This document shows positions 1-64,000 of a stretch of 64,000 nt of DNA, one piece after another (position 1 is the stretch's first letter; each line of letters starts with the position of its first letter). This DNA comes from Pseudomonadota bacterium (GTDB lineage Bacteria > Myxococcota > JACRCW01 > JAFGSX01). The stretch is taken from positions 32,001-96,000 of the forward strand of contig JBDRCO010000113.1 in assembly GCA_043821645.1 (NCBI GenBank), given 5' to 3'. The notes beneath the pieces are model-generated. The model saw nothing but the letters and a program-made list of their open reading frames with translations. It did not search any database and was not told where the DNA came from. The position numbers and the translations under genes were made by a program.

Positions 1-133
1 ACAGGGGATTCTTGCCGGTGTTGACTGCCACCGCGACGATGAGCTTGTCGATCAGGTGCAGACCCCGGTGCACCAGGTTGACGTGGCCATTGGTCACCGG
101 GTCAAAGCTGCCTGGATAGATCGCGCACTTCAT
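1..133 (-). CDS. coaD: Phosphopantetheine adenylyltransferase, N-terminal part (runs off the window)
   Basis: Manual translation from ATG at 133: [55 protein letters not shown] signature; ATGA overlap with the rsmD stop; rsmD-coaD is a common gene order. Confidence 0.95.
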
Positions 134-717
134 GCCTTGTCCTCGTGGATCACCGCAGGACGAGGCGCACCGTGCGGCGGGCGTCGTCCCAGTGTGACCG
201 CAGTATCACCATAGCGTCGAACCCGAACCTCGTCCGCTGCGCCAAGCTCCACCTGATCGCGCGCCGCGTGTTCGATCACCAGGCGTCCACCCGGGGCGAC
301 CCTTTGCAGCAGGACCGTGTTCCAGAAGGCCGCCTCGGGCAGGTCCCGGTAGGGCGGGTCTGCCAGCACCGTATCGTAGAGACCGTCTTCGGGCCGAGAA
401 ATAAAGCTGCGCGCATCCATGACGAGGACCTGGGCTCGGTCTGTCGCCCCCAGGCTATCGAGATTGGCCCGGATCACCTCGGCAACGCGTGGTGACTGCT
501 CCACGAACACGGCCTGGCGTGCGCCGCGGGACAGGGCCTCGATCCCCAGGGCCCCGGAACCCGCGTAGAGGTCGAGGACACGCTCGTCGTCGAGGTGCTG
601 ACCAAGGATGTTGAAGATGGCCTCGCGCACCCGGTCGGCCGTGGGCCGCACTCCCGCGACAGGCGTCCGCAGCCGCCGGCCCCGCCACGAGCCACCGACC
701 ACGCGCAGCACGTTCAC
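130..717 (-). CDS. rsmD: 16S rRNA m2G966 methyltransferase
   Basis: [53 protein letters not shown] at 717 overlaps the upstream stop. Confidence 0.92.
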
Positions 718-1571
718 TCCATCCAGGTCAGCGAGGCCAGGCAACTGGAACCGGAGCCCAGCAGACCATGTTTTCGCAGTGCCAGACGCACCTCGGCATA
801 GGTCACGCCCTCGATGCGGTCGCGGGTGATCGCGTCGATGGGTGCGAACAGGGCCTCGTCGTCATCGACCTCGAGGCTGCGGGCGATGATGCGCAGGAAG
901 GTCTCGCCGGATAGCAGCCGGCGGTGCGCCAGTTCCGGAGACACCATGACGCCGTCCACGACCAGGCTGGCGTGGGATGCTCCTGCTTCGGTCAGGGTAC
1001 TAGGGGCCAAACCACAGCGGGCAAACAGGTCGAGGACGCGATCCGCACTGCCCGCAGGCAGATCCACGAGTTCGATCCCCAGGCCAAACTCTGCCACCAC
1101 CTGCATCAGGGCCAGCGTCCGGTGCAGTTCATCCTGCGCCTGGGGTATCGGGAACAGGAAGGAGGTGAAACCGGCATCGATCACGTCGTGCAGGATCTCC
1201 CCGGCGAGATCCACGGGCATGCCCCCGAGGGCCGCGTCAACGACCGTCGCCAGCACCAGGGGTGCTCCAAAATGCACCGCGTCAGCACCCCGCACCACCG
1301 CGCTGCTGGTGGTCAGCGCAGCCTGGCGTGAGCCTTCTCCATCCCAGAACGAGCCCGCGATGACGGTGAGCGCCGCGTCGAGATCCTCGCACGCGCGCAG
1401 CACGCCGGGCAGCACCTCAAACCGGTCCACCTCCACCGCCACGGTCCCCACCTGGGCTGCGGCAGCAGCCTCGACCAGAGCCGTCCCGGACAGCACCAGC
1501 GCGCGACTGCCGACCCCGAAGTGTCGCTGAACGGCCGTTGGCCGGAGAGCGTAGATCTCGTCACTGTGCAT
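714..1571 (-). CDS. Degenerate class II fructose-bisphosphate aldolase-like protein (possible pseudoenzyme)
   Basis: N-terminus (RP...SRALVLSG, VLRACEDLDAA) and DAGFTS resemble my recollection of deltaproteobacterial class II aldolases; no HxDH zinc motif. Confidence 0.5.
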   Translation of the reverse strand: MHSDEIYALRPTAVQRHFGVGSRALVLSGTALVEAAAAAQVGTVAVEVDRFEVLPGVLRACEDLDAALTVIAGSFWDGEGSRQAALTTSSAVVRGADAVHFGAPLVLATVVDAALGGMPVDLAGEILHDVIDAGFTSFLFPIPQAQDELHRTLALMQVVAEFGLGIELVDLPAGSADRVLDLFARCGLAPSTLTEAGASHASLVVDGVMVSPELAHRRLLSGETFLRIIARSLEVDDDEALFAPIDAITRDRIEGVTYAEVRLALRKHGLLGSGSSCLASLTWME

Positions 1572-1699
1572 GGTGCGGGCTCACCTCGCTGTGCCCAAGA
1601 CCTATCAGGCTCGCCGAGTGCTGAGAAGTGGGGTGGCGGCCCGGCCCGTCGGTGCGAGGTGGTTCCGACGTCACCTCGGCCCCGCGTCGGTGGTGTCCC

Positions 1700-2635
1700 T
1701 CAGCCTGTGTTCAAGATCTCGCTCGCCTTGATGGCGCGCCGCAGCGCCGCCGGGTCCGGTGCCACCAGCCAGGCGTCCACCCTCTCGCGCCTCAGCCAGG
1801 TCCGCTGACGCTTTGCATAGCGACGCGTGCGCAACCGGGTCTGCTCGATGGCGGCCTCGCGCTGCAGGGTTCCGTCAGCCAGTGCCAGGGCCTCGGCATA
1901 GCCCAGGGTGCGCAGCACCTCTATCTCCCCATGGCGTGCTCGCAAGGCCACCGCCTCGTCGACCAGGCCGCCATCGAACATGGCACGTGCCCGCTGCGCG
2001 ATGCGCTTCTCGAGCAGCGGTGGAGGCTGGTCCACCACCAGCCAGCACACGGAGAAGGGGTGGTCGGAGAAACCATGTTCGCCCTGCTGCGCCGACAGGG
2101 GGCGTCCAGTGAGGACCTGTACCTCGAGAGCCCGGATCACCCGAACCACGTCGTTCGCGGGAAGCCGTGCGGCGGCCTCGGGATCCACCTGGAGCAGGCG
2201 GGCATGCAGCATCTCGTTACCGTGCTGGCGACGGAAGCTCTCCAGCTCCGCACGCAACCTGTCGTCGCGGCCGGCGACGGGCACCAGACCACGGCACAAC
2301 GCCCGCAGGTAGAGCCCGGTGCCGCCGACCACCAGGGGGACTCGCCCGCGTCCCCGGATCTTCTCCGCAACCGCCCGAGCGTCATCGACGAAACGCGCCA
2401 CATCGTAGGTCTCGAAAGGCTCAACCACGTCGAGGAGGTGGTGCGGAATCCGCGCGCGCTCGCTTGCACTTGCCTTGGCCGTGCCGATGTCGAGCCCGCG
2501 ATAGACCTGCCGCGAATCCGCCGAGATGATCTCGGCGTCGAGGTCCAGGGCCAGTTGAAGGGACAGCGCAGTCTTGCCCGCTGCGGTGGGTCCAGAAAGC
2601 ACGATCAGGGGGGGCGCTGCAGGAGCCGGTGGCAC
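1700..2635 (-). CDS. miaA: tRNA dimethylallyltransferase
   Basis: GPTAAGKT, SADSRQVYRGLDIGTAK, VGGTGLY, TRRYAKRQRTW. GTG start estimated. Confidence 0.96.
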   Translation of the reverse strand: MPPAPAAPPLIVLSGPTAAGKTALSLQLALDLDAEIISADSRQVYRGLDIGTAKASASERARIPHHLLDVVEPFETYDVARFVDDARAVAEKIRGRGRVPLVVGGTGLYLRALCRGLVPVAGRDDRLRAELESFRRQHGNEMLHARLLQVDPEAAARLPANDVVRVIRALEVQVLTGRPLSAQQGEHGFSDHPFSVCWLVVDQPPPLLEKRIAQRARAMFDGGLVDEAVALRARHGEIEVLRTLGYAEALALADGTLQREAAIEQTRLRTRRYAKRQRTWLRRERVDAWLVAPDPAALRRAIKASEILNTG

Positions 2636-2645
2636 GGTGGGGCGC

Positions 2646-3629
2646 TCAGATGCGGCGAGACAAGTAGATCGCGTAGGCGCTCTGGCAAGCGCCCTGCAGA
2701 CCATCATGAAGGGCACGCACGTCGCCAGCGGCCCAATTCGACGGATCGTCACGCAAGAACGAGGTCTTATCCACGCGGTTGTCGAAGCGTACCAGAGGCA
2801 GGGTGTAGGTGCGCTGGCCGACCTGGACCTCGAGCGCACCGGGCGTGCTCGACACCGACAGCAGGTGGTCGATGTCGTCGCAGCCGTAGTCCCTCATCAT
2901 GACCTCGAGGGGCACGCCGTGGTGCAGGATCGAGCCGGGATCGTCGGGATCCGTTCGCGCCGCGTTCTTTCGCCTCGACTCCTCGGGAGTCACCCACACG
3001 TAAAGAATCGCTGCACGGGCCAGGATCAAGTCAGAAAGCTGAGACAGCGTGTACTGGTAACCCATGGGGGCCTTGAGCGGCATGGCCGAGCCGTCGGCGC
3101 CTCCGCGCGCGAACTCGATGACCACGGTCTTGCCCTTGAGAGAGCCCGGGAGTCCTCGACGTCGTTCCTCGAGGTGCGCTGTGGCCTCGCGCTCGAGGAC
3201 ATCGGCCAGCCTGTACCGAGCATCCTGGCCAAGGGCGCTCAGCCGTGGTTCGATCCCGGCAGCTTGTGCGGCTCTGTCCAGCCGCTGCAGGAGGTGCTGT
3301 CCCGGCGAGCGCGGTTCCGCCACCTTGCCGATGACGAGTTCGTCGTAGTCCTCGTTGACCAGGTGAACCAGGGTTCCCCAGTCGAAGGGATTGGCGAAGG
3401 AGCAGTCCGGCGCCCGGAAGAACACCCGCGGCTGGCCCATGGCCACCAGTTCATCGTCGACCCGACGCATGACATGCACGTAGGGAAAGTCATCCAGCTG
3501 GACCGCACCGCCAATATGAAAATCCCGTTCACATTTTTGCGGCGAAACATTCTCGAGGTAACGCCGGATCTCGGACTTGCCCGACGCGGGCAGGGCCAGC
3601 AAGAGCAAAGTGTCAAAGACCTGCGCCAT
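2646..3629 (-). CDS. Hypothetical P-loop-like protein
   Basis: N-terminal LLLALPASGKSE (Walker A-like); normal protein composition; co-oriented with and 10 bp upstream of miaA. Confidence 0.75.
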   Translation of the reverse strand: MAQVFDTLLLLALPASGKSEIRRYLENVSPQKCERDFHIGGAVQLDDFPYVHVMRRVDDELVAMGQPRVFFRAPDCSFANPFDWGTLVHLVNEDYDELVIGKVAEPRSPGQHLLQRLDRAAQAAGIEPRLSALGQDARYRLADVLEREATAHLEERRRGLPGSLKGKTVVIEFARGGADGSAMPLKAPMGYQYTLSQLSDLILARAAILYVWVTPEESRRKNAARTDPDDPGSILHHGVPLEVMMRDYGCDDIDHLLSVSSTPGALEVQVGQRTYTLPLVRFDNRVDKTSFLRDDPSNWAAGDVRALHDGLQGACQSAYAIYLSRRI

Positions 3630-3728
3630 CGAGCACCTCGCCTGCATTGACGTCGTGGATTGCAGCCGTCACCATGGCAGTTGGGCCGATCATCGTCAAT
3701 TGTGGACGGCCGTCGCAGGGGGTGCGCC

Positions 3729-4442
3729 ATGAGGTCCACGCAGGTCGAGATTCCACCCATGCTCCGGACTCTGCGCCCTGAACGCGAAGGCGAACTTGTG
3801 GCCTTTGACGCCGACGGCGTGCTGTGGCCTGGTGACATGGGTGAGGACTTCATCGAGTGGCTCCTCGACGAGGGAGCGCTCGATGCGCGGGCGGCCTGGG
3901 CTGACTACAGGGGACGCTATCCTGCCAATGACCCCCAGGGCTGCCTGGTTCTCGCCAGCTTCTATGCGGGCATGACGCCGTCGCGACTTCGAACCCAGGT
4001 CGAGCGCTTCTGGCAGCAACGTCCACCTCCGCTGGACGAGAGGACAACGGGCGTGATGACCCGGTTGCATGACGCAGGCTTCGAGGTCTGCGTGGTCTCA
4101 GGCACGGTGCGGGCCCTGCTGCTGCCCGTGCTCCAGATCCTGCCCGTGCAGCACCTCCTCGCCCTCGAGCTCGCGGTCGATTCACCGGGCGTCTACACCG
4201 GGGCCGCCATCGGTACGGCAACGTTCGGGGAAGGTAAGGCTCGGGCCCTGCGCGCCGTGGCAGGATCGCGTCCCGTTCGCGTCGCCGTCGGCAATTCCGG
4301 ACTCGACATCGCCATGTTGGAACTGGCCAGCGACCTGGCCTGGGCCTACCAACCCGATGCTGCCCTGCGTGCCGCGGCCGAGGCGCATGGCTGGACCATC
4401 ACCGAGACCGAGCCCCTGGAACCCCCGGACAATCTCGGGTGA
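3729..4442 (+). CDS. HAD-superfamily phosphatase (phosphoserine phosphatase-like, HAD-IB)
   Basis: AFDADGVLW (motif I), VVSGT (II), GEGKA (III), GNSGLDIAML (IV). Confidence 0.85.
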   Translation: MRSTQVEIPPMLRTLRPEREGELVAFDADGVLWPGDMGEDFIEWLLDEGALDARAAWADYRGRYPANDPQGCLVLASFYAGMTPSRLRTQVERFWQQRPPPLDERTTGVMTRLHDAGFEVCVVSGTVRALLLPVLQILPVQHLLALELAVDSPGVYTGAAIGTATFGEGKARALRAVAGSRPVRVAVGNSGLDIAMLELASDLAWAYQPDAALRAAAEAHGWTITETEPLEPPDNLG

Positions 4443-4466
4443 CGACGAGATCTCCGGTCGTCTGGC

Positions 4467-5087
4467 TCACAGGGAGATCGGATCAGCGATGCCGGGGTCT
4501 GGCGCAGTCGCCGGACCGGGCTGCGCCGCCGGCTGCTCGATCTTCCCGTTCGCGGGGATGCCCGCCTCGTCGATCACGCCTTGCGCCACGTAGATGGGTG
4601 CCTGCGCGCCAAGGGCCAGCGCCACGGCATCCGACGGACGGGCGTCGATGGCGATGAGCCGCCCCTCGCTGCGAACGTAGATCGTGCCCACGTACACGCC
4701 GCCGCGCAGCGCATCGATCTGAACGTGATCGAGGTGACCCCCGAGTTCGCGCATGGTGGCATCGAGCAGGTCATGGGTCAGGGGACGCTCAAAACGTCGG
4801 CGCTGCATTCGCAGATGAATGGACAGCGCCTCCCCCTCACCAATACCGATGGGGATGAAGAAGCTGCGCGTCGCGTCGTGAAGAAACAGGGTGTCGCCAC
4901 CCGAGGTGGGCATGACGCCTGCCACGAACATCTCCACGAAGCCTTCCGGCGCCACGATGGGAGGTGCTGATTCCACCTCCGACTTGCCCGCCGGTTCACC
5001 TGACGCTCGCGGGGCCATGGGTTGTGGCGCCGAGGCACAGGCCGCGACCAGACCCATCACACTCACAAAAATTGACCTGCCCGACAT
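4467..5087 (-). CDS. Bifunctional nuclease (DUF151/BFN) family protein with predicted lipoprotein signal
   Basis: IPIGIGEGEA, RPLTHDLL, IDARPSDAVALAL; N-terminal hydrophobic stretch ending LVAAC. Confidence 0.88.
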   Translation of the reverse strand: MSGRSIFVSVMGLVAACASAPQPMAPRASGEPAGKSEVESAPPIVAPEGFVEMFVAGVMPTSGGDTLFLHDATRSFFIPIGIGEGEALSIHLRMQRRRFERPLTHDLLDATMRELGGHLDHVQIDALRGGVYVGTIYVRSEGRLIAIDARPSDAVALALGAQAPIYVAQGVIDEAGIPANGKIEQPAAQPGPATAPDPGIADPISL

Positions 5088-5292
5088 GCGTCTTGCCCAT
5101 GAACCACGCGGCCCTGTCACAAGTGTAGCAGTGACTCCGGGGTGGCGCACGTCGTCGTCCGACGCTGGCCGCGACCATGTCGGGTGTGCGGGAGCAGCAC
5201 ACTAGAACTGTGGTTAGGGATCACCCGCTCCTGCGCATCGAGACAGCGGCGAGCTTGCTCGCGGGGAGCCTTGTTTCTATGGTCCCAAAGGA

Positions 5293-5745
5293 ATGCCCCG
5301 CGTCGCACAGCACGGCAACTCGATCCTGACCAGCCTCTGCACGTCCGCAGGCGCCCTGGCCGCCTGTGTTCGCGACGAGAGCTCGCCGATGACCTGGTGG
5401 CAGAGCCGCGGTGGCCGCAGAGTGCTGTGCCAGGCGGCTCTCGACCATCTCCTCGAGGAAGCTCTGGTAGAAATATCGGACAAGCCCTTGCGCTCGGGCC
5501 AACGCCTGCGCCTGTGCCGCGACGACACTCCGCCATTCGGCTTCGCGTATTCCTTTGCCGGAATCTACATCGCCCTGGTGGTGTTCGACGCACCCTTCAA
5601 CCGCTTCATCGCCGAGCCGCATCTCCGGCTCGCCCTGCCCCTGCTCGAGAGACTCGTGCCGCGCTTGCCTCCTCTCGACGACGATCGCACCGGCGTCGAG
5701 GGAACAGGGCGTGCACGCAGCGCCCGCCGCCCGAGATCCGTCTGA
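5293..5745 (+). CDS. Hypothetical protein
   Basis: 150-aa ORF filling the gap between two minus-strand genes, with protein-like composition; no motif recognised. Confidence 0.55.
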   Translation: MPRVAQHGNSILTSLCTSAGALAACVRDESSPMTWWQSRGGRRVLCQAALDHLLEEALVEISDKPLRSGQRLRLCRDDTPPFGFAYSFAGIYIALVVFDAPFNRFIAEPHLRLALPLLERLVPRLPPLDDDRTGVEGTGRARSARRPRSV

Positions 5746-5765
5746 CCTGTGGCCTGGCGGGAGTG

Positions 5766-7202
5766 CTAGCCCCTCGTGGACACCGCTTCGGCGCTGGCGC
5801 CACCCACATCCGGTGGCAACCTGAAAATGAACAACCCTGTCCAGGCATAGAAAAGCGCGATGAGCGGGATCAGGTAGTTGAGAATGGCCCAGGGCGCATA
5901 GGTGAAGGTGGCGACGCCCAGGGTGGCCGACATGAAGGCACCGCAGCTATTCCAGGGACACAGCGCCGAGGTCACGGTGCCCGCATCCTCGAGGGTGCGC
6001 GAGAGCATGCGTGGAGCCAGACCGAATCGCGGGTAGGTATCGCGAAACATGCGCCCTGGAAGGACGATGGCAAGATACTGGTCAGCAAGCAGGAAATTCA
6101 TGCCCACGGACGCGCCCAGGGTCGAGGCGATCAGTCCACGCACGCTATGCACTTTCTTGAGCAGGGCATCCAGCAGGGCCTGGATGAACCCCGCCCGCTC
6201 CATCACACCACCGAAGGCGGTGGCGCACAGGATCAGCGCGATGGTGTCGAACATCCCGCTCATGCCGCCCCGCGACAGCAGCTTGTCCACAGCGACATGT
6301 CCCGTACTCGACGTGAACCCGGAATAGCAGACGCTGAGGATCTGCCCCACATGCTGCCCCTGGAACAGCCACGCCATCACTCCTCCCAGCGCAGTCGACG
6401 CCAGGAGGGCCGGCACCGCCGGTACCCGCAGCAGGGCCAGGCCAATCACGAGGACCGGGGGCAGCATCAGCCACGGCGAGAGACGCTGGCTGTTGGCGAG
6501 GGCATGCTGCAGATTCTCGACGGCGGTAGAGTCAAACGAGCTGACGTGCGTGCTGCTCAGGAAGCCGATCCCGGTGTAGACCACCAGGGCGATGAGGAGG
6601 GCCGGCACCGTCGTGTAGAGCATGGCATGGATGTGCTCGAACAGCGTGGCCCCGGCGATCCCGGGCGCCAGGTTGGTGGTGTCGGACAGGGGGGACATCT
6701 TGTCGCCGAAGTAGGCACCCGAGATGATGGCTCCCGCAGTCATGCCGGGCGAGATGTCCAGGGCATGACCGATTCCCATCAGTGCCACGCCCACCGTGGC
6801 GGCGGTGGACCAGGAACTTCCGGTGGCCAGCGACACCACCGCGCAGATGAAACAGCTGGCGGGCAGGAACCAGTTCGGCGACAGGACTTCGAGCCCATAG
6901 GACACGAGGGCAGCCACGGTCCCCGATGCGGCCCAGGTTCCGATGGTGGTTCCGACGACGAGCAGGATGACCGCAGCCTTGAGCGCCAGGGTCATGCCCT
7001 TGACCAGCCCGTCCTCGACCTCGCTCCACGGCAGTCCGAGGCGCAGAGCGAGCACGCTGGGCGCGATGCAGGCGAGCAGGAGCAGGATGGGCACCGGCGC
7101 CTCGTCGCGGAGGAACACGATGCCGCTGGACACCAGTGCGGCAGCGATGACGATGGGCACCAGAGCTTCCCACAGGCGCGGTGCACGGGGCGTCGCGTTC
7201 AC
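5766..7202 (-). CDS. nhaC: Na+/H+ antiporter NhaC family
   Basis: GSSWSTAATVG, SGAYFGDKMSPLSDTTNLA, RGGMSGM, LSRTLEDAGT, PWNSCG; many TM segments; GGAGG RBS before GTG at 7202. Confidence 0.92.
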   Translation of the reverse strand: MNATPRAPRLWEALVPIVIAAALVSSGIVFLRDEAPVPILLLLACIAPSVLALRLGLPWSEVEDGLVKGMTLALKAAVILLVVGTTIGTWAASGTVAALVSYGLEVLSPNWFLPASCFICAVVSLATGSSWSTAATVGVALMGIGHALDISPGMTAGAIISGAYFGDKMSPLSDTTNLAPGIAGATLFEHIHAMLYTTVPALLIALVVYTGIGFLSSTHVSSFDSTAVENLQHALANSQRLSPWLMLPPVLVIGLALLRVPAVPALLASTALGGVMAWLFQGQHVGQILSVCYSGFTSSTGHVAVDKLLSRGGMSGMFDTIALILCATAFGGVMERAGFIQALLDALLKKVHSVRGLIASTLGASVGMNFLLADQYLAIVLPGRMFRDTYPRFGLAPRMLSRTLEDAGTVTSALCPWNSCGAFMSATLGVATFTYAPWAILNYLIPLIALFYAWTGLFIFRLPPDVGGASAEAVSTRG

Positions 7203-7352
7203 AGAACCTCCTCGGATCGGATCGTCAGCGGCCTGGTCCAGTTCCCCTGTCACCGCGTCAGAACCTCAGGTATACTCGATCAGACCACGAGGACACAGGG
7301 CGTTCACGCCAGGTCATCGGATGTTGATGCCTGCTGAGGCAAGGGCGAGAGC

Positions 7353-8135
7353 ATGAACGCACCAACCAAGAGCTCTGCGTTCCACGAGGTCCTGGCCCAG
7401 CGTCAGTTCAAGATCGTGTACCAACCCGTCGTCGATTTGAACAACGGACGCATCTTCTCTTACGAGGCCCTGCTGCGCAGCACCAACCCGGCGTTTTCGA
7501 GCCCGCCAGAGCTGCTCAACGCCGCGGTGGCGCAGAACGCCATGGGCCACTTCGGCCGCCTGATCCGCGAGAAGACCATCACCGATGCACCCGAGGCCAC
7601 GCTGTTCATCAACGTTCACCCTGCAGAGCTGGGAGATAGCTGGCTGGTGCGCCCGGATGACCCCATCTTCGAGCATCCCGACGGCGTGTACCTCGAGATC
7701 ACCGAGTCCGTGCCGCTGACACACTTTGACCTCTGCCACAGCATCCTCGCCGAGGTGCGCGCGCGCGGGGTCAAGCTCGCCGTCGACGACCTGGGCTCGG
7801 GCTATTCCAACCTCAAGTACATCGCCGACCTCGCCCCGGAGGTCGTCAAGATCGATCGCGACCTCATCGCCAACCTACACACCTCCAAGCGTCAGCAGAT
7901 CCTGGTCGCCGCCATCGTTCGCCTGTGCAGTGACCTCGGTGCCACGGTGGTGGCCGAGGGTATCGAGACCACGGACGAGTTCAAGGCCGCCCAGGACACG
8001 GGCGCACAGTTCGGACAGGGTTACCTGCTGGCCCGCCCCGAGTTCCCGCCGCCCCTGGTACCCTGGCCTCCCAAGAACGGCACCGCCCCGAGCTCTGCAA
8101 GCAACCCTCCCGCGTTCTCGAAATCTGCACTATAA
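7353..8135 (+). CDS. Stand-alone EAL-domain c-di-GMP phosphodiesterase
   Basis: [39 protein letters not shown]. Confidence 0.92.
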
Positions 8136-8181
8136 CGGGCGCGTGTTGCGGGCACTGGACGCTCGCCACGACGAGGTCACC

Positions 8182-10328
<2,147 letters not shown>

Positions 10329-10332
<4 letters not shown>

Positions 10333-11315
10333 GCAGCGACGAGCTGATCCAGGGTGTGCGCGCGGGCGACCGGCGCTGGCTGGCCAAGGCGATCACCCTG
10401 GTCGAGAGCGCGCGTCCCGAGCACCAGACCCAGGCCGCCGCCCTGCTCGACGGTATCCTCGACACCCCACGTCGCGCCGTGCGCCTGGGTGTGAGCGGTG
10501 CGCCCGGGGCCGGCAAAAGCAGCCTCATAGAATGCCTGGGCATGCAGCTGGTGGAGAGCGGGACCCGCGTGGCCGTGCTGGCCGTGGATCCGTCGAGCCA
10601 GGTGAGCGGCGGCAGCATTCTCGGCGACAAGACCCGGATGGAGCGGCTCGGAGTTCACCCCATGGCATTCATCCGCCCCAGCCCTGCGCGGGGAAGCCTG
10701 GGTGGCGTCGCCACACACACCCGCGAGGCCATGCTGCTGTGCGAGGCCGCCGGGTATGACGTGGTGGTGGTCGAGACCGTGGGAGTGGGTCAGTCCGAGG
10801 CCACGGTGGCTGACCTCGTCGACTTCTGCGCGGTGCTGATTCCTCCCGGTGCCGGTGACGCCCTGCAGGGGATGAAGCGCGGTCTCATCGAGCTGGCCGA
10901 CGCCCTCCTGATCAACAAGGTTGACGTCGACAGCGAGGCGGCCGCACGAACCGCGCGCGACTATTCCCAGGCCCTCGAACTGCTGGGCGTCAAGGACGAC
11001 GGATGGGCCCCCCAGGTGTTGCAGATCTCGGCGCACACCGGTCAGGGCGTCGACACGCTGTGGCAGCAGGTGCAGGCGCAACGCCATGTGCTCGGTGCTG
11101 ACGGCCTCGAGCAGCGGCGTCTCAGGCAGGCGGTCCGCTGGTTCCATGCCCAGCTCGAGCAGGGTCTGTGGCGGGCCTTGCGTGGCGATCCCACCCTGCA
11201 TGCCGAGCTTCGTGCCCTGGAACAGGCTGTTCTGCAAGGTCAGATGCACCCGGACCGGGCGGCCCGCAAGCTCATCGCCCACATGCTCGCGCCACGACAC
11301 GAACCGGCCGGGTGA
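10329..11315 (+). CDS. meaB: Methylmalonyl-CoA mutase-associated GTPase
   Basis: [43 protein letters not shown] overlap with the mutase. Confidence 0.95.
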
Positions 11316-11399
11316 GCACAAACGACGACGGGTCGTTGCGTCGACGCTTCGTTCGGCGCTAGCCTGGGACAGGAGCCGCCCCAGAGCCACGGAGACGGC

Positions 11400-13331
11400 G
11401 TGCGCACCTCGCTCAGCATTCGCATCTTCCTGGGTTTTCTCGCCATGCTGGCGGTTTTCGGCGGCTCGTCGGTGTACGGCATCCTGCGCATGGACGCCAT
11501 CCGCCAGGACCTGCAGTTGACCAGCCAGGGCTACCTGCAGCTCACGCGATCCCTGACCCAGGTCAAGACCATCGCCGAGTCCCGCGATGCCTACGTCGAG
11601 CGCGCCCTGGCCGAGACCGACCCGCGCGTGCGTCAATACCTGGTCCGCTATGCGCGCGACTTCTATCCGCGGGTGCTGCGCGAGCGCCTGGCCGAGCTGG
11701 CGCAGTCGGCGCGCCGGCTCGCGGGGCAATCCCTGCCCGCCTCGGATGCCACCTTCGCGTCCGAAGTGGCTGCCCGCCTGGACCGCGCGGTGGAGCTCAA
11801 CCGGGCAGCGGACAGCGCCGCAGCCGAGTTCTTCGAGCTCGTGGCCGAGGCGCCCACAGCGATCCCTACCGAGGTCCTGGCACGACAGAAGGACAGTGCC
11901 ACCGCGCTCGGCCGCGAGCTCAAGCTGGTCTCGCTCAACCTCGACAACAAGATTGCCCAGGGCGTGCTGCGCGCCGAGGAACAGGAACGCAACGCCGTGT
12001 GGGCCCTGATTGCCCTGGCGCTGGCAGGCGTGGTGGTGGGCCTCACCATCACCGTGGTGCTGACGCGGGCGCTGCGCCCCCTCACCGACCTGACCGAGGC
12101 CGCGCGCGCCATCAGTCGCGGCGCCTTCGATGTGCGCATCGAGGCCACCCGCCGCCATGACGAGATAGGGACCCTGGCCCTGAGCTTCGCGGACATGGCG
12201 CGCGCGCTGCGCGATCGCGAGGTGGTGCTGGCGCGTCGCCGCGTCGAGTTCGAGAGCCTGAACGCCTTTTTGGAGAACGTGCTGCACTCGGTGAGCACGG
12301 GCGTCGTGGTGTGCAACCGCGAGCGCGGGATCACCGTGGCCAACCGGGCGGCGCGACGGCTCATGGGCCTGACCCTGGTGGACCCCGTGGGCCGCAGCAT
12401 CGATGAGATACCTCTGGGAGGCCTGCTCGAGGAGCACTGGACCGAGATCCAGCGTGTGCTCGACGACGCCACGCCGCTCAAGCGCGAGGCGCAGGCTCTG
12501 CGACCGGCCGACGGCCCTAGCGTGCTGGTGGACCTGCGCGTGCTGCCCTTCACCCAGCCCGGCGCGCCTTCCAATGTCGGCGGATGGGTGTTCCTGCTCG
12601 ACGACGTCTCGGAGCGTGAGCGCACCCGTGAGCGCTTGCTGCAGAGCGAGCGCCTGGCCGCCATGGGACGCCTGGCCGCCCAGGTCGCCCACGAGATCCG
12701 CAACCCGCTGTCCTCGATCGGGCTCAACTGCGAACTCCTCGCCGACGACCTGCAGCGGGTGGCCGCGGACGATGGCGACGTGCAGCGTTTGCTGGGCGCC
12801 ATTGCTGCAGAGATTGACCGCCTCACCGAGATCACCGACGGCTATCTGCGCTACGCGCGTCTCCCCGAAGCTAGCCTGCGGCCGGCCGACGTGGGCGACG
12901 TGGTGCGTGACGTGGCTGATTTCGTCCGCGCCGACCTCGAGCGCCGCGGTCTGTCTCTCGAGTTGCAGGTGGCCCGGGACCTGCCCTCGCTGTCCGTGGA
13001 CCCCTCGCGAGTGCGCCTGGCCCTCCTCAACCTCCTGCGCAACGCCGCGGACGCGACCCTTGACGGCGGTTCCATCCAGCTGTCGGTGGACAGGGTCGAC
13101 GACGCGGTGCAGATCTCCGTCGACGACCACGGCGCGGGCGTGCCCGAGGAGTTGGTGCCAAAGCTGTTCGAGGCTTTCTTCTCGACCAAGCCGGATGGGA
13201 CGGGCCTGGGCCTCAGCGTGACCCGCGATGTGGCCCTCGAGCACGGTGGCGTCGCAGGCTATGAGCCACGCTCGGAGGGAGGCTCGCGGTTTTTCCTTCG
13301 GCTGGCGGCCTTGCCTCCGCAAGATGGGTAA
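11400..13331 (+). CDS. Membrane sensor histidine kinase (TM-HAMP-PAS-HisKA-HATPase)
   Basis: Two TM segments, HAMP (HDEIGTLA..F), AHEIRNPL, NLLRNA, DHGAG, GTGLGL. Confidence 0.93.
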   Translation: MRTSLSIRIFLGFLAMLAVFGGSSVYGILRMDAIRQDLQLTSQGYLQLTRSLTQVKTIAESRDAYVERALAETDPRVRQYLVRYARDFYPRVLRERLAELAQSARRLAGQSLPASDATFASEVAARLDRAVELNRAADSAAAEFFELVAEAPTAIPTEVLARQKDSATALGRELKLVSLNLDNKIAQGVLRAEEQERNAVWALIALALAGVVVGLTITVVLTRALRPLTDLTEAARAISRGAFDVRIEATRRHDEIGTLALSFADMARALRDREVVLARRRVEFESLNAFLENVLHSVSTGVVVCNRERGITVANRAARRLMGLTLVDPVGRSIDEIPLGGLLEEHWTEIQRVLDDATPLKREAQALRPADGPSVLVDLRVLPFTQPGAPSNVGGWVFLLDDVSERERTRERLLQSERLAAMGRLAAQVAHEIRNPLSSIGLNCELLADDLQRVAADDGDVQRLLGAIAAEIDRLTEITDGYLRYARLPEASLRPADVGDVVRDVADFVRADLERRGLSLELQVARDLPSLSVDPSRVRLALLNLLRNAADATLDGGSIQLSVDRVDDAVQISVDDHGAGVPEELVPKLFEAFFSTKPDGTGLGLSVTRDVALEHGGVAGYEPRSEGGSRFFLRLAALPPQDG

Positions 13332-13827
13332 TAGTTTAATTATATCTTTATCTTACAATTTTTTTGGCCTCTCACTTCACATGCAGCGGACGGCGGCAGG
13401 GTCGGGCAGCCCGCCTGGCCCGAGTATCCGTCTGTGTGGCACGACGGGCCCTGAGCCGACGATTCTCACGCTTTTCCTGATGGCACATGCACTACATGCA
13501 CTGTCACGTGCTGAACAGTCCGAAAATCGAACTTCAATCGGTGGGTCTCACTGGGTTTTTTGCAACGACTGGTCTTTTTCAGATGCTGTCAAAACCGATG
13601 CTGCCTTGAAGAAGGGACTGATTTGCGGCGCGATCACAAGTTTTCAAGATCGTGTTATTGCTTGCAGTTTGATCGCTGGAGGCCAGGCAGAGGGCCAGGG
13701 TCGTTTATTTTTATTTGTTATTTCATATAGATACAGAACTTTTTGATATCACATGTTTTTTTGTAACCACCCTGAGGGGTGTGCAAATCTTAACCACCAC
13801 GATTGTTGAAACGCGCTTTTTCAAACC

Positions 13828-13855
13828 TTGACAAGGATCGGCCCCTGGCTAAGAT
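13828..13855 (+). promoter_or_regulatory. Putative sigma70-type promoter
   Basis: TTGACA (13828-13833), 16-bp spacer, TAAGAT (13850-13855), at the end of an AT-rich tract and directly before a structured region. Confidence 0.6.
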
Positions 13856-13860
13856 GCCAA

Positions 13861-14080
13861 GCAGTTGCGACGGGCTCTCTCTTGGAGGACGAACTGGGTT
13901 GACGTTTGGCGGACAGACAATCCTCGTAGCCATCTGGTCCTTCCGTTGAACGTCATCCCTGTTGGTCGGCCGAGAGAAGAGCCGCTCACGGTCGCCCTAG
14001 ACCTCAACACACACCGAGGTCTTCTGGTCTCCGGGTCGCCCCAAGGGGCGGCCCGGAGGCTCCCCCGTCTCCCCCGGACT
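13861..14080 (+). ncRNA. Candidate structured small RNA (long rod plus two hairpins)
   Basis: Manual pairing: rod 13867-13995, hairpin AGACCTC/GAGGTCT 13999-14022, GC-rich hairpin 14029-14058; lies just downstream of the promoter; no credible ORF. Confidence 0.55.
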
Positions 14081-14184
14081 TCCTGTCACCCCTGCATAGG
14101 TTCTTCAGCAGTGAGCTGCGACCAAGGAGACAGGCCCCCAGTGTGCTGCCAGCCCCCTGGCGAGATGCAGCACAGTCCCGGGAC

Positions 14185-14553
14185 ATGAACTCCCTGCGCA
14201 ACGAACTCGTCGAGCAGCTGGTTCGCGAGCTGTGGCACGATCCGACCCAGGCCAGCCGCAACCGCCACTTTCAAGCCTTCCAGGGCGACCTGGGGCGCCG
14301 CGCCCTGCGCTGCTATCGCCTGCTGCGCTCGCTGCGCCGTGAGCTCCTGCTCGCCGACCGGGTGACGGTGGAGCGTGATGGGCGTGGCACCTCCGTCATG
14401 GTCGAACTGCACGGCGTGCATGCCCGCCGGCGGGTGTCCCTGACGCCCCGACTGTTCGCCTTGCTCCAGGACGACGAGGAACTGCGCCATCGCCTGCCGG
14501 GAGACGTGGCTGCGGGAGGTCCGATCGAGGGCCCGCTGCGCGGCCTCAGTTGA
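14185..14553 (+). CDS. Hypothetical protein
   Basis: 122-aa ORF (SRNRHF motif) that resembles small myxobacterial hypotheticals from memory; converges on the next gene. Confidence 0.7.
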   Translation: MNSLRNELVEQLVRELWHDPTQASRNRHFQAFQGDLGRRALRCYRLLRSLRRELLLADRVTVERDGRGTSVMVELHGVHARRRVSLTPRLFALLQDDEELRHRLPGDVAAGGPIEGPLRGLS

Positions 14554-17500
14554 CCTTGTCGAGGATCTGGGAGTCGCTCTGTGTCCCCGCACGCCAGGTC
14601 AGGGTGGTGCGGTCCCGCGCCGTGTGATCGTCGAAGTCGAAGTTGTCCACCTTGAGCTGGAACAGGGTCCAGAAATGGTTGCCCGTGGGGATGTTGTCGA
14701 TCCGGGTCTCACCGCCCAGCTCGGGCAGGGTGATGGTTCGCGGGTCGCCCCTGACGATCACGGTCCACAGCGGCGTGAAGCTGTCGTTGCCGGAGTCGTA
14801 GACCGAGATGATGGTCATGTCAGGGGTGGCGCCCCCCGAACGCGCGAAGGTGAATCGGCCCTCGGTGGGGCTCTGGGTGGTGCCATTCTGGAACGAGCTG
14901 GAGGTGAACTGCGGGAAGAACACCCAGGTCGACAGCATGGGAGGCGACATGCTGGTCAGATTGCGCACGAAGGAGTTGGCAGTGGGGGTGGTGAAGTCCA
15001 CGATGGTGTTGCCATCGACCACCGGGGCGGAGACGTAGCCGCGTACCGTGTAGGTCCAGGCTCCCCGCAGCAGTGGCACGGGGCCGAAGTTGATGCCCGA
15101 ACCATCGCCCTTGAGCTGCCCCAGAAACACGAAGTTTCCACTGTTGCCCGTGTGCAGGTAGGCGTCCGCGGTGTAGGCCGTGCCGTTGGCCCCGAGGTAG
15201 GTCGGGTTGCTGTTGATGCTGGCGTTGAAGGCGACGGCAGGCACGTCGAGGTTGATGTTGTTGCCGCCGGTGGCTCCGCCTCCGCCTTGCACATTGATGT
15301 CGGTGGTGATGCCGTAGGTGGCGCCGATGGTGCCCCAGATGAAGAAGCCGAAGCCATCGTACCAGGCCGAGCCCAGCCAGCCCTCGCAGTTCTGATTGCC
15401 CTGCTGCTGGCACTGCGCCGTCCCCGACACGGGCTGGTTGCCACACACGCCGTCGACGGAATCCCAGAAGGCCACAGAGGCGATCACTGCGTGCACGCCG
15501 GGCGAAGAATTGACCGAGTAGCTGGCGTCCCCCAGCACGGTCGCGGTGCCGTCGGGGAGGACCAGGGAACACGTGGCCTGGTCGCTGCGAATCTCGATGG
15601 CCCAGGATTCGATTCCTGGCGGGTAGTTGCCGTTAAGGATATCGGAGTGCGACGGAACCACCTGGGCCACGCGGTAGTAGCGGTTGGCCGGGTTGCCCGT
15701 GGGGAGACCCGCATTGGACCAGCCCGTCACCGTTCCACTGATCACGCCGTGATCGTAGGGCTGCGCATTGGGGTTCTTGGGCGTCAACAGCACGGTCACA
15801 TTCTGCGCGTTGAGGCCGATGATGCTCGTGGTCTCGAAATCGGTGGCGCCGACCGTGATCATGAGCGGTCCCTGTAAAACCTTGTCACCCGACAGCACCG
15901 TCATTCCGTTCACGTCGGTGACACCCTTGTTGTACGAGCCCTCGGTCACGTTGCCGTCGTCACCGGCGAACACCACCGCGTTGCGCAGCCGGGTCAGGTC
16001 ATCGTCGCGAATGACCGTAATACTGAGGTTGTGAGCGATGGGACCGCCGCCGTGGACCGCGTCCTTGTCGGTGGGATCTACCACCTGCAGCACCTCGGTG
16101 TCCTCCTGACCCGTCTCGTTGTTGCGCACCAGCAGGGTCTTCTGCCCCTCGTTCATGGGCCCGCGCGAGCGGAAGGTCAGGATGTGCAGGTCGACCTGGT
16201 CGCGCTGCAGGTCGTCCACCGGGTTGCCGTCGATGGTGACCGTCATGTTGATGGCCTCGGCAAAACCTGTACCCACCACGGTGATGAAGGTGCGCCCAGC
16301 CTTGGACAGGATGCTGGGCGTCACGGTCTGGATGCGCGTGAATTCCCGGAAGGCCACACCCACCCACTCGGCCGAGGTCTCGAACTCCGTCTGCACCGTG
16401 ACCGGGATGTCCTCGCCCTCGGGATGCGGCGGTGCATTGCAGGTGAGCTCGGCCTGGTTGGTCACGATGACATTGGTTGCGGCCATGTTGCCGAAGAACA
16501 CCTGGGTGCTGCCAATGGTGAAGCCCTCGCCATTGACGGTGACGGTGTCACCCCCGGCCGAGGGCAACACCGTGGGCGTGACCTGGGTGATGACCGGTAC
16601 CCGATAATAAGTGAATCCATTTTCGAGCGTGGCGACGTCGGCCTGGCGGTGCGCGGTGACCGCCACAGGCTCTGACACCAGGGTTCCTGCCAGGGCGTAG
16701 GGCGGGGTCTGCACCCGGATGCTGGTGCTGGTCACCTGGTCGATGGCGGCCTCGGTGCCTGCAAACTGGATGGTGACCAGGCTGTCGAAGCCAGTGCCGG
16801 TGATCTCGACCTGGGTGCCACCCGCATTGCGGCCGATGCGCGGATTGACGTCGAGGATGCGCAGGGTCGTATCCGTCGAGCTGTAGTAGGTGAAACCGCC
16901 CGCCAGCATCCCTTCATCACCCGGCGCGCGGCGCACCACCACGTCGACGGAACCCGCGGTGCTGGCGACAGGCACCGTGGCGGTGATGGTGGTGGAGTTG
17001 ACCACCGTGTAGGTGACCGCGTCGTTGCCGCCAAACAGCACCGCGACGGCGCCATCAAAGGCACTGCCGATGATGGTGACCTGGCGGGTCTGGTTCATGA
17101 AGGCCCAGTTGGGGGTCACGCCCGAGACCACCACCGGATCGCGCACGGTCAGGCCCGCGGGCAACACCGCCTCCCGATTGTCGCCGTTGCGCACCAGGAC
17201 GTCGTAGCTGCCAACCGTGAGCGCGGGTAGCTGGGCCTCGATCGCGGTGTCGCTCGAGGAGATCAGGGCCAGCTGCTGCGTGCCGACGCGGACGACGGGA
17301 TCGATGGCGTCGACCACGAAGCCGCTGCCGTTGATGGTCAAGGTGGTCGCGGCATTGGCCGGGATGGCGAAGGGTGAGATGCCGGAGATGGTCACGGCCT
17401 GCTGATAGGTGAAGGCATCGAGCAGTTCTCCGGTGCCCGCCGACGAGGTGGCCTTGATGGAGACCACGCCGCGCGCGGCCGGCGGTGAGATCACGACCAG

Positions 17501-17746
17501 CTCACTGGCGGTGGCGGACTCGATGCTGGCGGCCGCCGTGCCAAAGGCCACGGTGGTGACGTTGGCAAGATTGGCACCAGCCAGGGTCACGGTGTCCGCA
17601 CCGCTGGTCAGGCCAATGCTTGGCGAGATCGCGATCAGGCTCGGTGCGGGGGGAGGCAGGGGTGGCGGCGGTGGATCCGGTGGAGGCTCACAACCCGCAG
17701 CACCCAGGACTCCCAACACCACAAGCCATGCGACATGACGATGCAT
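14546..17746 (-). CDS. Large IPT/TIG-repeat lipoprotein
   Basis: Signal peptide with LGAAGC, Pro-rich linker, about six repeats of the type I..(I/V).P..G...GG..V.I.G.GF, then a beta-rich C-terminal region. Confidence 0.9.
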   Translation of the reverse strand: MHRHVAWLVVLGVLGAAGCEPPPDPPPPPLPPPAPSLIAISPSIGLTSGADTVTLAGANLANVTTVAFGTAAASIESATASELVVISPPAARGVVSIKATSSAGTGELLDAFTYQQAVTISGISPFAIPANAATTLTINGSGFVVDAIDPVVRVGTQQLALISSSDTAIEAQLPALTVGSYDVLVRNGDNREAVLPAGLTVRDPVVVSGVTPNWAFMNQTRQVTIIGSAFDGAVAVLFGGNDAVTYTVVNSTTITATVPVASTAGSVDVVVRRAPGDEGMLAGGFTYYSSTDTTLRILDVNPRIGRNAGGTQVEITGTGFDSLVTIQFAGTEAAIDQVTSTSIRVQTPPYALAGTLVSEPVAVTAHRQADVATLENGFTYYRVPVITQVTPTVLPSAGGDTVTVNGEGFTIGSTQVFFGNMAATNVIVTNQAELTCNAPPHPEGEDIPVTVQTEFETSAEWVGVAFREFTRIQTVTPSILSKAGRTFITVVGTGFAEAINMTVTIDGNPVDDLQRDQVDLHILTFRSRGPMNEGQKTLLVRNNETGQEDTEVLQVVDPTDKDAVHGGGPIAHNLSITVIRDDDLTRLRNAVVFAGDDGNVTEGSYNKGVTDVNGMTVLSGDKVLQGPLMITVGATDFETTSIIGLNAQNVTVLLTPKNPNAQPYDHGVISGTVTGWSNAGLPTGNPANRYYRVAQVVPSHSDILNGNYPPGIESWAIEIRSDQATCSLVLPDGTATVLGDASYSVNSSPGVHAVIASVAFWDSVDGVCGNQPVSGTAQCQQQGNQNCEGWLGSAWYDGFGFFIWGTIGATYGITTDINVQGGGGATGGNNINLDVPAVAFNASINSNPTYLGANGTAYTADAYLHTGNSGNFVFLGQLKGDGSGINFGPVPLLRGAWTYTVRGYVSAPVVDGNTIVDFTTPTANSFVRNLTSMSPPMLSTWVFFPQFTSSSFQNGTTQSPTEGRFTFARSGGATPDMTIISVYDSGNDSFTPLWTVIVRGDPRTITLPELGGETRIDNIPTGNHFWTLFQLKVDNFDFDDHTARDRTTLTWRAGTQSDSQILDKVN

Positions 17747-17885
17747 TGCCCACTCCTTTGGCTTCGCTCGCACCACGCCAGACCAGCGCACGCCTGTACC
17801 CGGAGCGCCGATCCCGCGTTCCCAGACCCATATTATCGCATCCTGCGCCCAGGGAGTGCCCCCGGTGTCCCGGGCCCCCCGGAAC

Positions 17886-18716
17886 TCACCACCAGGGCTG
17901 GAGCTGCCCCTCGAAGACCACCTCGCTGGGACCGCGCAGCCAGGCCTGCCAGCGATCGTCGATGGTGACCTGCAGCAACCCACCTGGCATGCGCACCTCG
18001 ATCGATCGACCGGCCTCGACTTGCCCCGCGAGGATCAAGGCTCCGACCGCCGCGCAGGCTCCTGAACCACAGGCCAGGGTGCGGCCCACGCCGCGCTCGT
18101 AGACCTCGACCTCGCAACGATCGCCATCGATCCGCTGCACCCACTCGACGTTGGTCCCTTCGATGAAGGAGGGATGACCGCTCAGGGTGGCGCCCAGCGT
18201 TTCCACCTCGTCGGGCAGGCCGTGGCGGAGCAGCACGAGGTGCGGGTTGCCCAGGGACAGCGCAAAGGCGGGTACCTGGCTCGTCCCGAGGTGCATCAGG
18301 TGGCCCTGCCAGGTCTCCCCACCGGCCACACCCTCGCTCTGGACCGTTCCCATCTCGACCTCGACATCCGCCCGTCGCCCCTGGCCACCGCCATGGATCA
18401 CGCAGCGTCGCATACCCATGTCGGTCTCGAGGCGAAGCGAGGTCGGCAGGCCGTGCTGCCAGACCAGGTAGTGGGCAGCGCAGCGAAGGCCGTTGCCACA
18501 CATCTCGGCCCGGCTGCCATCGGCGTTGAGGAACACGACGCGACCGCCGTCCGGTGGGTTCGAGCGCACGAGGATCAGGCCGTCGGCCCCGATGCCCTCG
18601 TGCAGCGCGCACAGGTGCCGGGCGATTGCCGCGGGGTCCTTGACCGTTCGCTCTCCCTCGTCGAGGATGACGAAGTCGTTGCGGGCGCCGTGCATCTTCA
18701 CGAAGCGGAGTTCCAT
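17886..18716 (-). CDS. dapF: Diaminopimelate epimerase
   Basis: KMHGARNDF, GIGADG, NADGSRAEMCGNGLRC, GNPH, ERGVGRTLACGSGACA. Confidence 0.96.
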   Translation of the reverse strand: MELRFVKMHGARNDFVILDEGERTVKDPAAIARHLCALHEGIGADGLILVRSNPPDGGRVVFLNADGSRAEMCGNGLRCAAHYLVWQHGLPTSLRLETDMGMRRCVIHGGGQGRRADVEVEMGTVQSEGVAGGETWQGHLMHLGTSQVPAFALSLGNPHLVLLRHGLPDEVETLGATLSGHPSFIEGTNVEWVQRIDGDRCEVEVYERGVGRTLACGSGACAAVGALILAGQVEAGRSIEVRMPGGLLQVTIDDRWQAWLRGPSEVVFEGQLQPWW

Positions 18717-18717
18717 G

Positions 18718-19515
18718 ATGAAGCGCTCTCTTTTCGCCAGCCCACGCTATGGCCTGCTCGTCGTGGCGTCAATCGCGCTTGCCGGCCTGCTGGCCGCCTG
18801 TCCGTCGCGGACCCGGCTGGAGGGCGCGGACATGGATGCCCTGCGCGAGAGCTACCAGGGGCAGACCTTCTACCTCCGGCAGTCGCTCTACCATGGCCGC
18901 TTCTACGACGACGATCACCGACGCTTGGTGGACGCCCACGCGTTCAAGGACCTCAAGCTGATGACCGCGCCGGACGGTGAGATCATCATCCCGCCGCCCC
19001 CCGACGGCATCCTGCCCGCGGGCACCAGGGTCGAGGTCCTCGATGTGGAATTCCCGACCAGCGGTGCCATCGTCAAGCGCCCGCTGTTCACACCCCGTTA
19101 CAATGTCTGGGTCACACTCAAGGTCGGGCGCGTCAGTGGCGACCTCGCGTTGTTCAAGCCCGAGGAACACGTCTGGGTCCTGCCCACCACCGTGCGCAGC
19201 ATGGACGCGATCCGCGCGTCCCTCGAGGCCTTGCTGAGCGCGGAGCCCCTGGACCCCTGGCTTGCCCGACGCAGTGAGGCAGCGCGCCTGGCCATCTTCG
19301 AGAAGCGCGCAGAACAGGGGCTGAGCACCGAGGAACTCACCGCAGCACTGGGTCTTCCCGAGACCCTGCACCGCAGCTTCGAGGGCGAGCAGCGCATCGA
19401 GCGTGCGCTGTTCGGCGGGACGGAGGTCACCCTGGTCGATGGTGTGGTGACCGAGATCCGGGATGCGGCACCGTCGGAGAATGCGTCGTCGAGCAGCTCC
19501 AGCCCCGCCGAGTGA
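18718..19515 (+). CDS. Hypothetical lipoprotein (start uncertain; GTG 18763 is an alternative)
   Basis: Lipobox LLAAC; C-terminal GLSTEELTAALGLP is reminiscent of SmpA/BamE-like motifs. Confidence 0.7.
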   Translation: MKRSLFASPRYGLLVVASIALAGLLAACPSRTRLEGADMDALRESYQGQTFYLRQSLYHGRFYDDDHRRLVDAHAFKDLKLMTAPDGEIIIPPPPDGILPAGTRVEVLDVEFPTSGAIVKRPLFTPRYNVWVTLKVGRVSGDLALFKPEEHVWVLPTTVRSMDAIRASLEALLSAEPLDPWLARRSEAARLAIFEKRAEQGLSTEELTAALGLPETLHRSFEGEQRIERALFGGTEVTLVDGVVTEIRDAAPSENASSSSSSPAE

Positions 19516-19563
19516 GCCGCCGCAGCCCGGTGCCACCGTCTCCTGACACCAACGGAGCCCGTG

Positions 19564-20877
19564 TCATGACGAGGCGGCGGTACCCGCCACCCATCCGGTG
19601 AGGGCGCACAACCCGAGCCCTGCACCGTGAACCAGGCGGTCGTTACCCGCGATCACGGCCCCGGCCGCGAACAGCCCTGGATGCACCGGACGAATGCCAC
19701 TGGCGTCGAGGGGGCGCAGGGACTCGTCGACGAGCAGGCCCGCCCGCCACAGCGGACTCCCCTGACGCCCGGGGCCATGAACCAGGTCCGCCACCCGGGG
19801 ACGGACCAGCCGTGCGCCATCGGCAAACAACGGCGCCCCGCTGAGAACCTCACAACAAGAAGACAGGGCCGCGGCCGGCGCGGAGGTCCAGGACCCGGTC
19901 GCCAGTATCACCCGGCGGCAGTGCAGGGCCGAGCTAACGTGAGGGGCGGCGAACTCAACCCGGAGCACCGCGGGATCGTCGACGTGAATGCGCCCGATGC
20001 GCTGGCGTGCGACCTCCACCCGCGCGCGGCACAGACCGTTCTCGATCGCGCGAACCAGGCGAAGTCCAGGGACCGAGGGCAGGCCACCGCGCAGCTCGGC
20101 CACCGGGAGGCCGGCCAGGGCCTGCAGACGGAACAGCATCTCGCGATGGCGCTGCAGGCCGATCAGGGGCGGCATCAGCAGGCCATCGAGCTCGCTGCCG
20201 TGGCGCATGCTATCGAGGATGCAGCGCGCCAGGGAGTCCAGGGCAGGCTCGTCGTCGAGCCAGCGGGCAGCCTCCACCGGAGACAGGTGCTGGTCGCGGC
20301 CGCGGCGAAAGTAGGCGACGGTCAAGGGGTAGAGCTGCACCGGGTGCATCCCGGACGCGTGCTGGCGCAACACCGCTGCGGCGCCGCGGCCCTCGTGCGC
20401 ACCCAGCCCCGGAAAATCGACCAGTCCCCAGCGCTCGTCGCGAAGGGATCGGAGGTCCCCGCGCACCTGGGCGCGCGGAGCCCGATCTGCCAGCTGAACT
20501 CTGCCATCGACGTCCGCCAGCAGCAGGCCACACTGCGGTGGGTTCGCCCCCACCAGCTCGATGTCCAGCAGAAGGTCGGCGAGCAGGCCCAAGGCCTCGT
20601 TGAGGTGCTCGCGGCCATGGACACCGATCCGGGCATAGGGGTGCCAGGGTGCGAGGTGGGCCAGCTCGGCCACCCGCTCGGCCAGGAGGACCGTCGACGG
20701 ATCGGCGGCGCCGTCGTGCAGAGCGCCAGCCACGGCGATGCTTCCGGAGCTCATGCCGGTGTGCGACGCACCCGCGTGGCAGACCAGAACGCGCGCACCA
20801 CCGCGGGCGGCCACAGCGGCGGCCACGGCTCCGGCAATCCCGCTGCCGATCACCAGCACGTCGACGTGCGTCGTCAC
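19564..20877 (-). CDS. glpB: Anaerobic glycerol-3-phosphate dehydrogenase subunit B-like FAD protein (divergent)
   Basis: DVLVIGSGIAG, SSGSI, MPPLIGL, PSVPGLRL, LFAAGAVIAG, G.GLGLC..TG; overlaps the stop of the glpA-like gene. Confidence 0.7.
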   Translation of the reverse strand: MTTHVDVLVIGSGIAGAVAAAVAARGGARVLVCHAGASHTGMSSGSIAVAGALHDGAADPSTVLLAERVAELAHLAPWHPYARIGVHGREHLNEALGLLADLLLDIELVGANPPQCGLLLADVDGRVQLADRAPRAQVRGDLRSLRDERWGLVDFPGLGAHEGRGAAAVLRQHASGMHPVQLYPLTVAYFRRGRDQHLSPVEAARWLDDEPALDSLARCILDSMRHGSELDGLLMPPLIGLQRHREMLFRLQALAGLPVAELRGGLPSVPGLRLVRAIENGLCRARVEVARQRIGRIHVDDPAVLRVEFAAPHVSSALHCRRVILATGSWTSAPAAALSSCCEVLSGAPLFADGARLVRPRVADLVHGPGRQGSPLWRAGLLVDESLRPLDASGIRPVHPGLFAAGAVIAGNDRLVHGAGLGLCALTGWVAGTAASS

Positions 20878-22493
20878 TTCGGCTCCCCTGTGGTCTCCGG
20901 ATCCGCCTCCCCGGAGGGCTCAGAGATGACGCCGGCCCAGCCCAGATTCAGGGACTCCACCTGGGTGTCCGTCAGGTGCGGGCCGAGCTCGACGACACGC
21001 TGCCGCAACACCTCGGCCAGCTCCTGCTGCATCTCCACCACCGACCGCTCGCCGACCGCACGCCAGATCCGGGCACAGCGATCCAGGCAGCGCGCACCCA
21101 GGCACGCGCCATGCCCTGCCTCGGTCCGCCGCAACAGATCGGCCAGGTGGTTCACGTGCTCGTGGTCCGCCGCGTGGCGCAGCTCGGCCAGGGTGATCCC
21201 GGCACAGCGGCACACCAGCGTGGCACCCCGGTCCAGGCCCTCGGTCTGCTGCAACAGATCGTGGGTCGCGCTGCCATGGCGCTGCACGAGGCCCTCGATG
21301 GTATCGGCAGCCACCGGGTATTGCTCGACCCAGCGCTCCTCGTCGCACCGCCCGCGACCTCCAGGCAATGGCGACACCTGGGTCGTGCAGGCCCTCGCCT
21401 GGGGGAACCCGGCCGCGATGCGATCCACCACGCGCTGGGCAACCCAGCGCTGCTCGAGCGCAAGACCACCGACGACACTGAGCATCCCAGCACAGCCATG
21501 GTCCGCGTGGTCGACGATGCGGGGCGCGCGCGCTGCAGCTGGCCGCAGGTCCTCGGTCTTGCCCAGCCTGGCCTGCGCCGCGACGCGAAGGCTGATCACG
21601 GGTGCCTCGCGTGCGGCAGGTATCCACCGGCTCGCCGCGTGGCGGAGCTGCCGCATCTCGTCAGGTGTGACCGGCGCGTGCAGGCCGGCACTGCGCGCGA
21701 CCTGCGCCAGTGGACCCAGCCAGCTCGCGCGTGGGGTGGGAAGCAGGCGCAGGCCACCTCCCAGATCGACGGCGCAGTGGCTCAGACGACGGTCCAGGCA
21801 CGCGAAGATCCTGGGCACGACCCGCAGGGGCAGTCGGTGGCCGAGCTGTTCCGCGAGCAACTGGAGCCCGGCCCCCGTGGCATTGACCACAACGCTGGCG
21901 CGGAGAGCTTCGGTACGGCCCGTGCGCTGCTCGACAGCGACGAGGCCGACGACACGCGCGCCTTCACGAATCACATCTGTGGCGCGCCAGCCCACACAGA
22001 GGCGGGCGCCATGGTCCTCGGCATCGCGGGCATTGAGGACAGCCAGACGCTGTGGCAGCACGCTCCAGCTGGCGGTGACCAGCACCCCACCGCCGACCGT
22101 CAGGGCGGGTTCCAGCAGCGTGCGTGTCGATGCGTCGACGACACGCCAGGGCTCGTGGGCCGTGCCGCTCTCCAGCACCTGGGAGGCAGTCGCGCATCGC
22201 GCGGCACCCAGCAATCCGCCGTTGACCTCGGCGAGCCACAGCAGGTGACGCCTCTGGACCAGGGTCCCACCGATCGTGCGCAGCGCCTCGAGCTCACGCT
22301 GGAGGCGGCGGCGCCTGGGCCTCTCGCAGCCCAGGGGACCACCGTCGAGGAGTTCGGGCACCTGACCACTTGCGCCGGCACCCAGATCCTTGTGCTCGAC
22401 GAGGACGGTGTGAAGTCCGCGCAGCGCCGCGTCGCGGGCGATGGCCGTGCCTGTCAGCCCACCCCCGACGATGATGACATCCAGCTCCGGCAC
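20874..22493 (-). CDS. glpA: Glycerol-3-phosphate dehydrogenase subunit A-like FAD protein with C-terminal BFD-like [2Fe-2S] domain (divergent)
   Basis: DVIIVGGGLTGTAIARDAALRGL, VVNATG, and C-terminal VCRC...RRT.AG.G.C.G.RC. Confidence 0.72.
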   Translation of the reverse strand: MPELDVIIVGGGLTGTAIARDAALRGLHTVLVEHKDLGAGASGQVPELLDGGPLGCERPRRRRLQRELEALRTIGGTLVQRRHLLWLAEVNGGLLGAARCATASQVLESGTAHEPWRVVDASTRTLLEPALTVGGGVLVTASWSVLPQRLAVLNARDAEDHGARLCVGWRATDVIREGARVVGLVAVEQRTGRTEALRASVVVNATGAGLQLLAEQLGHRLPLRVVPRIFACLDRRLSHCAVDLGGGLRLLPTPRASWLGPLAQVARSAGLHAPVTPDEMRQLRHAASRWIPAAREAPVISLRVAAQARLGKTEDLRPAAARAPRIVDHADHGCAGMLSVVGGLALEQRWVAQRVVDRIAAGFPQARACTTQVSPLPGGRGRCDEERWVEQYPVAADTIEGLVQRHGSATHDLLQQTEGLDRGATLVCRCAGITLAELRHAADHEHVNHLADLLRRTEAGHGACLGARCLDRCARIWRAVGERSVVEMQQELAEVLRQRVVELGPHLTDTQVESLNLGWAGVISEPSGEADPETTGEPK

Positions 22494-22512
22494 TCCGGCC
22501 CCCGCGTCGCTG

Positions 22513-24321
<1,809 letters not shown>

Positions 24322-24378
24322 GAGCGTTCTCCGTCGAGAAGAGAAGGCGAGCACGCTAGCAGCGTGGCCTCTGGCGGG

Positions 24379-25719
24379 TCAAGATGACGCTCCTCGCCGT
24401 CGGGACGGAGCGTCGCGAAAGGCGCTGGGACGCAGGTCCCAGGGCAGCAGACGGAGCACGATGGGCAGCAGCAAGGCCCCGCCGGGGAGTGCAAACAGGG
24501 CCAAGGACGGGACCGCGCGGACGATATCCAGCAACTGCTCCCGCACGCGGGCGCGCTCGCTGTCGTCCAGGCTGTGCCCGCCAGCAGCCCGGGTCAGCAA
24601 GGTCGCAAGCTCCCCGGTCTGGCGGATCTCCGTGACCAGGGCGTCGAGGTTGCGCTGAACCAGGCCCACCACTCGCTTCTGAACCAGGCCACCAAGCCGG
24701 CCGTAATACTGCGTCTCGGTGAACAGATCGAACAGGTCGCGGTGCGCTTCAACGAAGCGCCGCACGCGGACCTCGATACGGCGGAGCTGCAGATCCGGGA
24801 CCTCGAGCTGGGCGGCCAGCTGATCGACGAAGCGACGCTCGTCACGATCGATGTGGCCATCGATGACCGCGGCCAGGAGCACCTGTTCGAGCAGGTAGCC
24901 CACGGAGCGTCGACCCTCGACCATGTCCGCGACCTGTGATGCCGTCAGAGGCTGCTCGAGCAAGCGCTTCAACGCGCGCACCTGGCCACGTGAGAAACCG
25001 CAGCCACCGAGCTGACCGGCAGCCATGCGCCTGGCTTCGGGAGGCAGTCCCTGCCCTCCCGCCACCAGGGCACCCAGGGAGGCCACCAGCATGTAGCGTT
25101 CGCGCTGAAAGAAAGCCCTCAGCTTGCTCAACACCTCGAGATCGACACCGCCACTTGCAGCCACCGCCAGCGTGATGCGCCCGACCAGGCGCGCGTCGCT
25201 GTAAAGCAAGCCGTTGCGCAGGGGCAAGCCGAGCAGAGGGTTGCCCACGGCGTACTGGCGCGCTGCCAGCATACTCTCGAGGGTGGAGCGGATGCGGGTG
25301 AGCTGGCGCCGCGTCAAGGAATGTCCCTGGCAAACCTGGAACAGCTGCACGGCCATCGCGTCCTGCTCGACCAGCAGTGCCAGGCAGCACAGCAACCAGG
25401 CCTCAACCTGCTCGGTGCGCACGCGACTGGACGAGACAGCCTCGATCTCGATGATGAGGTCGCACCAGATCGCCAGGAAGGGCTCGAAGGCTTCTTTCCA
25501 GGCTCCGGACTCCACCGCGTTGAGGAGTTCAGGGCGGGCCAGGGGCAGCCCGTAGGCCACGCCACGGCGATGCAGGCTCCAGAAGATCCAGCGCTTGGCA
25601 GCCCCCTTGCGGTCCGTCGTCCAGGGTCGCAGGATGCGCCCTACCCTCCACTCGACGGCGGCAACGTCGTGCGCACCAACATAGCGCTGGAGGAATCTCT
25701 CGAGCCATCCGCGCTGCAT
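24379..25719 (-). CDS. TerB-like / LETM1-like domain protein
   Basis: AAVIDGHIDRDERRFVDQLAAQL (TerB-like) and C-terminal VPSLALFALPGGALLLPI...PSAF (LETM1-like). Confidence 0.65.
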   Translation of the reverse strand: MQRGWLERFLQRYVGAHDVAAVEWRVGRILRPWTTDRKGAAKRWIFWSLHRRGVAYGLPLARPELLNAVESGAWKEAFEPFLAIWCDLIIEIEAVSSSRVRTEQVEAWLLCCLALLVEQDAMAVQLFQVCQGHSLTRRQLTRIRSTLESMLAARQYAVGNPLLGLPLRNGLLYSDARLVGRITLAVAASGGVDLEVLSKLRAFFQRERYMLVASLGALVAGGQGLPPEARRMAAGQLGGCGFSRGQVRALKRLLEQPLTASQVADMVEGRRSVGYLLEQVLLAAVIDGHIDRDERRFVDQLAAQLEVPDLQLRRIEVRVRRFVEAHRDLFDLFTETQYYGRLGGLVQKRVVGLVQRNLDALVTEIRQTGELATLLTRAAGGHSLDDSERARVREQLLDIVRAVPSLALFALPGGALLLPIVLRLLPWDLRPSAFRDAPSRRRGASS

Positions 25720-25943
25720 CGTCGAGCGCCTCGCTTAAGGGAACCGGTCGTGCCACCCGCAGCCCGTCGAACAGGGTCCCGGCGACAGAGACCGCAGGAA
25801 GCAGGGCTCGGCGCGGTGGCACGCCCACGTCGAGCGGCCACCTCCGAACCTCGCGACCATAGCGCAGCCGGTCAAAGTCGGCGAGTCACATCGCAGCCCA
25901 GCAGGTGCTTGACCAGCCACGAGGCAGGGCGAAAGATGACGCG

Positions 25944-27779
25944 ATGACAGGACGGTCACTCGTCATGCGCCTGGCGCTGACCGCGGGAGCGGTGATCCTG
26001 CTCCTGCTGGTGCTGGCTGCCATCGTGCTGTGGCCCCTGCAGCGGCGCGCCGTGGAACCCATGGTGCGGGCGCACCTCCGGACCCTGACCGACAGAGTTG
26101 CGGCAAGCTACGACAGCTTCGACGAGGCCTCCCGTCTGCACCCCGTGGGCGACCTTCTCCTCGACGTGACCAGGCTGGACTTCGTGGTCGGTGCTCTGAT
26201 CCAGACTGCCAGCGGCACCGCGTCGCACCGCAGCGGCGAGATCCCTGCCGAGGGGAAGCGCTGGATCCATCTGCAACGTCCCTTGCCTCGCCGCGCCGGC
26301 TGCGCCCGTTGCCACCGCGAGCCCATCGAGTCGCTGGGCAGTGTGTTGCTGGTCGGGGACCTGGAGCGCGCCGCGGCACCCGTGCTCGACGCGCACCGGG
26401 TCTCGATGCTGGTCCTCGCCTTCGTGGTCCTGGGCGCGCTGCTCATCGTGGCCGTGGCGGCGCGACGTCTGATCACGCGACCGCTGTTACAGCTGGTTGA
26501 CACCATGAGCCGGGCCAAGGAGGGCGACTTCCTGGTGCGAGCCCCGACCGATCGTGACGACGAGATCGGGCACGTCGCCCGGACCTTCAACACCATGCTC
26601 GCCGCGATCACCGATCTGCAAGCCTCGCGCATCGAGCAGGCCCAGGACCTGGCCGTCGCCCAGCATGAACTCGCACTTCGCCAGCAGCTCGAGGAACGCA
26701 ATCGGGTCATCGCCGAGACCAACGCCAGCCTGCAGCGCAAGGTGGACGAGCTGACCCTGCTCACGGATCTGACCCGGGCCGTGACCTCGACCCTGGAGCT
26801 GAAAGCCGTACTAGATGAGGTGTGCCGGCGCGCCGGGACCTTCATGGGTGTCGACGAGGCCGTGGCATTGCTCAACGAAGATCAGCGGCAACGCGTGCGC
26901 GTGATCTCGATGCACGGGGTCCCTGCCTCGGTGGACCTGCGGGACCTGACCTTCAAGCACGGCGACGGAATCACCGGCCGTGTGGCTCTCTCCGGACGCA
27001 CCATCCTGGTCAGGGATACCACCGCGGACCCGCGCTACTTGCACTACAAGGGGCAGCGTCCCGTCGACGGGTCCTTCCTCTCCGTGCCCATGCTGGCCAA
27101 GGGCCGGGTGCTCGGAGTGCTCGACTTCTTCCGGGCTCAGGTCGACGCCTTTGATGAACGATCCATCACCTTGCTCACCGCGGTGGCCGGCCAGGCCGCC
27201 CTCGCGGTGGAAAACGCTCGGCTGTACCAGATGCAGACTGAGCTGGCCCTGACCGATGCCCTGACCAGCCTGCACAACAGGCGGGCGCTGGATCAGCGCC
27301 TCGAAGACGAGGTGCACCGCGCGTCGCGCTTTGGCAATGCCCTGTCCGCCCTGATGATCGACGTCGATCACTTCAAGGATTTCAATGACCAGCACGGGCA
27401 TCTGGTGGGTGACCTCGTGCTGCGCCAGGTGGCGCGCGTGCTGCGACGGCAAGTGCGGAAGGTCGACACCATTGCGCGCTTCGGCGGCGAGGAATTCTGC
27501 GTGCTGCTGGTGCGGACCCCGCTGGCTGATGCCCTCGACGTGGCCGAGAAGCTTCGCCAGACCGTCGCCGACAGGCGTTTCTCCAGGCTTCGCCGGGACG
27601 CCAAGCTCCAGGTCACGGTCAGCATTGGTGTGGCCGAACTCGGCGCCGAGATGAGAGGCCCCCAGGAACTCCTGGATGCGGCCGACGGCGCGCTCTATGA
27701 CGCCAAGCACGGCGGACGCAACCGCGTCTGCGTGTGGCAGGGTGCGGCCGGTGCCTCGACGACGATTCCCCAGAAGTGA
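25944..27779 (+). CDS. Membrane diguanylate cyclase (periplasmic CxxCH sensor-HAMP-GAF-GGDEF)
   Basis: CARCH between two TM segments, HAMP (DDEIG), GAF (SFLSVPM...AVENARLY), DVDHFK..ND..GH, RKVD I-site, GGEEF. Confidence 0.93.
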   Translation: MTGRSLVMRLALTAGAVILLLLVLAAIVLWPLQRRAVEPMVRAHLRTLTDRVAASYDSFDEASRLHPVGDLLLDVTRLDFVVGALIQTASGTASHRSGEIPAEGKRWIHLQRPLPRRAGCARCHREPIESLGSVLLVGDLERAAAPVLDAHRVSMLVLAFVVLGALLIVAVAARRLITRPLLQLVDTMSRAKEGDFLVRAPTDRDDEIGHVARTFNTMLAAITDLQASRIEQAQDLAVAQHELALRQQLEERNRVIAETNASLQRKVDELTLLTDLTRAVTSTLELKAVLDEVCRRAGTFMGVDEAVALLNEDQRQRVRVISMHGVPASVDLRDLTFKHGDGITGRVALSGRTILVRDTTADPRYLHYKGQRPVDGSFLSVPMLAKGRVLGVLDFFRAQVDAFDERSITLLTAVAGQAALAVENARLYQMQTELALTDALTSLHNRRALDQRLEDEVHRASRFGNALSALMIDVDHFKDFNDQHGHLVGDLVLRQVARVLRRQVRKVDTIARFGGEEFCVLLVRTPLADALDVAEKLRQTVADRRFSRLRRDAKLQVTVSIGVAELGAEMRGPQELLDAADGALYDAKHGGRNRVCVWQGAAGASTTIPQK

Positions 27780-27787
27780 CGGGATGC

Positions 27788-28756
27788 TCAGGATGTGGTG
27801 GCCGCGTCCGTCCCGCGACGGAAGGAGTCCGGCACACACAGAACCTGCTGACTCCTGAGCACGCGGACCGCCTGTCCGCAGTTGCTCCCGATCTGGTCCT
27901 CGCGAGGGTCTCCGACGCTGAGGATCACGTCAAAGCCGCCCGCCCGCAGGCGCTGCACCGCCACATCGACCTGGTCCCGTGCCCCAGCTCGCAGCACCGT
28001 GTGCAGCGCATGCGCATCGCCGCGGGCCGTCGGGTTGAGCGGTGTGAGCTTGATCGTGAAGAGGAGGGGATCGAAGCGGCACAGCAGGACCGCGGGATCG
28101 AAGGGCACACCCTCGGCGAGGGCAAAGTTGAGCACGACGCGACGATCCCCCGCCACGACGAAGCGCTCGCCGTAGTCCGCGATGGCGTCGGGACCCCAGT
28201 GCGGCACCGGGATGAGTTGACGTCGCAGCGCGTCATCGGTGGTGTTGAGCGAGAACTGGAGCTGGAAACGCCCGCGGTACAACGCCCGCTTGACGTCGAG
28301 AAGTGCATCGAAGAAGCGCTCCTGCCCTCGCGGAGCCACGGTCGCCAGGCAGGCCCACAGGCCCGGGCTTTGCACCACCTGCGGCAGCTGCCACAGGGCC
28401 TCGATGACGGCGTCGTTGTAGGCCGGCTCCCCCATGCGCGCGAAGTGGATTTTGAGCTTGCGACAGCTCGCCGCCTGGTCCGGGTGCTGCGACAGCACCC
28501 AGCGCACCTGGGCCAGCAGCTCGGCTGCACTGAGGTGACCCTGAAAGTCGCCACCCGCGTCGCAGTAAGGGCAGCCGACGGGGCAGCCGATCTGGGTCGA
28601 GATGTTGACGATCCACTTGTCGAGCCGAGGCCGTGGCGGATCGAGTCCATCCACCATCTCGACGAGCAGGCGCGGGTCCTGGCGTAACCTGGCCACATGC
28701 ACCACCGCGACCTCGGGCATCCCGTGGCTGCCCACCACCTCGAGGAGCTCACTCAT
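27788..28756 (-). CDS. RlmN/Cfr-like radical SAM protein (non-canonical)
   Basis: STQIGCPVGCPYC (CxxxCxxC), RMGEP, QFSL, PLNPT, GSNCGQ; shorter than RlmN. Confidence 0.85.
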   Translation of the reverse strand: MSELLEVVGSHGMPEVAVVHVARLRQDPRLLVEMVDGLDPPRPRLDKWIVNISTQIGCPVGCPYCDAGGDFQGHLSAAELLAQVRWVLSQHPDQAASCRKLKIHFARMGEPAYNDAVIEALWQLPQVVQSPGLWACLATVAPRGQERFFDALLDVKRALYRGRFQLQFSLNTTDDALRRQLIPVPHWGPDAIADYGERFVVAGDRRVVLNFALAEGVPFDPAVLLCRFDPLLFTIKLTPLNPTARGDAHALHTVLRAGARDQVDVAVQRLRAGGFDVILSVGDPREDQIGSNCGQAVRVLRSQQVLCVPDSFRRGTDAATTS

Positions 28757-29667
28757 GCGCGCCCACCTCCTCCGATCCGTGTCGCAAGATAACCGTGTGC
28801 CAGGCAGGCGGCGTGCACACCATCGCCGAGAGCGGGTGCGATGTAGCGCTGGCTGTCCCGGGTCAGGTCACCGGCAAGATACAGCCCAGGCACGGGCTGC
28901 AGACGCTGCAGAGGTCGATCCCCGGGCAGCCCTAGCCCCCGCAGCAGCTGGGTCTCGGGTTCGCGCCCGATGCAGGCGACGACGTGGGCGACTTCGACCT
29001 GTGTGCGGGGCGCGGCCTCCCCACCAAGAATGGCAAGCAGGCCCTCGCGGGTGGGCTCGCAGCGGCGGGCGGTCAGCCCCGGCCAGATCTCGACGCCAGA
29101 CGCCCGTGCTTCATGCAGCAGGGCTGGACGAGCGCGGAATCGGTCCCCTCGCAGCGCGACAGCCACGCGAGCGCCTCGGTCCGCCAGGGACAGCGCCGTA
29201 TCCAGGGCGACCTCGCCACCTCCGAGCACCAGGATCCGCTTGCCTTCCGGGAGATCCAGCAAGGTGCGCAGATCGCGGTGTGCGAGCCCGCGTTCGGTGC
29301 AACGATCCCAGCCCTCGACGTCGACAGTCCGTGGTCGAGTGCCACTGGCCAGCACCACGGCGTGAGCGACGATGGTGCCGTGATCCTGCTCGGCAACGAA
29401 CTCCTGGTCGCGGCGCGTGAGGGAGCGGACACGGCCCGCGATGGACGTGATGCCAGCCTGCCCGAGCTGTGTCTGCAGCCGCTGCCCCAGACCGATGCCA
29501 CTGATACGAGGCAAGCCCGGAAGGTTGTCGATGCGCCTGGCCGCCCGGGCAAGTCCTCCCGCGGGTTCATCCGCGACCAGGGTGATCTCGATTCCGAGGG
29601 CCGCGGCCTGTAGTGCCGCCGCCACGCCCGCGGGTCCCGCGCCGATGACGAGCAGGGCGGTTCGCAT
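28753..29667 (-). CDS. Thioredoxin-reductase-fold NAD(P)/FAD oxidoreductase
   Basis: IGAGPAG, GG...IDNLPG, LASG, VLGGGEVALD, PGLYLAGD...ALGDG; no CxxC. Start ATG 29667 overlaps the upstream stop. Confidence 0.85.
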   Translation of the reverse strand: MRTALLVIGAGPAGVAAALQAAALGIEITLVADEPAGGLARAARRIDNLPGLPRISGIGLGQRLQTQLGQAGITSIAGRVRSLTRRDQEFVAEQDHGTIVAHAVVLASGTRPRTVDVEGWDRCTERGLAHRDLRTLLDLPEGKRILVLGGGEVALDTALSLADRGARVAVALRGDRFRARPALLHEARASGVEIWPGLTARRCEPTREGLLAILGGEAAPRTQVEVAHVVACIGREPETQLLRGLGLPGDRPLQRLQPVPGLYLAGDLTRDSQRYIAPALGDGVHAACLAHGYLATRIGGGGRA

Positions 29668-30323
29668 CAGTGCTGCCACCCCCAGGCGTCGAGGATCTCG
29701 TCGACGGTGGCGACGTGCGCGTGCCCAGCTGCCAGCGTCTGCAGCGCGGCCAGGTGCTGCTGCGCGCTGCGGGCTGCGGTGGCGTCGATGCTGACCACGG
29801 GGACCAGGCCGACCTGTGAGGCGTCCAGGGCACTGGCGGCGATGCACAGAGGAGTCTGCACGCCCGCGAGCACTAGCGCATCGCAGCCGTCGAGGAGCGC
29901 GGGCAGTTCGGCGGCGCTGAAGATGCTGTGTCGGCACTTGTCGACGACGGGGCCTGTGGACCAGAGATCCTCGAGCGCCGGATCCAGGGCAGCCAGGACC
30001 TCACCCGCGCGAGGCAAGCGGTCGAAGAAGCGCCCCATCAGACCCCCCACGTCGTCGTCGGGATGCACGTGGCGCGTGAAGATCACTGGACACGTGGCCC
30101 TGCGAAAAGCCGCGACCAGAGCCCGCAGCGGCAGGACACAGGCAGGCCAGTCCGGCAGGGCGGCAGGACTCGCGGGGTCGCAAAACAAGCGCTGCAGGTC
30201 CACCACCACGAGCGCGGGCCGATGCAGATCGTCAAAAGTTCGGCGTCCCCGCAGTGGTGCCAGCGCATGCAGGACCCCGGATATCCCGGCGGCGGCATGC
30301 ATCGGACGGACCCCATCCGTCAC
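29667..30323 (-). CDS. Isochorismatase-family cysteine hydrolase
   Basis: Catalytic triad intact: VVDLQ (Asp), VDKCRHSIF (Lys), GVQTPLCI (Cys). Confidence 0.88.
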   Translation of the reverse strand: MTDGVRPMHAAAGISGVLHALAPLRGRRTFDDLHRPALVVVDLQRLFCDPASPAALPDWPACVLPLRALVAAFRRATCPVIFTRHVHPDDDVGGLMGRFFDRLPRAGEVLAALDPALEDLWSTGPVVDKCRHSIFSAAELPALLDGCDALVLAGVQTPLCIAASALDASQVGLVPVVSIDATAARSAQQHLAALQTLAAGHAHVATVDEILDAWGWQH

Positions 30324-31417
30324 CGCACACCTCCTGTGGTCGTGGGGACGCGAATGCTCCGGCCGTCGACGGCACGCAAGGTCCAGGCATCCTCATCGCG
30401 CGCGATCACACGTCCGGGGTGCAGGCGCACCTTGCCTCCGGCCTCGGGGAGGTCGACCACCAGATCGGGCAAGGCCAACCCAGATACGCGGTCACGCAGT
30501 GTCTCGATGAGCGCCATGGCGCGCTCGAGCGGCACCCGGACATGTGCGCTGCCGCTCACCAGATCACACTGGTGCAGGTAATAGGGGACCACGCGCTGCT
30601 GCAACAGGGCTCTAAAAAGGTTCTCAAGGACCTGGGCGTCGTCGTTGATCCCGCGCAGCAGCACGGTCTGGCTCAGTACAGGCACTCCGGCGTTCACCAA
30701 TCGACCCAGAGCGCCCGCCACCTCCGCATCCAGTTCCACAGCATGGTTGATATGCACGAGCACAAACAGAGGCTGCGCCCGCCTGAGCACACCGACCAGA
30801 CGCGCCGTGATACGCCTCGGCACGAACACCGGCAGCCGCGTGCCGAGCCGGATCACCTCGACGTGACGCAGGGTCCGCAGCTCTCGCAGCAGCAGCTCGA
30901 GACGACGGTCGTCGAGCATGAGCGGATCGCCCCCGGACAGGATGACCTCCCGGATCTCATCGTGGGCATGCAGGTACTCGAGGGCCGCATCGAGACGGGG
31001 TGGCGGCGTACCCGCCAGCCGCGCACGCGTGCAGAAACGGCAATAGGCCGCACACGTGCCGGTGACGAGGAGCAGGGCCCGATCAGGATAGCGGTGCACC
31101 AGCCCGGGCACGGGCATGTGCTGCAGCTCGGCCAGGGGATCCCCGTGCTCCCCTTCTGCCACCGCGAGTTCCGCCATGCGCGGGATGAGCTGCCGGCGCA
31201 GGGGATGGTCGCGATCGGCCCGGGGCAGGTGGCGCAGCACATGGGGGGTCAGCGCCAGCGCGCGGGCTCCATGCAAGCTCCGTATCGCCGCGCGCTCGTC
31301 ATCATCGAGATCGAGGTGCCGCTCCAGACCCGCCAGGTCGGTGACCACGCGGGCGAGTTCCCGCTGCCAGGGGGACGGAGGGGTGCGGCGATGACTCCGG
31401 CGAAGGGCGCTGTGCAC
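30320..31417 (-). CDS. KamA-family radical SAM aminomutase (lysine 2,3-aminomutase-like)
   Basis: DPLAE, GLVHRYPDR, CAAYCRFCTR, SGGDPL, QTVLLRGIND, YYLHQCD, VDLPEAGGK (PLP Lys). Confidence 0.92.
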   Translation of the reverse strand: MHSALRRSHRRTPPSPWQRELARVVTDLAGLERHLDLDDDERAAIRSLHGARALALTPHVLRHLPRADRDHPLRRQLIPRMAELAVAEGEHGDPLAELQHMPVPGLVHRYPDRALLLVTGTCAAYCRFCTRARLAGTPPPRLDAALEYLHAHDEIREVILSGGDPLMLDDRRLELLLRELRTLRHVEVIRLGTRLPVFVPRRITARLVGVLRRAQPLFVLVHINHAVELDAEVAGALGRLVNAGVPVLSQTVLLRGINDDAQVLENLFRALLQQRVVPYYLHQCDLVSGSAHVRVPLERAMALIETLRDRVSGLALPDLVVDLPEAGGKVRLHPGRVIARDEDAWTLRAVDGRSIRVPTTTGGVR

Positions 31418-31702
31418 GTTGAGCCTCGCGCGGGGCCTGAGGCCCCATCGACAGCCCCCTGAAGACGGCGATGCCCCGGCAGCAGAGACCAGCCGGGTAG
31501 CGCCATGTTCGAATCACCCGCCGGAACCCTCGATTTTCCTGCGCGGGACGCGGCTGTACCATCAATCCTCGCGCAGAGGAACAGCTTATGCCCGGGCGGG
31601 GAGAGACCTCCACCTTCGAATGGGAGAGCGGTGTGGGAACGCGCACTGCGATGAGGACGCGGAGCTCGGGTCAGCGGAGAGAAGCGGCGATTCGCGGTTG
31701 GC

Positions 31703-32095
31703 TCACGGAGTGAAGGTCTGACAGCTTGCCTTGTTGCCGTCCCCTGCGGTGATGGTGACGGCGTACTCGGTGCCGACCTCCAGGGTCTTGGCCACACCCT
31801 CGGCCTCCAGTGCCCCGGTGGGCACGGTGCCGTAGGTCACCGGTGACGGGAAGGGAGATCCCGACATGCTCAGGGTCCACTGCCGCTCGGTGGTCTCGGG
31901 GAACTTGGTCACGGCCAGGCCTGCGGCATCGCCATCCCAGGAGATCTCGGGTGTGATACCCGAACCCACGGTGACCGCAAAATCACCTTCGCACCCCGTG
32001 CCGGCGTCGAGGAGCCCTGTCAGATCAAAAGGACAGCCACCCACCAGGCCCGTCAAAGCCAGCACTGCGCTCAACCCGATCTTCGATCTCAGCAT
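31703..32095 (-). CDS. Small hypothetical lipoprotein
   Basis: Signal peptide with LVGGC; GAGG RBS upstream. Confidence 0.75.
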   Translation of the reverse strand: MLRSKIGLSAVLALTGLVGGCPFDLTGLLDAGTGCEGDFAVTVGSGITPEISWDGDAAGLAVTKFPETTERQWTLSMSGSPFPSPVTYGTVPTGALEAEGVAKTLEVGTEYAVTITAGDGNKASCQTFTP

Positions 32096-32427
32096 GATAA
32101 CCTCGTGTGAAAACAGACAGTTAATGGACTCGAACCCCTCCGGGGCCCGGCAATATAACTGTGACCTGGAAATTGTCCATCGCCTTGGCGCTGCTGCCAG
32201 GCTGTGCCTGCACCCACCCGGCCGGGGGGCAGAGATCTACAGTCCCAAGCGTCGAAGCACATTCGAACGGCAGTGCTGGCTAATTCCTGCTGCCCGTGCT
32301 CTGGTGCGACCCGCTCGCCACAACTGACGCCATTCTGGCGTCTTGGATTTCTGCCAGGCCTCCTCGCAGAACAAGTGACGACAAAACCGAGGCTGCCCAG
32401 GGCAGCGAGAATGGAGCGTAGTAGATC

Positions 32428-32742
32428 ATGGCGAAGAAGCTTTATGTCGGTGGCCTCAGCTGGGACACCAATGATCAGGGCCTGCGTCAGGCATTCGAGC
32501 AATTTGGCACGGTCAGCGATGCCGTCGTGCTGACCGATCGGGATACCGGCCGTTCGCGTGGTTTCGGCTTCGTCACCTTCGATGACGAGGATGCCGCCCG
32601 CGAAGCGATCGAGAAGCTCGATGGGACCGCCCTTGACGGTCGCAACATCAAGGTCAACGAGGCGCAGGACAAGCCCAAGCGCAGCGGCGGCGGCTACGGC
32701 GGCGGCGGCGGCGGTGGTGGCGGCGGGCGGGATCGCTGGTAA
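32428..32742 (+). CDS. RRM RNA-binding protein with Gly-rich tail
   Basis: KLYVGGL (RNP2), RSRGFGFVTF (RNP1), poly-Gly C-terminus. Confidence 0.96.
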   Translation: MAKKLYVGGLSWDTNDQGLRQAFEQFGTVSDAVVLTDRDTGRSRGFGFVTFDDEDAAREAIEKLDGTALDGRNIKVNEAQDKPKRSGGGYGGGGGGGGGGRDRW

Positions 32743-33053
32743 CAGCGTCCTCGCGGCCAGTTCTGTGACGACCTCTCGCGCCCCGACCAAGGAGCGCGGC
32801 TCGACTTTTTAAAATCCCATTCTCCATATCTGTCGAGCGTGCGCGGCGGCCTGCTGCGACGCCACATTCATGCCTCGGCACCGGGGTCGTGACCGGAGCC
32901 CTGCTCGCGCCACCTTGCGATGGAAGATCCGGGTTCCGGCGGGATCCTGAAGCGAGATGCGGCCCCCCTTCAAGCGCGATACCCTGTTGGCGACGGATGA
33001 ATGCCTGACGTCAGGTTCCGTCGCGGCTGGTGCCGCGACCGAAGAGACAGCAG

Positions 33054-35510
33054 ATGAAGCACAACGCGCGAGTGCTGGCCTTGCTGGTGCTGATCGGGAG
33101 TGGGACCCCGGCCTGCGAGCCGGTGCAACAGCCGGTGGCAGACGCGGGCGGCCTGCAGGTCGACGCGACCCGCAGCGATGGCACCCTGGTGACGACGGAC
33201 AGCGCCGGGCTCACCGATGCGTTCTCGGGCCAGGACAGGTCGCAGCACCGCGACGCAGCAGGAGCTGCTGATGCCTCGCCTGCCGGGGACGCGGCGGGTG
33301 GCGATGCGCGTACCTCGGATGCCCACGCCCTCGATGCAGGATCCGCGGACCGAATCGTGGCTGACGCACAGGTACCGGATGGAGACAGACCCGACGCGCA
33401 GACCGCTCTGGACGCTGCCCACCTGGACACACAGGGCGCCGCCCCGGACCTCGCCGCGACCCAGGACGCGGCAACACCGGCGGACGCAGGCCTGTTCGAC
33501 GCGGCCAGCGAGGTCACGGGGCTCTCGATGCGTTACTGGGTCCCAACCTTTTCCGATGATTTTCGTGGCAAGCCCGACACCTCGACCGAAAACAACGAAT
33601 GCTACGACACGATGCAACCGCGCTGCGCGGTGTGGACCGGGAGCCAGGGGAACGACTGTGCGACCCCCTGGGGCGGCGGTGGTCCGGTCGACGGCGCGTA
33701 TTTTTCCCCTCTGCGGGAGAACATGGCGGCAGCGATCGCCGCGCTCGACAGCTCGAGAAACTGGGCGAGCGAGAGCTGGGACGTCGTGCACACCCGTTAC
33801 GCCGAGCTGGTGCAGGAGCGCCTGCGCCACCTCAACAAGTGCGTCTGGACCAGCTACGAACAGCTCAACTGGTGGGGCACGGACTACCAAGGGAACTGGT
33901 CGACGCGCCATGACCCAACCCGGGTGCTGGTGGACCCGGCAGGCAAAGGCTACCTCCACCTCTCCGCAGTGCACGCCCCGGTGCAGGCGAATTGCGTCTA
34001 CGGAGGTGTGGTCTCCGGACCCGGCGAGGTCAATTGCCAGCTCCTGAGCTTCGCAGCGGGCGTGCTGCACGTCGGCGTGAGTTACTGGGTGGACGCCGAC
34101 CCGCGGTGGCCGGGGGTCTACTACGCCGGTGTCAGCGGCACTTGCCCCTACGGTGGCAGCGGGGGATCCCCGAACTGTCTGGTGCATGCCTTCGCACTCG
34201 AGGACATCGAGGCCGGTCCCAGCTACTGGGTCGACAGCAACCCCGCCTTCCCCGGGGTCTACTACGCGAACGACAGCCCCTATCGCTGCCGTGAGAACAC
34301 CGAGTACCCCGGCGGCGGAGTCTTGTTTCGCGCGCTGACCTGTCCCCTGCTGACCGGCGCCATCCAGAGTGCCGACGCTCCGCCTGTGGGGAGCGCGACC
34401 CTGCGCCGCGGCTTCGATCAGCTGCACGGCCGCTTCGAGGCCAAGCTGCGCATCCCGCGTGGACCAGGCGCCTTCCCTGCCGCCTGGTTGATGCCGCGCT
34501 CGGGCGGCTGGCCCTACTCGGGAGGCGAGATCGACATCGTGGAGGCCAGGGACGCGGCCGACGAGGTGTTTCAGACCTACCATCACGGGCGCTGCGTGGC
34601 CGAAGACTGGCTGAGCGAGCTGCTCACGGACCCCGGCAACCCGCTGCTACCCATCGACAGCGGACGCTGTGCCTCGCTGACGGGTTATCGCTCGCTGCAG
34701 TTGAGCAAGGGCGTCACCACGCGCCAGCGCAGCTACGCGCACGGGCCCACCCCTTCCAATGAGTTCTTCACCCGGGACCACGTCTTCGCCGTGGAATGGG
34801 ACGAAGACGAGATCCGGTACTCCATCAACAACGTGCATGTCCACACGGTGACGACGGGTACCGTCGCCGGAAGTGTCCACCTCCTGAACGGGCCAGCCCT
34901 CCCCGTGCTGGGTGCACCCCTGAGCTACCGGACCTTCGCTGCGCACAACCTGCCGACGCAGGCCATGTACTGGATCCTCAACCATTCGGTCTACGTCCCG
35001 TCGACGGGCTGGACGGGCTTCGTGCCGCAGGACCTGCGCGTGGACTATGTGCGGACGCTCCGGGCCTGCACCACGCACGCAGATTTTTGCCCCTGTGGTG
35101 GGCGCTTCGTCGAGGGTACAGGCTGTGTGCTGGACAGCAGCGCGCAGCTCCAGTGCCCTGCGGGCACCACGTCGCCCGGCGTCGTCGACGGCGTGTACGC
35201 GAGTTCCTGTGCACCCACGCGCATGGAATGCGTCGCGGGTGGGGTTCCCTTTGGTCCCAACTGTCAGGTCCACGCCTTTGCCGATGGGGTGCTGCGCAGC
35301 GACGTGAGTTACTGGGCAGACGCCGATCCGCGCTGGCCAGGGGTCTTCTACGCGGGGGTGAACGGGACCTGTCCCCATGGCGGTAGCGGTGGCAACCCGA
35401 ACTGCCAGCTTCTCGGCTTTGCTGGGGACCTGCTCGAGGACGGCGTCATCTACTGGGTGGACAGTGACCCGCGCTGGCCCGGCGTTTACTACGAGCCGGA
35501 CTTCCGCTAG
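33054..35510 (+). CDS. Glycoside hydrolase family 16 lipoprotein with Cys/Trp-rich repeats
   Basis: Signal ending TPAC, Asp/Ala-rich linker, FSDDF, GRFEAKLRIP..G.FPAAWL, WP.GGEIDIVE (ExDxxE), HVFAVEW, RVDYVR. Confidence 0.88.
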   Translation: MKHNARVLALLVLIGSGTPACEPVQQPVADAGGLQVDATRSDGTLVTTDSAGLTDAFSGQDRSQHRDAAGAADASPAGDAAGGDARTSDAHALDAGSADRIVADAQVPDGDRPDAQTALDAAHLDTQGAAPDLAATQDAATPADAGLFDAASEVTGLSMRYWVPTFSDDFRGKPDTSTENNECYDTMQPRCAVWTGSQGNDCATPWGGGGPVDGAYFSPLRENMAAAIAALDSSRNWASESWDVVHTRYAELVQERLRHLNKCVWTSYEQLNWWGTDYQGNWSTRHDPTRVLVDPAGKGYLHLSAVHAPVQANCVYGGVVSGPGEVNCQLLSFAAGVLHVGVSYWVDADPRWPGVYYAGVSGTCPYGGSGGSPNCLVHAFALEDIEAGPSYWVDSNPAFPGVYYANDSPYRCRENTEYPGGGVLFRALTCPLLTGAIQSADAPPVGSATLRRGFDQLHGRFEAKLRIPRGPGAFPAAWLMPRSGGWPYSGGEIDIVEARDAADEVFQTYHHGRCVAEDWLSELLTDPGNPLLPIDSGRCASLTGYRSLQLSKGVTTRQRSYAHGPTPSNEFFTRDHVFAVEWDEDEIRYSINNVHVHTVTTGTVAGSVHLLNGPALPVLGAPLSYRTFAAHNLPTQAMYWILNHSVYVPSTGWTGFVPQDLRVDYVRTLRACTTHADFCPCGGRFVEGTGCVLDSSAQLQCPAGTTSPGVVDGVYASSCAPTRMECVAGGVPFGPNCQVHAFADGVLRSDVSYWADADPRWPGVFYAGVNGTCPHGGSGGNPNCQLLGFAGDLLEDGVIYWVDSDPRWPGVYYEPDFR

Positions 35511-35625
35511 CGCCTGGGTCCTGACGACGCAGGCACGCCGCCTCGCGCGAGTCTGGCATCGCCGTCCGTGCGGCGAGGGCGACACCTTGCACGTGCCGGC
35601 CTTCGCCCAGGCGAGGAGCCGAGTT

Positions 35626-36255
35626 CTACTCCGCCCCGACGCTGGGAAGCGGCGCTGCGGGCAGCGGGGGCGATGGGCTGAGCACCATGGGCTTGAGCTG
35701 CGGTGCACTGGTGGCGAGCTCGGTGTCCGTCTTGAGCCGCAGCGCCTTACCGCGCACCCTGACGCAGGCGTTCACCTGGCTGAACACCAGCATGTCCGTG
35801 CCATTGACCTCGGCGTGACGACGGGGCGCGATCAAGACGTCTGCGTCCTTGACCTTGCCCAGAGCCTCGTACAGCGCCCGGCGCTCCGCGGCCTGCTCGG
35901 GCGTCCCGTTGGGGTTCACGAAGAGCTGCCCGAAGAACATGTCGAGAGGATTCGCGGCCGGAGCGAGCCCGCCACCCACATTCCCCAGGCCACCCTCCTG
36001 ATACTGGCGCGGATCGGGATCGCGCATGCAGATTCCGATGAAGCAGGTTTCCTTGACGCACCCCTCGCCTTCGACCGCGTCGAGGATCTCGTACTGCCCC
36101 CGGGACAGTGGTGCCAGACCGCTGTTCTCGCCGAAACCCGCCACCGGCACCGCGGGCAGCAAGGCCCCCTTGCCCGCCGTGACGCAGCCTGCTCCGGCGC
36201 CGAGAAGAACGCAGACCCCCAGCACCACCGTCGTGCCCCGACACCAGGACCGCAT
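35626..36255 (-). CDS. Hypothetical lipoprotein
   Basis: AAGGAGG RBS; signal ending GAGC; soluble domain with ADVLIAPR. Confidence 0.78.
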   Translation of the reverse strand: MRSWCRGTTVVLGVCVLLGAGAGCVTAGKGALLPAVPVAGFGENSGLAPLSRGQYEILDAVEGEGCVKETCFIGICMRDPDPRQYQEGGLGNVGGGLAPAANPLDMFFGQLFVNPNGTPEQAAERRALYEALGKVKDADVLIAPRRHAEVNGTDMLVFSQVNACVRVRGKALRLKTDTELATSAPQLKPMVLSPSPPLPAAPLPSVGAE

Positions 36256-36527
36256 GCTTGCCTCCTTGTTACTCCGTGCTGTGCATGATGCGCAGGTCGG
36301 CGAGCCTAGCACAGTCCAGTGCACCGCCTGCCAGTGCGGATTATCACGCGGCAACCGCCTCGAGACCAGCGGGTCGTCGAGCCCCGAGGGACCTCACAGC
36401 CTGGCGTACCCTCAGCCTCGGCAGACGTTATTTGAGAGGTTGCTCCACCAGGATGGGCTACTGTGGACGGAACAGAAGACCACGCTGCGACACGCATTCG
36501 TGTGCACGGCATCAACCGGAGGGGCAG

Positions 36528-36641
36528 ATGGGCGACAAGGGTGGCAAGAAGAACAAGGAAAAGGGTCAGAAGCAGAGCGCCGAGAAACAGAAGCAAAAGG
36601 AGAAGGACAAGTTCGACAAGCAACCCAAACGCAAAGTCTGA
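36528..36641 (+). CDS. Small Lys-rich protein (37 aa)
   Basis: GGAGG RBS, then MGDKGGKKNKEKGQKQSAEKQKQKEKDKFDKQPKRKV; A-rich codons against a GC-rich background. Confidence 0.75.
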   Translation: MGDKGGKKNKEKGQKQSAEKQKQKEKDKFDKQPKRKV

Positions 36642-36896
36642 GCGCGCTCAAGCTCCGGCGTTCTGACCGACCTGCATTCCTCGACCCGACCGAGACGCGT
36701 GCGCGGGCTCGGTGTGTCCGGCTGCGCCGGAACGAAAGAACTCACCTCTTCGAGGCGCGACAGGCACAAGCACGCTATCCCGGAAGCCCTGCGTCAAACC
36801 TGAAACCTGTACCCTGTCTCGCGCCGTGACCAGTGGCCTTGACGCTGCTTCTTTTGCGCCCCTACCATCGAGGTTCAACCCGCTGCTGGAGATCTC

Positions 36897-37853
36897 ATGT
36901 CGGTCCTGAATCGTGCTCCCAAGGTCACGCAGTTCGTGGAGGCCTGGTCCCAGCGCTTCGAGCGTGCCGTCAAGGACGCGGCCGGGCGCGATGGCCGGCT
37001 GTCGCTCAACGAGGCGCGTTCCATCGCCGAGCGCGACGACGGGCTCAGGTTGTGGGCCGATAATGCGGTCAACTACCTCGAGAGCAAGGGTCAGCAGACG
37101 GTCTCGGTGCGCAAGCTGCTGGGAGCTGCCGAGCGCTATGCCTTCGCTTCGGCCACCCGCATCGCGGGCTCCAACCAGCAGATCTCACTGCTCGAAGCCC
37201 GGCTGTTGCCCCCGGATCTGGTGGACGACTTCTTCATGCTACGAGGACAACGCGCCGCCGAGGTCGACCCCCTCGCTCAACCCGCCGCGCCGCGCATCGA
37301 GGTGCACGCCGAGCCTCCGATCACGGCCTCGGTGGACGGCGATAGCATCACACTGCGAGGCAACGGCGCCGCCTTCGGCACCCTGGTCACCATCCGCTTC
37401 GACGACCACGAGGTCGAGGTCAAGAAGGCGCACCGCGGTTTCCTGGCTTACGATCTGTGCGATCGCATGCCCGAGGGCTATTCGGCCGAGGAGATCCGCA
37501 CCCCGGACCTCGACCCGACCACCGTCCGCATCACGCGCGACCCGCCCACCGCACCGACCACGGCCGAGGCACTGATCCTGGCCCGGGAGGGGCTGGCCGA
37601 GTACCTTCGCAACGAGCGTATCGATGACAGAGACTGGAGTGAGTACTACAGCAGCAACTGGGATACACTGGTCGCGGGTGGCATCCTCGACGAGATCGCC
37701 CGCTTTGGAGCCCCCGGGGCCAGTGCTGTCGACGTCTCTCGGCGGCCAGACATGTACGTGTTCTGCGGCCGCGGGCCCAACCAACTTTACACCGAGGTCT
37801 GCGTGGACAAGACCAGTCGCAAGGTGACCAGAGCGTACGTCGAGATCGACTGA
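36897..37853 (+). CDS. Hypothetical protein with N-terminal AAGxDGxLS repeat module
   Basis: GGAG RBS; 318-aa ORF; N-terminus homologous to that of the 38994-40331 protein. Confidence 0.82.
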   Translation: MSVLNRAPKVTQFVEAWSQRFERAVKDAAGRDGRLSLNEARSIAERDDGLRLWADNAVNYLESKGQQTVSVRKLLGAAERYAFASATRIAGSNQQISLLEARLLPPDLVDDFFMLRGQRAAEVDPLAQPAAPRIEVHAEPPITASVDGDSITLRGNGAAFGTLVTIRFDDHEVEVKKAHRGFLAYDLCDRMPEGYSAEEIRTPDLDPTTVRITRDPPTAPTTAEALILAREGLAEYLRNERIDDRDWSEYYSSNWDTLVAGGILDEIARFGAPGASAVDVSRRPDMYVFCGRGPNQLYTEVCVDKTSRKVTRAYVEID

Positions 37854-38064
37854 ACGCAGTGTCTCCGGACCGTTCCCCGAAAACGGCTCCGGGTGGATAC
37901 AGGGCTGACACTTCGCGCCGGAAGACCGAGTATCGAGGCTTGTCATGTGCCGCCGGCCGGCAGATGACATGGAATCCACAGGCCATCCTGGCGCCATCCT
38001 GGCGCTATGCTGGCACCCCGGCCGCGTTCCTGTGCGCGCCGAATAGACATCGGAGAGTGACTAC

Positions 38065-38253
38065 ATGGTTTCAAAACCCCGACCCACGTTTGCCAAGCGT
38101 CAGAAAGAGATCGACCGTCAGCGCAAGAAAGCGGAAAAGGCTGAAGCGCGTGCCCAGCGCCGCGAGAACAAGGGCGTCGAGCGAGTTGCAGACGGTGAAG
38201 ATCCGGACCTGGCAGGCATCGTCCCCGGGCCGCAGCCCATCCCCGAGGATTGA
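38065..38253 (+). CDS. Small basic protein (62 aa)
   Basis: GGAG RBS; TFAKRQKE..RQRKK basic helix, then EDPDLAGIVPGPQP. Confidence 0.78.
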   Translation: MVSKPRPTFAKRQKEIDRQRKKAEKAEARAQRRENKGVERVADGEDPDLAGIVPGPQPIPED

Positions 38254-38254
38254 G

Positions 38255-38857
38255 GTGCACACACTGCTGCCGCCGTTCCTGACGAGGACGAATTCCGTTC
38301 GAAGCGCGCGAGTCATCGTGGTCCTTGGCAGTGTGGCTCTGCTTGCCGCGTGCAAGCCCCGCGGCGGGGGAGGCGACGTGGACCGCCCCCAGCCCGTAGG
38401 CATCGCAGTTGCCGCAAAGTCGCCTGCGCCACCACCCCGGCCGGTCGCGACCCCGACTCGCGGTGGAAAAGACTGGAACGACGCCCAGATCCAGTGGCAA
38501 CCCTTCGACGTCGGCGTGCAGGCCGCACAGGTGCAGAACAAACCAGTCTGCCTGGTGTTCTTCACCGAGTGGTGCCCGCACTGCACCAACTACGCCGCCG
38601 TGTTTCACGACCCCCGCGTGGTCGAACAAGCGAAAAACTTCGTGATGATCCGCCTCGACAAGGACAAGAACAGCGAGATCAGCTCGCGCTTCGCGCCAGA
38701 TGGCGAGTACATCCCGCGGACCTACTTCCTGACCTCCGATGGCACCCTGGACGCGACGATCCAGGTGGCGCGCCCGCAGTTCAAGTATTTCTACGACGAG
38801 AAGAGCCCCGAGGGCATCCTGGCAGGCATGGCGGCCGCGCTCGAGAAACTGAAGTGA
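38255..38857 (+). CDS. Thioredoxin-family lipoprotein (start approximate)
   Basis: Lipobox LLAAC; KPVCLVFFTEWCPHC; YIPRTYF cis-Pro motif. Confidence 0.85.
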   Translation: MHTLLPPFLTRTNSVRSARVIVVLGSVALLAACKPRGGGGDVDRPQPVGIAVAAKSPAPPPRPVATPTRGGKDWNDAQIQWQPFDVGVQAAQVQNKPVCLVFFTEWCPHCTNYAAVFHDPRVVEQAKNFVMIRLDKDKNSEISSRFAPDGEYIPRTYFLTSDGTLDATIQVARPQFKYFYDEKSPEGILAGMAAALEKLK

Positions 38858-38993
38858 CGGCTGCCGGCTGCTGAACCACGTCGCCCAAACGCAACATCCT
38901 GCCCTGACGAACGAGGTATCGGATGGCGGCGAGAAGTGCTCCTCGCTTTCCGGGGTCAGCCCCGGTCCCGGACAGACCTGCCAGCGACCTGTC

Positions 38994-40331
38994 TCATCTC
39001 TGGGCGGCGATGAGCGCCTCGATCTCTGCATCGGTGATGGGCAGGCCCTCGATCTGGGCCGCGTCCATCACAGCGCGCGCCGCGGTCTCGTCGAGAATGC
39101 CGTCCTTGAGAAGCTTCGCCGCCGCAATCGCGTAGTTGTCGACCACGTGCATGCCGGCCGTACGAGCCGCGTCGCTGCTCTTCACGTTGTGCAGCACCAC
39201 GGCGAGCACTCGGTCGGGATAGGCGGTGCGGATGCGCGCGTAGACCTCGGGATCACGATGGTTGGTGTCGCCGAACAGCACGAACTTCTGGTCCCCGGTG
39301 GCCTCGAAGATCTTCTCGATGTCCCGAACCTTCTCGTCCTCGGCGATCCAGGGCAGCGGGCTGGTTCCGGTGAGGATCGGCCCGGCAGGCAGCCGGTGCA
39401 GGTCAAGCCAGGGAGGCACCACAGCCGCGCTGTCCGGGTCCCGCGCGGTCACGTAGTGCATGTCCCCAGGCGCCCCCGAATGGTCGAGGCGCGACTCGAG
39501 GATGCGAAACAGCGTCGCCACGCCGGGGTAGGGGTCCTTGAGCGGTGCACCGTTCGACGACGGTGGCAGCACGGTCTTGTCGATATCGGAGATGATGCCG
39601 AGCTCGGCAGCGCGACCAGTGAGGGCCTTGGCTGCCGCCTCGAGCTCGCTCCTCTTCAGGTAGCGGTTGCCGTCGGCGTCATGGCGCGTCGCCACCGCCA
39701 GCAAGGCGTCGCGGTCGGTGATACCGAAGCTGCTCATCACCCGGGTGAGGACGCTCTCGGAAAAAGCCAGCGCCGGACCCGCTGGAGCCTGCGTGAGTTC
39801 CCGGGCCGCTGCCTCGAGCTCGCTCTTCTTCAGATAGAGATTGCCATCGTCGAGAAGGAGGGCGCGCTCGAGGAGCGCTCCCGCATCCTGTATCCCATGG
39901 CGCGTGCAGACGTCCCGGAACACCGCCTCGGAGAAGGCCACGCCAGGATGTGGTGGGATGACGAGTCCGCTCCCGGCCTCGCGCAACGCGAAGAACGCGA
40001 GCCGCAGATCGGCAGGCAGGGCCTGCAGGTCTGCCGATGACAACCGACCGTCGGCGCCAGCGGCGGCACTGGCGGCGTTCTGGACACGGTCGGTCGCCGC
40101 GGCCACGAAGGCCGCCACCGTCGGAGTGCTGGTGCCCGTGATCGTGGCAGCGTCCTTGAGCAGCGTGCGCGCGTGGGCCTCCATCCCGTCGAGAGCGTCG
40201 ATGCGGCCTGCGTCGGAAGCATCGAGCACGCCATCGCGGCCCGCAGCTTTCTCCGCCGCGGGAGCGAGAATGTTCTCTGCCATGGCCTCGGCGAAGGTGC
40301 GCGGCGAAGGTGACGACGAGATCTTGCTCAT
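38994..40331 (-). CDS. Repeat-containing protein with C-terminal App1/DUF2183-type HAD phosphatase domain
   Basis: IISDIDKT, YPGVATL, YVTAR, LPAGP, FVLFGD...DPEVY. Confidence 0.82.
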   Translation of the reverse strand: MSKISSSPSPRTFAEAMAENILAPAAEKAAGRDGVLDASDAGRIDALDGMEAHARTLLKDAATITGTSTPTVAAFVAAATDRVQNAASAAAGADGRLSSADLQALPADLRLAFFALREAGSGLVIPPHPGVAFSEAVFRDVCTRHGIQDAGALLERALLLDDGNLYLKKSELEAAARELTQAPAGPALAFSESVLTRVMSSFGITDRDALLAVATRHDADGNRYLKRSELEAAAKALTGRAAELGIISDIDKTVLPPSSNGAPLKDPYPGVATLFRILESRLDHSGAPGDMHYVTARDPDSAAVVPPWLDLHRLPAGPILTGTSPLPWIAEDEKVRDIEKIFEATGDQKFVLFGDTNHRDPEVYARIRTAYPDRVLAVVLHNVKSSDAARTAGMHVVDNYAIAAAKLLKDGILDETAARAVMDAAQIEGLPITDAEIEALIAAQR

Positions 40332-40462
40332 GGGGGCTCCCCGACCGGCGCATCGTCCCTCGACGTACCACCGTGGCGACGGATTGTACCGCGGTCATGA
40401 CAGGTTGGAACAGTGGAGGAATCTGGGAATGGCCTGGAAGCAGGCACCAGCGACCATGGGGC

Positions 40463-41263
40463 CTACCGGGTTCCAGCTGGATCAGGCGAGGCCGTTTCAG
40501 CAGACACACCCAGCTCACGGCGCAGCTGCAGATACTCGGGGCTGATCTCGCCGTTGCTGTCCCGGACCGGATACGACACTCGGTGTGGTACGTCGACGGC
40601 GTGGCGCGACAGTTCGTAGACCGACAAAAATGCCGCAGGCCGATCTCGCCTCATCCAGAAGTCAGCTTGCCCGGTGAGGTGCAACCCGTGCTGACTCGCC
40701 GCCTCCAGCACGCGCTCCTGCCACAGCGACTGAAACACCACGTAGAAGCGTCCGTCTGGCGTCAGGGCCCGCGCCGCCGCCTGCATGTAGCCCTCGACGC
40801 CACCGCGCAGTTCGAAGCGGCAGGCCCGGCGCTGGGCATCCTTGGGTAGAACGCCGGCCGTCACGGGAAAGTAGGGCGGCGAGCCCGTGATGAGCTCGTA
40901 TCGCTGCTCCTCGATGGGCAGCTCCCTGAAGTCGCCCCGGGTGATCTGAAACCGGCACGGGTGTCCGGGCAGTTCTCCGATGGCGCGTTGTGCCATGGCG
41001 GCGGATTGAGCCTGCGCTTCGATGCCGTGGACTAGGGCGGGGCGCAGCTTGTGACTGACCATGAACATCACGGAGCCCGTGCCGCACCCCAGATCGAGGT
41101 AGCGCTCGGGCCGCTCGGGATGGCGGTGGGTGGCATACCAGGCCGTGATCAGATCGTCGGTGCTGGTCCGGTGCCCGCCTGTGCGCTGGTACAGATACCA
41201 GTCGCCAATGAGACGATCGCGGCGAGCGTCAGTCGGCCAGCCCTGGGGTTCGGGACAATCCAT
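40463..41263 (-). CDS. SAM-dependent methyltransferase, tRNA1(Val) A37 N6-methyltransferase-like
   Basis: GHRTSTDD, YLDLGCGTGSV, GIEAQ, ITGSPPYF, CRFE. Confidence 0.8.
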   Translation of the reverse strand: MDCPEPQGWPTDARRDRLIGDWYLYQRTGGHRTSTDDLITAWYATHRHPERPERYLDLGCGTGSVMFMVSHKLRPALVHGIEAQAQSAAMAQRAIGELPGHPCRFQITRGDFRELPIEEQRYELITGSPPYFPVTAGVLPKDAQRRACRFELRGGVEGYMQAAARALTPDGRFYVVFQSLWQERVLEAASQHGLHLTGQADFWMRRDRPAAFLSVYELSRHAVDVPHRVSYPVRDSNGEISPEYLQLRRELGVSAETASPDPAGTR

Positions 41264-41361
41264 GCATGAGCAGTCTGCGCGTCTTCTGGACGGGCTGCCA
41301 GTCCTGTCCTGGGAACCGGCCGCCACGGTGCCATCCTGCGCAGGCCAGCGTCACCAAGGGT

Positions 41362-42540
41362 TCAAGGGTCTGCGACAAACCTGACCTCAGCGCCCGCCAG
41401 GGAGCGACCTTCGGCCTCGGTCAGCAGCGCGCCGCTCTCGCCCGAACCCCGCAGGTAGCGATTGAAGAAGCCGATGGAGTAGTGGCGAATGACCGGGAAG
41501 GCCACCTCGGGAGAGAGGTTCTCCGGGCCGCACCCGTCGTTGAGCGTGTTGCTGACGTCCATCTCGATGGCCGCGTCGATGGCTTCGACGTCCAGGATGC
41601 ACAGGTCGCTGTAGGTGAAGTGTCCGGCGGTCGCGAGGCGCAAGAAGTATCGAGGCGCCACCAGGTGTTCCCAGACGCTGGTGGCGTGATCATCCGCAGG
41701 GAGCGTGTGGTCCAGGTCGGCGGCCTGCAACATGATGGGGATTCCCCACTGCTCCGACGGAGTCAGGATGTCCACCTGCACCAGGAGGTGAGCCGCGGGC
41801 GTGTGGGGCAAGGCCGCCTTCACACGCGGGTCCTCGCCAGCCACCCGCATGGAGGTGAGGGCGCCAAACGAGTGGCCGGTGGTGCCGATGCGATCCAGGT
41901 CCACCAGGCCAGCCAGAAAGTCATCCGCGGGGAGCCGCTCGAAGTGGTCGAGGATGAACTCGACGTCGAGGGGACGGTCGATGAAGGAGTCGACGGTGGA
42001 GCTGATCTCGACGTCACCCTCGCGCAGAAGGTCCACCAGCTGGTCGCCCTGATGATCCGGCGAGACCACGACGTAGCCATGACTGGCAAGCGGCACGGTG
42101 TAGAAGGTGGACTGCAGACGGATGCTGCCCTTGCCGTGGCTGAACACGACCAGGGGGAACGGGCGCCGGTCCGCGCGCGGCGCCGCGTCGCGAACCGCGG
42201 TGGTGTGCACCACGCCTAGCGCCTCCGCCGGGATGTCGTCCTTGAGATCGTCGGGGAGCAGGTCGTGCAGCACATAGCTCACGCCGGCCTTGTCGCGGGC
42301 AGCCTCGCGTGCGGGGTACCAGACCTCGCAGACAAGTTGCCTGTCGGTGGTGCCGTCGGGGCTGCGGCGGCTGTGGTCCACCAGCGTGAAGGTGCGAACA
42401 CCTACCGGGAATGGCCCGAAGGTCGACGGATCCGGGGCCTCGCCCGGCCCGGCCGGCTCAAAAGGGAGGGGCTCGTCCGTGGCCGCGGGCTCACAGCCAG
42501 CGACGAGCAGGGCGAGCAACAAGCACAGTGAGCGGATCAC
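41362..42540 (-). CDS. Alpha/beta-hydrolase lipoprotein (PAF-acetylhydrolase/dienelactone hydrolase-like)
   Basis: LVAGC lipobox; VWYPA, PLVVFSHG, LASHGYVV, GHSFG nucleophile, AGHFTYSD. Confidence 0.88.
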   Translation of the reverse strand: MIRSLCLLLALLVAGCEPAATDEPLPFEPAGPGEAPDPSTFGPFPVGVRTFTLVDHSRRSPDGTTDRQLVCEVWYPAREAARDKAGVSYVLHDLLPDDLKDDIPAEALGVVHTTAVRDAAPRADRRPFPLVVFSHGKGSIRLQSTFYTVPLASHGYVVVSPDHQGDQLVDLLREGDVEISSTVDSFIDRPLDVEFILDHFERLPADDFLAGLVDLDRIGTTGHSFGALTSMRVAGEDPRVKAALPHTPAAHLLVQVDILTPSEQWGIPIMLQAADLDHTLPADDHATSVWEHLVAPRYFLRLATAGHFTYSDLCILDVEAIDAAIEMDVSNTLNDGCGPENLSPEVAFPVIRHYSIGFFNRYLRGSGESGALLTEAEGRSLAGAEVRFVADP

Positions 42541-42755
42541 GTCGGCACCTCGATGTGCGGACCAGCATAGTCCGCCTGACTGCTCTGGGTGATCAAAAAG
42601 GCAGCTCGGAGAGGCGCCGGATGGTGCGGATCACGAGCTGGCAGACAATCCGCACGGCTGCTTGCGTCGCTCCGTTGCGCCAAGAATGCAACCAGCGGCT
42701 GCTTCCCGCGGCCGACACGTCCTGAAAACCGGCTGACACCTGTTTCGCTGCCTGC

Positions 42756-44603
42756 TCAGCGCGCCGGAACCACGAAGTACAGGTCGCGCTGCTCGAGCAG
42801 GACCACGTGGTCACCCCAGATCTGCAGCATCGCGTGGAAGACCTGGGCTGTGTCCTGGGCGGCGACGCTGCTGTTGTCGCGGGCGACCACACTGAAGCAG
42901 ACCTGCTTCCCCTGCCCGACGTCCCGGTAGGTGTCGTTGGTCCCGTCGCTAGTGTAGTCGATGATGGTGAACTCGCCCGCGCAGGATGGGCTGGCGCTCG
43001 CATCGGCCTCGACCCTGTCGATGAAGGTGGCGACCGCGTCGAGGCCATCGCTCGTGTCGTCGACTGCCTGGGCGGTGATGTCCATGCCGGGTGGCACCAG
43101 GGCCTGGAACCCGGCGAGGACCTGCGTTGCCAGTCCGGCGCCATTGTCGGGGATATCGTAGACCAGCGGGCCCGAGCCATCGACGGTATCGGTGGCGTTG
43201 GCGAGCGCGGCCAGGTCGGTGTGGGTACTGGCGCCGCCACTGTTGATACCGATGACGCGGGCGTGAATGCTGTTGAGCGCGGTCACGGTCTCGGCGTAGG
43301 TCGGTGGCGTCACGCCGGGGATGGCGCCATACGCGTAGTCCGAGGGACCATTGTGAAAGACCGCATCGGTGATCAGCACGATCACCGGCAGCGCACCGCT
43401 GCGGAAGTGTGGGTAGCCGATGAGCTGAGCATCGGAGCAGGCGCCGTCCGGGTCATCGGCGACGCCGTAGTAACCGCCGCCGTCGCCACAGCCGGTGGCC
43501 ACAGCGTGCAGCGCGGGTACGTGGGCCTCCGGAAGATCGTTTCCGCCACGGATGACCAGGGCATCCACGGCTGTCTGCACTGCGGCGGTGGAGCTCGTCA
43601 ACGGATGTGAAGGGCGAAAGGGCTTGTCCCCGTTGCTGCCGTACGGGGGGTAGGGATAGTCCTCGAACGCCCCGACGCCGCTCCAGACGTTGGCCCCGGG
43701 AAAGGCGGCATCGATGTTTGGCAGGATGTTGCTCGTCAGGTTGTCCTTGAGCTGTGCCAGCTCGCCCGCCATCGAAGTGGTGGTGTCGATGAGGAAGTAG
43801 GCATCGACGTCGGTGGTCGGGGTGACATGGAACAAGGTGCTGGATGCGGGCAGGCTCGCCGCCAGCTCGGGGACGACGAAGGCGAGCGCACCGCTGGCGA
43901 CCGGGTTGTCGTCCGGATCCAGCGGGTCCGTCCCGACACCGTACTCGACGAGATCGCTCGCGCCGTCGTCATCGGAGTCGCTGTCGTAGGGATCGGTGAG
44001 CAGCGTGGCGTGCTCCACGGCATCCGGAAGTCCGTCGTTGTCACTGTCGCGGTCGAGGAAGTCCGGTACCCCGTCGTGATCACTGTCGCGAGGGGCGGTG
44101 CCAAGGTCGGTGTCACCCGCCTCGAAAGCATCGCCCAGGCCGTCGCCATCGGAGTCGTCGTCGAGCCTGTTGGGAATCAGGTCCCCGTCCGGATCGGCGC
44201 TGCCCTCCACGGCGTCGGGGATGGTGTCGCCATCGGTGTCGACGCTGCCCGCGTCCTCGGCCGCGGCGTCCTCGCTTCGCGCATCTTCGGCCATGGCGTC
44301 AGCACCCGCCGCATCCTCGGCGATCGCCCCATCGGCTCCGTTGCTGTCGGCGGCGCCGGCTTCGGGGGACGCACCATCAGCGAGCAGGCGATCCGCGACC
44401 AGCACATCCGGGAGAGCACTATCCGCGAGGCCCACGTCCGCGGCCACGTGGTCGTCACCCGACATCGTATCCGCAGCGAGGCGATCGGAGGATCCGGCAT
44501 CGGCCACCGCACCGTCCTCGGATGGTTCGTCTGGCTTTTCTTCAGGACAACCGGAGCTGATCAGGAGCAGAGAACACAGGAGGGTTGCGTGGACCTTCTG
44601 CAT
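42756..44603 (-). CDS. Lipoprotein with thrombospondin type-3-like Ca-binding repeats and a VWA domain
   Basis: ISSGC lipobox; repeated DxDxDGxxD; YFLIDTTTSM (MIDAS-like), GGNDLPE, VLITDA. Confidence 0.85.
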   Translation of the reverse strand: MQKVHATLLCSLLLISSGCPEEKPDEPSEDGAVADAGSSDRLAADTMSGDDHVAADVGLADSALPDVLVADRLLADGASPEAGAADSNGADGAIAEDAAGADAMAEDARSEDAAAEDAGSVDTDGDTIPDAVEGSADPDGDLIPNRLDDDSDGDGLGDAFEAGDTDLGTAPRDSDHDGVPDFLDRDSDNDGLPDAVEHATLLTDPYDSDSDDDGASDLVEYGVGTDPLDPDDNPVASGALAFVVPELAASLPASSTLFHVTPTTDVDAYFLIDTTTSMAGELAQLKDNLTSNILPNIDAAFPGANVWSGVGAFEDYPYPPYGSNGDKPFRPSHPLTSSTAAVQTAVDALVIRGGNDLPEAHVPALHAVATGCGDGGGYYGVADDPDGACSDAQLIGYPHFRSGALPVIVLITDAVFHNGPSDYAYGAIPGVTPPTYAETVTALNSIHARVIGINSGGASTHTDLAALANATDTVDGSGPLVYDIPDNGAGLATQVLAGFQALVPPGMDITAQAVDDTSDGLDAVATFIDRVEADASASPSCAGEFTIIDYTSDGTNDTYRDVGQGKQVCFSVVARDNSSVAAQDTAQVFHAMLQIWGDHVVLLEQRDLYFVVPAR

Positions 44604-44903
44604 GTCGCCTGTACCCCTCAGGGTTGAATGTGACCTTGGCCAAGGCTCTGCCAGTGAGCCGCCCCCGACCGACAAGGCGCGCGCCGTGGATCGAGGATAG
44701 CAGATCGCCGGTTCGCGATCCCCACACGGGGATGGCTTCCCCACCGCGAGGTGCCAGCAACATCTCCGCTGGGCCCAGGACCTGTTCTTGTTTGCCTGAC
44801 AATCGGGTCCGCGCGGCCCGCCAGCTCAAACGGCGCGTTTTTCAGAGCTCACGGTCTCGGCCAGGGGGGAGAACTTCACTGCTCGTGCCTGACATCTTCT
44901 GCA

Positions 44904-45680
44904 TCAGGTAGAGGCCGTCCCCTTCACAGCTCCGACGCCATCTGGACGGCGCTGCTCAGCCTTCAGTCCCGCCAGGTCCTCGGGCATGCGCCCATGAAAA
45001 TATCGCTCGATGAGATAGCGCGTGAAGGCCGGCCGCAGATAGAAGCCTCGCGGTCCGGTGAGTAGGGCGTCGCCGTCGGCTGGCCGGGACCAGGTGGAAG
45101 CCCGACTGCTGCTTGCCTTTGGGCGCACCTGCAGCACCGCGCCGTCGCTGCCACGAATCCGCTCGACGTCACCAGCCAGGATTCGCGCCAAGTGAAACTC
45201 CCAATCCGCACGGAGCAGCGCATCCTCCTCTGCTCTGGGCTGCCAGAAGAAGGCCTGCCCCACAACGCGCTCCACCAACGCGAGTTCGCGATCTGACTGA
45301 ACGGGGACCCACAGCACGTGTCGCAGCTTGGTGAAGACCGTGGAGGTGTTCCACTCGAGGGCGTGCAGATTGTGCAGCGGGACCCTGCTGACGTAGGTCG
45401 ATTGCAGGGGCTTCCCTTCGTGATTCACGGGCAGCGTCTTGAGTTCAACACCCAGCTGCGTGAAGTCGGGCCGGGCCAGGCTGCTGGCCCCTGCCCCGAG
45501 CCAGAGCTCGATCAATTGCCCGACAAAGCCCTTGCCGTGCACCGAGTCGACAGGAACGGCCAGGCCAGCACGCGCGGCGAGTTCGCCAATGCGTCGACCG
45601 GCAAGACAACGCACACGATGGCCCAGGACCTCGATGTCTTCGGGGGGCGTGGAGGCAGGATGCAACGGGAAATCGGCCAT
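44904..45680 (-). CDS. mutH: MutH-family endonuclease
   Basis: KGFVGQLIELWLGA, PDF..LGVELKTLPV, KLRHVLWVP, L.ADWE, LQVRPKA, PRGFYLR..FT, collinear with E. coli MutH. Confidence 0.88.
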   Translation of the reverse strand: MADFPLHPASTPPEDIEVLGHRVRCLAGRRIGELAARAGLAVPVDSVHGKGFVGQLIELWLGAGASSLARPDFTQLGVELKTLPVNHEGKPLQSTYVSRVPLHNLHALEWNTSTVFTKLRHVLWVPVQSDRELALVERVVGQAFFWQPRAEEDALLRADWEFHLARILAGDVERIRGSDGAVLQVRPKASSSRASTWSRPADGDALLTGPRGFYLRPAFTRYLIERYFHGRMPEDLAGLKAEQRRPDGVGAVKGTAST

Positions 45681-45723
45681 GACAGGCGGTAGCACAGGTC
45701 ATGACGCCCCTTCAAGGGAGACG

Positions 45724-46149
45724 CTAGGCGTTGCGCTGGCGAGCGACCTCGTCCCGCAGCCTCTCCTCCTGGGTCCTCAGCTCGGGCGTGAACGCGTCAC
45801 CGAAGTCCTCGGCCTCGGAGATGGGCCGCAGCTCGATCTCGGTACCTCCGTCAAAGGGTGCTTGCTTGAGCCACTCGACGGCCTCTTCCATGGTCTCGAC
45901 CTTCCACAGCCAGAAGCCGGAAACGAGCTCCGAGGTGCCGGTGAAAGGCCCATCGATGAGCGTGCGCTGCTGTCCGGAAAAACGCACTCGCTTGCCCGTT
46001 GACGAGGGGCGCAGACCCTCACCGGCCAGCATCACCCCCGCCCTGATCAGCTTCTCGTTGTACGTACCCATCTCTCCAAGCAGGCGCTGGTTCGGCATCA
46101 CCCCCGCTTCCGAATCCTGGCTTGCCTTGACAATGACCATGACGCGCAT
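45724..46149 (-). CDS. YciI/DGPF-domain protein
   Basis: MRVMVIVKA, AGEGLRPSS, IDGPF, ELVSGFWLW, EIELRP. Confidence 0.9.
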   Translation of the reverse strand: MRVMVIVKASQDSEAGVMPNQRLLGEMGTYNEKLIRAGVMLAGEGLRPSSTGKRVRFSGQQRTLIDGPFTGTSELVSGFWLWKVETMEEAVEWLKQAPFDGGTEIELRPISEAEDFGDAFTPELRTQEERLRDEVARQRNA

Positions 46150-46344
46150 CGCGACACCTCTCACTGTGCGGCGTCCTTGCCGTTGGAGGTATGTAGCCAG
46201 CGGGCCGAGGATGGCAGATCCGGAGTCCTGATCGAGAACGGGTCCGCGCAAGGCCTGTCAGCTTGAACAAGAGAAAGCCGGACTTCAAGGACCGCGACTG
46301 TTCCTGTGATAGGTTCCTGGGGTCCATGCAGGAGCCCGTAAATC

Positions 46345-46542
46345 ATGAAATGCGCGCTGTGCCAGGAGCCCATCGAGGACTACTGTGTCGAGCTGCACCA
46401 GCTCAAACTCAACGAACACAAGGCCGCGGACATCTGCGACGCGTGCGCGCGAAAGTTCATCACCTGGCATGGTGAAAAGCTGGCAAAGCTGTTCCCGACC
46501 AAGGCGATGAAGCGCATGTACGGCAAGAAGAAGGGATCCTGA
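46345..46542 (+). CDS. Small zinc-finger-like protein (65 aa)
   Basis: CALC...CDAC; basic tail LFPTKAMKRMYG; AGGAG upstream. Confidence 0.75.
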   Translation: MKCALCQEPIEDYCVELHQLKLNEHKAADICDACARKFITWHGEKLAKLFPTKAMKRMYGKKKGS

Positions 46543-46557
46543 GCCGTCCGCGCGGCC

Positions 46558-46857
46558 CTAGCCCCAGCCCTGCAGCCACTTGTTGTGCGCCACCAGTTCT
46601 TTTAGGGTCGTCACGTCGGGATTCGTCACGTAGTAGCTGTACTCCGCTTCCTGCACAACAGTCTCCCACGGGGTGTGCTCGTCGACGTCGTCCGGGTTTA
46701 GCTGGGCATAGAGTTGCCTGAACCTGTGGGCGCTGAAGGGCTCCTTGCCGGTACCAAGGGCCGCGGCCCTGGCCTTGCTCAACCTCTCTCCGCGCTGGCG
46801 ATCGTGCTCGGCCTTTCGCGCAGCGAAGATCAGGTTCCAGTCTTTTTTTTCGGCCAT
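46558..46857 (-). CDS. Hypothetical protein
   Basis: 99-aa ORF with protein-like composition filling the intergenic space. Confidence 0.7.
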   Translation of the reverse strand: MAEKKDWNLIFAARKAEHDRQRGERLSKARAAALGTGKEPFSAHRFRQLYAQLNPDDVDEHTPWETVVQEAEYSYYVTNPDVTTLKELVAHNKWLQGWG

Positions 46858-46998
46858 CTGTGTCACCCCGCAAGGCGGCGAAGAGGAGCACTGGCGGGAG
46901 CCGGCTGCTCACTCGGCGTTCTGCTCGATGGCCGCTTGTCCGCGCCAGGTTCACCGTTCCATCTGCCCTGTCTGCTAGAATGACACAACGGAGGCGAC

Positions 46999-47367
46999 AT
47001 GAAATCCTGCGTAATGCTTCATCCGGGCCGTGGTCGACACATGCTGTCCGCAACGGTGCTTCTGGCACTTCTTCCGGCGTCGTCTTGCTACCTCGGTACC
47101 GACGAGATCAGCACCTCCACCGTCGTGTGCACGGACGACCAGTTCTGTGCCGATGAGACGAACGGCGAGTACGACCATTGTGGTATGGAAGTCACTCTCG
47201 TCTGCTGCGAGAAGGGCTCGATGAAGTGTGGCTGCAAGGACGACGGCACCTGCAACGGCGAGCTGGTCTGCTTCGATGTTCCGCCTGACCTGAACCCCGA
47301 AGACAAAGAATCGGATTACTGCTACCCGGACTGGACCGGGTCGATGTCGGGGTGGCAACCCCATTGA
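46999..47367 (+). CDS. Small Cys-rich secreted/lipoprotein
   Basis: GGAGG RBS; hydrophobic segment ending ASSC; Cys-rich acidic mature part. Confidence 0.7.
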   Translation: MKSCVMLHPGRGRHMLSATVLLALLPASSCYLGTDEISTSTVVCTDDQFCADETNGEYDHCGMEVTLVCCEKGSMKCGCKDDGTCNGELVCFDVPPDLNPEDKESDYCYPDWTGSMSGWQPH

Positions 47368-47573
47368 CCGTGACCGCAGACGGCGGTCGACGGGGGGGGC
47401 TCCTTGACCTGTGCGCGGGTATGAAGGTCGGCAGCGAGCGCCGCGAAGATCTAGACCTGCCGCATCAACGTGGCGGACTTCATGGCGCGACGACTGACCG
47501 CCGATGCGCTTGGGCACAGTGGAGAGCGCGGATGCCTGTCCTCTACACCATGGGATGATGGTGGGACGGTCGG

Positions 47574-48116
47574 TTACGGAATCCAGCCCGGCAACGCAGC
47601 CGCCTGCTTCACCCACCTCGCCAGCTGCGCCTCGTCGAGCTGGTCGCCCTCGCGGACGTCGAGGTAGCGCACTTGTTCCTGCTTGGATTCGCCAGGGGGG
47701 ACAGGACGCAGCGACGTGCCGCGAAAGAACGTCACCTTGAGGTACCTGGAAAAGCAATGGAAGCCGAGGAACCAGCCCTGGCCCTCGATTCCGTAAAAAG
47801 GCGTGTTCCATTTGACCGCCTTGCACACGCCGGGGACGGTGCGCACGATGAGCGCATCGAGGCGCCGCCCGACGTCGCTTTTCCAGCCTGGCATGGCCGC
47901 GATGTAAGCCTGCACGGGAGCGTCGCCATCGCCCTTTGCGATCTGGGGGTTGCCGCCCGCCAGGAGCTTCACCGGCCTGTCCTGTGCTGATGCATTCGTG
48001 TCCGCCCTCGAGGTCGTCCCAGGACCCGTACCTTTGGTTGCGGCGGGCTTCCCCTTGACGGCGCGGGAGGTCCGCTTGGCGGCCTTGGACCTGGCCTCGC
48101 TGGGTATGCGGCGCAT
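47574..48116 (-). CDS. DUF1801 domain protein
   Basis: GGNPQIAKGDGDAPVQAYI, KAVKWNTPFYG, KVTFFRGTSL. Confidence 0.85.
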   Translation of the reverse strand: MRRIPSEARSKAAKRTSRAVKGKPAATKGTGPGTTSRADTNASAQDRPVKLLAGGNPQIAKGDGDAPVQAYIAAMPGWKSDVGRRLDALIVRTVPGVCKAVKWNTPFYGIEGQGWFLGFHCFSRYLKVTFFRGTSLRPVPPGESKQEQVRYLDVREGDQLDEAQLARWVKQAAALPGWIP

Positions 48117-48137
48117 CAGGGTCTCCTGCCAGGCTGG

Positions 48138-48542
48138 TCACCCATTCTTCTTCTTCTTGCCTTCGAGATTGAGCGCCACGGCCTCGCGGATCAGCTTCTT
48201 CAGGGCGGCCTCGTTGATCGGGTCGCCCTCGCGGATGTCGATGGCGCGCCTGACTTTTCCTTCGAGACTCGAGTTGAACAGTCCAGCGGGATCCGTCAGC
48301 GAAGCCCCTTTGGCGAAGGTCATCTTGACGACGCTGTTGTAAGTTTCTCCTGTGCAGACCATGCCGTCATGGGACCAGGTGGGCGTCCCCCTCCACTTCC
48401 ACTCCTCGACGATCTCCGGGTCTACCTGCTTGACGAGCTGGCGTACCCTGGCGAGCGTCTCCCCGCGCCAGTCCCCCAGCTCCTTGATTCTCTCATCGAT
48501 CCGTGTGGCGGCAGAGTCCTCGTGAGGGATGTTCTTGTTCAT
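48138..48542 (-). CDS. DUF1801 domain protein
   Basis: LGDWRGETL, EEWKWRGTPTWSHDG, KMTFAKGASL.DP..LFNSSLEG..RRAID. Confidence 0.88.
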   Translation of the reverse strand: MNKNIPHEDSAATRIDERIKELGDWRGETLARVRQLVKQVDPEIVEEWKWRGTPTWSHDGMVCTGETYNSVVKMTFAKGASLTDPAGLFNSSLEGKVRRAIDIREGDPINEAALKKLIREAVALNLEGKKKKNG

Positions 48543-49046
48543 GGTCTCGCCCCGTTGCTGCAGCATGGACCTCTCATCGTCGTGTCCCCTGTGTTACCCG
48601 CAAAAGTTGTCGTTCTCCACGATGGCTCTCTCAATTCGCGTCGTCGGCATGTTCATCCATCGTTGAGCCGCCAGGACGATGGGCTTCTTGCCCTTCCAAT
48701 CGACGGGGTCACCAGCAGCCGCTATGTAGCGCGCGCCCTCGTTGCCGACCGGGTTGACAGAATCGTCGCCTGGCACGTCCTGGGGTCGCCAGCGAATCGC
48801 AGTCGGTCCGAGGCACAACCGCTTGCGTCGGATGATGCGGGCGCACAGTCCACCCTGAAGCCCAGGCCGATCGATTCTCGTGCTGGGTGTATCGAAAAAG
48901 AAGCCCCCGACGCAGCAAGCGCGGGCGACAGCCGAACTTTCGTCGAGATCCAGCCCCAAGCGGCAGCCGAATTTTTGACTTCGATCCTCGAGCTGCTATC
49001 TCAGGCTCGTCGCCAGCTGGCTACACCTGGCGCCGGGGAGCTCCAC

Positions 49047-49478
49047 ATGTCGCAGTCCACCGTGTTCTGGAGTCGCTACCATCAATGGGTCGCCAGCCTG
49101 GCCGCGGTGGCCCTGCTGGTCTCACTGGGAAGCGATTGGCTGCGCGGCGATGGCGGCGCCGGCTTCACCGCCGTGCAGACCGCGCAACTTTTCATGGGAC
49201 CGTTCTCGTGGCTGCTGCTGCCCCTGCTGGTCGTGGGCTTGCTGTGGCTGTTGCTGCCCCTGCACGCCATGCGGCGCCTCACCAGCTGGTCCTCCATCTG
49301 CGCCCTGCCAGCCTGGTTGGGCATCGCGGCCACGATGGGAGTGGGCGTGCAGCACCTGACCCCGGCCTGGGGTTTTGCGCTGGCGGGCCTGGCCGCCGGT
49401 GTGCTCACGGCCGCCGCCGCCACCGAATTGTGGGCAGGCGGAGTGATCCCGAACCGTCCCGCCGAGGACGCGCGTTAG
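49047..49478 (+). CDS. Hypothetical membrane protein (about 4 TM)
   Basis: GGGGAG RBS before ATG 49047; four hydrophobic segments. Confidence 0.7.
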   Translation: MSQSTVFWSRYHQWVASLAAVALLVSLGSDWLRGDGGAGFTAVQTAQLFMGPFSWLLLPLLVVGLLWLLLPLHAMRRLTSWSSICALPAWLGIAATMGVGVQHLTPAWGFALAGLAAGVLTAAAATELWAGGVIPNRPAEDAR

Positions 49479-49569
49479 CCAGCTGTGGCTGTGAGGGCGC
49501 TCGCCCCCCTGCCCCGCCCTTAACGAACCCGGCAGCGCGAGGCGTGGCACTTTGTTCGTGCAGCGTCCG

Positions 49570-50883
49570 TCACTTCAAGATCCGCTCGGCCTCGCGCCTG
49601 GCCTTTCGCAGGTCGCCCAGGCTGTCGCCCTGGCGCAACCGATCCGCGCTCTCCCACAGCCCCCGGCGCTGCTTCATCAGGAGCTGTCGCTGCACGGCGG
49701 CATCGACCTGATCCTCGGGGATTCGCCCGTCGCGCACCGCGTTCACCACCGCGGCGTGCAGTGCGGGCACCACGTTCGGGTTCGACACCATCAGCAGGTC
49801 GGTGCCCGCCAGCACCGCCAGGATCGCGGCTTCGGCCGGGTCGAACTTCTCCACCACCGCCCCCATCAGCAGGTCGTCCGAGCAGACCAGACCCGTGAAG
49901 CCGAGCTGCCCGCGCAGCAGTCCCTGCACCACGACCGGCGACAGGGCCACCGGGCGATCCGCGTCGAGGGCCGAGATCTCGACGTGGCTGACCATGATCG
50001 CGTCCACCCCGGCAGCAATGGCAGCGCGAAACGGCGGCAGCAGCTGCGCCTCGATGGCGTCGTTGTCGAGGGACAGCGTGGGCATGGCCCGGTGCGGATC
50101 GACCTCCGAGCCGGCGTTGCCCGGGAAGTGCTTTGCCGTGGCCAGCACCCCGGCGCGCTGGGTACCAGCGATGAAGGCCGCAGCCTTGGGGGCGGCTGCT
50201 GTGGCCGAGGTCGCGAAGCCGCGATCACCAATCACGTCGGTCTCGCCGGCCGAGGCCTCGACCACCGGCGCCAGGTTCATGTTGACGCCAACGGCCAGCA
50301 GCTGACGGGCCACCGCGTGGGCTAGCGCATCGAGCTGGTCGTTGGGGAGCGCGCCCAGGATCCGCGGCGCGGGCAGGCGCGTGAATCCCCGCTGTAGCCT
50401 CTGCACCCGGCCGCCTTCCTGGTCGACAGCAATCAGGTAGGGCACGCCGGCGCCTGTGGTGCGGGCGATCTCCTGCAACGAGGCGTCGAGGGCCGCGACC
50501 TTGGCCGGGCCGCCGCGAAGGTTGTAGGAGAACAGGATGATGCCGCCCACCGGCACCTGGCGGAGCACTTCGGCCGAGCTCGGCCGCGGCACATCACGGC
50601 CGACCACGCTGATCAGGAAGAGCTGGCCAACCTTCTGCTCGAGACTCATCGCGGCCAGCAGCGCGGCTGTGGGCTTGTCCGCTGCCAGCGCATCGGGTGC
50701 AGGCACTGCGGGCGCGGACACCGCAAAACCAGACATCGCAGGTGCGGACGTCGCGGCGTCGGACGGCGCGGGCTCGGACGGCGCGGGGACGGCGGGCGCA
50801 GGCATGCTGGCGGGCTGGGTGCTGGCGGCGCCAATCAGCACCGGCCAGCACAGGAGCGGCACCATTCGTGTCAACGTTCTCAC
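49570..50883 (-). CDS. nagZ: Secreted GH3 beta-N-acetylhexosaminidase (NagZ-like)
   Basis: LEQKVGQL, AVDQEGGRVQR, NLAPV, KHFPG.....DPH, IMVSH, SDDLLMGA. Confidence 0.82.
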   Translation of the reverse strand: MRTLTRMVPLLCWPVLIGAASTQPASMPAPAVPAPSEPAPSDAATSAPAMSGFAVSAPAVPAPDALAADKPTAALLAAMSLEQKVGQLFLISVVGRDVPRPSSAEVLRQVPVGGIILFSYNLRGGPAKVAALDASLQEIARTTGAGVPYLIAVDQEGGRVQRLQRGFTRLPAPRILGALPNDQLDALAHAVARQLLAVGVNMNLAPVVEASAGETDVIGDRGFATSATAAAPKAAAFIAGTQRAGVLATAKHFPGNAGSEVDPHRAMPTLSLDNDAIEAQLLPPFRAAIAAGVDAIMVSHVEISALDADRPVALSPVVVQGLLRGQLGFTGLVCSDDLLMGAVVEKFDPAEAAILAVLAGTDLLMVSNPNVVPALHAAVVNAVRDGRIPEDQVDAAVQRQLLMKQRRGLWESADRLRQGDSLGDLRKARREAERILK

Positions 50884-51067
50884 GGCGCCAGGCTAGCAAC
50901 CGCAGCGATGACCTGTCCATGTCCCCGGTGACAGCGATGCTCCGTCCGCGGGGCCCCGGGAAAAGGTGGCTAAGAGCGCGCACCTTACCCTCCCGGCCGT
51001 CCCGCCAGAAAAGAGCCTCGGCGGGACAAGCACGCTCCACCCGCTTCAGAAGACGGCGCTCCGGTTT

Positions 51068-52924
51068 CTATTTTGGGGTCACGGACAGGTCTATCAGCAG
51101 AGAATAATCATCCTTGAACCTGACTGGATATTGTTTTTCCAGCTCACCGATCAGGTCTCGAAATCGACAATTGTTTTCGGCCAGAACGCGAGTTCTATCG
51201 TTGTAGGGAGTGCCGCGGTAGTGCAATCTCTTGGCAATTGTCTTCATGCCTCGCCCGTATTTCGCTTCATCCGAGTACGAGTACAATAAATAGTCTATGT
51301 GTTGCTGGCGCAGGTAGCTCGCGAGTTCTTCTGCTGTCCCCTTGAGCGGCATGCCAGGAGGAGGGCTCGCGCTGCCCGCGTGATCCACAACCACGATGAC
51401 GTTGCGCTTGAAATCTAGCAAATATGGGTGTGATAAAACAGCCATGATGGTGGCTCCTGCCGGAGTCGCCTGTTGTCCTCTTCGTACGGTTTCGGGCTGC
51501 ACTTCAAACGCCGCGCTGTTTTTCGTGATCTTCTTGATCGAATCGACTCTTTTTTCCATGACCGATGGGATATCTGGCCACAGCAGCCCGGTATAAAACG
51601 CGAGCGATACCCAACCCATCCAGGCACCAAAAGGTCGACGACACGCCATCGTCTCGACGACCAGGTACGTCACAACGGCAAAGATCATGGGGTAAGTATA
51701 ACGAGGGATGTTGAGCGTAAGAAAAGACAGCAGCAAGGAACCAAGGACACCAGCGACAAAGGCTATGACCGCAACGGGGTTCACCGACAGACTGCGTCTT
51801 TTGAAGAATATGAGTAACAGCAGAAGCATGCCAGTCAGGGTGAAAGGCTGAGCCAAGACATCGACAAGTGCCTTTTTTGTGTAGCTCCAGCTGATATCCT
51901 GAGCCCTTATCGAAAGCGCCGCAGCTCCTTGTTGCCAACTCGTTTGCGTTCCGTGGCCAAGGAGTGGAAACAGCAGGGTGTCGCTGCTTTGATACATCGC
52001 CAGCATCCAGGGCAGGAGCAGCAATAATCCGACACCGGCCACCCTGAGGCCACAATGGATTCGCTGCAAAAAAGGCAGGCGCTTGTCTAAAAAAAATACT
52101 GCGATCGCCAGGATCCCAAGTCCTTCAATGACCGTGGTCTTGAGAGAACAAAGCGCGGCCACAACGATACCTGTCTTGACAACTTCGATCGTCTTTTGGT
52201 GCAGCTTCGGTGTCGAGAACCGGCACAAGAAAAGGTAATACAATGCCAAGGACGTGATCAAACTGGTCAGGTTTGTTGCTGGCGGCTGATGCAGGTGCCA
52301 GAGCATGAGCACCAACACCAGGGCAATATTGGGCACTTTGCGTCGATATCCATGGTTCATCACAAGCAGGACAAAAACCATCCAGCCGACGGTCGCATCC
52401 ATCGTGCGCAGCTGTGTCGCGGGAACAAGGGTCAACATGATGGCGTTGAGAAAATCCTGTCCACCAAGAACGCCGAGACGACGTTCATTGAACGGGTCGT
52501 CACCCATGTGTCCCGTGGCCAGCATCCGGTGCGGAAAGACAAGATAACCCTGACAGTCGTCATGAGGATTCAGGACGGGAAGAGTGCCGTACAGCATGCT
52601 CAATACAAGCAATGGCCCGAGAAGAAGGAACGCATATTTTCGCCTGCACAAGAACAGCGCGAAATATTTTTTGAGTTTTTTTCTTTTACGGACCAGAAAA
52701 TAAATCCAGGTACCCAGGCCCGATAGCAGGAGAATCCAGATGCCAAGGACCGATATCAGGTGCACAAAATTGAGTATCCCTCCGATGACACAGGCCAGCG
52801 CCATGCCAAATGCAGCTGCCGATGCGAAATCGTCACGCGCTGTGTGCAGCGAGACAAGGTGCCCCAGCCCGACGAAGGACAGGTAGACCAAAATGCTCGC
52901 GAGTCCGGCCCACACCAGTAACAT
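51068..52924 (-). CDS. Polytopic membrane protein, possibly GT-C-type glycosyltransferase; atypical base composition
   Basis: More than 10 hydrophobic segments; loop motif NPHDD..YL..P; soluble C-terminal domain; visibly more AT-rich than its flanks. Confidence 0.75.
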   Translation of the reverse strand: MLLVWAGLASILVYLSFVGLGHLVSLHTARDDFASAAAFGMALACVIGGILNFVHLISVLGIWILLLSGLGTWIYFLVRKRKKLKKYFALFLCRRKYAFLLLGPLLVLSMLYGTLPVLNPHDDCQGYLVFPHRMLATGHMGDDPFNERRLGVLGGQDFLNAIMLTLVPATQLRTMDATVGWMVFVLLVMNHGYRRKVPNIALVLVLMLWHLHQPPATNLTSLITSLALYYLFLCRFSTPKLHQKTIEVVKTGIVVAALCSLKTTVIEGLGILAIAVFFLDKRLPFLQRIHCGLRVAGVGLLLLLPWMLAMYQSSDTLLFPLLGHGTQTSWQQGAAALSIRAQDISWSYTKKALVDVLAQPFTLTGMLLLLLIFFKRRSLSVNPVAVIAFVAGVLGSLLLSFLTLNIPRYTYPMIFAVVTYLVVETMACRRPFGAWMGWVSLAFYTGLLWPDIPSVMEKRVDSIKKITKNSAAFEVQPETVRRGQQATPAGATIMAVLSHPYLLDFKRNVIVVVDHAGSASPPPGMPLKGTAEELASYLRQQHIDYLLYSYSDEAKYGRGMKTIAKRLHYRGTPYNDRTRVLAENNCRFRDLIGELEKQYPVRFKDDYSLLIDLSVTPK

Positions 52925-53162
52925 GTCGTTCCACCAGGAAAGAACGAAAGGCCTCGGGTGTGTCCGTATCTACCAGAATTTCAAGTGCGTTGACCAAAAT
53001 TTTCAATCAAACAAACTGGTGAGAGGTGGTCTCATCAGGTCAGCTTGTCTTGGTACATGTTTGGGGGGTACCTGTTCTTGGAGTCCTGTGGATGCTGGAT
53101 GGGGTGTTTCAGAGCCCGACCTTTGTCTAGAATAATAGCGTGGCCGGCGCGGAGAACACTCG

Positions 53163-54317
53163 ATGAGTCAGCTCCATTACATGTTCCACACCCTGTTTGA
53201 CGTCGCCAGACAAGAGGGCACGGTGTTGCTGGGGCAGGTCCAGAAGGTCGAGCCACAGTCGCGCACCCTCGCGATCCGCGTCACCCGGCGCTGGCCCGCC
53301 AAACAGGAATCAAGCGCGATCTACCCCGACGGCTCTCCGACCAGGGCAAAGGTCGGCACGGTCTTCGAAAGCCAGCTGTACGGCGGTGTGGAGTGGACCG
53401 ACCCCGACGAGTCGCCGATAGAGATGCGTCTGGCGGGATATGCCACCGCTTCGGACTTCGCCATCGGCAACGACGTCCTGCTGGTAGCGAGCATGACCGT
53501 CGACGCCATGGCAGCCACCACGCGCAATATTCAGTTGGTGGAGATGGCCTTCGACGCCGACAAGCTCAGAGCCTATCTCGAGTCGGCATCGAGTCCGCAG
53601 CTCATCGCGGATCTGAGTTGCCCGCACATGCAGAAGGCAGCCCTCCAATTCCTGGAGCGCTCAGGTCGGCTCACCGCTGGTGACGTGCTCGCGGCTTTTG
53701 ACGGCACCGAGCTCCGGACTCTGATCGAGGACCTGTACGAAGCCTGGAGCTATCCGCAACAGGCCAGGTTCATGACCCAGGCTCTGAAGTATTTTGAGAC
53801 CAGTGCCCGACGTCCCTGGGGTGATCGATTGGCTCTGATCTGCAAGAAGGCTTGCGACATGGTGTGGGACTGCCAGGGGCATCGGGACAAGAAGACGTGG
53901 GAGGCCCTCGGCGCTCTGTGCGCACTGCTCGATCCCAGACACAAGGAAGAAGCCGACGCCATGTACTCGATGGACTTCCGGATGCGGAAGCTGGCGGAAG
54001 ACGATGCGCGCACGCTTCCCCTGTCGACCTTCAACGCCCTGACTGCCAGCTACCTCTTGTTCGAATACAGTGACACCGGCAGCTTCGCCTACTACCTCAG
54101 CCCGCAGCTGAAGACCATGACGCCCGCGGACAGAGCGGCGTTCCTCGAGCTTCTCAGCGCCGAGATCGAACGCGAGAAAAAAGACCCTCGCCCCCGTCTG
54201 CGAAAATTGGACAAGGAGCTCTACGAGGTTCTGACTGAGGCGTTCAGGGGGCTGAGCAGCCCCGAGGTGAATGCGAGCCTGGCCACGATCGCAGGGCAGC
54301 TTGGCACGCGTTCCTAG
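53163..54317 (+). CDS. Hypothetical protein
   Basis: GGAG RBS; 384-aa ORF with a helical-looking C-terminus; no motif recognised. Confidence 0.78.
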   Translation: MSQLHYMFHTLFDVARQEGTVLLGQVQKVEPQSRTLAIRVTRRWPAKQESSAIYPDGSPTRAKVGTVFESQLYGGVEWTDPDESPIEMRLAGYATASDFAIGNDVLLVASMTVDAMAATTRNIQLVEMAFDADKLRAYLESASSPQLIADLSCPHMQKAALQFLERSGRLTAGDVLAAFDGTELRTLIEDLYEAWSYPQQARFMTQALKYFETSARRPWGDRLALICKKACDMVWDCQGHRDKKTWEALGALCALLDPRHKEEADAMYSMDFRMRKLAEDDARTLPLSTFNALTASYLLFEYSDTGSFAYYLSPQLKTMTPADRAAFLELLSAEIEREKKDPRPRLRKLDKELYEVLTEAFRGLSSPEVNASLATIAGQLGTRS

Positions 54318-54772
54318 CGCGCCCCCACAGCCGCGAACAAGCCCCAAAGCAGGTGCCCGTAGAGTCCTGCTGCGACCTCTGGTTTGGGGTCAGCGGCCCA
54401 GCTGGCTGTTATGGCCGGGGGGGGAATTCGTGCCGCATCTGTCAAGGCCTGTGGGCCCGCGGGCTCGGTCAAATACCCTGGAGGATGTGCCTCGTGAGCG
54501 CGGTGGGCAGCATGAGAGGGTCGCCAGGTGTCTCGGTTGGGGTCGCCGGGTGACCCCTCGTGGTCTGCCATCGGCCACATGGTGCGCTCCCCTTCCTTGC
54601 TGCAATGGCCTGTGCTGTGAAGCTGGAGGGACAGAGCCGACGCGGTCCCCCCCCCTCGTCACCCCGAGAGAACCAGGGGTCATCGGCGTTTCCAAATTTC
54701 GAACCAGCGGAGATAATCTATGCCTCACCCACACGCGTTGGCCGCGTGCCGGCAAGCGAAGGGATCTCGAAC

Positions 54773-55648
54773 ATGAGTCAGGCCACGTTCTCCAGGGGGA
54801 TGGTGATGGTGCTGGCGTTTGCGCTGAGCTCCTGCGCTCACCAGACCACGATCCGGGTCAAGCAGAAGGGTGCCGAGATCCAGGTCGACGGAAAGGCCCT
54901 GGGTCAGGACGAGGTGGTCGCCGAACTCGAGCAGGGCCTGGGCGGCGAGCACTCCATCGTGGTCACGCATCCGCAGCACGGTGAGATGGCCCTGACCGTG
55001 CCCCGCGAGCACATCAACCAGGGCAACCTCTGGGGCGGCATTGGCGGCTGCGTGGGAGGTGGTCTGGTGGGCAGCGGCGGCATGCTGGGGCTCGCGGCGC
55101 TGTCTGCGCTGCCGGCGGCCCTGGGCATCCCCTGTGGCCTCCCCTTCACGGGTCTGTGCGCCTGCGCGTCGCCGGTCGTGGGCGTGTGCACGGGCCTGCC
55201 CTTCTTGACCTTGCTGTTGTGGATGAACCAGGGCCCTGACGAGATCGACATCGACATGGTCACCAAGGAGGTCGTGGCCACGCCTGTGACCGCGATCGTG
55301 GTGCCCGGGGCCGAGGACGAGGAGGTGGAATCGTCCGCTGGCGGCGCGAACGAGCCGCTCAAGGCCGAGCCGGGCCAGGAGCTGATGACGGTCGACGCCA
55401 ACCTCCAGCGCGGTGCCGAATCTGTGGGTGGCAAGCTGACGGTGACCAGCACCGAGCTGATCTTCCGGTCACACGATTTCAACGTGCAAAAGGGCGAGAC
55501 CCGGATCGCGCTGGCCGACGTCCGCACGACCGAGAAGTTCGGCCTCATCCCCAACGGCCTGAAGGTGATCACGCACAGCGGCAAAAAGTACGAGTTCCGC
55601 GTCAACGACCGCGACAAGATCATCGCGCTGATCAACAAGCACAAGTAG
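54773..55648 (+). CDS. Lipoprotein with Gly/Cys-rich hydrophobic segment and C-terminal GRAM/PH-like domain
   Basis: ALSSC lipobox; C-terminal ANLQRGAESVGGKL.VT...LIF.SHDFN...IPNGLKV...YEF.V. Confidence 0.78.
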   Translation: MSQATFSRGMVMVLAFALSSCAHQTTIRVKQKGAEIQVDGKALGQDEVVAELEQGLGGEHSIVVTHPQHGEMALTVPREHINQGNLWGGIGGCVGGGLVGSGGMLGLAALSALPAALGIPCGLPFTGLCACASPVVGVCTGLPFLTLLLWMNQGPDEIDIDMVTKEVVATPVTAIVVPGAEDEEVESSAGGANEPLKAEPGQELMTVDANLQRGAESVGGKLTVTSTELIFRSHDFNVQKGETRIALADVRTTEKFGLIPNGLKVITHSGKKYEFRVNDRDKIIALINKHK

Positions 55649-56076
55649 CTGCGCCACAGATGCGCCCACAGTGCGGGGTGCCAGGCACCTGTCGGGGTTC
55701 TCATTTATCAGTTTCTAGCTCCCGGCTGGGGCGCTGCGGGCCCGAGAGACTCCGGCAGAGGCGTCGGATACCCGAGCACCCTTTTCAACAGGAATGCTGC
55801 AACCACGAAGAAACACACCCCCTGGACACTCCTGCCGATGGCCGGCGATGAAGTGAGGACGGAGGCCGTCATGACGCCGCCATGCTCGGTGAAGACCCAG
55901 GGCGCTTATTTTCAGTGAGACCCGCGCCCGGTTTTGGGTCACATTCTGCGAGATTGAAGAGATCCAGCCGTCGCCATCGAGAACGAAGAGGCGGGGTCCT
56001 GGAGGACCCTTGCCGCACTGTGCCGAACCTGTCCCTCGCTGATCTGGGGCATGGCATGCAGGTGGCACCACAGCCC

Positions 56077-56125
56077 AAAACGACACAGGCCGCGTCAGCA
56101 ACTACCGACGCGGCCTGCTCTTTTT
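56077..56125. terminator. Intrinsic terminator downstream of the tRNA (probably bidirectional)
   Basis: Perfect 11-bp stem CAGGCCGCGTC (56086-56096) / GACGCGGCCTG (56107-56117) with A-run and T-run flanks. Confidence 0.8.
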
Positions 56126-56128
56126 CGT

Positions 56129-56200
56129 TGGGCGATACTGGGTTTGAACCAGTGGCTTCCACCGTGTGAAGATGGCACTCTACCGCTGAGTTAATCGCCC
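56129..56200 (-). tRNA. tRNA-Val(CAC)
   Basis: Reverse complement GGGCGATTAACTCAGCGGTAGAGTGCCATCTTCACACGGTGGAAGCCACTGGTTCAAACCCAGTATCGCCCA folds as a cloverleaf with anticodon CAC and a GGTTCAAA T-arm; CCA not encoded. Confidence 0.96.
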
Positions 56201-56235
56201 TCTGAATACCTCATCCGTGCAAGCACGGGGGCTGT

Positions 56236-56264
56236 GTTTAACAGCCCTGCACCCATCCTGGCAA
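56236..56264 (-). promoter_or_regulatory. Putative sigma70 promoter of the tRNA
   Basis: Minus strand TTGCCA-17 bp-TTAAAC followed by a GC-rich discriminator. Confidence 0.5.
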
Positions 56265-56286
56265 GCAAGATCAAGCAGGCCAGATA

Positions 56287-57903
56287 TCACACCCTGACCA
56301 TGTCATCCGAGGTCGCCGGAGCCGTCCCGAGCAGCTCCACATTGGTCGCGGCGCGAGCGTCGGACAGCGCGAGGACCTTCTCGAGGATCTGCGGGTAGGT
56401 CACGATGACCTCGTTGAAGCTCTTGGCCGGCAGGCGGAGCACGATACAGGTCCCTTGGGTGGTGATGGACGCGGACACGGGCGAGCGCTCGAGCAGGGAC
56501 ATCTCGCCGAACACATCCCCCGCACCGAGCTCGGCCAGCACCACACGCCGGCCGTCGAGGTGGCGCGACACCTCGCAGCGTCCGCTGAGGAGAACGTACA
56601 GACCATCGCCCTTTTGACCCTCGCTCAGGATCTCGGTGCCGGGGGCGATCTCGCGGCTTTTGAACTTCTCGATGAGCTGCTTGCGCTGCTCGCGACCAAA
56701 GGGGGCGAACACGGGCGAGGTGCTCAGCAGGTTGGCGAGCAAGCGCTGCTTGTGAAAGCGCGCCATCACCTGCTTCACGCTCGGGTGCTCCGCGATCACC
56801 GCCTGCAGGGTATCGCGGGAGAGCTCGAGGAGTTCGACCGCCCCATCGCCGATGACGCTGGCCGCTCGCCGGCCGTCACCGAGCAGGGCCATCTCACCAA
56901 AGAACGAACCCTCGCCGAGCCGGGCCAGCTCGATCTCGCTCCCGCCATCGCCGTCGTGAACGACCCGCACCGCCCCCGAGGCAATGATGAAGCAGGCGTC
57001 ACCCACCTCGCCCTGGCGCACCACGATCTCGCCGGGCTCGAGATGGCGGAGCGCCAGCCGCTCGAGCAGGCCCACGAACGCAGCCTTGGACAGGTCGGAG
57101 AACAGAGGGATGGGCGGCAGCTCGGCCAGATCCACCGTCTGCGGCTCGGGCGGAGGCATGGGTGCGCCGGTCACCAGCTCGAGCTCGATCTCCTCACCCT
57201 CGATGACGTCGTCGGCGAAGGAAATGGCGTCGTCGCCCGGCGTGGCAGCGGCGGACGCTGGCGCTGCCACCGTGGGCAAGGGTTCGAGGTCGAGTTCGAT
57301 GGCCCCATCATCGGTCCTGGATGCCGGGGTGACACCGCCAAAACCCATGTCGATGCCGATGCCGGCCATGGCCGTACTGGCGTCGACGGTGGGACCGCTG
57401 TCCTCGAGTGTGCCCTGCACGGCGGGGAGGGGCTCGACACTGGGATCGACGTTGCGAGCACCGGCAAAGGCCGCGATGGCCGCGGAGGAAACACCGCGCA
57501 GAGCGCTCGTCGTGGTCCTGGGCAGGGTCCCGGTGATCGCCGCCGCCATGGTCGCGGGAATCTCGGCCTGGGTCGAGGTGCCCCGCTTGCGGCCGTAGAG
57601 TTCGGCGAGGATGCGCTGGGTCTCGGTGTGATCCTTGTCGATCTGCAAGATCACCTTGCACACGGCGATGGCTTTGAGCAGCAGACCATCGGCGGCGTAG
57701 GCCCCGGCGACGGCCTGGTAGGCCTCGATGGCCTTGGCGTTGTGGCCGAGCTTGCGGTACAGGTCGCCACAGCGCTGCCTCGACGGCAGGTCCTGGGGCT
57801 CCAGCCGCACCACCTCGGCGAGGTACTCCAGCGCCTTCTCGACGCGACCCTTGGCCATCATCTGTGCCGCCGCGTCTTTGAGCTTGCGAACCTTGTCTGC
57901 CAT
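56287..57903 (-). CDS. TPR plus tandem cyclic-nucleotide-binding domain protein
   Basis: N-terminal TPR-like helices (KAIAVCKVILQID), acidic linker, two cNMP domains (FFGEMALL...RAASV; VFGEMSLL...VSASI). Confidence 0.9.
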   Translation of the reverse strand: MADKVRKLKDAAAQMMAKGRVEKALEYLAEVVRLEPQDLPSRQRCGDLYRKLGHNAKAIEAYQAVAGAYAADGLLLKAIAVCKVILQIDKDHTETQRILAELYGRKRGTSTQAEIPATMAAAITGTLPRTTTSALRGVSSAAIAAFAGARNVDPSVEPLPAVQGTLEDSGPTVDASTAMAGIGIDMGFGGVTPASRTDDGAIELDLEPLPTVAAPASAAATPGDDAISFADDVIEGEEIELELVTGAPMPPPEPQTVDLAELPPIPLFSDLSKAAFVGLLERLALRHLEPGEIVVRQGEVGDACFIIASGAVRVVHDGDGGSEIELARLGEGSFFGEMALLGDGRRAASVIGDGAVELLELSRDTLQAVIAEHPSVKQVMARFHKQRLLANLLSTSPVFAPFGREQRKQLIEKFKSREIAPGTEILSEGQKGDGLYVLLSGRCEVSRHLDGRRVVLAELGAGDVFGEMSLLERSPVSASITTQGTCIVLRLPAKSFNEVIVTYPQILEKVLALSDARAATNVELLGTAPATSDDMVRV

Positions 57904-58047
57904 GTCGTTGTTCTTTCGCTGGGCGCGTGAAGCCCTGCCCGCCGGCAGCACCCTCCTTGGGGTATGCCGGCAACCCACCCCGCGTCGAGGGGCTTCCGTC
58001 GTGGCCGTGCAACCCTGCGTTGCCAGCCTCGGTCGCTTGAGGGTAGG

Positions 58048-59379
58048 ATGCCGCCCTCATTGATAGGAAAACGCGTGACGACCTCGAAGACCACCTTTTT
58101 TTTCTTTTTGGCGACGCTGCTGCTCGGTGCCTGCGCGCGGGAGTACATCGGCGACGATCCTCCCCTCGATCGCCTGCACTTCCCCATCGGCATCGCGGTG
58201 AGTCCGACCGAGCGCACGGCGCTGGTTGTCAGCTCGAATTTTGACCTTGGCTTCAACCGCGGCGCGGTGCTCAGCATCGACCTCGGAGCGGTGGATGCCC
58301 GGCTGGACGCCGCCACGGCCCCACTCGCGGATGCCATCACCGACGTGTTCTCGGGCGCTGCCTTCTTGCCGTCGTTTGCTGGCCAGGTGCGCTTTGACGA
58401 CAGCGGTCGACACGCCTTCGTCCCCAACCGCGCCGAGGCCAGCCTGCTCGAACTGGAGCTCGGCACTCCTCAGCAAGCACGAGCCTTGAGCTGCGGTGAT
58501 CGCGGTGAGGTGCCCCAGGACTGCACCGCCGGCGACCACGTGCTGCAGCTCACCGCCGCCGACCCCTATGCGATCGAGGTGCAAAGCCGCAGCGACGGCG
58601 CGCGCATCTACGTGGGGGGGCTCGACGGTGGCGAGGTCAACGGGGTGGACGCCGACTTCACCGTCAGCGGCGAGCGTCGCCTCACCCTGCCTGTGGTGGT
58701 GGACAGCGAGCTGCAGCGGGCCAGCGGTCTGGCGCGGCTCCCGGCGTCGGGCCTGGCCCCCGAGTACCTGCTCATCGCCGGGGAACTGCGCCCAGCGAGC
58801 TCAGATCCTCGCCCCGCGGGCGCCTACCTGCGCCTGTTCTCCACCGGCCTGGCGTCGTCCCAGAATCTCGGCGCGGTTCCTCTGGTGAGCGCGAACCAGG
58901 CTGCGGATGCACGAGGTGTGGTCGTCACTGCGGATGGCACGCGGGCCTTCGTGCTTCAGCGCGGTCCGGATTCCGTGGCCGCGGTGGATCTGACCCCGGG
59001 TGTCGGTGGGCTCCCCAGGTTCAGGACCGTGGCCGTGCAGAGCGTTGGCCGCAAACCCGTGGCCATCGCGCTCGATGCCAGCGCCCCGGGCGCGGCCCAG
59101 ATCCTCGTCGCCTGCTTCGAGGAGAAGAGTCTGTATGCCCTCGATGCCAGGACCTTGCAGATCGTCGCGGTGATCCCGGATCTCGATGGCAGCCCTGCGG
59201 ACCTCGCGGTGGACGGCGCCAGCGCACGCGCCTACGTGACGCTTTTCGACCGCGACGTGGTCGCCGTGATCTCCCTGGACAGGCCCGAGCACCCTGGCCT
59301 CACCGTGCAGGCCTGGCTCGGAACGCCCCGCCCGACGCCCGATCCCAGCTGGACCCTGGACAACCTGTCGCCGCTGTAG
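58048..59379 (+). CDS. Beta-propeller (YncE-like) lipoprotein
   Basis: LLGAC lipobox; HFPIGIAVSP, SSNFDL.FN.G, VGRKPVAIA, SPADLAVD blades. Confidence 0.8.
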   Translation: MPPSLIGKRVTTSKTTFFFFLATLLLGACAREYIGDDPPLDRLHFPIGIAVSPTERTALVVSSNFDLGFNRGAVLSIDLGAVDARLDAATAPLADAITDVFSGAAFLPSFAGQVRFDDSGRHAFVPNRAEASLLELELGTPQQARALSCGDRGEVPQDCTAGDHVLQLTAADPYAIEVQSRSDGARIYVGGLDGGEVNGVDADFTVSGERRLTLPVVVDSELQRASGLARLPASGLAPEYLLIAGELRPASSDPRPAGAYLRLFSTGLASSQNLGAVPLVSANQAADARGVVVTADGTRAFVLQRGPDSVAAVDLTPGVGGLPRFRTVAVQSVGRKPVAIALDASAPGAAQILVACFEEKSLYALDARTLQIVAVIPDLDGSPADLAVDGASARAYVTLFDRDVVAVISLDRPEHPGLTVQAWLGTPRPTPDPSWTLDNLSPL

Positions 59380-59413
59380 CCCCGCGGTGAGGACGGTCTC
59401 GAGGATGAGAGAG

Positions 59414-61279
59414 ATGAGCATGCGCGTGGCGAACCCGATTCGAAGTGAGCGCCACGTGCGGCTCGCCGCGGCCCTTGGCCTGATGCTATTTGTGGGTGGA
59501 TCCTTCTGCCCTGAAGCCCAGCAGGCGGGGAGCGGAAACCTGGACCGGCCACAGGGCGTCGCGGTTTTTTCCGTCGACAATGCCCCCTACGCCTTGCTGC
59601 CCATGCCCCAGCAGCACCACCTGCGCGTGTTCAGCTTGACCTCCCGCATCTTCGTGCCGGCGCCCAACCTGTATTTCCCGCTGTCCGTGCCCGTGGGACC
59701 CTACAGCGCGCGCATGGCCGTCGACGCGGCACACCGCCTGGCCTGGGTGCTGGACAGCGCCGATGGGTCGCTGCGTGCCCTGAGCCTGGGTGTGGCCGCA
59801 GACCCAGCCGCCTTCGCCCGAGTGGGGCAGGCCATCCCCGTCGGCCTGGCGCCCTCGGGTGTGGCCGTGGACCCCCTGGCTGCGAAGCCACGGCTGTGGG
59901 TGAGCAGTGCGCGCACCGCGGAGGTGCTCGAGCTGACCACCGATGACGCAGCGCGCGCCGTGGAGCTGGTGACCAGCTGGCCGGTGGGTGTGCAACCCTC
60001 GGACCTGGGCTACGACGCGAGCTCGAGCCAGCTCGTGATTGCGGATGCGGCGAGTTCTGCCGTGACCCTGCTACAGCCGGAGACCGGGGCCGTGCGCGCG
60101 ATCGAGGTGGGCGGCGCCACGGCCCGGGTCAAGCTGGGCCACGCCTACCTGGCGGCGGAGGCTCCGGATGCCACCGTGGCGCTGGTGCTGCGTCTGGATG
60201 CACCCGAGATCGCACTGCTGCGCCCGGACCAGGACCCGCCGCTGTGGGCCCGCGTCGAACTCCCCGATATCCCGGTCGACGCCGAGTTCTTTGGATCGTC
60301 CAGCGCCGGCGATGCCAGCTGTGCGGGCCTCGATCGCACCGAGGCCTGTGGCGCAGCGGCCATCCTGACGCAGAAGGGGCTGATCTATTACATCGAACTC
60401 GACGCGGTGGATGCCGCAGGGCGTCTGGTACCGCGCCTGATCGACGAGGACGTGGATCTCCCGGACCTGTCCGCAGATCCCAACCTCGAACCCTCGCTGT
60501 ACGACCCCGCGAGCGACGCCCCCGATGCGCTGGCGAGGCGGCCCATCGTCACCACCGCCGTCGTCGAAGACGCGGGGACGCCGCCGCTGGTCCAGCAGTC
60601 CGGCACTGCGACCCTGCTGTTCACCTACCAGGGTATCCTGGCGCCTGTGCGCGATCGTCTGGGCCGCTACGAGCCGGATCTCGAACGTCTGGTGGACGTC
60701 GATGCCGAGCAGCGCGGAGTGGACCTGGCAAGCGTCCACGTCCGAGTGGGCGACCTGGTCGAGATCGCGGAGCAGTCGGGCTGCCCGACGATGCTGCGCC
60801 TCCCCGTGGTGCAGGTCAGCGGCGCGGCACTGGTCGTGGCACCTGCGGGAGGTGATCCGGATTGCCTGCGGCGAAGCGGCGGCGTCCGCTTCAGCGTGCG
60901 CGCCGGTGCCTCGTTCACCGTGGCCAGCGCCCGCGAGGACGCAGCGCAGAGCATCCTCGGCCGGGTGGACCCCGAGGAGGCCTACAACGCCCGGGTGGTC
61001 ACCCTCACGCTGTCCCTGGCCGCTGCCGGCGCCCCCGCGACCAGCGCGGTGATCGCAGTACCGGTGCGCGACAACTTCTCACCGCGCGCCGTGGACCTGG
61101 GGCTGAGCGGTACGCTGCCCACGGGTCTGGCGCTGTCCATGGTCGGCCCCAGCGAGGCGCGCGTGCCACGGCTGCTGGTCACGGCGGCCGGTGGTTCCTC
61201 GCTGTTCCTGCTCGCGCCTGGTATCCAGGGTTACGTCGGCCAGGACATCCTGGCCACCGGTGCCGAACGCTTCGAGTAG
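59414..61279 (+). CDS. Secreted beta-propeller (YncE-like) protein
   Basis: Hydrophobic N-terminus; repeated (V/I)PVG..PS.(V/L)A blades; follows the previous propeller gene. Confidence 0.78.
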   Translation: MSMRVANPIRSERHVRLAAALGLMLFVGGSFCPEAQQAGSGNLDRPQGVAVFSVDNAPYALLPMPQQHHLRVFSLTSRIFVPAPNLYFPLSVPVGPYSARMAVDAAHRLAWVLDSADGSLRALSLGVAADPAAFARVGQAIPVGLAPSGVAVDPLAAKPRLWVSSARTAEVLELTTDDAARAVELVTSWPVGVQPSDLGYDASSSQLVIADAASSAVTLLQPETGAVRAIEVGGATARVKLGHAYLAAEAPDATVALVLRLDAPEIALLRPDQDPPLWARVELPDIPVDAEFFGSSSAGDASCAGLDRTEACGAAAILTQKGLIYYIELDAVDAAGRLVPRLIDEDVDLPDLSADPNLEPSLYDPASDAPDALARRPIVTTAVVEDAGTPPLVQQSGTATLLFTYQGILAPVRDRLGRYEPDLERLVDVDAEQRGVDLASVHVRVGDLVEIAEQSGCPTMLRLPVVQVSGAALVVAPAGGDPDCLRRSGGVRFSVRAGASFTVASAREDAAQSILGRVDPEEAYNARVVTLTLSLAAAGAPATSAVIAVPVRDNFSPRAVDLGLSGTLPTGLALSMVGPSEARVPRLLVTAAGGSSLFLLAPGIQGYVGQDILATGAERFE

Positions 61280-61454
61280 CGCGCTCCACACTCCCGACCG
61301 CCTTCTGCACCCGCAGCGCAGCCTCATCCCAGATCGTGGTGAGGGATCCTGTTGTGGGGGGGCCCAGGCGACACGTTTTTAGGCTCGCGGGGACACGACG
61401 CGTCGGAGGTGAAGGCGAGGCCCCACAGACGGGTCAAGTGCGCAGGATTCCGCC

Positions 61455-63110
61455 TCAGATCGTCTCGGTGAAGTGGACGGCTCCCTTGCTCAGCATGTCC
61501 TTGAACAGCCAGTCGATGAGAAGTGGACTGACCACACCCTCGGCCAGGATCTCGCGCGGTGGTCGCCCTGCACGCACCTGGGCCAGCGCCGGCTGCAGGG
61601 CGTCAGGGCACACCTTCTCGTAGAAGCGAAGCACAGCTTCGTTGGGGACCAGGGCCTGGGTCCCGGTCACCAGGTTGTCCCGCACCGAGGCCTCCTCGTG
61701 GGTGGCGCGCCGCGCAATCTCATCGATGACCTCGACGGCAGGTCGGCGCATGGACCACAATTCGGGCTCCTCGTCGGCCTCGAACACCCAGCAACCGCCC
61801 TGGGCACCCACCAGCGATCGCAGCGCTTCCTCGTCGGCAATGCAGGTCGAACCGATGACGGCACTGGCACTGGCCAGGATCCCCGCCGAGAACCAGAGAT
61901 GGAAGCGCGCCCAGCGATCCTCGACGGTGAGCTTGCCCGTGGCATTGCGTGCCGCCAACACCCGCATCATGGTCTGGGGCCCGAGTCGCCCGAAGTGACC
62001 CCGCAGGGAGACCCCCGGCCCGATGCAGGCGCGCAGGATCTGGAGTGGTCGCGCCAGCTCGGTGAGCACCTCGACCACCTGCTCGCGGCGCACCCCCTTG
62101 GGCAGGTAGGCATCCGCCCCGGCCCCGAGCGCGGAGAGCTGATCGAGAAAGTCGTGGTGACAGCTCAGCAGGGCAAAGGGTGTCTCGCGCAGGCGGTGAT
62201 CTGTGCGGATGGCCGCCAGCAGCCCCCAGCCGTCGAGCCGCGGCATCATGATGTCGCTGAGGATGAGATCGGGCCGATCGCGCAGGATGTGCCCCAGGGC
62301 GTCCCTGCCGTCGACGGCAGCGGTGACCACGAAACCATGGTGCTCGAGTGTCTTCTGGAACAGCGTGCGCAGGGCCTCATCGTCGTCGGCAAAAACGACC
62401 CGCAGGGGAGCCAGGACGTCCTTCGCGGACGCCGGGATCTCGGTCAGGGCGGCCCCGGATATGGAGAAGATCTCGGTGGCAGAATCGGGCTGGGCGGGTG
62501 CGACGACGGTGGCTGCGTGGGGGTTGTCCAGCGTGCTCCAGCGCAAGCTCACGTCACCCCGCAGGCCGGCAACCAGGGCGGCCGCGGCATCCTCCCCGCG
62601 CAGCGCTCCACACTCTGCATCGATGACCCGCCCCTCCCGGAGAAGGACCTGGCCGCCACCCTCCTCGGCCTCGACGTGCAGCAGACCGGAGGCACCGGCC
62701 CGCCGGAGGTGCGCCAGGCCGCGGCGGGCGGCGTCGGCAGAGCTCATCCGGAGATCGCGCAGCTGGATGTCCTGCTCCACTGCCTTGACCATGTCGACCA
62801 GCGCGGTGAGGCCCTCATGGAAGGTGACCATTCCATACACGGGGCCCCGGATCATCGCCACCAGGTCACCCAGCGATCCCTCGCGCGTCACCAGGACGGC
62901 CGGCGTGCGGCTCCGGGTGGTGCCAAGGGCCTTCGTGAAGCGCGCGAGCTGCTCCAGGTCGCCGATGGCAATCACGGCGTCCGCGGTCTCGGGGAGCGAG
63001 GAGATTCGCGCCAGGGAATCGTCCAGACACACTTCGACCGCGCGCTCGGAGAGCGTTCGCACGAGAGATCCACGTCGAGATGGCTCGTCATCCAGCAGCG
63101 CATAGCGCAT
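61455..63110 (-). CDS. Response regulator with DUF4388-like domains
   Basis: Central receiver (FADDD, PDLILSDIMMP.LDG, GADAYLPK) flanked by SGLLHV...G.VIDA and TGKLTV...G.L domains; degenerate receiver at the N-terminus. Confidence 0.85.
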   Translation of the reverse strand: MRYALLDDEPSRRGSLVRTLSERAVEVCLDDSLARISSLPETADAVIAIGDLEQLARFTKALGTTRSRTPAVLVTREGSLGDLVAMIRGPVYGMVTFHEGLTALVDMVKAVEQDIQLRDLRMSSADAARRGLAHLRRAGASGLLHVEAEEGGGQVLLREGRVIDAECGALRGEDAAAALVAGLRGDVSLRWSTLDNPHAATVVAPAQPDSATEIFSISGAALTEIPASAKDVLAPLRVVFADDDEALRTLFQKTLEHHGFVVTAAVDGRDALGHILRDRPDLILSDIMMPRLDGWGLLAAIRTDHRLRETPFALLSCHHDFLDQLSALGAGADAYLPKGVRREQVVEVLTELARPLQILRACIGPGVSLRGHFGRLGPQTMMRVLAARNATGKLTVEDRWARFHLWFSAGILASASAVIGSTCIADEEALRSLVGAQGGCWVFEADEEPELWSMRRPAVEVIDEIARRATHEEASVRDNLVTGTQALVPNEAVLRFYEKVCPDALQPALAQVRAGRPPREILAEGVVSPLLIDWLFKDMLSKGAVHFTETI

Positions 63111-63371
63111 GAGCGCCCCCGTCGGGGAGGGTTCGCTGCCCATCCACCGGTTCGCGCCCACTGTAAACAGGGGCCCCGAACATCGCAACCACCCCGCCAC
63201 TTGGGGGGCTCCCCACGCGCGCAGCGCAGGCCTGCTGTTTCCTGTTGAGCCGAAAAGTTGCGCACGATTCAGAAAGTCGCCATGATGGCCCAGACGCGAG
63301 GGTGGTACGTCGCCACCGTCGATTTTCAAGGGACTTTGCGCGCCGGTGGGCGCGCCGTGCGAGTGACCCAC

Positions 63372-64000
63372 ATGTTTACCGTGGTGCTCACAGAAAAGGG
63401 CGGCTCCAGCCGGACCATGGAGTTCGACAAGCCCGAGGTCACCATCGGGCGTGTCCAGGGCAACGACATCATTCTGCCCAAGGGCAACATCTCCAAGCGC
63501 CACTCGCGCATCGTTCTCAAGGACGCCAAGTTCATCATCGTCGATCTCAAGAGCACCAACGGCACGTACGTCAACGGCCGCAAGATCACCAGCCCACACA
63601 TCCTCAAGGACAACGACAAGGTCTACATCGGCGACTTCACGCTCACCATCGAGCCCGCCGGTGGCCGCGCCGATGCACCGCCACCGCCGCCACCGCCACC
63701 GCCGCCGCCCCGCACCGCCAAGCCACCTCCTCCGACGCCGCGCAAGAAAGCCGAGCCCGAGGATGATGATCTCGGCGAGTATCTGGCACCCGAGGCTGAT
63801 TTCAGCAGCGACAGCGTGGACTTTGTCGATGAGTTCGACGCCGAGCCCGGGCTCGACGACGGAGACAAGCTCGACGAGTTTGACCCCGAGTTCGAGGACC
63901 CCGCGCCGCCTCCGCCTCCGCCTCCGCCTCCCAGTGCCCAGCCACGGGTTGCGGTCAAGAAGGCCCCCCGCGCACGTCCCGCGCCGCCTCCCCGAGGCGG
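63372..64000 (+). CDS. FHA-domain protein with Pro-rich linker (runs off the window)
   Basis: Manual translation: MFTVVLTEKGG...VTIGRVQGNDIILPKGNISKRHSRI...DLKSTNGTYVNG...IGDF, then poly-Pro and acidic tracts. Confidence 0.92.
   Translation, partial: MFTVVLTEKGGSSRTMEFDKPEVTIGRVQGNDIILPKGNISKRHSRIVLKDAKFIIVDLKSTNGTYVNGRKITSPHILKDNDKVYIGDFTLTIEPAGGRADAPPPPPPPPPPPRTAKPPPPTPRKKAEPEDDDLGEYLAPEADFSSDSVDFVDEFDAEPGLDDGDKLDEFDPEFEDPAPPPPPPPPPSAQPRVAVKKAPRARPAPPPRG

Follow-up and report, generated by a model that had tools for sequence, protein, structure and literature searches.

Positions 13861-14080 of the window (the whole stretch of 64,000 nucleotides analysed here, whose coordinates are used throughout) probably belong to a gene for a trans-acting antisense small RNA which, acting independently of Hfq and in a manner similar to IhtA of Chlamydia, would repress the translation of a tiny histone-H1-like protein. 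The DNA carries a promoter-like site, a stable predicted fold, a 3′ core that is conserved in a relative, a 16-nt complement of a distant gene start displayed in an open loop, and a syntenic setting, and we are confident that the locus is a real, uncatalogued and family-restricted gene of a structured RNA. The genome that holds the window, termed G000, is 94.7% complete and has 67% GC; the family contains a single other genome, G001, and the class adds two more, so that the lineage is thinly sampled, and it appears to be uncultured.

Locus, fold and conservation of the predicted RNA

The region 13861-14080 lies in an intergenic stretch of some 850 bases that separates a histidine kinase gene from a 122-codon hypothetical gene. 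The features of the locus and of the putative target are the following:

11400..13331, + strand: HAMP-PAS-HisKA-HATPase histidine kinase, not PxrK; upstream context
13828..13855, + strand: sigma-70-type promoter TTGACA-16-TAAGAT, 10 of 12 matches; presumed to be active
13861..14087, + strand: predicted small RNA of about 220-230 nt, both ends estimated
13867..13995, + strand: long imperfect rod of about 45 bp, firm part 13873-13984
13919..13936, + strand: terminal loop of the rod, 18 nt, in the predicted fold
13937..13948, + strand: top of the 3′ arm of the rod, which may extend the target duplex after bulges
13999..14022, + strand: second hairpin of 7 bp with a CA-rich loop, AACACACACC, in the predicted fold
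14026..14061, + strand: GC-rich third hairpin, 16 pairs counting G-U pairs
14060..14075, + strand: C-rich 3′ tail without a U-tail, CTCCCCC tracts at 14060-66 and 14069-75
14185..14553, + strand: conserved hypothetical gene of 122 codons, downstream; possible read-through partner
contig C87:63198-63359, − strand: putative target, a Lys/Ala-rich gene of 53 codons with ATG at 63359 and with its own promoter and terminator

A preliminary description of this DNA, based on its letters and open reading frames, had proposed a strong promoter in front of the RNA. TTGACA-16-TAAGAT is indeed present at 13828-13855, and it is the sole promoter-like site within the 2 kb from 13000 to 15000 (0.2 ± 0.4 in shuffled sequences); its counterpart in G001, TTGACA-16-TAATAT, has equal spacing. 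Judging from the promoter spacing, the 5′ end of the RNA would lie at about 13861. For the 3′ end a hint comes from a single low-depth contig of a close relative (run X5, depth under 5), which has no differences over 14040-14087 and 11 differences over 14088-14140, so that the change point near 14087 may mark where the RNA ends. A U-tailed terminator was not found 3′ of the RNA.

The minimum-energy fold of 13861-14080 reaches −115.5 kcal/mol, compared with −87.8 ± 5.2 kcal/mol for shuffled sequences (z −5.37, none of 200 as stable), which answers in favour of the fold the comparison with shuffles suggested earlier. Both parts contribute when folded separately, the rod (13867-13995) with z −5.2 and the 3′ part (13996-14070) with z −5.5, in each case with none of 300 shuffles as stable, while the reverse strand of the rod folds less stably (z −3.7). 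All seven nested helices attributed to the rod occur in the minimum-energy fold, although the outermost one, GCGAC/GTCGC, is weak, i.e., it is missing from the centroid and has pair probabilities of about 0.5-0.7 in a longer fold. The 7-bp hairpin, the GC hairpin and the two CTCCCCC tracts were likewise recovered, the GC stem having 16 pairs with G-U pairs included, instead of the 14 reported. Since a contig from a second study (X2) is identical over 13715-14100, the rod is not an assembly artefact. The Rfam scan, which had also been recommended, yielded no family at threshold in the region, with noise only at E ≤ 10, and within the scan of the window no RNase P signature appeared, in agreement with the earlier reading.

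The search for homologues and covariation gave a divided answer. In G001 the gene order is as in G000, and a shorter RNA of about 100 nt (z −4.1) can be recognized behind the promoter; it keeps the second stem (ACCTC/GAGGT), the linker, the GC hairpin and the first C-tract, the loop of the second hairpin differs, and a segment of about 30 nt replaces the rod. All 16 pairs of the GC hairpin are kept, with one double change, three one-sided changes and a different loop, and of all the pairs counted 20 of 20 are kept, again with one double and three single-sided changes. Thus promoter and 3′ core are shared, but the rod is absent, and the covariation of the core, computed from two sequences, is non-significant (258 of 500 shuffles as high); neither the rod, which has been seen in a single species, nor the target duplex offers covariation.

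Wider searches pointed to the same narrow distribution. A DNA search of 61 genomes retrieved only G001 as a genuine homologue, and a pattern scan of the genome collection gave 19 loci, 18 of which proved on inspection to be chance matches and one identical to the G001 locus. A covariance model built from the two sequences and run over 150 genomes returned, beyond G000 and G001, two weak matches that are generic hairpins; over 45 selected loci it gave one weak match (E 0.028). Viral contigs yielded no homologues and G000 no paralogues; three loci of G000 that seemed to resemble the G001 RNA were chance G-U-rich matches. In reads and contigs from 4 of the 14 listed sequencing runs, none of a diverged relative spans the rod, and a metagenome scan with an alignment of the kinase gave 80 loci at 26-47% identity, none at the family level, while a protein collection holds eight further family-level kinases at 62-70% identity.

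Several observations concern the surroundings of the RNA. The 500-nt gap at 13332-13830 is unusually AT-rich in G000 and G001 and includes a terminator-like hairpin at 13538-13554; over 13385-13571 the close-relative contig shows 12 differences, of which the nine listed all fall before 13456, and the stretch past that position may be another conserved element. A near-palindrome, GT[ACT]CGA-(A/T)3-TCG[AGT]AC, has nine copies in the genome, often in AT-richer gaps. One of them lies in the window at 13518-13532, about 310 nt 5′ of the RNA promoter, and another at C87:63484, about 125 nt 5′ of the target start; as both genes have a copy upstream, they may share a regulator. In the two G001 loci checked, a full copy was not seen. 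On the other side of the RNA, the 122-codon gene was found in the phylum in 193 genomes out of 301 (a tally that includes G195, marked unpublished), and its protein received no assignment from Pfam, NCBIfam or Atlas. In many relatives a TG-n-TAnnnT box was noticed by eye about 10-20 nt before the start of this gene, suggesting short-leader transcripts. Further downstream, at 14546-17983 on the − strand, lies the gene of a large protein that has five IPT/TIG domains and an N-terminus resembling that of a lipoprotein; it is syntenic in G001.

Complementarity to the start of a Lys/Ala-rich gene

Outside its own locus, the rod has its best match on contig C87, where 21 of 22 bases correspond, as reverse complement, to the Shine-Dalgarno sequence, the ATG and the first codons of the 53-codon gene. 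In particular, 13921-13936, i.e., 16 of the 18 loop bases, are an exact complement of the target mRNA from −3 to +13, and this site is among the three most accessible of the 212 16-mers in the RNA. The loop duplex was computed at −31.4 kcal/mol, with opening costs of 0.36 (RNA) and 2.3 (mRNA), thus a net value of about −29. An extended duplex of 28 nt, running over the Shine-Dalgarno sequence to about −15, reaches −50.1 kcal/mol; since 17.1 (RNA) and 10.2 (mRNA) must be paid to open it, the most favourable net contact is that of the loop duplex by itself.

The gene at this site has a promoter (TTGACA-16-TAAAAT) and a terminator of its own, is divergent from lptA-lptB-like genes, and has a syntenic orthologue in G001 with promoter-like and terminator-like sites read by eye; with its own signals and a syntenic orthologue, it looks like a genuine gene. 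Its 53-residue product consists of 27 Lys, 16 Ala, 3 Pro, 3 Val, 2 Thr and 1 Arg, with no acidic residue, and on this composition alone may be called histone-H1-like; neither it nor the G001 orthologue matched a family of NCBIfam or Pfam above noise.

When 300 genomes of the phylum were scanned (again with the unpublished G195 included), 81 showed a DNA pattern related to that of tiny Lys/Ala-repeat genes, and an exact look-up of two such proteins in a collection of 15 billion proteins found neither. Within G000, other Lys/Ala-repeat proteins are encoded at C63 ~455 (−), C83 ~1130-1800 (−), C38:7007 (+) and C23 ~199302 (−), and none of these genes pairs well with the loop seed. One Lys/Ala-repeat protein of the genome carries GRPK repeats, which we take to be AT-hook-like. 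Tiny Lys/Ala-rich genes of 26-56 codons with a clear Shine-Dalgarno sequence, in some cases preceded by a TTGACA promoter, were met repeatedly in the class and the phylum, e.g., at L241 (G002:C35 ~7621, −), L212, L215, L226 and L235.

How specific the match is was assessed against 11,239 candidate starts of the genome, defined by an ATG, an SD-like motif and a frame of at least 40 codons; it is an inflated set, from which the antisense frame of the RNA itself was left out. With a 33-nt seed, picked after the match had been seen, the target ranks first of 11,239 (−47.9, next −40.7, mean −21.5). It ranks first also when the whole RNA is scanned with accessibility weighting (−29.6, next −26.2), with a margin that is modest because the RNA of G001 reaches −24 against G000 starts by chance. 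In 5,000 dinucleotide shuffles, a 16-nt match in any start window arose in 241 and one over the ATG in 25; if shuffles and accessibility are taken as roughly independent, the joint chance would be of the order of 1 in 10,000. The two other exact 16-nt matches of the RNA in the genome both come from the paired GC hairpin, and neither is at a candidate start.

In a reverse control, the 16-mer over the ATG had another exact copy for 3,148 of the 11,239 starts; the first copy per start was tested (3,148 of 8,144 copies, in two batches that overlap slightly and leave out some copies at contig ends). Seven copies were accessible on the complementary strand, and among these seven the RNA/target pair has the most stable surrounding fold (−65.3 vs. 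−46 to −52). The trans-acting role proposed in the preliminary description is thereby supported, with the rod loop, complementary to one gene start, as the pairing element. The C-rich tracts, to which that role had been assigned, do not stand out, since neither they nor the core gave an outstanding target among the candidate starts.

In G001, the RNA has a 10-nt complement to the Shine-Dalgarno sequence and spacer of its own orthologue, formed by the second stem and linker and not by a rod loop. This match ranks 345th against the 11,239 background starts, 300 of 6,000 are as good in cofolding, and it is the best of 14 windows at 5%, thus marginal (top 3-5% of background), G001 being the one relative available. 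A long complement of the orthologous start was found neither elsewhere in G001 nor in G002, and a gene first taken as the equivalent start turned out to encode a longer protein with a Lys-rich N-terminus and is not a tiny gene. Given the marginal G001 match and the lack of a long complement in G001 and G002, strong pairing has so far been seen in a single species.

Alternative readings of the locus

The same features may be read in other ways. A real small RNA could have its function in the conserved 3′ core, for example as a general anti-Shine-Dalgarno element or a protein-binding scaffold, with a lineage-specific rod whose loop match is due to chance or secondary. The promoter and core alone are common to G001, which lacks the rod and has no strong match to its own orthologue; yet the loop match is improbable by chance, and core and tail gave no outstanding target, which makes this reading unlikely. 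It is also conceivable, with a rather low probability, that instead of a free RNA the structure forms a cis-acting 5′ leader, an attenuator or translational control element, of the downstream 122-codon gene. There is no intrinsic terminator past the hairpins, and the G001 copy of the gene probably starts some 10 nt past the C-tract, a GGAGG being hidden within the GC hairpin; in G000, however, the ATG is about 110 nt beyond the C-tracts, past a stretch that is variable in the close relative. At 28 other loci of the gene the TG-n-TAnnnT box, not seen in G000 and G001, mostly precedes the gene start (by eye), but the RNA was not found upstream of the gene at those loci, and a leader leaves the loop match unexplained. 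The RNA could also be both, a leader and a processed small RNA, and transcription may run on into the downstream gene, particularly in G001.

The complementarity itself could have another origin, if the functional element were a 47-codon frame on the minus strand, with the plus-strand RNA as its cis-antisense, or if the rod were a decayed inverted copy of the target start that no longer serves a function. A frame start with an SD-like site does exist at 13933 and shares 16 nt with the target start by identical match. But no minus-strand promoter was found, the frame is missing in G001, the minus strand folds less well, and the likeness extends over only about 28 nt, which coincide precisely with the loop and the upper end of the stem; we therefore hold both variants to be very improbable. 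Least credible is the assignment to known classes, whether as a remote homologue of Pxr, as another RNA of the 6S type or as a retron msr-msd, for which the kinase gene followed by three stem-loops, the C-rich tracts and the long rod might speak. SRP RNA, tmRNA and 6S had been dismissed from the start, correctly so, as each has its own gene elsewhere in the genome; the 6S RNA (RF00013) is at C68 with 61.6 bits, whereas the present locus has no match and its rod no central bubble. No RVT_1 match, as a retron would require, was found in G000 (94.7% complete), and none adjoins the RNA.

The kinship with Pxr, which the preliminary description had considered without confirming it, is contradicted on the features tested. 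The RF01812 model gave no match at E ≤ 10 in G000 (150 of 1,607 candidates scored) and none at E ≤ 0.01 in G001; the search scored 150 candidates per genome, which sufficed for the positive controls, since all four control genomes passed the cut-off. The promoter is of the sigma-70 type, while pxr loci have sigma-54 promoters, and no response regulator lies between kinase and RNA. The C-rich loop of stem-loop 1 and the U-rich 3′ tail are both absent. Nor is the kinase PxrK: in the pxr-bearing genome G117 it scores 180 bits to another kinase vs. 120 bits to the kinase beside pxr, and the locus of the 180-bit kinase also carries an orthologue of the 122-codon downstream gene. As an observation on Pxr itself, seven tandem matches to its model, about 325 bases apart, were seen at G203:C1:1698204-1700263 (L175-L181); pxr is multi-copy in some species.

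Proposed mechanism and comparison with known small RNAs

Under the preferred reading of an antisense RNA acting in trans, we infer expression, binding, repression and the role of the protein as follows. The RNA would be transcribed from the conserved sigma-70-type promoter and would present its guide in its one large open loop, which would make the first contact at the AUG and first codons of the target mRNA. Invasion of the upper rod by the mRNA may follow, so that the Shine-Dalgarno sequence of the mRNA would be covered as well, 30S loading would be blocked and translation of the target switched off. Hfq (PF17209) was found in none of the four genomes of the class, which are 82-96% complete, and since the exact match is long, Hfq would presumably be unnecessary. 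As there is no U-tail, the 3′ end of the RNA is probably defined or shielded by the GC hairpin together with the C-tail. The polycationic protein may bind nucleic acid or polyphosphate; if it is a condensing protein, the RNA would hold it off until the RNA itself is lowered.

The closest parallel is IhtA. The accounts consulted describe loop 1 of IhtA as occluding the start codon of hctA, which encodes a histone-H1-like condensing protein, without Hfq, and this control as gating genome condensation in Chlamydia (PMC4355289; PMC3469542; PMC8343073). The present RNA resembles IhtA, as described there, in its three predicted stem-loops, in a first loop that covers the start codon of a trans-encoded gene for a small, basic H1-like protein, in a predicted pairing that reaches the Shine-Dalgarno sequence and in a host without Hfq (PMC4355289). 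What is shared, an open loop whose bases complement the start codon of a small basic gene in trans, is present here as computed complementarity and composition. IhtA is described as an RNA of 107 nt, conserved across Chlamydia, with a rho-independent terminator and about 7 nt of pairing being enough (PMC4355289), whereas the RNA considered here has about 220-230 nt, a 16-nt exact match atop a rod of about 45 bp that occurs in one species, and no U-tail. It was not assigned to an IhtA family, as there was no Rfam match and the host phylum is that of pxr-bearing genomes and not chlamydial.

H-NS, to our knowledge, is not a Lys/Ala-repeat protein. With this difference, a looser likeness may be drawn to DsrA and hns of E. 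coli, described as a three-stem-loop RNA that acts in trans and blocks translation of the mRNA of a nucleoid protein; in that account, DsrA is about 90 nt long, Hfq-dependent and pairs imperfectly with several targets via a linker and the second stem-loop (PMC5766208). With Pxr of Myxococcaceae the RNA shares the phylum, three stem-loops of which the last is GC-rich, and a position behind a two-component gene, but the sigma-54 promoter behind pxrK-pxrR, the C-rich loop on stem-loop 1 and the U-tail, as described for Pxr, are all lacking here (PMC5684412; PMC5568312). The literature searched held no such RNA/target pair for Myxococcota; supplementary small RNA catalogues of myxobacterial transcriptomes could bear on novelty.

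A further, more tentative reading concerns the origin of the pairing, namely that a conserved two-hairpin scaffold gained the 130-nt rod as a new guide, while the relative pairs via 10 scaffold nucleotides; such a modular retargeting of a small RNA is possible, though doubtful.

If the antisense reading is true, it would provide a precise pair of small RNA and target in an uncultured lineage, testable in E. coli, and a case of a small RNA gaining a new target module. It would also point to tiny Lys/Ala-repeat genes as factors of chromatin or polyphosphate that are under regulation; for H1-like proteins of the repeat type, AlgP among them, a link to polyphosphate granules is reported (PMC9239181). 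Should the retargeting also hold, the switch would control nucleoid condensation or dormancy via small genes missed by annotation and, taken together with IhtA, an antisense check on a minimal polycationic protein would have arisen repeatedly, in distant phyla.

Follow-up and report, generated by a model that had tools for sequence, protein, structure and literature searches.

A three-gene radical SAM cassette widespread in bacteria and archaea and its lineage-specific KamA-family neighbour

The window, i.e. the whole 64,000-nucleotide stretch of DNA that was analysed, carries four minus-strand open reading frames at positions 27788–31417 (Table 1), where the preliminary description had placed four coupled-looking genes with three overlapping junctions; direct reading of the sequence confirmed this layout. 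The junctions are as follows: (i) the stop codon of the KamA gene overlaps the GTG start of the hydrolase gene by 4 nt (GTGA at 30323–30320), an in-frame ATG at 30302–30300, 21 nt downstream of the GTG, being an alternative hydrolase start; (ii) the hydrolase TGA (29669–29667) and the flavoprotein ATG (29667–29665) share one base (ctgATGcga); (iii) the flavoprotein stop codon overlaps the radical SAM ATG (ATGA at 28756–28753). A 394-aa flavoprotein reading frame starting from the GTG at 29937 was rejected as a longest-ORF artefact, and the ATG was taken as the start. The 4-nt GTGA overlap would be in keeping with KamA and the downstream genes being functionally coupled in this lineage.

Table 1. 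Features of the locus (window coordinates)
Feature	Position	Strand	Length
KamA-family radical SAM/PLP lysine 2,3-aminomutase-like gene	30320..31417	-	365 aa
Isochorismatase-family cysteine hydrolase; gene 1 of the conserved cassette	29667..30323	-	218 aa
Thioredoxin-reductase-fold FAD/NAD(P)H flavoprotein without redox-active CxxC; cassette gene 2	28753..29667	-	304 aa
N-terminally short RlmN/Cfr-like radical SAM protein; cassette gene 3	27788..28756	-	322 aa
Upstream intergenic region; presumed promoter location for the four-gene unit	31418..31702	-	285 nt

An assembly chimera is ruled out by contigs from the metagenomes of two other studies, which span the junctions: the KamA/hydrolase junction is bridged by X2 record 16 (30097–30566, 0 differences) and X3 record 26, the hydrolase/flavoprotein junction by X2 record 15 and X3 record 24, and the flavoprotein/radical SAM junction by X3 record 22. 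Operons commonly have abutting or overlapping genes, and orthologous cassettes display the same gene packing as the window locus. A search of the upstream intergenic region found neither a sigma-70-like site nor an Rfam family; the sole promoter-like site within 27400–32300 lies at 32179–32152, upstream of that region. The KamA gene is probably co-transcribed with the cassette in the source organism, yet it does not belong to the conserved unit.

The family assignments proposed earlier for the four proteins hold. The window KamA scores 297.1 bits against the KamA-family model TIGR00238, above the subfamily cutoff of 199.2, and stays below the cutoffs of the AblA equivalog TIGR03820 (321.3 versus 525.4 bits, its best NCBIfam match), AblA_like_2 (319 versus 396), the EpmB equivalog TIGR03821 (279.1 versus 369.3) and the glutamate and arginine 2,3-aminomutase models. 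Its phmmer alignment with the lysine 2,3-aminomutase 2a5h (E 1.8e-81) shows identity in CxxYCRxCTR, which contains the CxxxCxxC motif, and in QCD, VVD and GGK, so that the motifs announced as intact are indeed so. We take these motifs to provide the cluster ligands, the two Asp residues that bind the lysine ε-amino group and the Lys that binds PLP. The protein is short, 365 aa as against 416 aa for 2a5h, and lacks the C-terminal domain of about 50 residues.

Several features relate the window KamA to EpmB. It shares 42% identity with E. coli EpmB across 315 aa and, in a quick tree with unresolved inner branching, is one of a 14-row set (SH-aLRT 97) to which E. coli EpmB also belongs, while the only other KamA match of the source genome (E≤1e-20) falls in another clade of 37 rows. 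The source genome encodes an EpmA (311 bits, above the curated cutoff of 286.9), as do 30 of 41 relatives by the same cutoff, and its EF-P displays the loop VKPGKG, with a Lys at the tip, as in E. coli EF-P. Taken together, the EpmA gene, the KPGKG-type EF-P and the placement with E. coli EpmB in this quick tree indicate that the window KamA is probably an EpmB-type lysine 2,3-aminomutase serving EF-P β-lysylation by an unlinked EpmA. As previously described, no epmA, efp, ablB-type or lysine-fermentation gene is adjacent to the KamA gene at the window locus. Counting against the EpmB assignment are the score below the EpmB cutoff, the slightly higher bit scores on the AblA models, the unresolved branching inside the 14-row set and the linkage of the closest same-class relatives to kamDE. 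More specifically, these nearest relatives lie in kamA–kamD–kamE lysine-degradation operons; in the source genome, no kamDE was found by a search for which G002 and G003 served as positive controls.

The hydrolase matches PF00857 (isochorismatase) with 103.2 bits, against a gathering score of 27, and reaches no NCBIfam equivalog cutoff. Its Asp42, Lys129 and Cys161 columns are conserved in 14/14 aligned orthologues, in agreement with the claim that the triad is intact; we presume these columns to be the catalytic triad. The flavoprotein matches PF07992 (106 bits) and scores 124.1 bits against the thioredoxin reductase (TrxR) model TIGR01292, below its cutoff of 343.45; its best PDB sequence matches are TrxRs (E 1e-21). 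The CAVC motif of the TrxR 5uwy aligns to RDLR in the flavoprotein, i.e. the redox-active CxxC is absent. Among 32 aligned members of the flavoprotein family, no conserved Cys column was found, and the GxGxxG, GGGEAA and GD motifs are conserved.

The only NCBIfam matches of the radical SAM protein are RlmN/Cfr models, the best being NF011034 (63.3 bits, below the cutoff of 422); the RlmN model TIGR00048 gives 44.7 bits, below the cutoff of 290. When its AF2 model (pLDDT 92) was submitted to Foldseek, the top 11 chains were all RlmN or Cfr, with E-values of ~1e-15 for RlmN (5hr7, 6fz6, 3rfa) and 1e-8 for Cfr (9p0p), the next family coming at 2e-6. The equivalents of E. coli RlmN C125, C129 and C132 (CxxxCxxC) are Cys in 28/28 members, and the Cys355 equivalent, which lies within an SNCGQ motif, is Cys in all 26 members that reach this column. 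The Cys118 equivalent is never Cys in the same 28 members (N in 17, I in seven, V in two, S in one and G in one). In the alignment, the first residue of the protein falls some 60 positions after that of E. coli RlmN, and the AF2 model of the protein opens with β strands (residues 5–39, a β extension), the helical N-terminal domain of RlmN being absent. The earlier term 'RlmN-like' is therefore appropriate for the fold, the cluster and the Cys355 equivalent, and misleading in that the protein has neither the N-terminal domain nor an equivalent of Cys118.

In RlmN, the N-terminal domain contacts RNA, Cys355 is the methyl carrier and Cys118 is the resolving cysteine; RlmN/Cfr chemistry needs both cysteines. 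To our knowledge, no class A radical SAM methylase other than RlmN and Cfr has been characterised. According to the titles of PDB entries 5hr6 and 5hr7, RlmN C118A remains cross-linked to tRNA. The cassette protein is not the housekeeping RlmN of the source genome, because a TIGR00048 match above the cutoff (335 bits) lies elsewhere in that genome, which also encodes two more RlmN-like paralogues.

The three cassette genes form a widespread unit in bacteria and archaea. The conserved unit consists of two to three genes in fixed order, namely the cysteine hydrolase, the flavoprotein and the short RlmN/Cfr-like radical SAM protein: of 51 distinct loci with 1 kb or more of upstream DNA, 45 have the flavoprotein gene immediately upstream of the radical SAM gene, and of the 50 with 1.7 kb or more, 25 have the hydrolase. 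All-against-all ORF clustering retrieved only the three cassette families as common across loci, with no fourth conserved neighbour. Moreover, all three pairwise fusions exist: hydrolase with flavoprotein (P0123, P0124), flavoprotein with radical SAM protein (P0121, P0122, P0133, P0144) and radical SAM protein with hydrolase (P0148, P0151, P0155, P0166, P0177, together with a 58-member Atlas cluster). The cassette occurs in 28 of 401 Myxococcota genomes, including 17/18 of one family (f4), and within one archaeal class it was found in 71 of the 201 genomes. Carriers also include MAGs that bear the labels Actinomycetes, Aminicenantes, Bacteroidetes, WOR-3 and Thermoplasmatota. With clustering at 50% identity, the radical SAM family numbers 194 clusters at E≤1e-30.

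The KamA gene beside the cassette is a lineage-specific addition, seen only in this organism among the loci examined. The preliminary description had inferred one possibly uncharacterised pathway from all four genes, to be given up if they did not co-occur in other genomes; on this ground the neighbourhood survey speaks against the four-gene unit, as a KamA gene was found at none of the 47 distinct loci for which 3 kb or more upstream of the radical SAM gene was available (0/64 overall). Two cassette carriers, G404 and G405, gave no KamA-family match at E≤1e-20. A genome of the same family as the source genome (G001, 82% complete) gave no cassette match at E≤1e-40 and has no orthologue of the window KamA, its best matches being 40% and 34% identical. 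As for the claim of a novel self-contained pathway, it survives in part: the three genes are conserved and no published description of the cassette was found in the literature searched, but KamA is not one of its conserved members.

The radical SAM family also has distant relatives with other fusion partners. Profile matches with E-values of ~1e-43 to 1e-47 correspond to a QueT–radical SAM fusion (P0216) and to fusions of QueT, radical SAM and MTA/SAH nucleosidase domains (P0231, P0236). The QueT-fused relatives and the cassette protein share the RMGEP, LNFA and K(L/I)TP motifs and a C-terminal CG motif, and the cassette protein has an Atlas structural match to a QueT/PNP fusion cluster (TM 0.81). 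Overall, the partners of these relatives are ECF S-components, NUDIX and MTA/SAH nucleosidase domains; none is an RNA-binding domain. The queuine lyase QueL of Clostridioides difficile was reportedly described by Yuan et al. in 2019. Excerpts of PMC12632869, PMC11570991 and PMC7694415 present QueL as a radical SAM queuine lyase of indirect queuine salvage in this species, and an excerpt of PMC11570991 gives C. difficile QueK, an ECF-S component and queuine lyase under consecutive accessions. QueL is a putative member of the QueT-fused subfamily, and the link of the cassette protein to queuine lyase is an indirect one. The fusion of QueT transporters to its more remote relatives suggests small-molecule (queuine-lyase-like) chemistry for the cassette protein rather than rRNA methylation. 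Note that the Cys355 equivalent and the RlmN fold are still compatible with RNA methylation, which counts against a small-molecule reading. Two further points count against that reading: the source genome (G000) has TGT, QueC and QueF and makes preQ1 de novo, so that it has no need of queuosine-precursor salvage, and neither a transporter nor a riboswitch was found to accompany the cassette.

On balance, we lean towards a self-contained three-gene cassette performing small-molecule radical SAM chemistry, joined in this lineage by a probable EpmB-type KamA. In such a scheme, the flavoprotein would hand electrons from NAD(P)H to the cluster of the radical SAM enzyme, the latter would, like its QueT-fused relatives, have as its substrate not rRNA but a small molecule that probably resembles a nucleobase, the hydrolase would cut an amide or amidine bond in either the substrate or the product, and the upstream KamA would make β-lysine for EF-P lysylation by the unlinked EpmA. 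The earlier idea that the flavoprotein acts as a private electron supply fits the flavoprotein–radical SAM fusions. A more elaborate and speculative proposal, which we regard as improbable, is that of a new three-component system in which an RlmN-like, class-A-type enzyme devoid of the resolving Cys would act on a free heterocyclic metabolite, the NAD(P)H flavoprotein, in place of a second cysteine, would resolve a Cys–CH2–substrate (or radical) intermediate, the cysteine hydrolase would finish or prepare the substrate, and the translational coupling of KamA would wire in a β-lysine supply.

If the cassette instead modified RNA, the radical SAM protein would methylate an adenine (or some other base) of rRNA or tRNA like RlmN and Cfr, reduced by the flavoprotein and with an accessory part for the hydrolase. 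This is suggested by the solved folds of RlmN and Cfr, which are by far the closest, by the restriction of NCBIfam matches to these families, by the retention of the Cys355-type cysteine and the RMGEP motif, and by the automatic name '23S rRNA (adenine2503-C2)-methyltransferase' that many members bear in source databases. We nevertheless consider it rather unlikely, given the score far under the family cutoff (45 versus 290 bits), the absence of both the RlmN N-terminal domain and, in every member, the Cys118 equivalent, the RlmN and two RlmN-like paralogues that the genome already carries, and the fusion partners of the relatives. Still less probable is a single pathway of all four genes, in which the other three proteins would process the β-lysine (or β-arginine) made by KamA into a new metabolite. 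The location of all four genes on one strand with overlapping junctions, including the GTGA between KamA and hydrolase, the recurrence of the arrangement in contigs of two further studies, the lysine-type Asp residues of KamA and the absence of kamDE from the genome would all agree with such a pathway, but KamA was found at none of the other cassette loci surveyed and no KamA-family match in two cassette carriers, the same-family genome G001 gave neither a cassette match nor an orthologue of this KamA, and an ordinary EpmB role is available for KamA. Finally, gene neighbours frequently have no functional link, and KamA and the cassette could be independent units, the cassette itself being three unrelated neighbours with no shared transcription. 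We give this very little credence: bacteria and archaea share the cassette order, no further gene is conserved with the three, every pairwise fusion exists, and overlaps of 1–4 nt leave no room for a promoter or a terminator. The locus survey, the ORF clustering and the fusions thus contradict the idea of three unrelated neighbours.

With one RlmN-type cysteine kept and the other never found, its own flavoprotein and usually a hydrolase, the cassette offers three proteins with which new radical SAM chemistry could be tested, and its radical SAM family forms a bridge between RNA methylases and QueT-linked (queuine-lyase-like) enzymes. The family is large and was recovered from roughly one third of the genomes sampled in the archaeal class and from nearly all of those sampled in one myxobacterial family. 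As regards annotation, the automatic methyltransferase name that many members bear is probably wrong, and the window KamA should not be taken as a member of a conserved pathway.

Compared to RlmN and Cfr, which modify 23S rRNA A2503 and tRNA A37, the cassette radical SAM protein has the same core fold, the same position of CxxxCxxC, the (R)MGEP motif and, in its C-terminal CGQ, a Cys that matches Cys355 of E. coli RlmN; it differs in lacking the N-terminal helical domain and Cys118 and in having a flavoprotein, and in many cases also a hydrolase, as its partners, and we know of no such gene partners for RlmN and Cfr. It resembles QueL in that its relatives are fused to QueT-type ECF S-components and share its motifs, whereas the cassette has neither a transporter nor a nucleoside hydrolase, includes a flavoprotein and an isochorismatase-family hydrolase, and resides in a host with de novo preQ1 synthesis. 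The flavoprotein shares the two-Rossmann-domain fold and the FAD/NAD(P)H motifs with TrxR and TrxR-type ferredoxin–NADP+ reductases; unlike TrxR, it has no CxxC, and its partner appears to be the radical SAM protein, to which it is sometimes fused. The window KamA is short like EpmB (YjeK), whose E. coli gene is 1029 nt long, but it is not found beside efp or epmA and scores 279 bits where the EpmB cutoff is 369. Relative to the KamA/AblA enzymes of lysine fermentation and N-ε-acetyl-β-lysine synthesis, its cluster motif, PLP-binding Lys and Asp residues are identical to those of 2a5h, whereas its AblA score (321 versus 525), the lack of kamDE in the genome and of an ablB-type neighbour, and the missing C-terminal residues set it apart.

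The window carries four consecutive ORFs on the minus strand, which encode a KamA-family protein, an isochorismatase-family Cys hydrolase, a flavoprotein of the thioredoxin-reductase (TrxR) fold and a short RlmN/Cfr-like radical SAM protein (genes 1–4; see the table). Direct reading of the sequence bore out the three overlapping junctions reported in the preliminary description: the KamA stop codon overlaps the GTG start of the hydrolase gene, the hydrolase stop and the flavoprotein start have one base in common, and the flavoprotein stop overlaps the ATG of the radical SAM gene. The hydrolase gene also has an alternative in-frame ATG start 21 nt downstream of the GTG, and a 394-aa ORF starting at GTG 29937 was rejected as a form of gene 3, being a longest-ORF artefact. 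All three junctions are spanned by metagenome contigs of two other studies, with 0–3 differences, and the arrangement is therefore real in nature and not a binning or assembly artefact. At its 3' end the operon is separated by 8 nt from the stop codon of a HAMP-GAF-GGDEF gene that converges on it, and 285 nt upstream of its 5' end lies a small ORF without Pfam matches; AspRS, RRM and GH16-like proteins are encoded by further neighbours, the GH16-like one displaying four copies of a YWVD.DPRWPGVYY-type motif on both sides of its catalytic part. An Rfam search beside the operon (E ≤ 1) gave no riboswitch or other RNA family, a promoter and terminator scan of the operon ends gave nothing informative, a single metatranscriptome gave two unlike pieces and nothing more, and none of the four proteins matched a PADLOC defence model.

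Coordinates of the operon, its junctions and other features mentioned in the text (G000, genome carrying the window; C, contigs of G000; L, collected loci)
Feature	Location	Strand	Remarks
Operon	window 27788-31417	minus	four ORFs
Gene 1, KamA	window 30320-31417	minus	365 aa
Gene 2, hydrolase	window 29667-30323	minus	218 aa
Gene 3, flavoprotein	window 28753-29667	minus	304 aa
Gene 4, radical SAM	window 27788-28756	minus	322 aa
Junction of genes 1 and 2	window 30323-30320	minus	GTGA
Junction of genes 2 and 3	window 29669-29667, 29667-29665	minus	TGA, ATG
Junction of genes 3 and 4	window 28756-28753	minus	ATGA
GH16-like protein	window 33030-35510	plus	826 aa, weak GH16 match
ORF between AspRS and GGDEF genes	window 24379-25719	minus	446 aa, no Pfam match at E ≤ 1e-4
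Second KamA	G000:C42:34526-35515 (L092:5829-7166)	minus	445 aa
Histone-deacetylase-family gene	L092:7294-9078		594 aa, adjoins second KamA
RlmN-like paralogue	G000:C118:48826-49704		TIGR00048 244 bits
RlmN-like paralogue	G000:C106:28505-29407		TIGR00048 212 bits
UPF0158 + isochorismatase fusion	L095:4844-6097 (G005)		414-417 aa
UPF0158 + isochorismatase fusion	L096:4955-6199 (G096)		414-417 aa

Loci around gene 4 homologues were collected from relatives, a 401-genome phylum sample, one scan each of the genome and metagenome collections (the metagenome scan giving nine loci, five too short to judge), and an archaeal class in which one of the homologues was seen and from which 201 genomes were sampled. 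This gave 67 loci; 64 are distinct, and 57 of these have a match spanning 250 aa or more. The flavoprotein gene lies directly upstream of the radical SAM gene in 45 of the 51 loci with at least 1 kb of upstream DNA (two of the six misses, L080 and L148, have a partial flavoprotein match further off), and the hydrolase gene lies upstream of the flavoprotein gene in 25 of the 50 loci with at least 1.7 kb; where 3 kb or more is available, 15/23 archaeal versus 8/24 bacterial loci contain the hydrolase gene. KamA is found nowhere in the 47 loci with at least 3 kb of upstream DNA, nor in any of the 64 distinct loci, so that the four-gene beta-amino-acid pathway put forward in the preliminary description finds no support as a conserved system. 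Genes 2–4 (hereafter the cassette) very probably work as a unit of their own, with KamA outside it. A Bacteroidetes-labelled and a WOR-3-labelled MAG, both cassette carriers whose completeness is not given, show no KamA-family match at E ≤ 1e-20. All-against-all ORF clustering of 34 mostly bacterial and 23 archaeal loci revealed no conserved fourth gene: the only families common to different loci were the hydrolase, the flavoprotein and the radical SAM protein, the remaining clusters consisting of shadow ORFs and local synteny of close relatives. Neighbours in 19 cassette loci had only unrelated functions in Pfam scans, and Rfam gave no riboswitch and a single tRNA in 12 cassette loci.

The cassette family is present in 28 of the 401 Myxococcota genomes (17/18 in family f4, 3/4 in f8 and 4/172 in f11) and in 71 of the 201 archaeal-class genomes; it was not detected in the remaining three genomes that belong to the same class as the window. 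Of 8000 scored candidates from the 90% clusters, 1837 matched, named only 'radical SAM protein' or, automatically, '23S rRNA (adenine2503-C2)-methyltransferase'; of 1.84 billion representatives searched with a profile, 6246 passed E ≤ 1e-3, 1956 passed E ≤ 1e-10 and 194 passed E ≤ 1e-30. Note that some radical SAM matches contain one in-frame stop: TAG in four archaeal-class genomes (G537, G535, G420 and G596) and two of the Myxococcota sample (G015 and G101), TGA in two of the archaeal class (G544 and G438). In the archaeal class, read-through or pyrrolysine could account for some of the TAGs; alternatively, the genes could be broken.

All three pairs of cassette proteins are found fused: hydrolase with flavoprotein (P0123, 526 aa; P0124, 533 aa), flavoprotein with radical SAM protein (P0121, P0122, P0133 and P0144) and radical SAM protein with hydrolase (P0148, P0151, P0155, P0166 and P0177, as well as an ESM Atlas cluster of 58 members with 520-aa forms). 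P0123 (57% identity) may lie on one 9070-nt contig with the radical SAM protein P0003 (63% identity), a lead given by the equal lengths of their contigs. Some singleton fusions could reflect gene-calling read-through; altogether, the occurrence of every pair as a fusion is strong evidence that the three proteins act together.

What, then, is the role of the window KamA? Gene 1 scores above the cutoff of the KamA subfamily model (297 versus 199 bits) and below every equivalog cutoff (AblA, 321/525; AblA_like_2, 319/396; EpmB, 279/369; Glu, 288/650; Arg, 270/600), and it matches the lysine 2,3-aminomutase structure 2a5h (E 1.8e-81) with identical cluster cysteines, QCD, VVD and GGK. Each of the 41 genomes in the sample of relatives has KamA-family genes; in G000, two matches reach E ≤ 1e-20. 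The one outside the window, on contig C42, scores 493 bits on AblA (cutoff 525); its pairing with a histone-deacetylase-family gene recurs in G038 (L117) and may be a conserved one. The best relatives of the window KamA are found in G034 (52% identity, adjoining a TPR gene) and in two genomes of the same class as the window, G003 (51%) and G002 (48%), where the relative is the first gene of a kamA-kamD-kamE operon. KamD was not found in G000, while it was detected in the positive controls G002 and G003. Operons of this type (lysine 2,3- and 5,6-aminomutase) were seen in several Myxococcota genomes, at L089 (G003), L090 (G002), L106, L108, L110 and L113 (f8) and L137 (G026), and belong to two separate KamA clades. 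A quick maximum-likelihood analysis of 51 KamA sequences places the window KamA in a 14-row set (SH-aLRT 97), inside which the branching is not settled and which also holds E. coli EpmB, TPR-linked copies and two kamDE-linked copies of the window's class; the C42 copy falls in the 37-row remainder. Because of the kamDE-linked relatives, this clade is not purely EpmB. G000 also encodes EpmA (311 bits versus a curated cutoff of 287, which is exceeded in 30 of the 41 relatives), and its main EF-P has a VKPGKG loop as in E. coli EF-P; beta-lysylation of EF-P is therefore probable in this organism, which would require an EpmB. The window KamA would be the better of the two EpmB candidates of G000, and we slightly favour its being the EpmB equivalent, although its score lies below the EpmB equivalog cutoff.

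Gene 2 encodes an isochorismatase-family hydrolase (PF00857, 103 bits) whose Asp, Lys and Cys columns are kept in 14/14 aligned orthologues. In family f4, the flavoprotein–radical SAM pair has no adjoining hydrolase; unlinked f4 fusions of UPF0158 and isochorismatase display 36–40% identity to the window hydrolase. Gene 3 has the TrxR fold (PF07992, 106 bits) and scores 124 bits on the TrxR equivalog (cutoff 343); in the alignment, RDLR stands where the TrxR structure 5uwy has CAVC, so that both redox cysteines are replaced, and no Cys column is conserved among 32 orthologues.

Gene 4 matches the RlmN/Cfr models weakly (best, 63 versus 422 bits; TIGR00048, 45 versus 290). Its AlphaFold model (pLDDT 92) is closest to RlmN among solved folds (E about 1e-15), followed by Cfr (1e-8) and the next radical SAM fold (2e-6). 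As in E. coli RlmN, the equivalents of C125, C129 and C132 are Cys in 28/28 aligned members and that of C355, within SNCGQ, is Cys in all 26 members reaching the column. Unlike E. coli RlmN, the family has no Cys at the C118 position in any of 28 members (N 17, I 7, V 2, S 1, G 1), and the protein begins after RlmN's N-terminal domain, according to both model and alignment. G000 has a proper RlmN on contig C68 (335 bits) and two further RlmN-like paralogues scoring below the TIGR00048 cutoff of 290. In BFVD, the gene 4 model matches short RlmN-like radical SAM proteins from an uncultured phage (A0A6J5RTK8, 284 aa, E 1e-17) and Pseudomonas phage 201phi2-1 (B3FJU2, 302 aa, 3e-13); thus, N-terminally short RlmN-like enzymes occur in phages too.

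QueT is the ECF S-component for queuosine precursors. Weaker members among the 150 best profile matches have the RMGEP, LNFA, K(L/I)TP and C-terminal CG motifs in common with the cassette family and likewise have no Cys at the C118 position. They include a QueT–radical SAM fusion (P0216, E 6.4e-47), fusions of QueT, radical SAM and a nucleosidase-type domain (P0231 and P0236, E about 1e-43; the third domain of P0231 passes MTA/SAH nucleosidase equivalog cutoffs, 224 versus 169 bits), a relative with a weak ECF S-component match below Pfam cutoffs (P0259, E 1.1e-36) and a 468-aa protein with a C-terminal NUDIX domain (P0263, E 3.6e-36), which again ties the wider family to small molecules of nucleotide type. 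According to PMC11570991, the C. difficile queuosine hydrolase, ECF-S component and radical SAM queuine lyase QueL (YP_001088187.1) bear consecutive accessions, and QueL is reported in PMC12632869 and PMC7694415 to convert queuine to preQ1. We take the QueT-fused proteins to be putative QueL-type enzymes, to which the cassette radical SAM protein would be related. A queuosine salvage-only signature was rejected for G000: TGT, QueC and QueF are all present, so the genome does not depend on salvage.

These data bear on the substrate. RNA would agree with the RlmN-like fold and the shared cysteines, whereas the proposed QueL-type kinship would make a free heterocyclic base, instead of rRNA, the target of the enzyme; we consider RNA unlikely and, tentatively, a small molecule a realistic possibility. 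An argument from charge on RNA binding was dropped in either direction (median family pI 6.27 versus 6.56 for the E. coli RlmN control). If the substrate is a small molecule, the radical SAM enzyme would cleave SAM and then attack a small heteroaromatic compound, the conserved C-terminal Cys acting as methyl carrier (RlmN-like) or hydrogen donor (lyase-like), and the hydrolase would open an amide or amidine bond, either preceding or following this step. Lacking a disulfide and found in some cases as a fusion with the radical SAM domain, the flavoprotein may pass NAD(P)H electrons to the [4Fe-4S] cluster; alternatively, it may reduce an intermediate. The score of the predicted complex of these two proteins, 0.00, speaks neither for nor against binding. 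As for the four-gene pathway, it is left as a possible feature of this lineage only.

Full-text searches covering the main text of freely accessible papers found no description of the cassette, and a paper on selenium was judged irrelevant to it; the Cfr/RlmN phylogeny of Kaminska et al. mentions a small subfamily that has neither a name nor an assigned function, and nothing more on the subject. Altogether, gene 4 would encode an RlmN/QueL-type radical SAM enzyme served by two partner proteins of its own.
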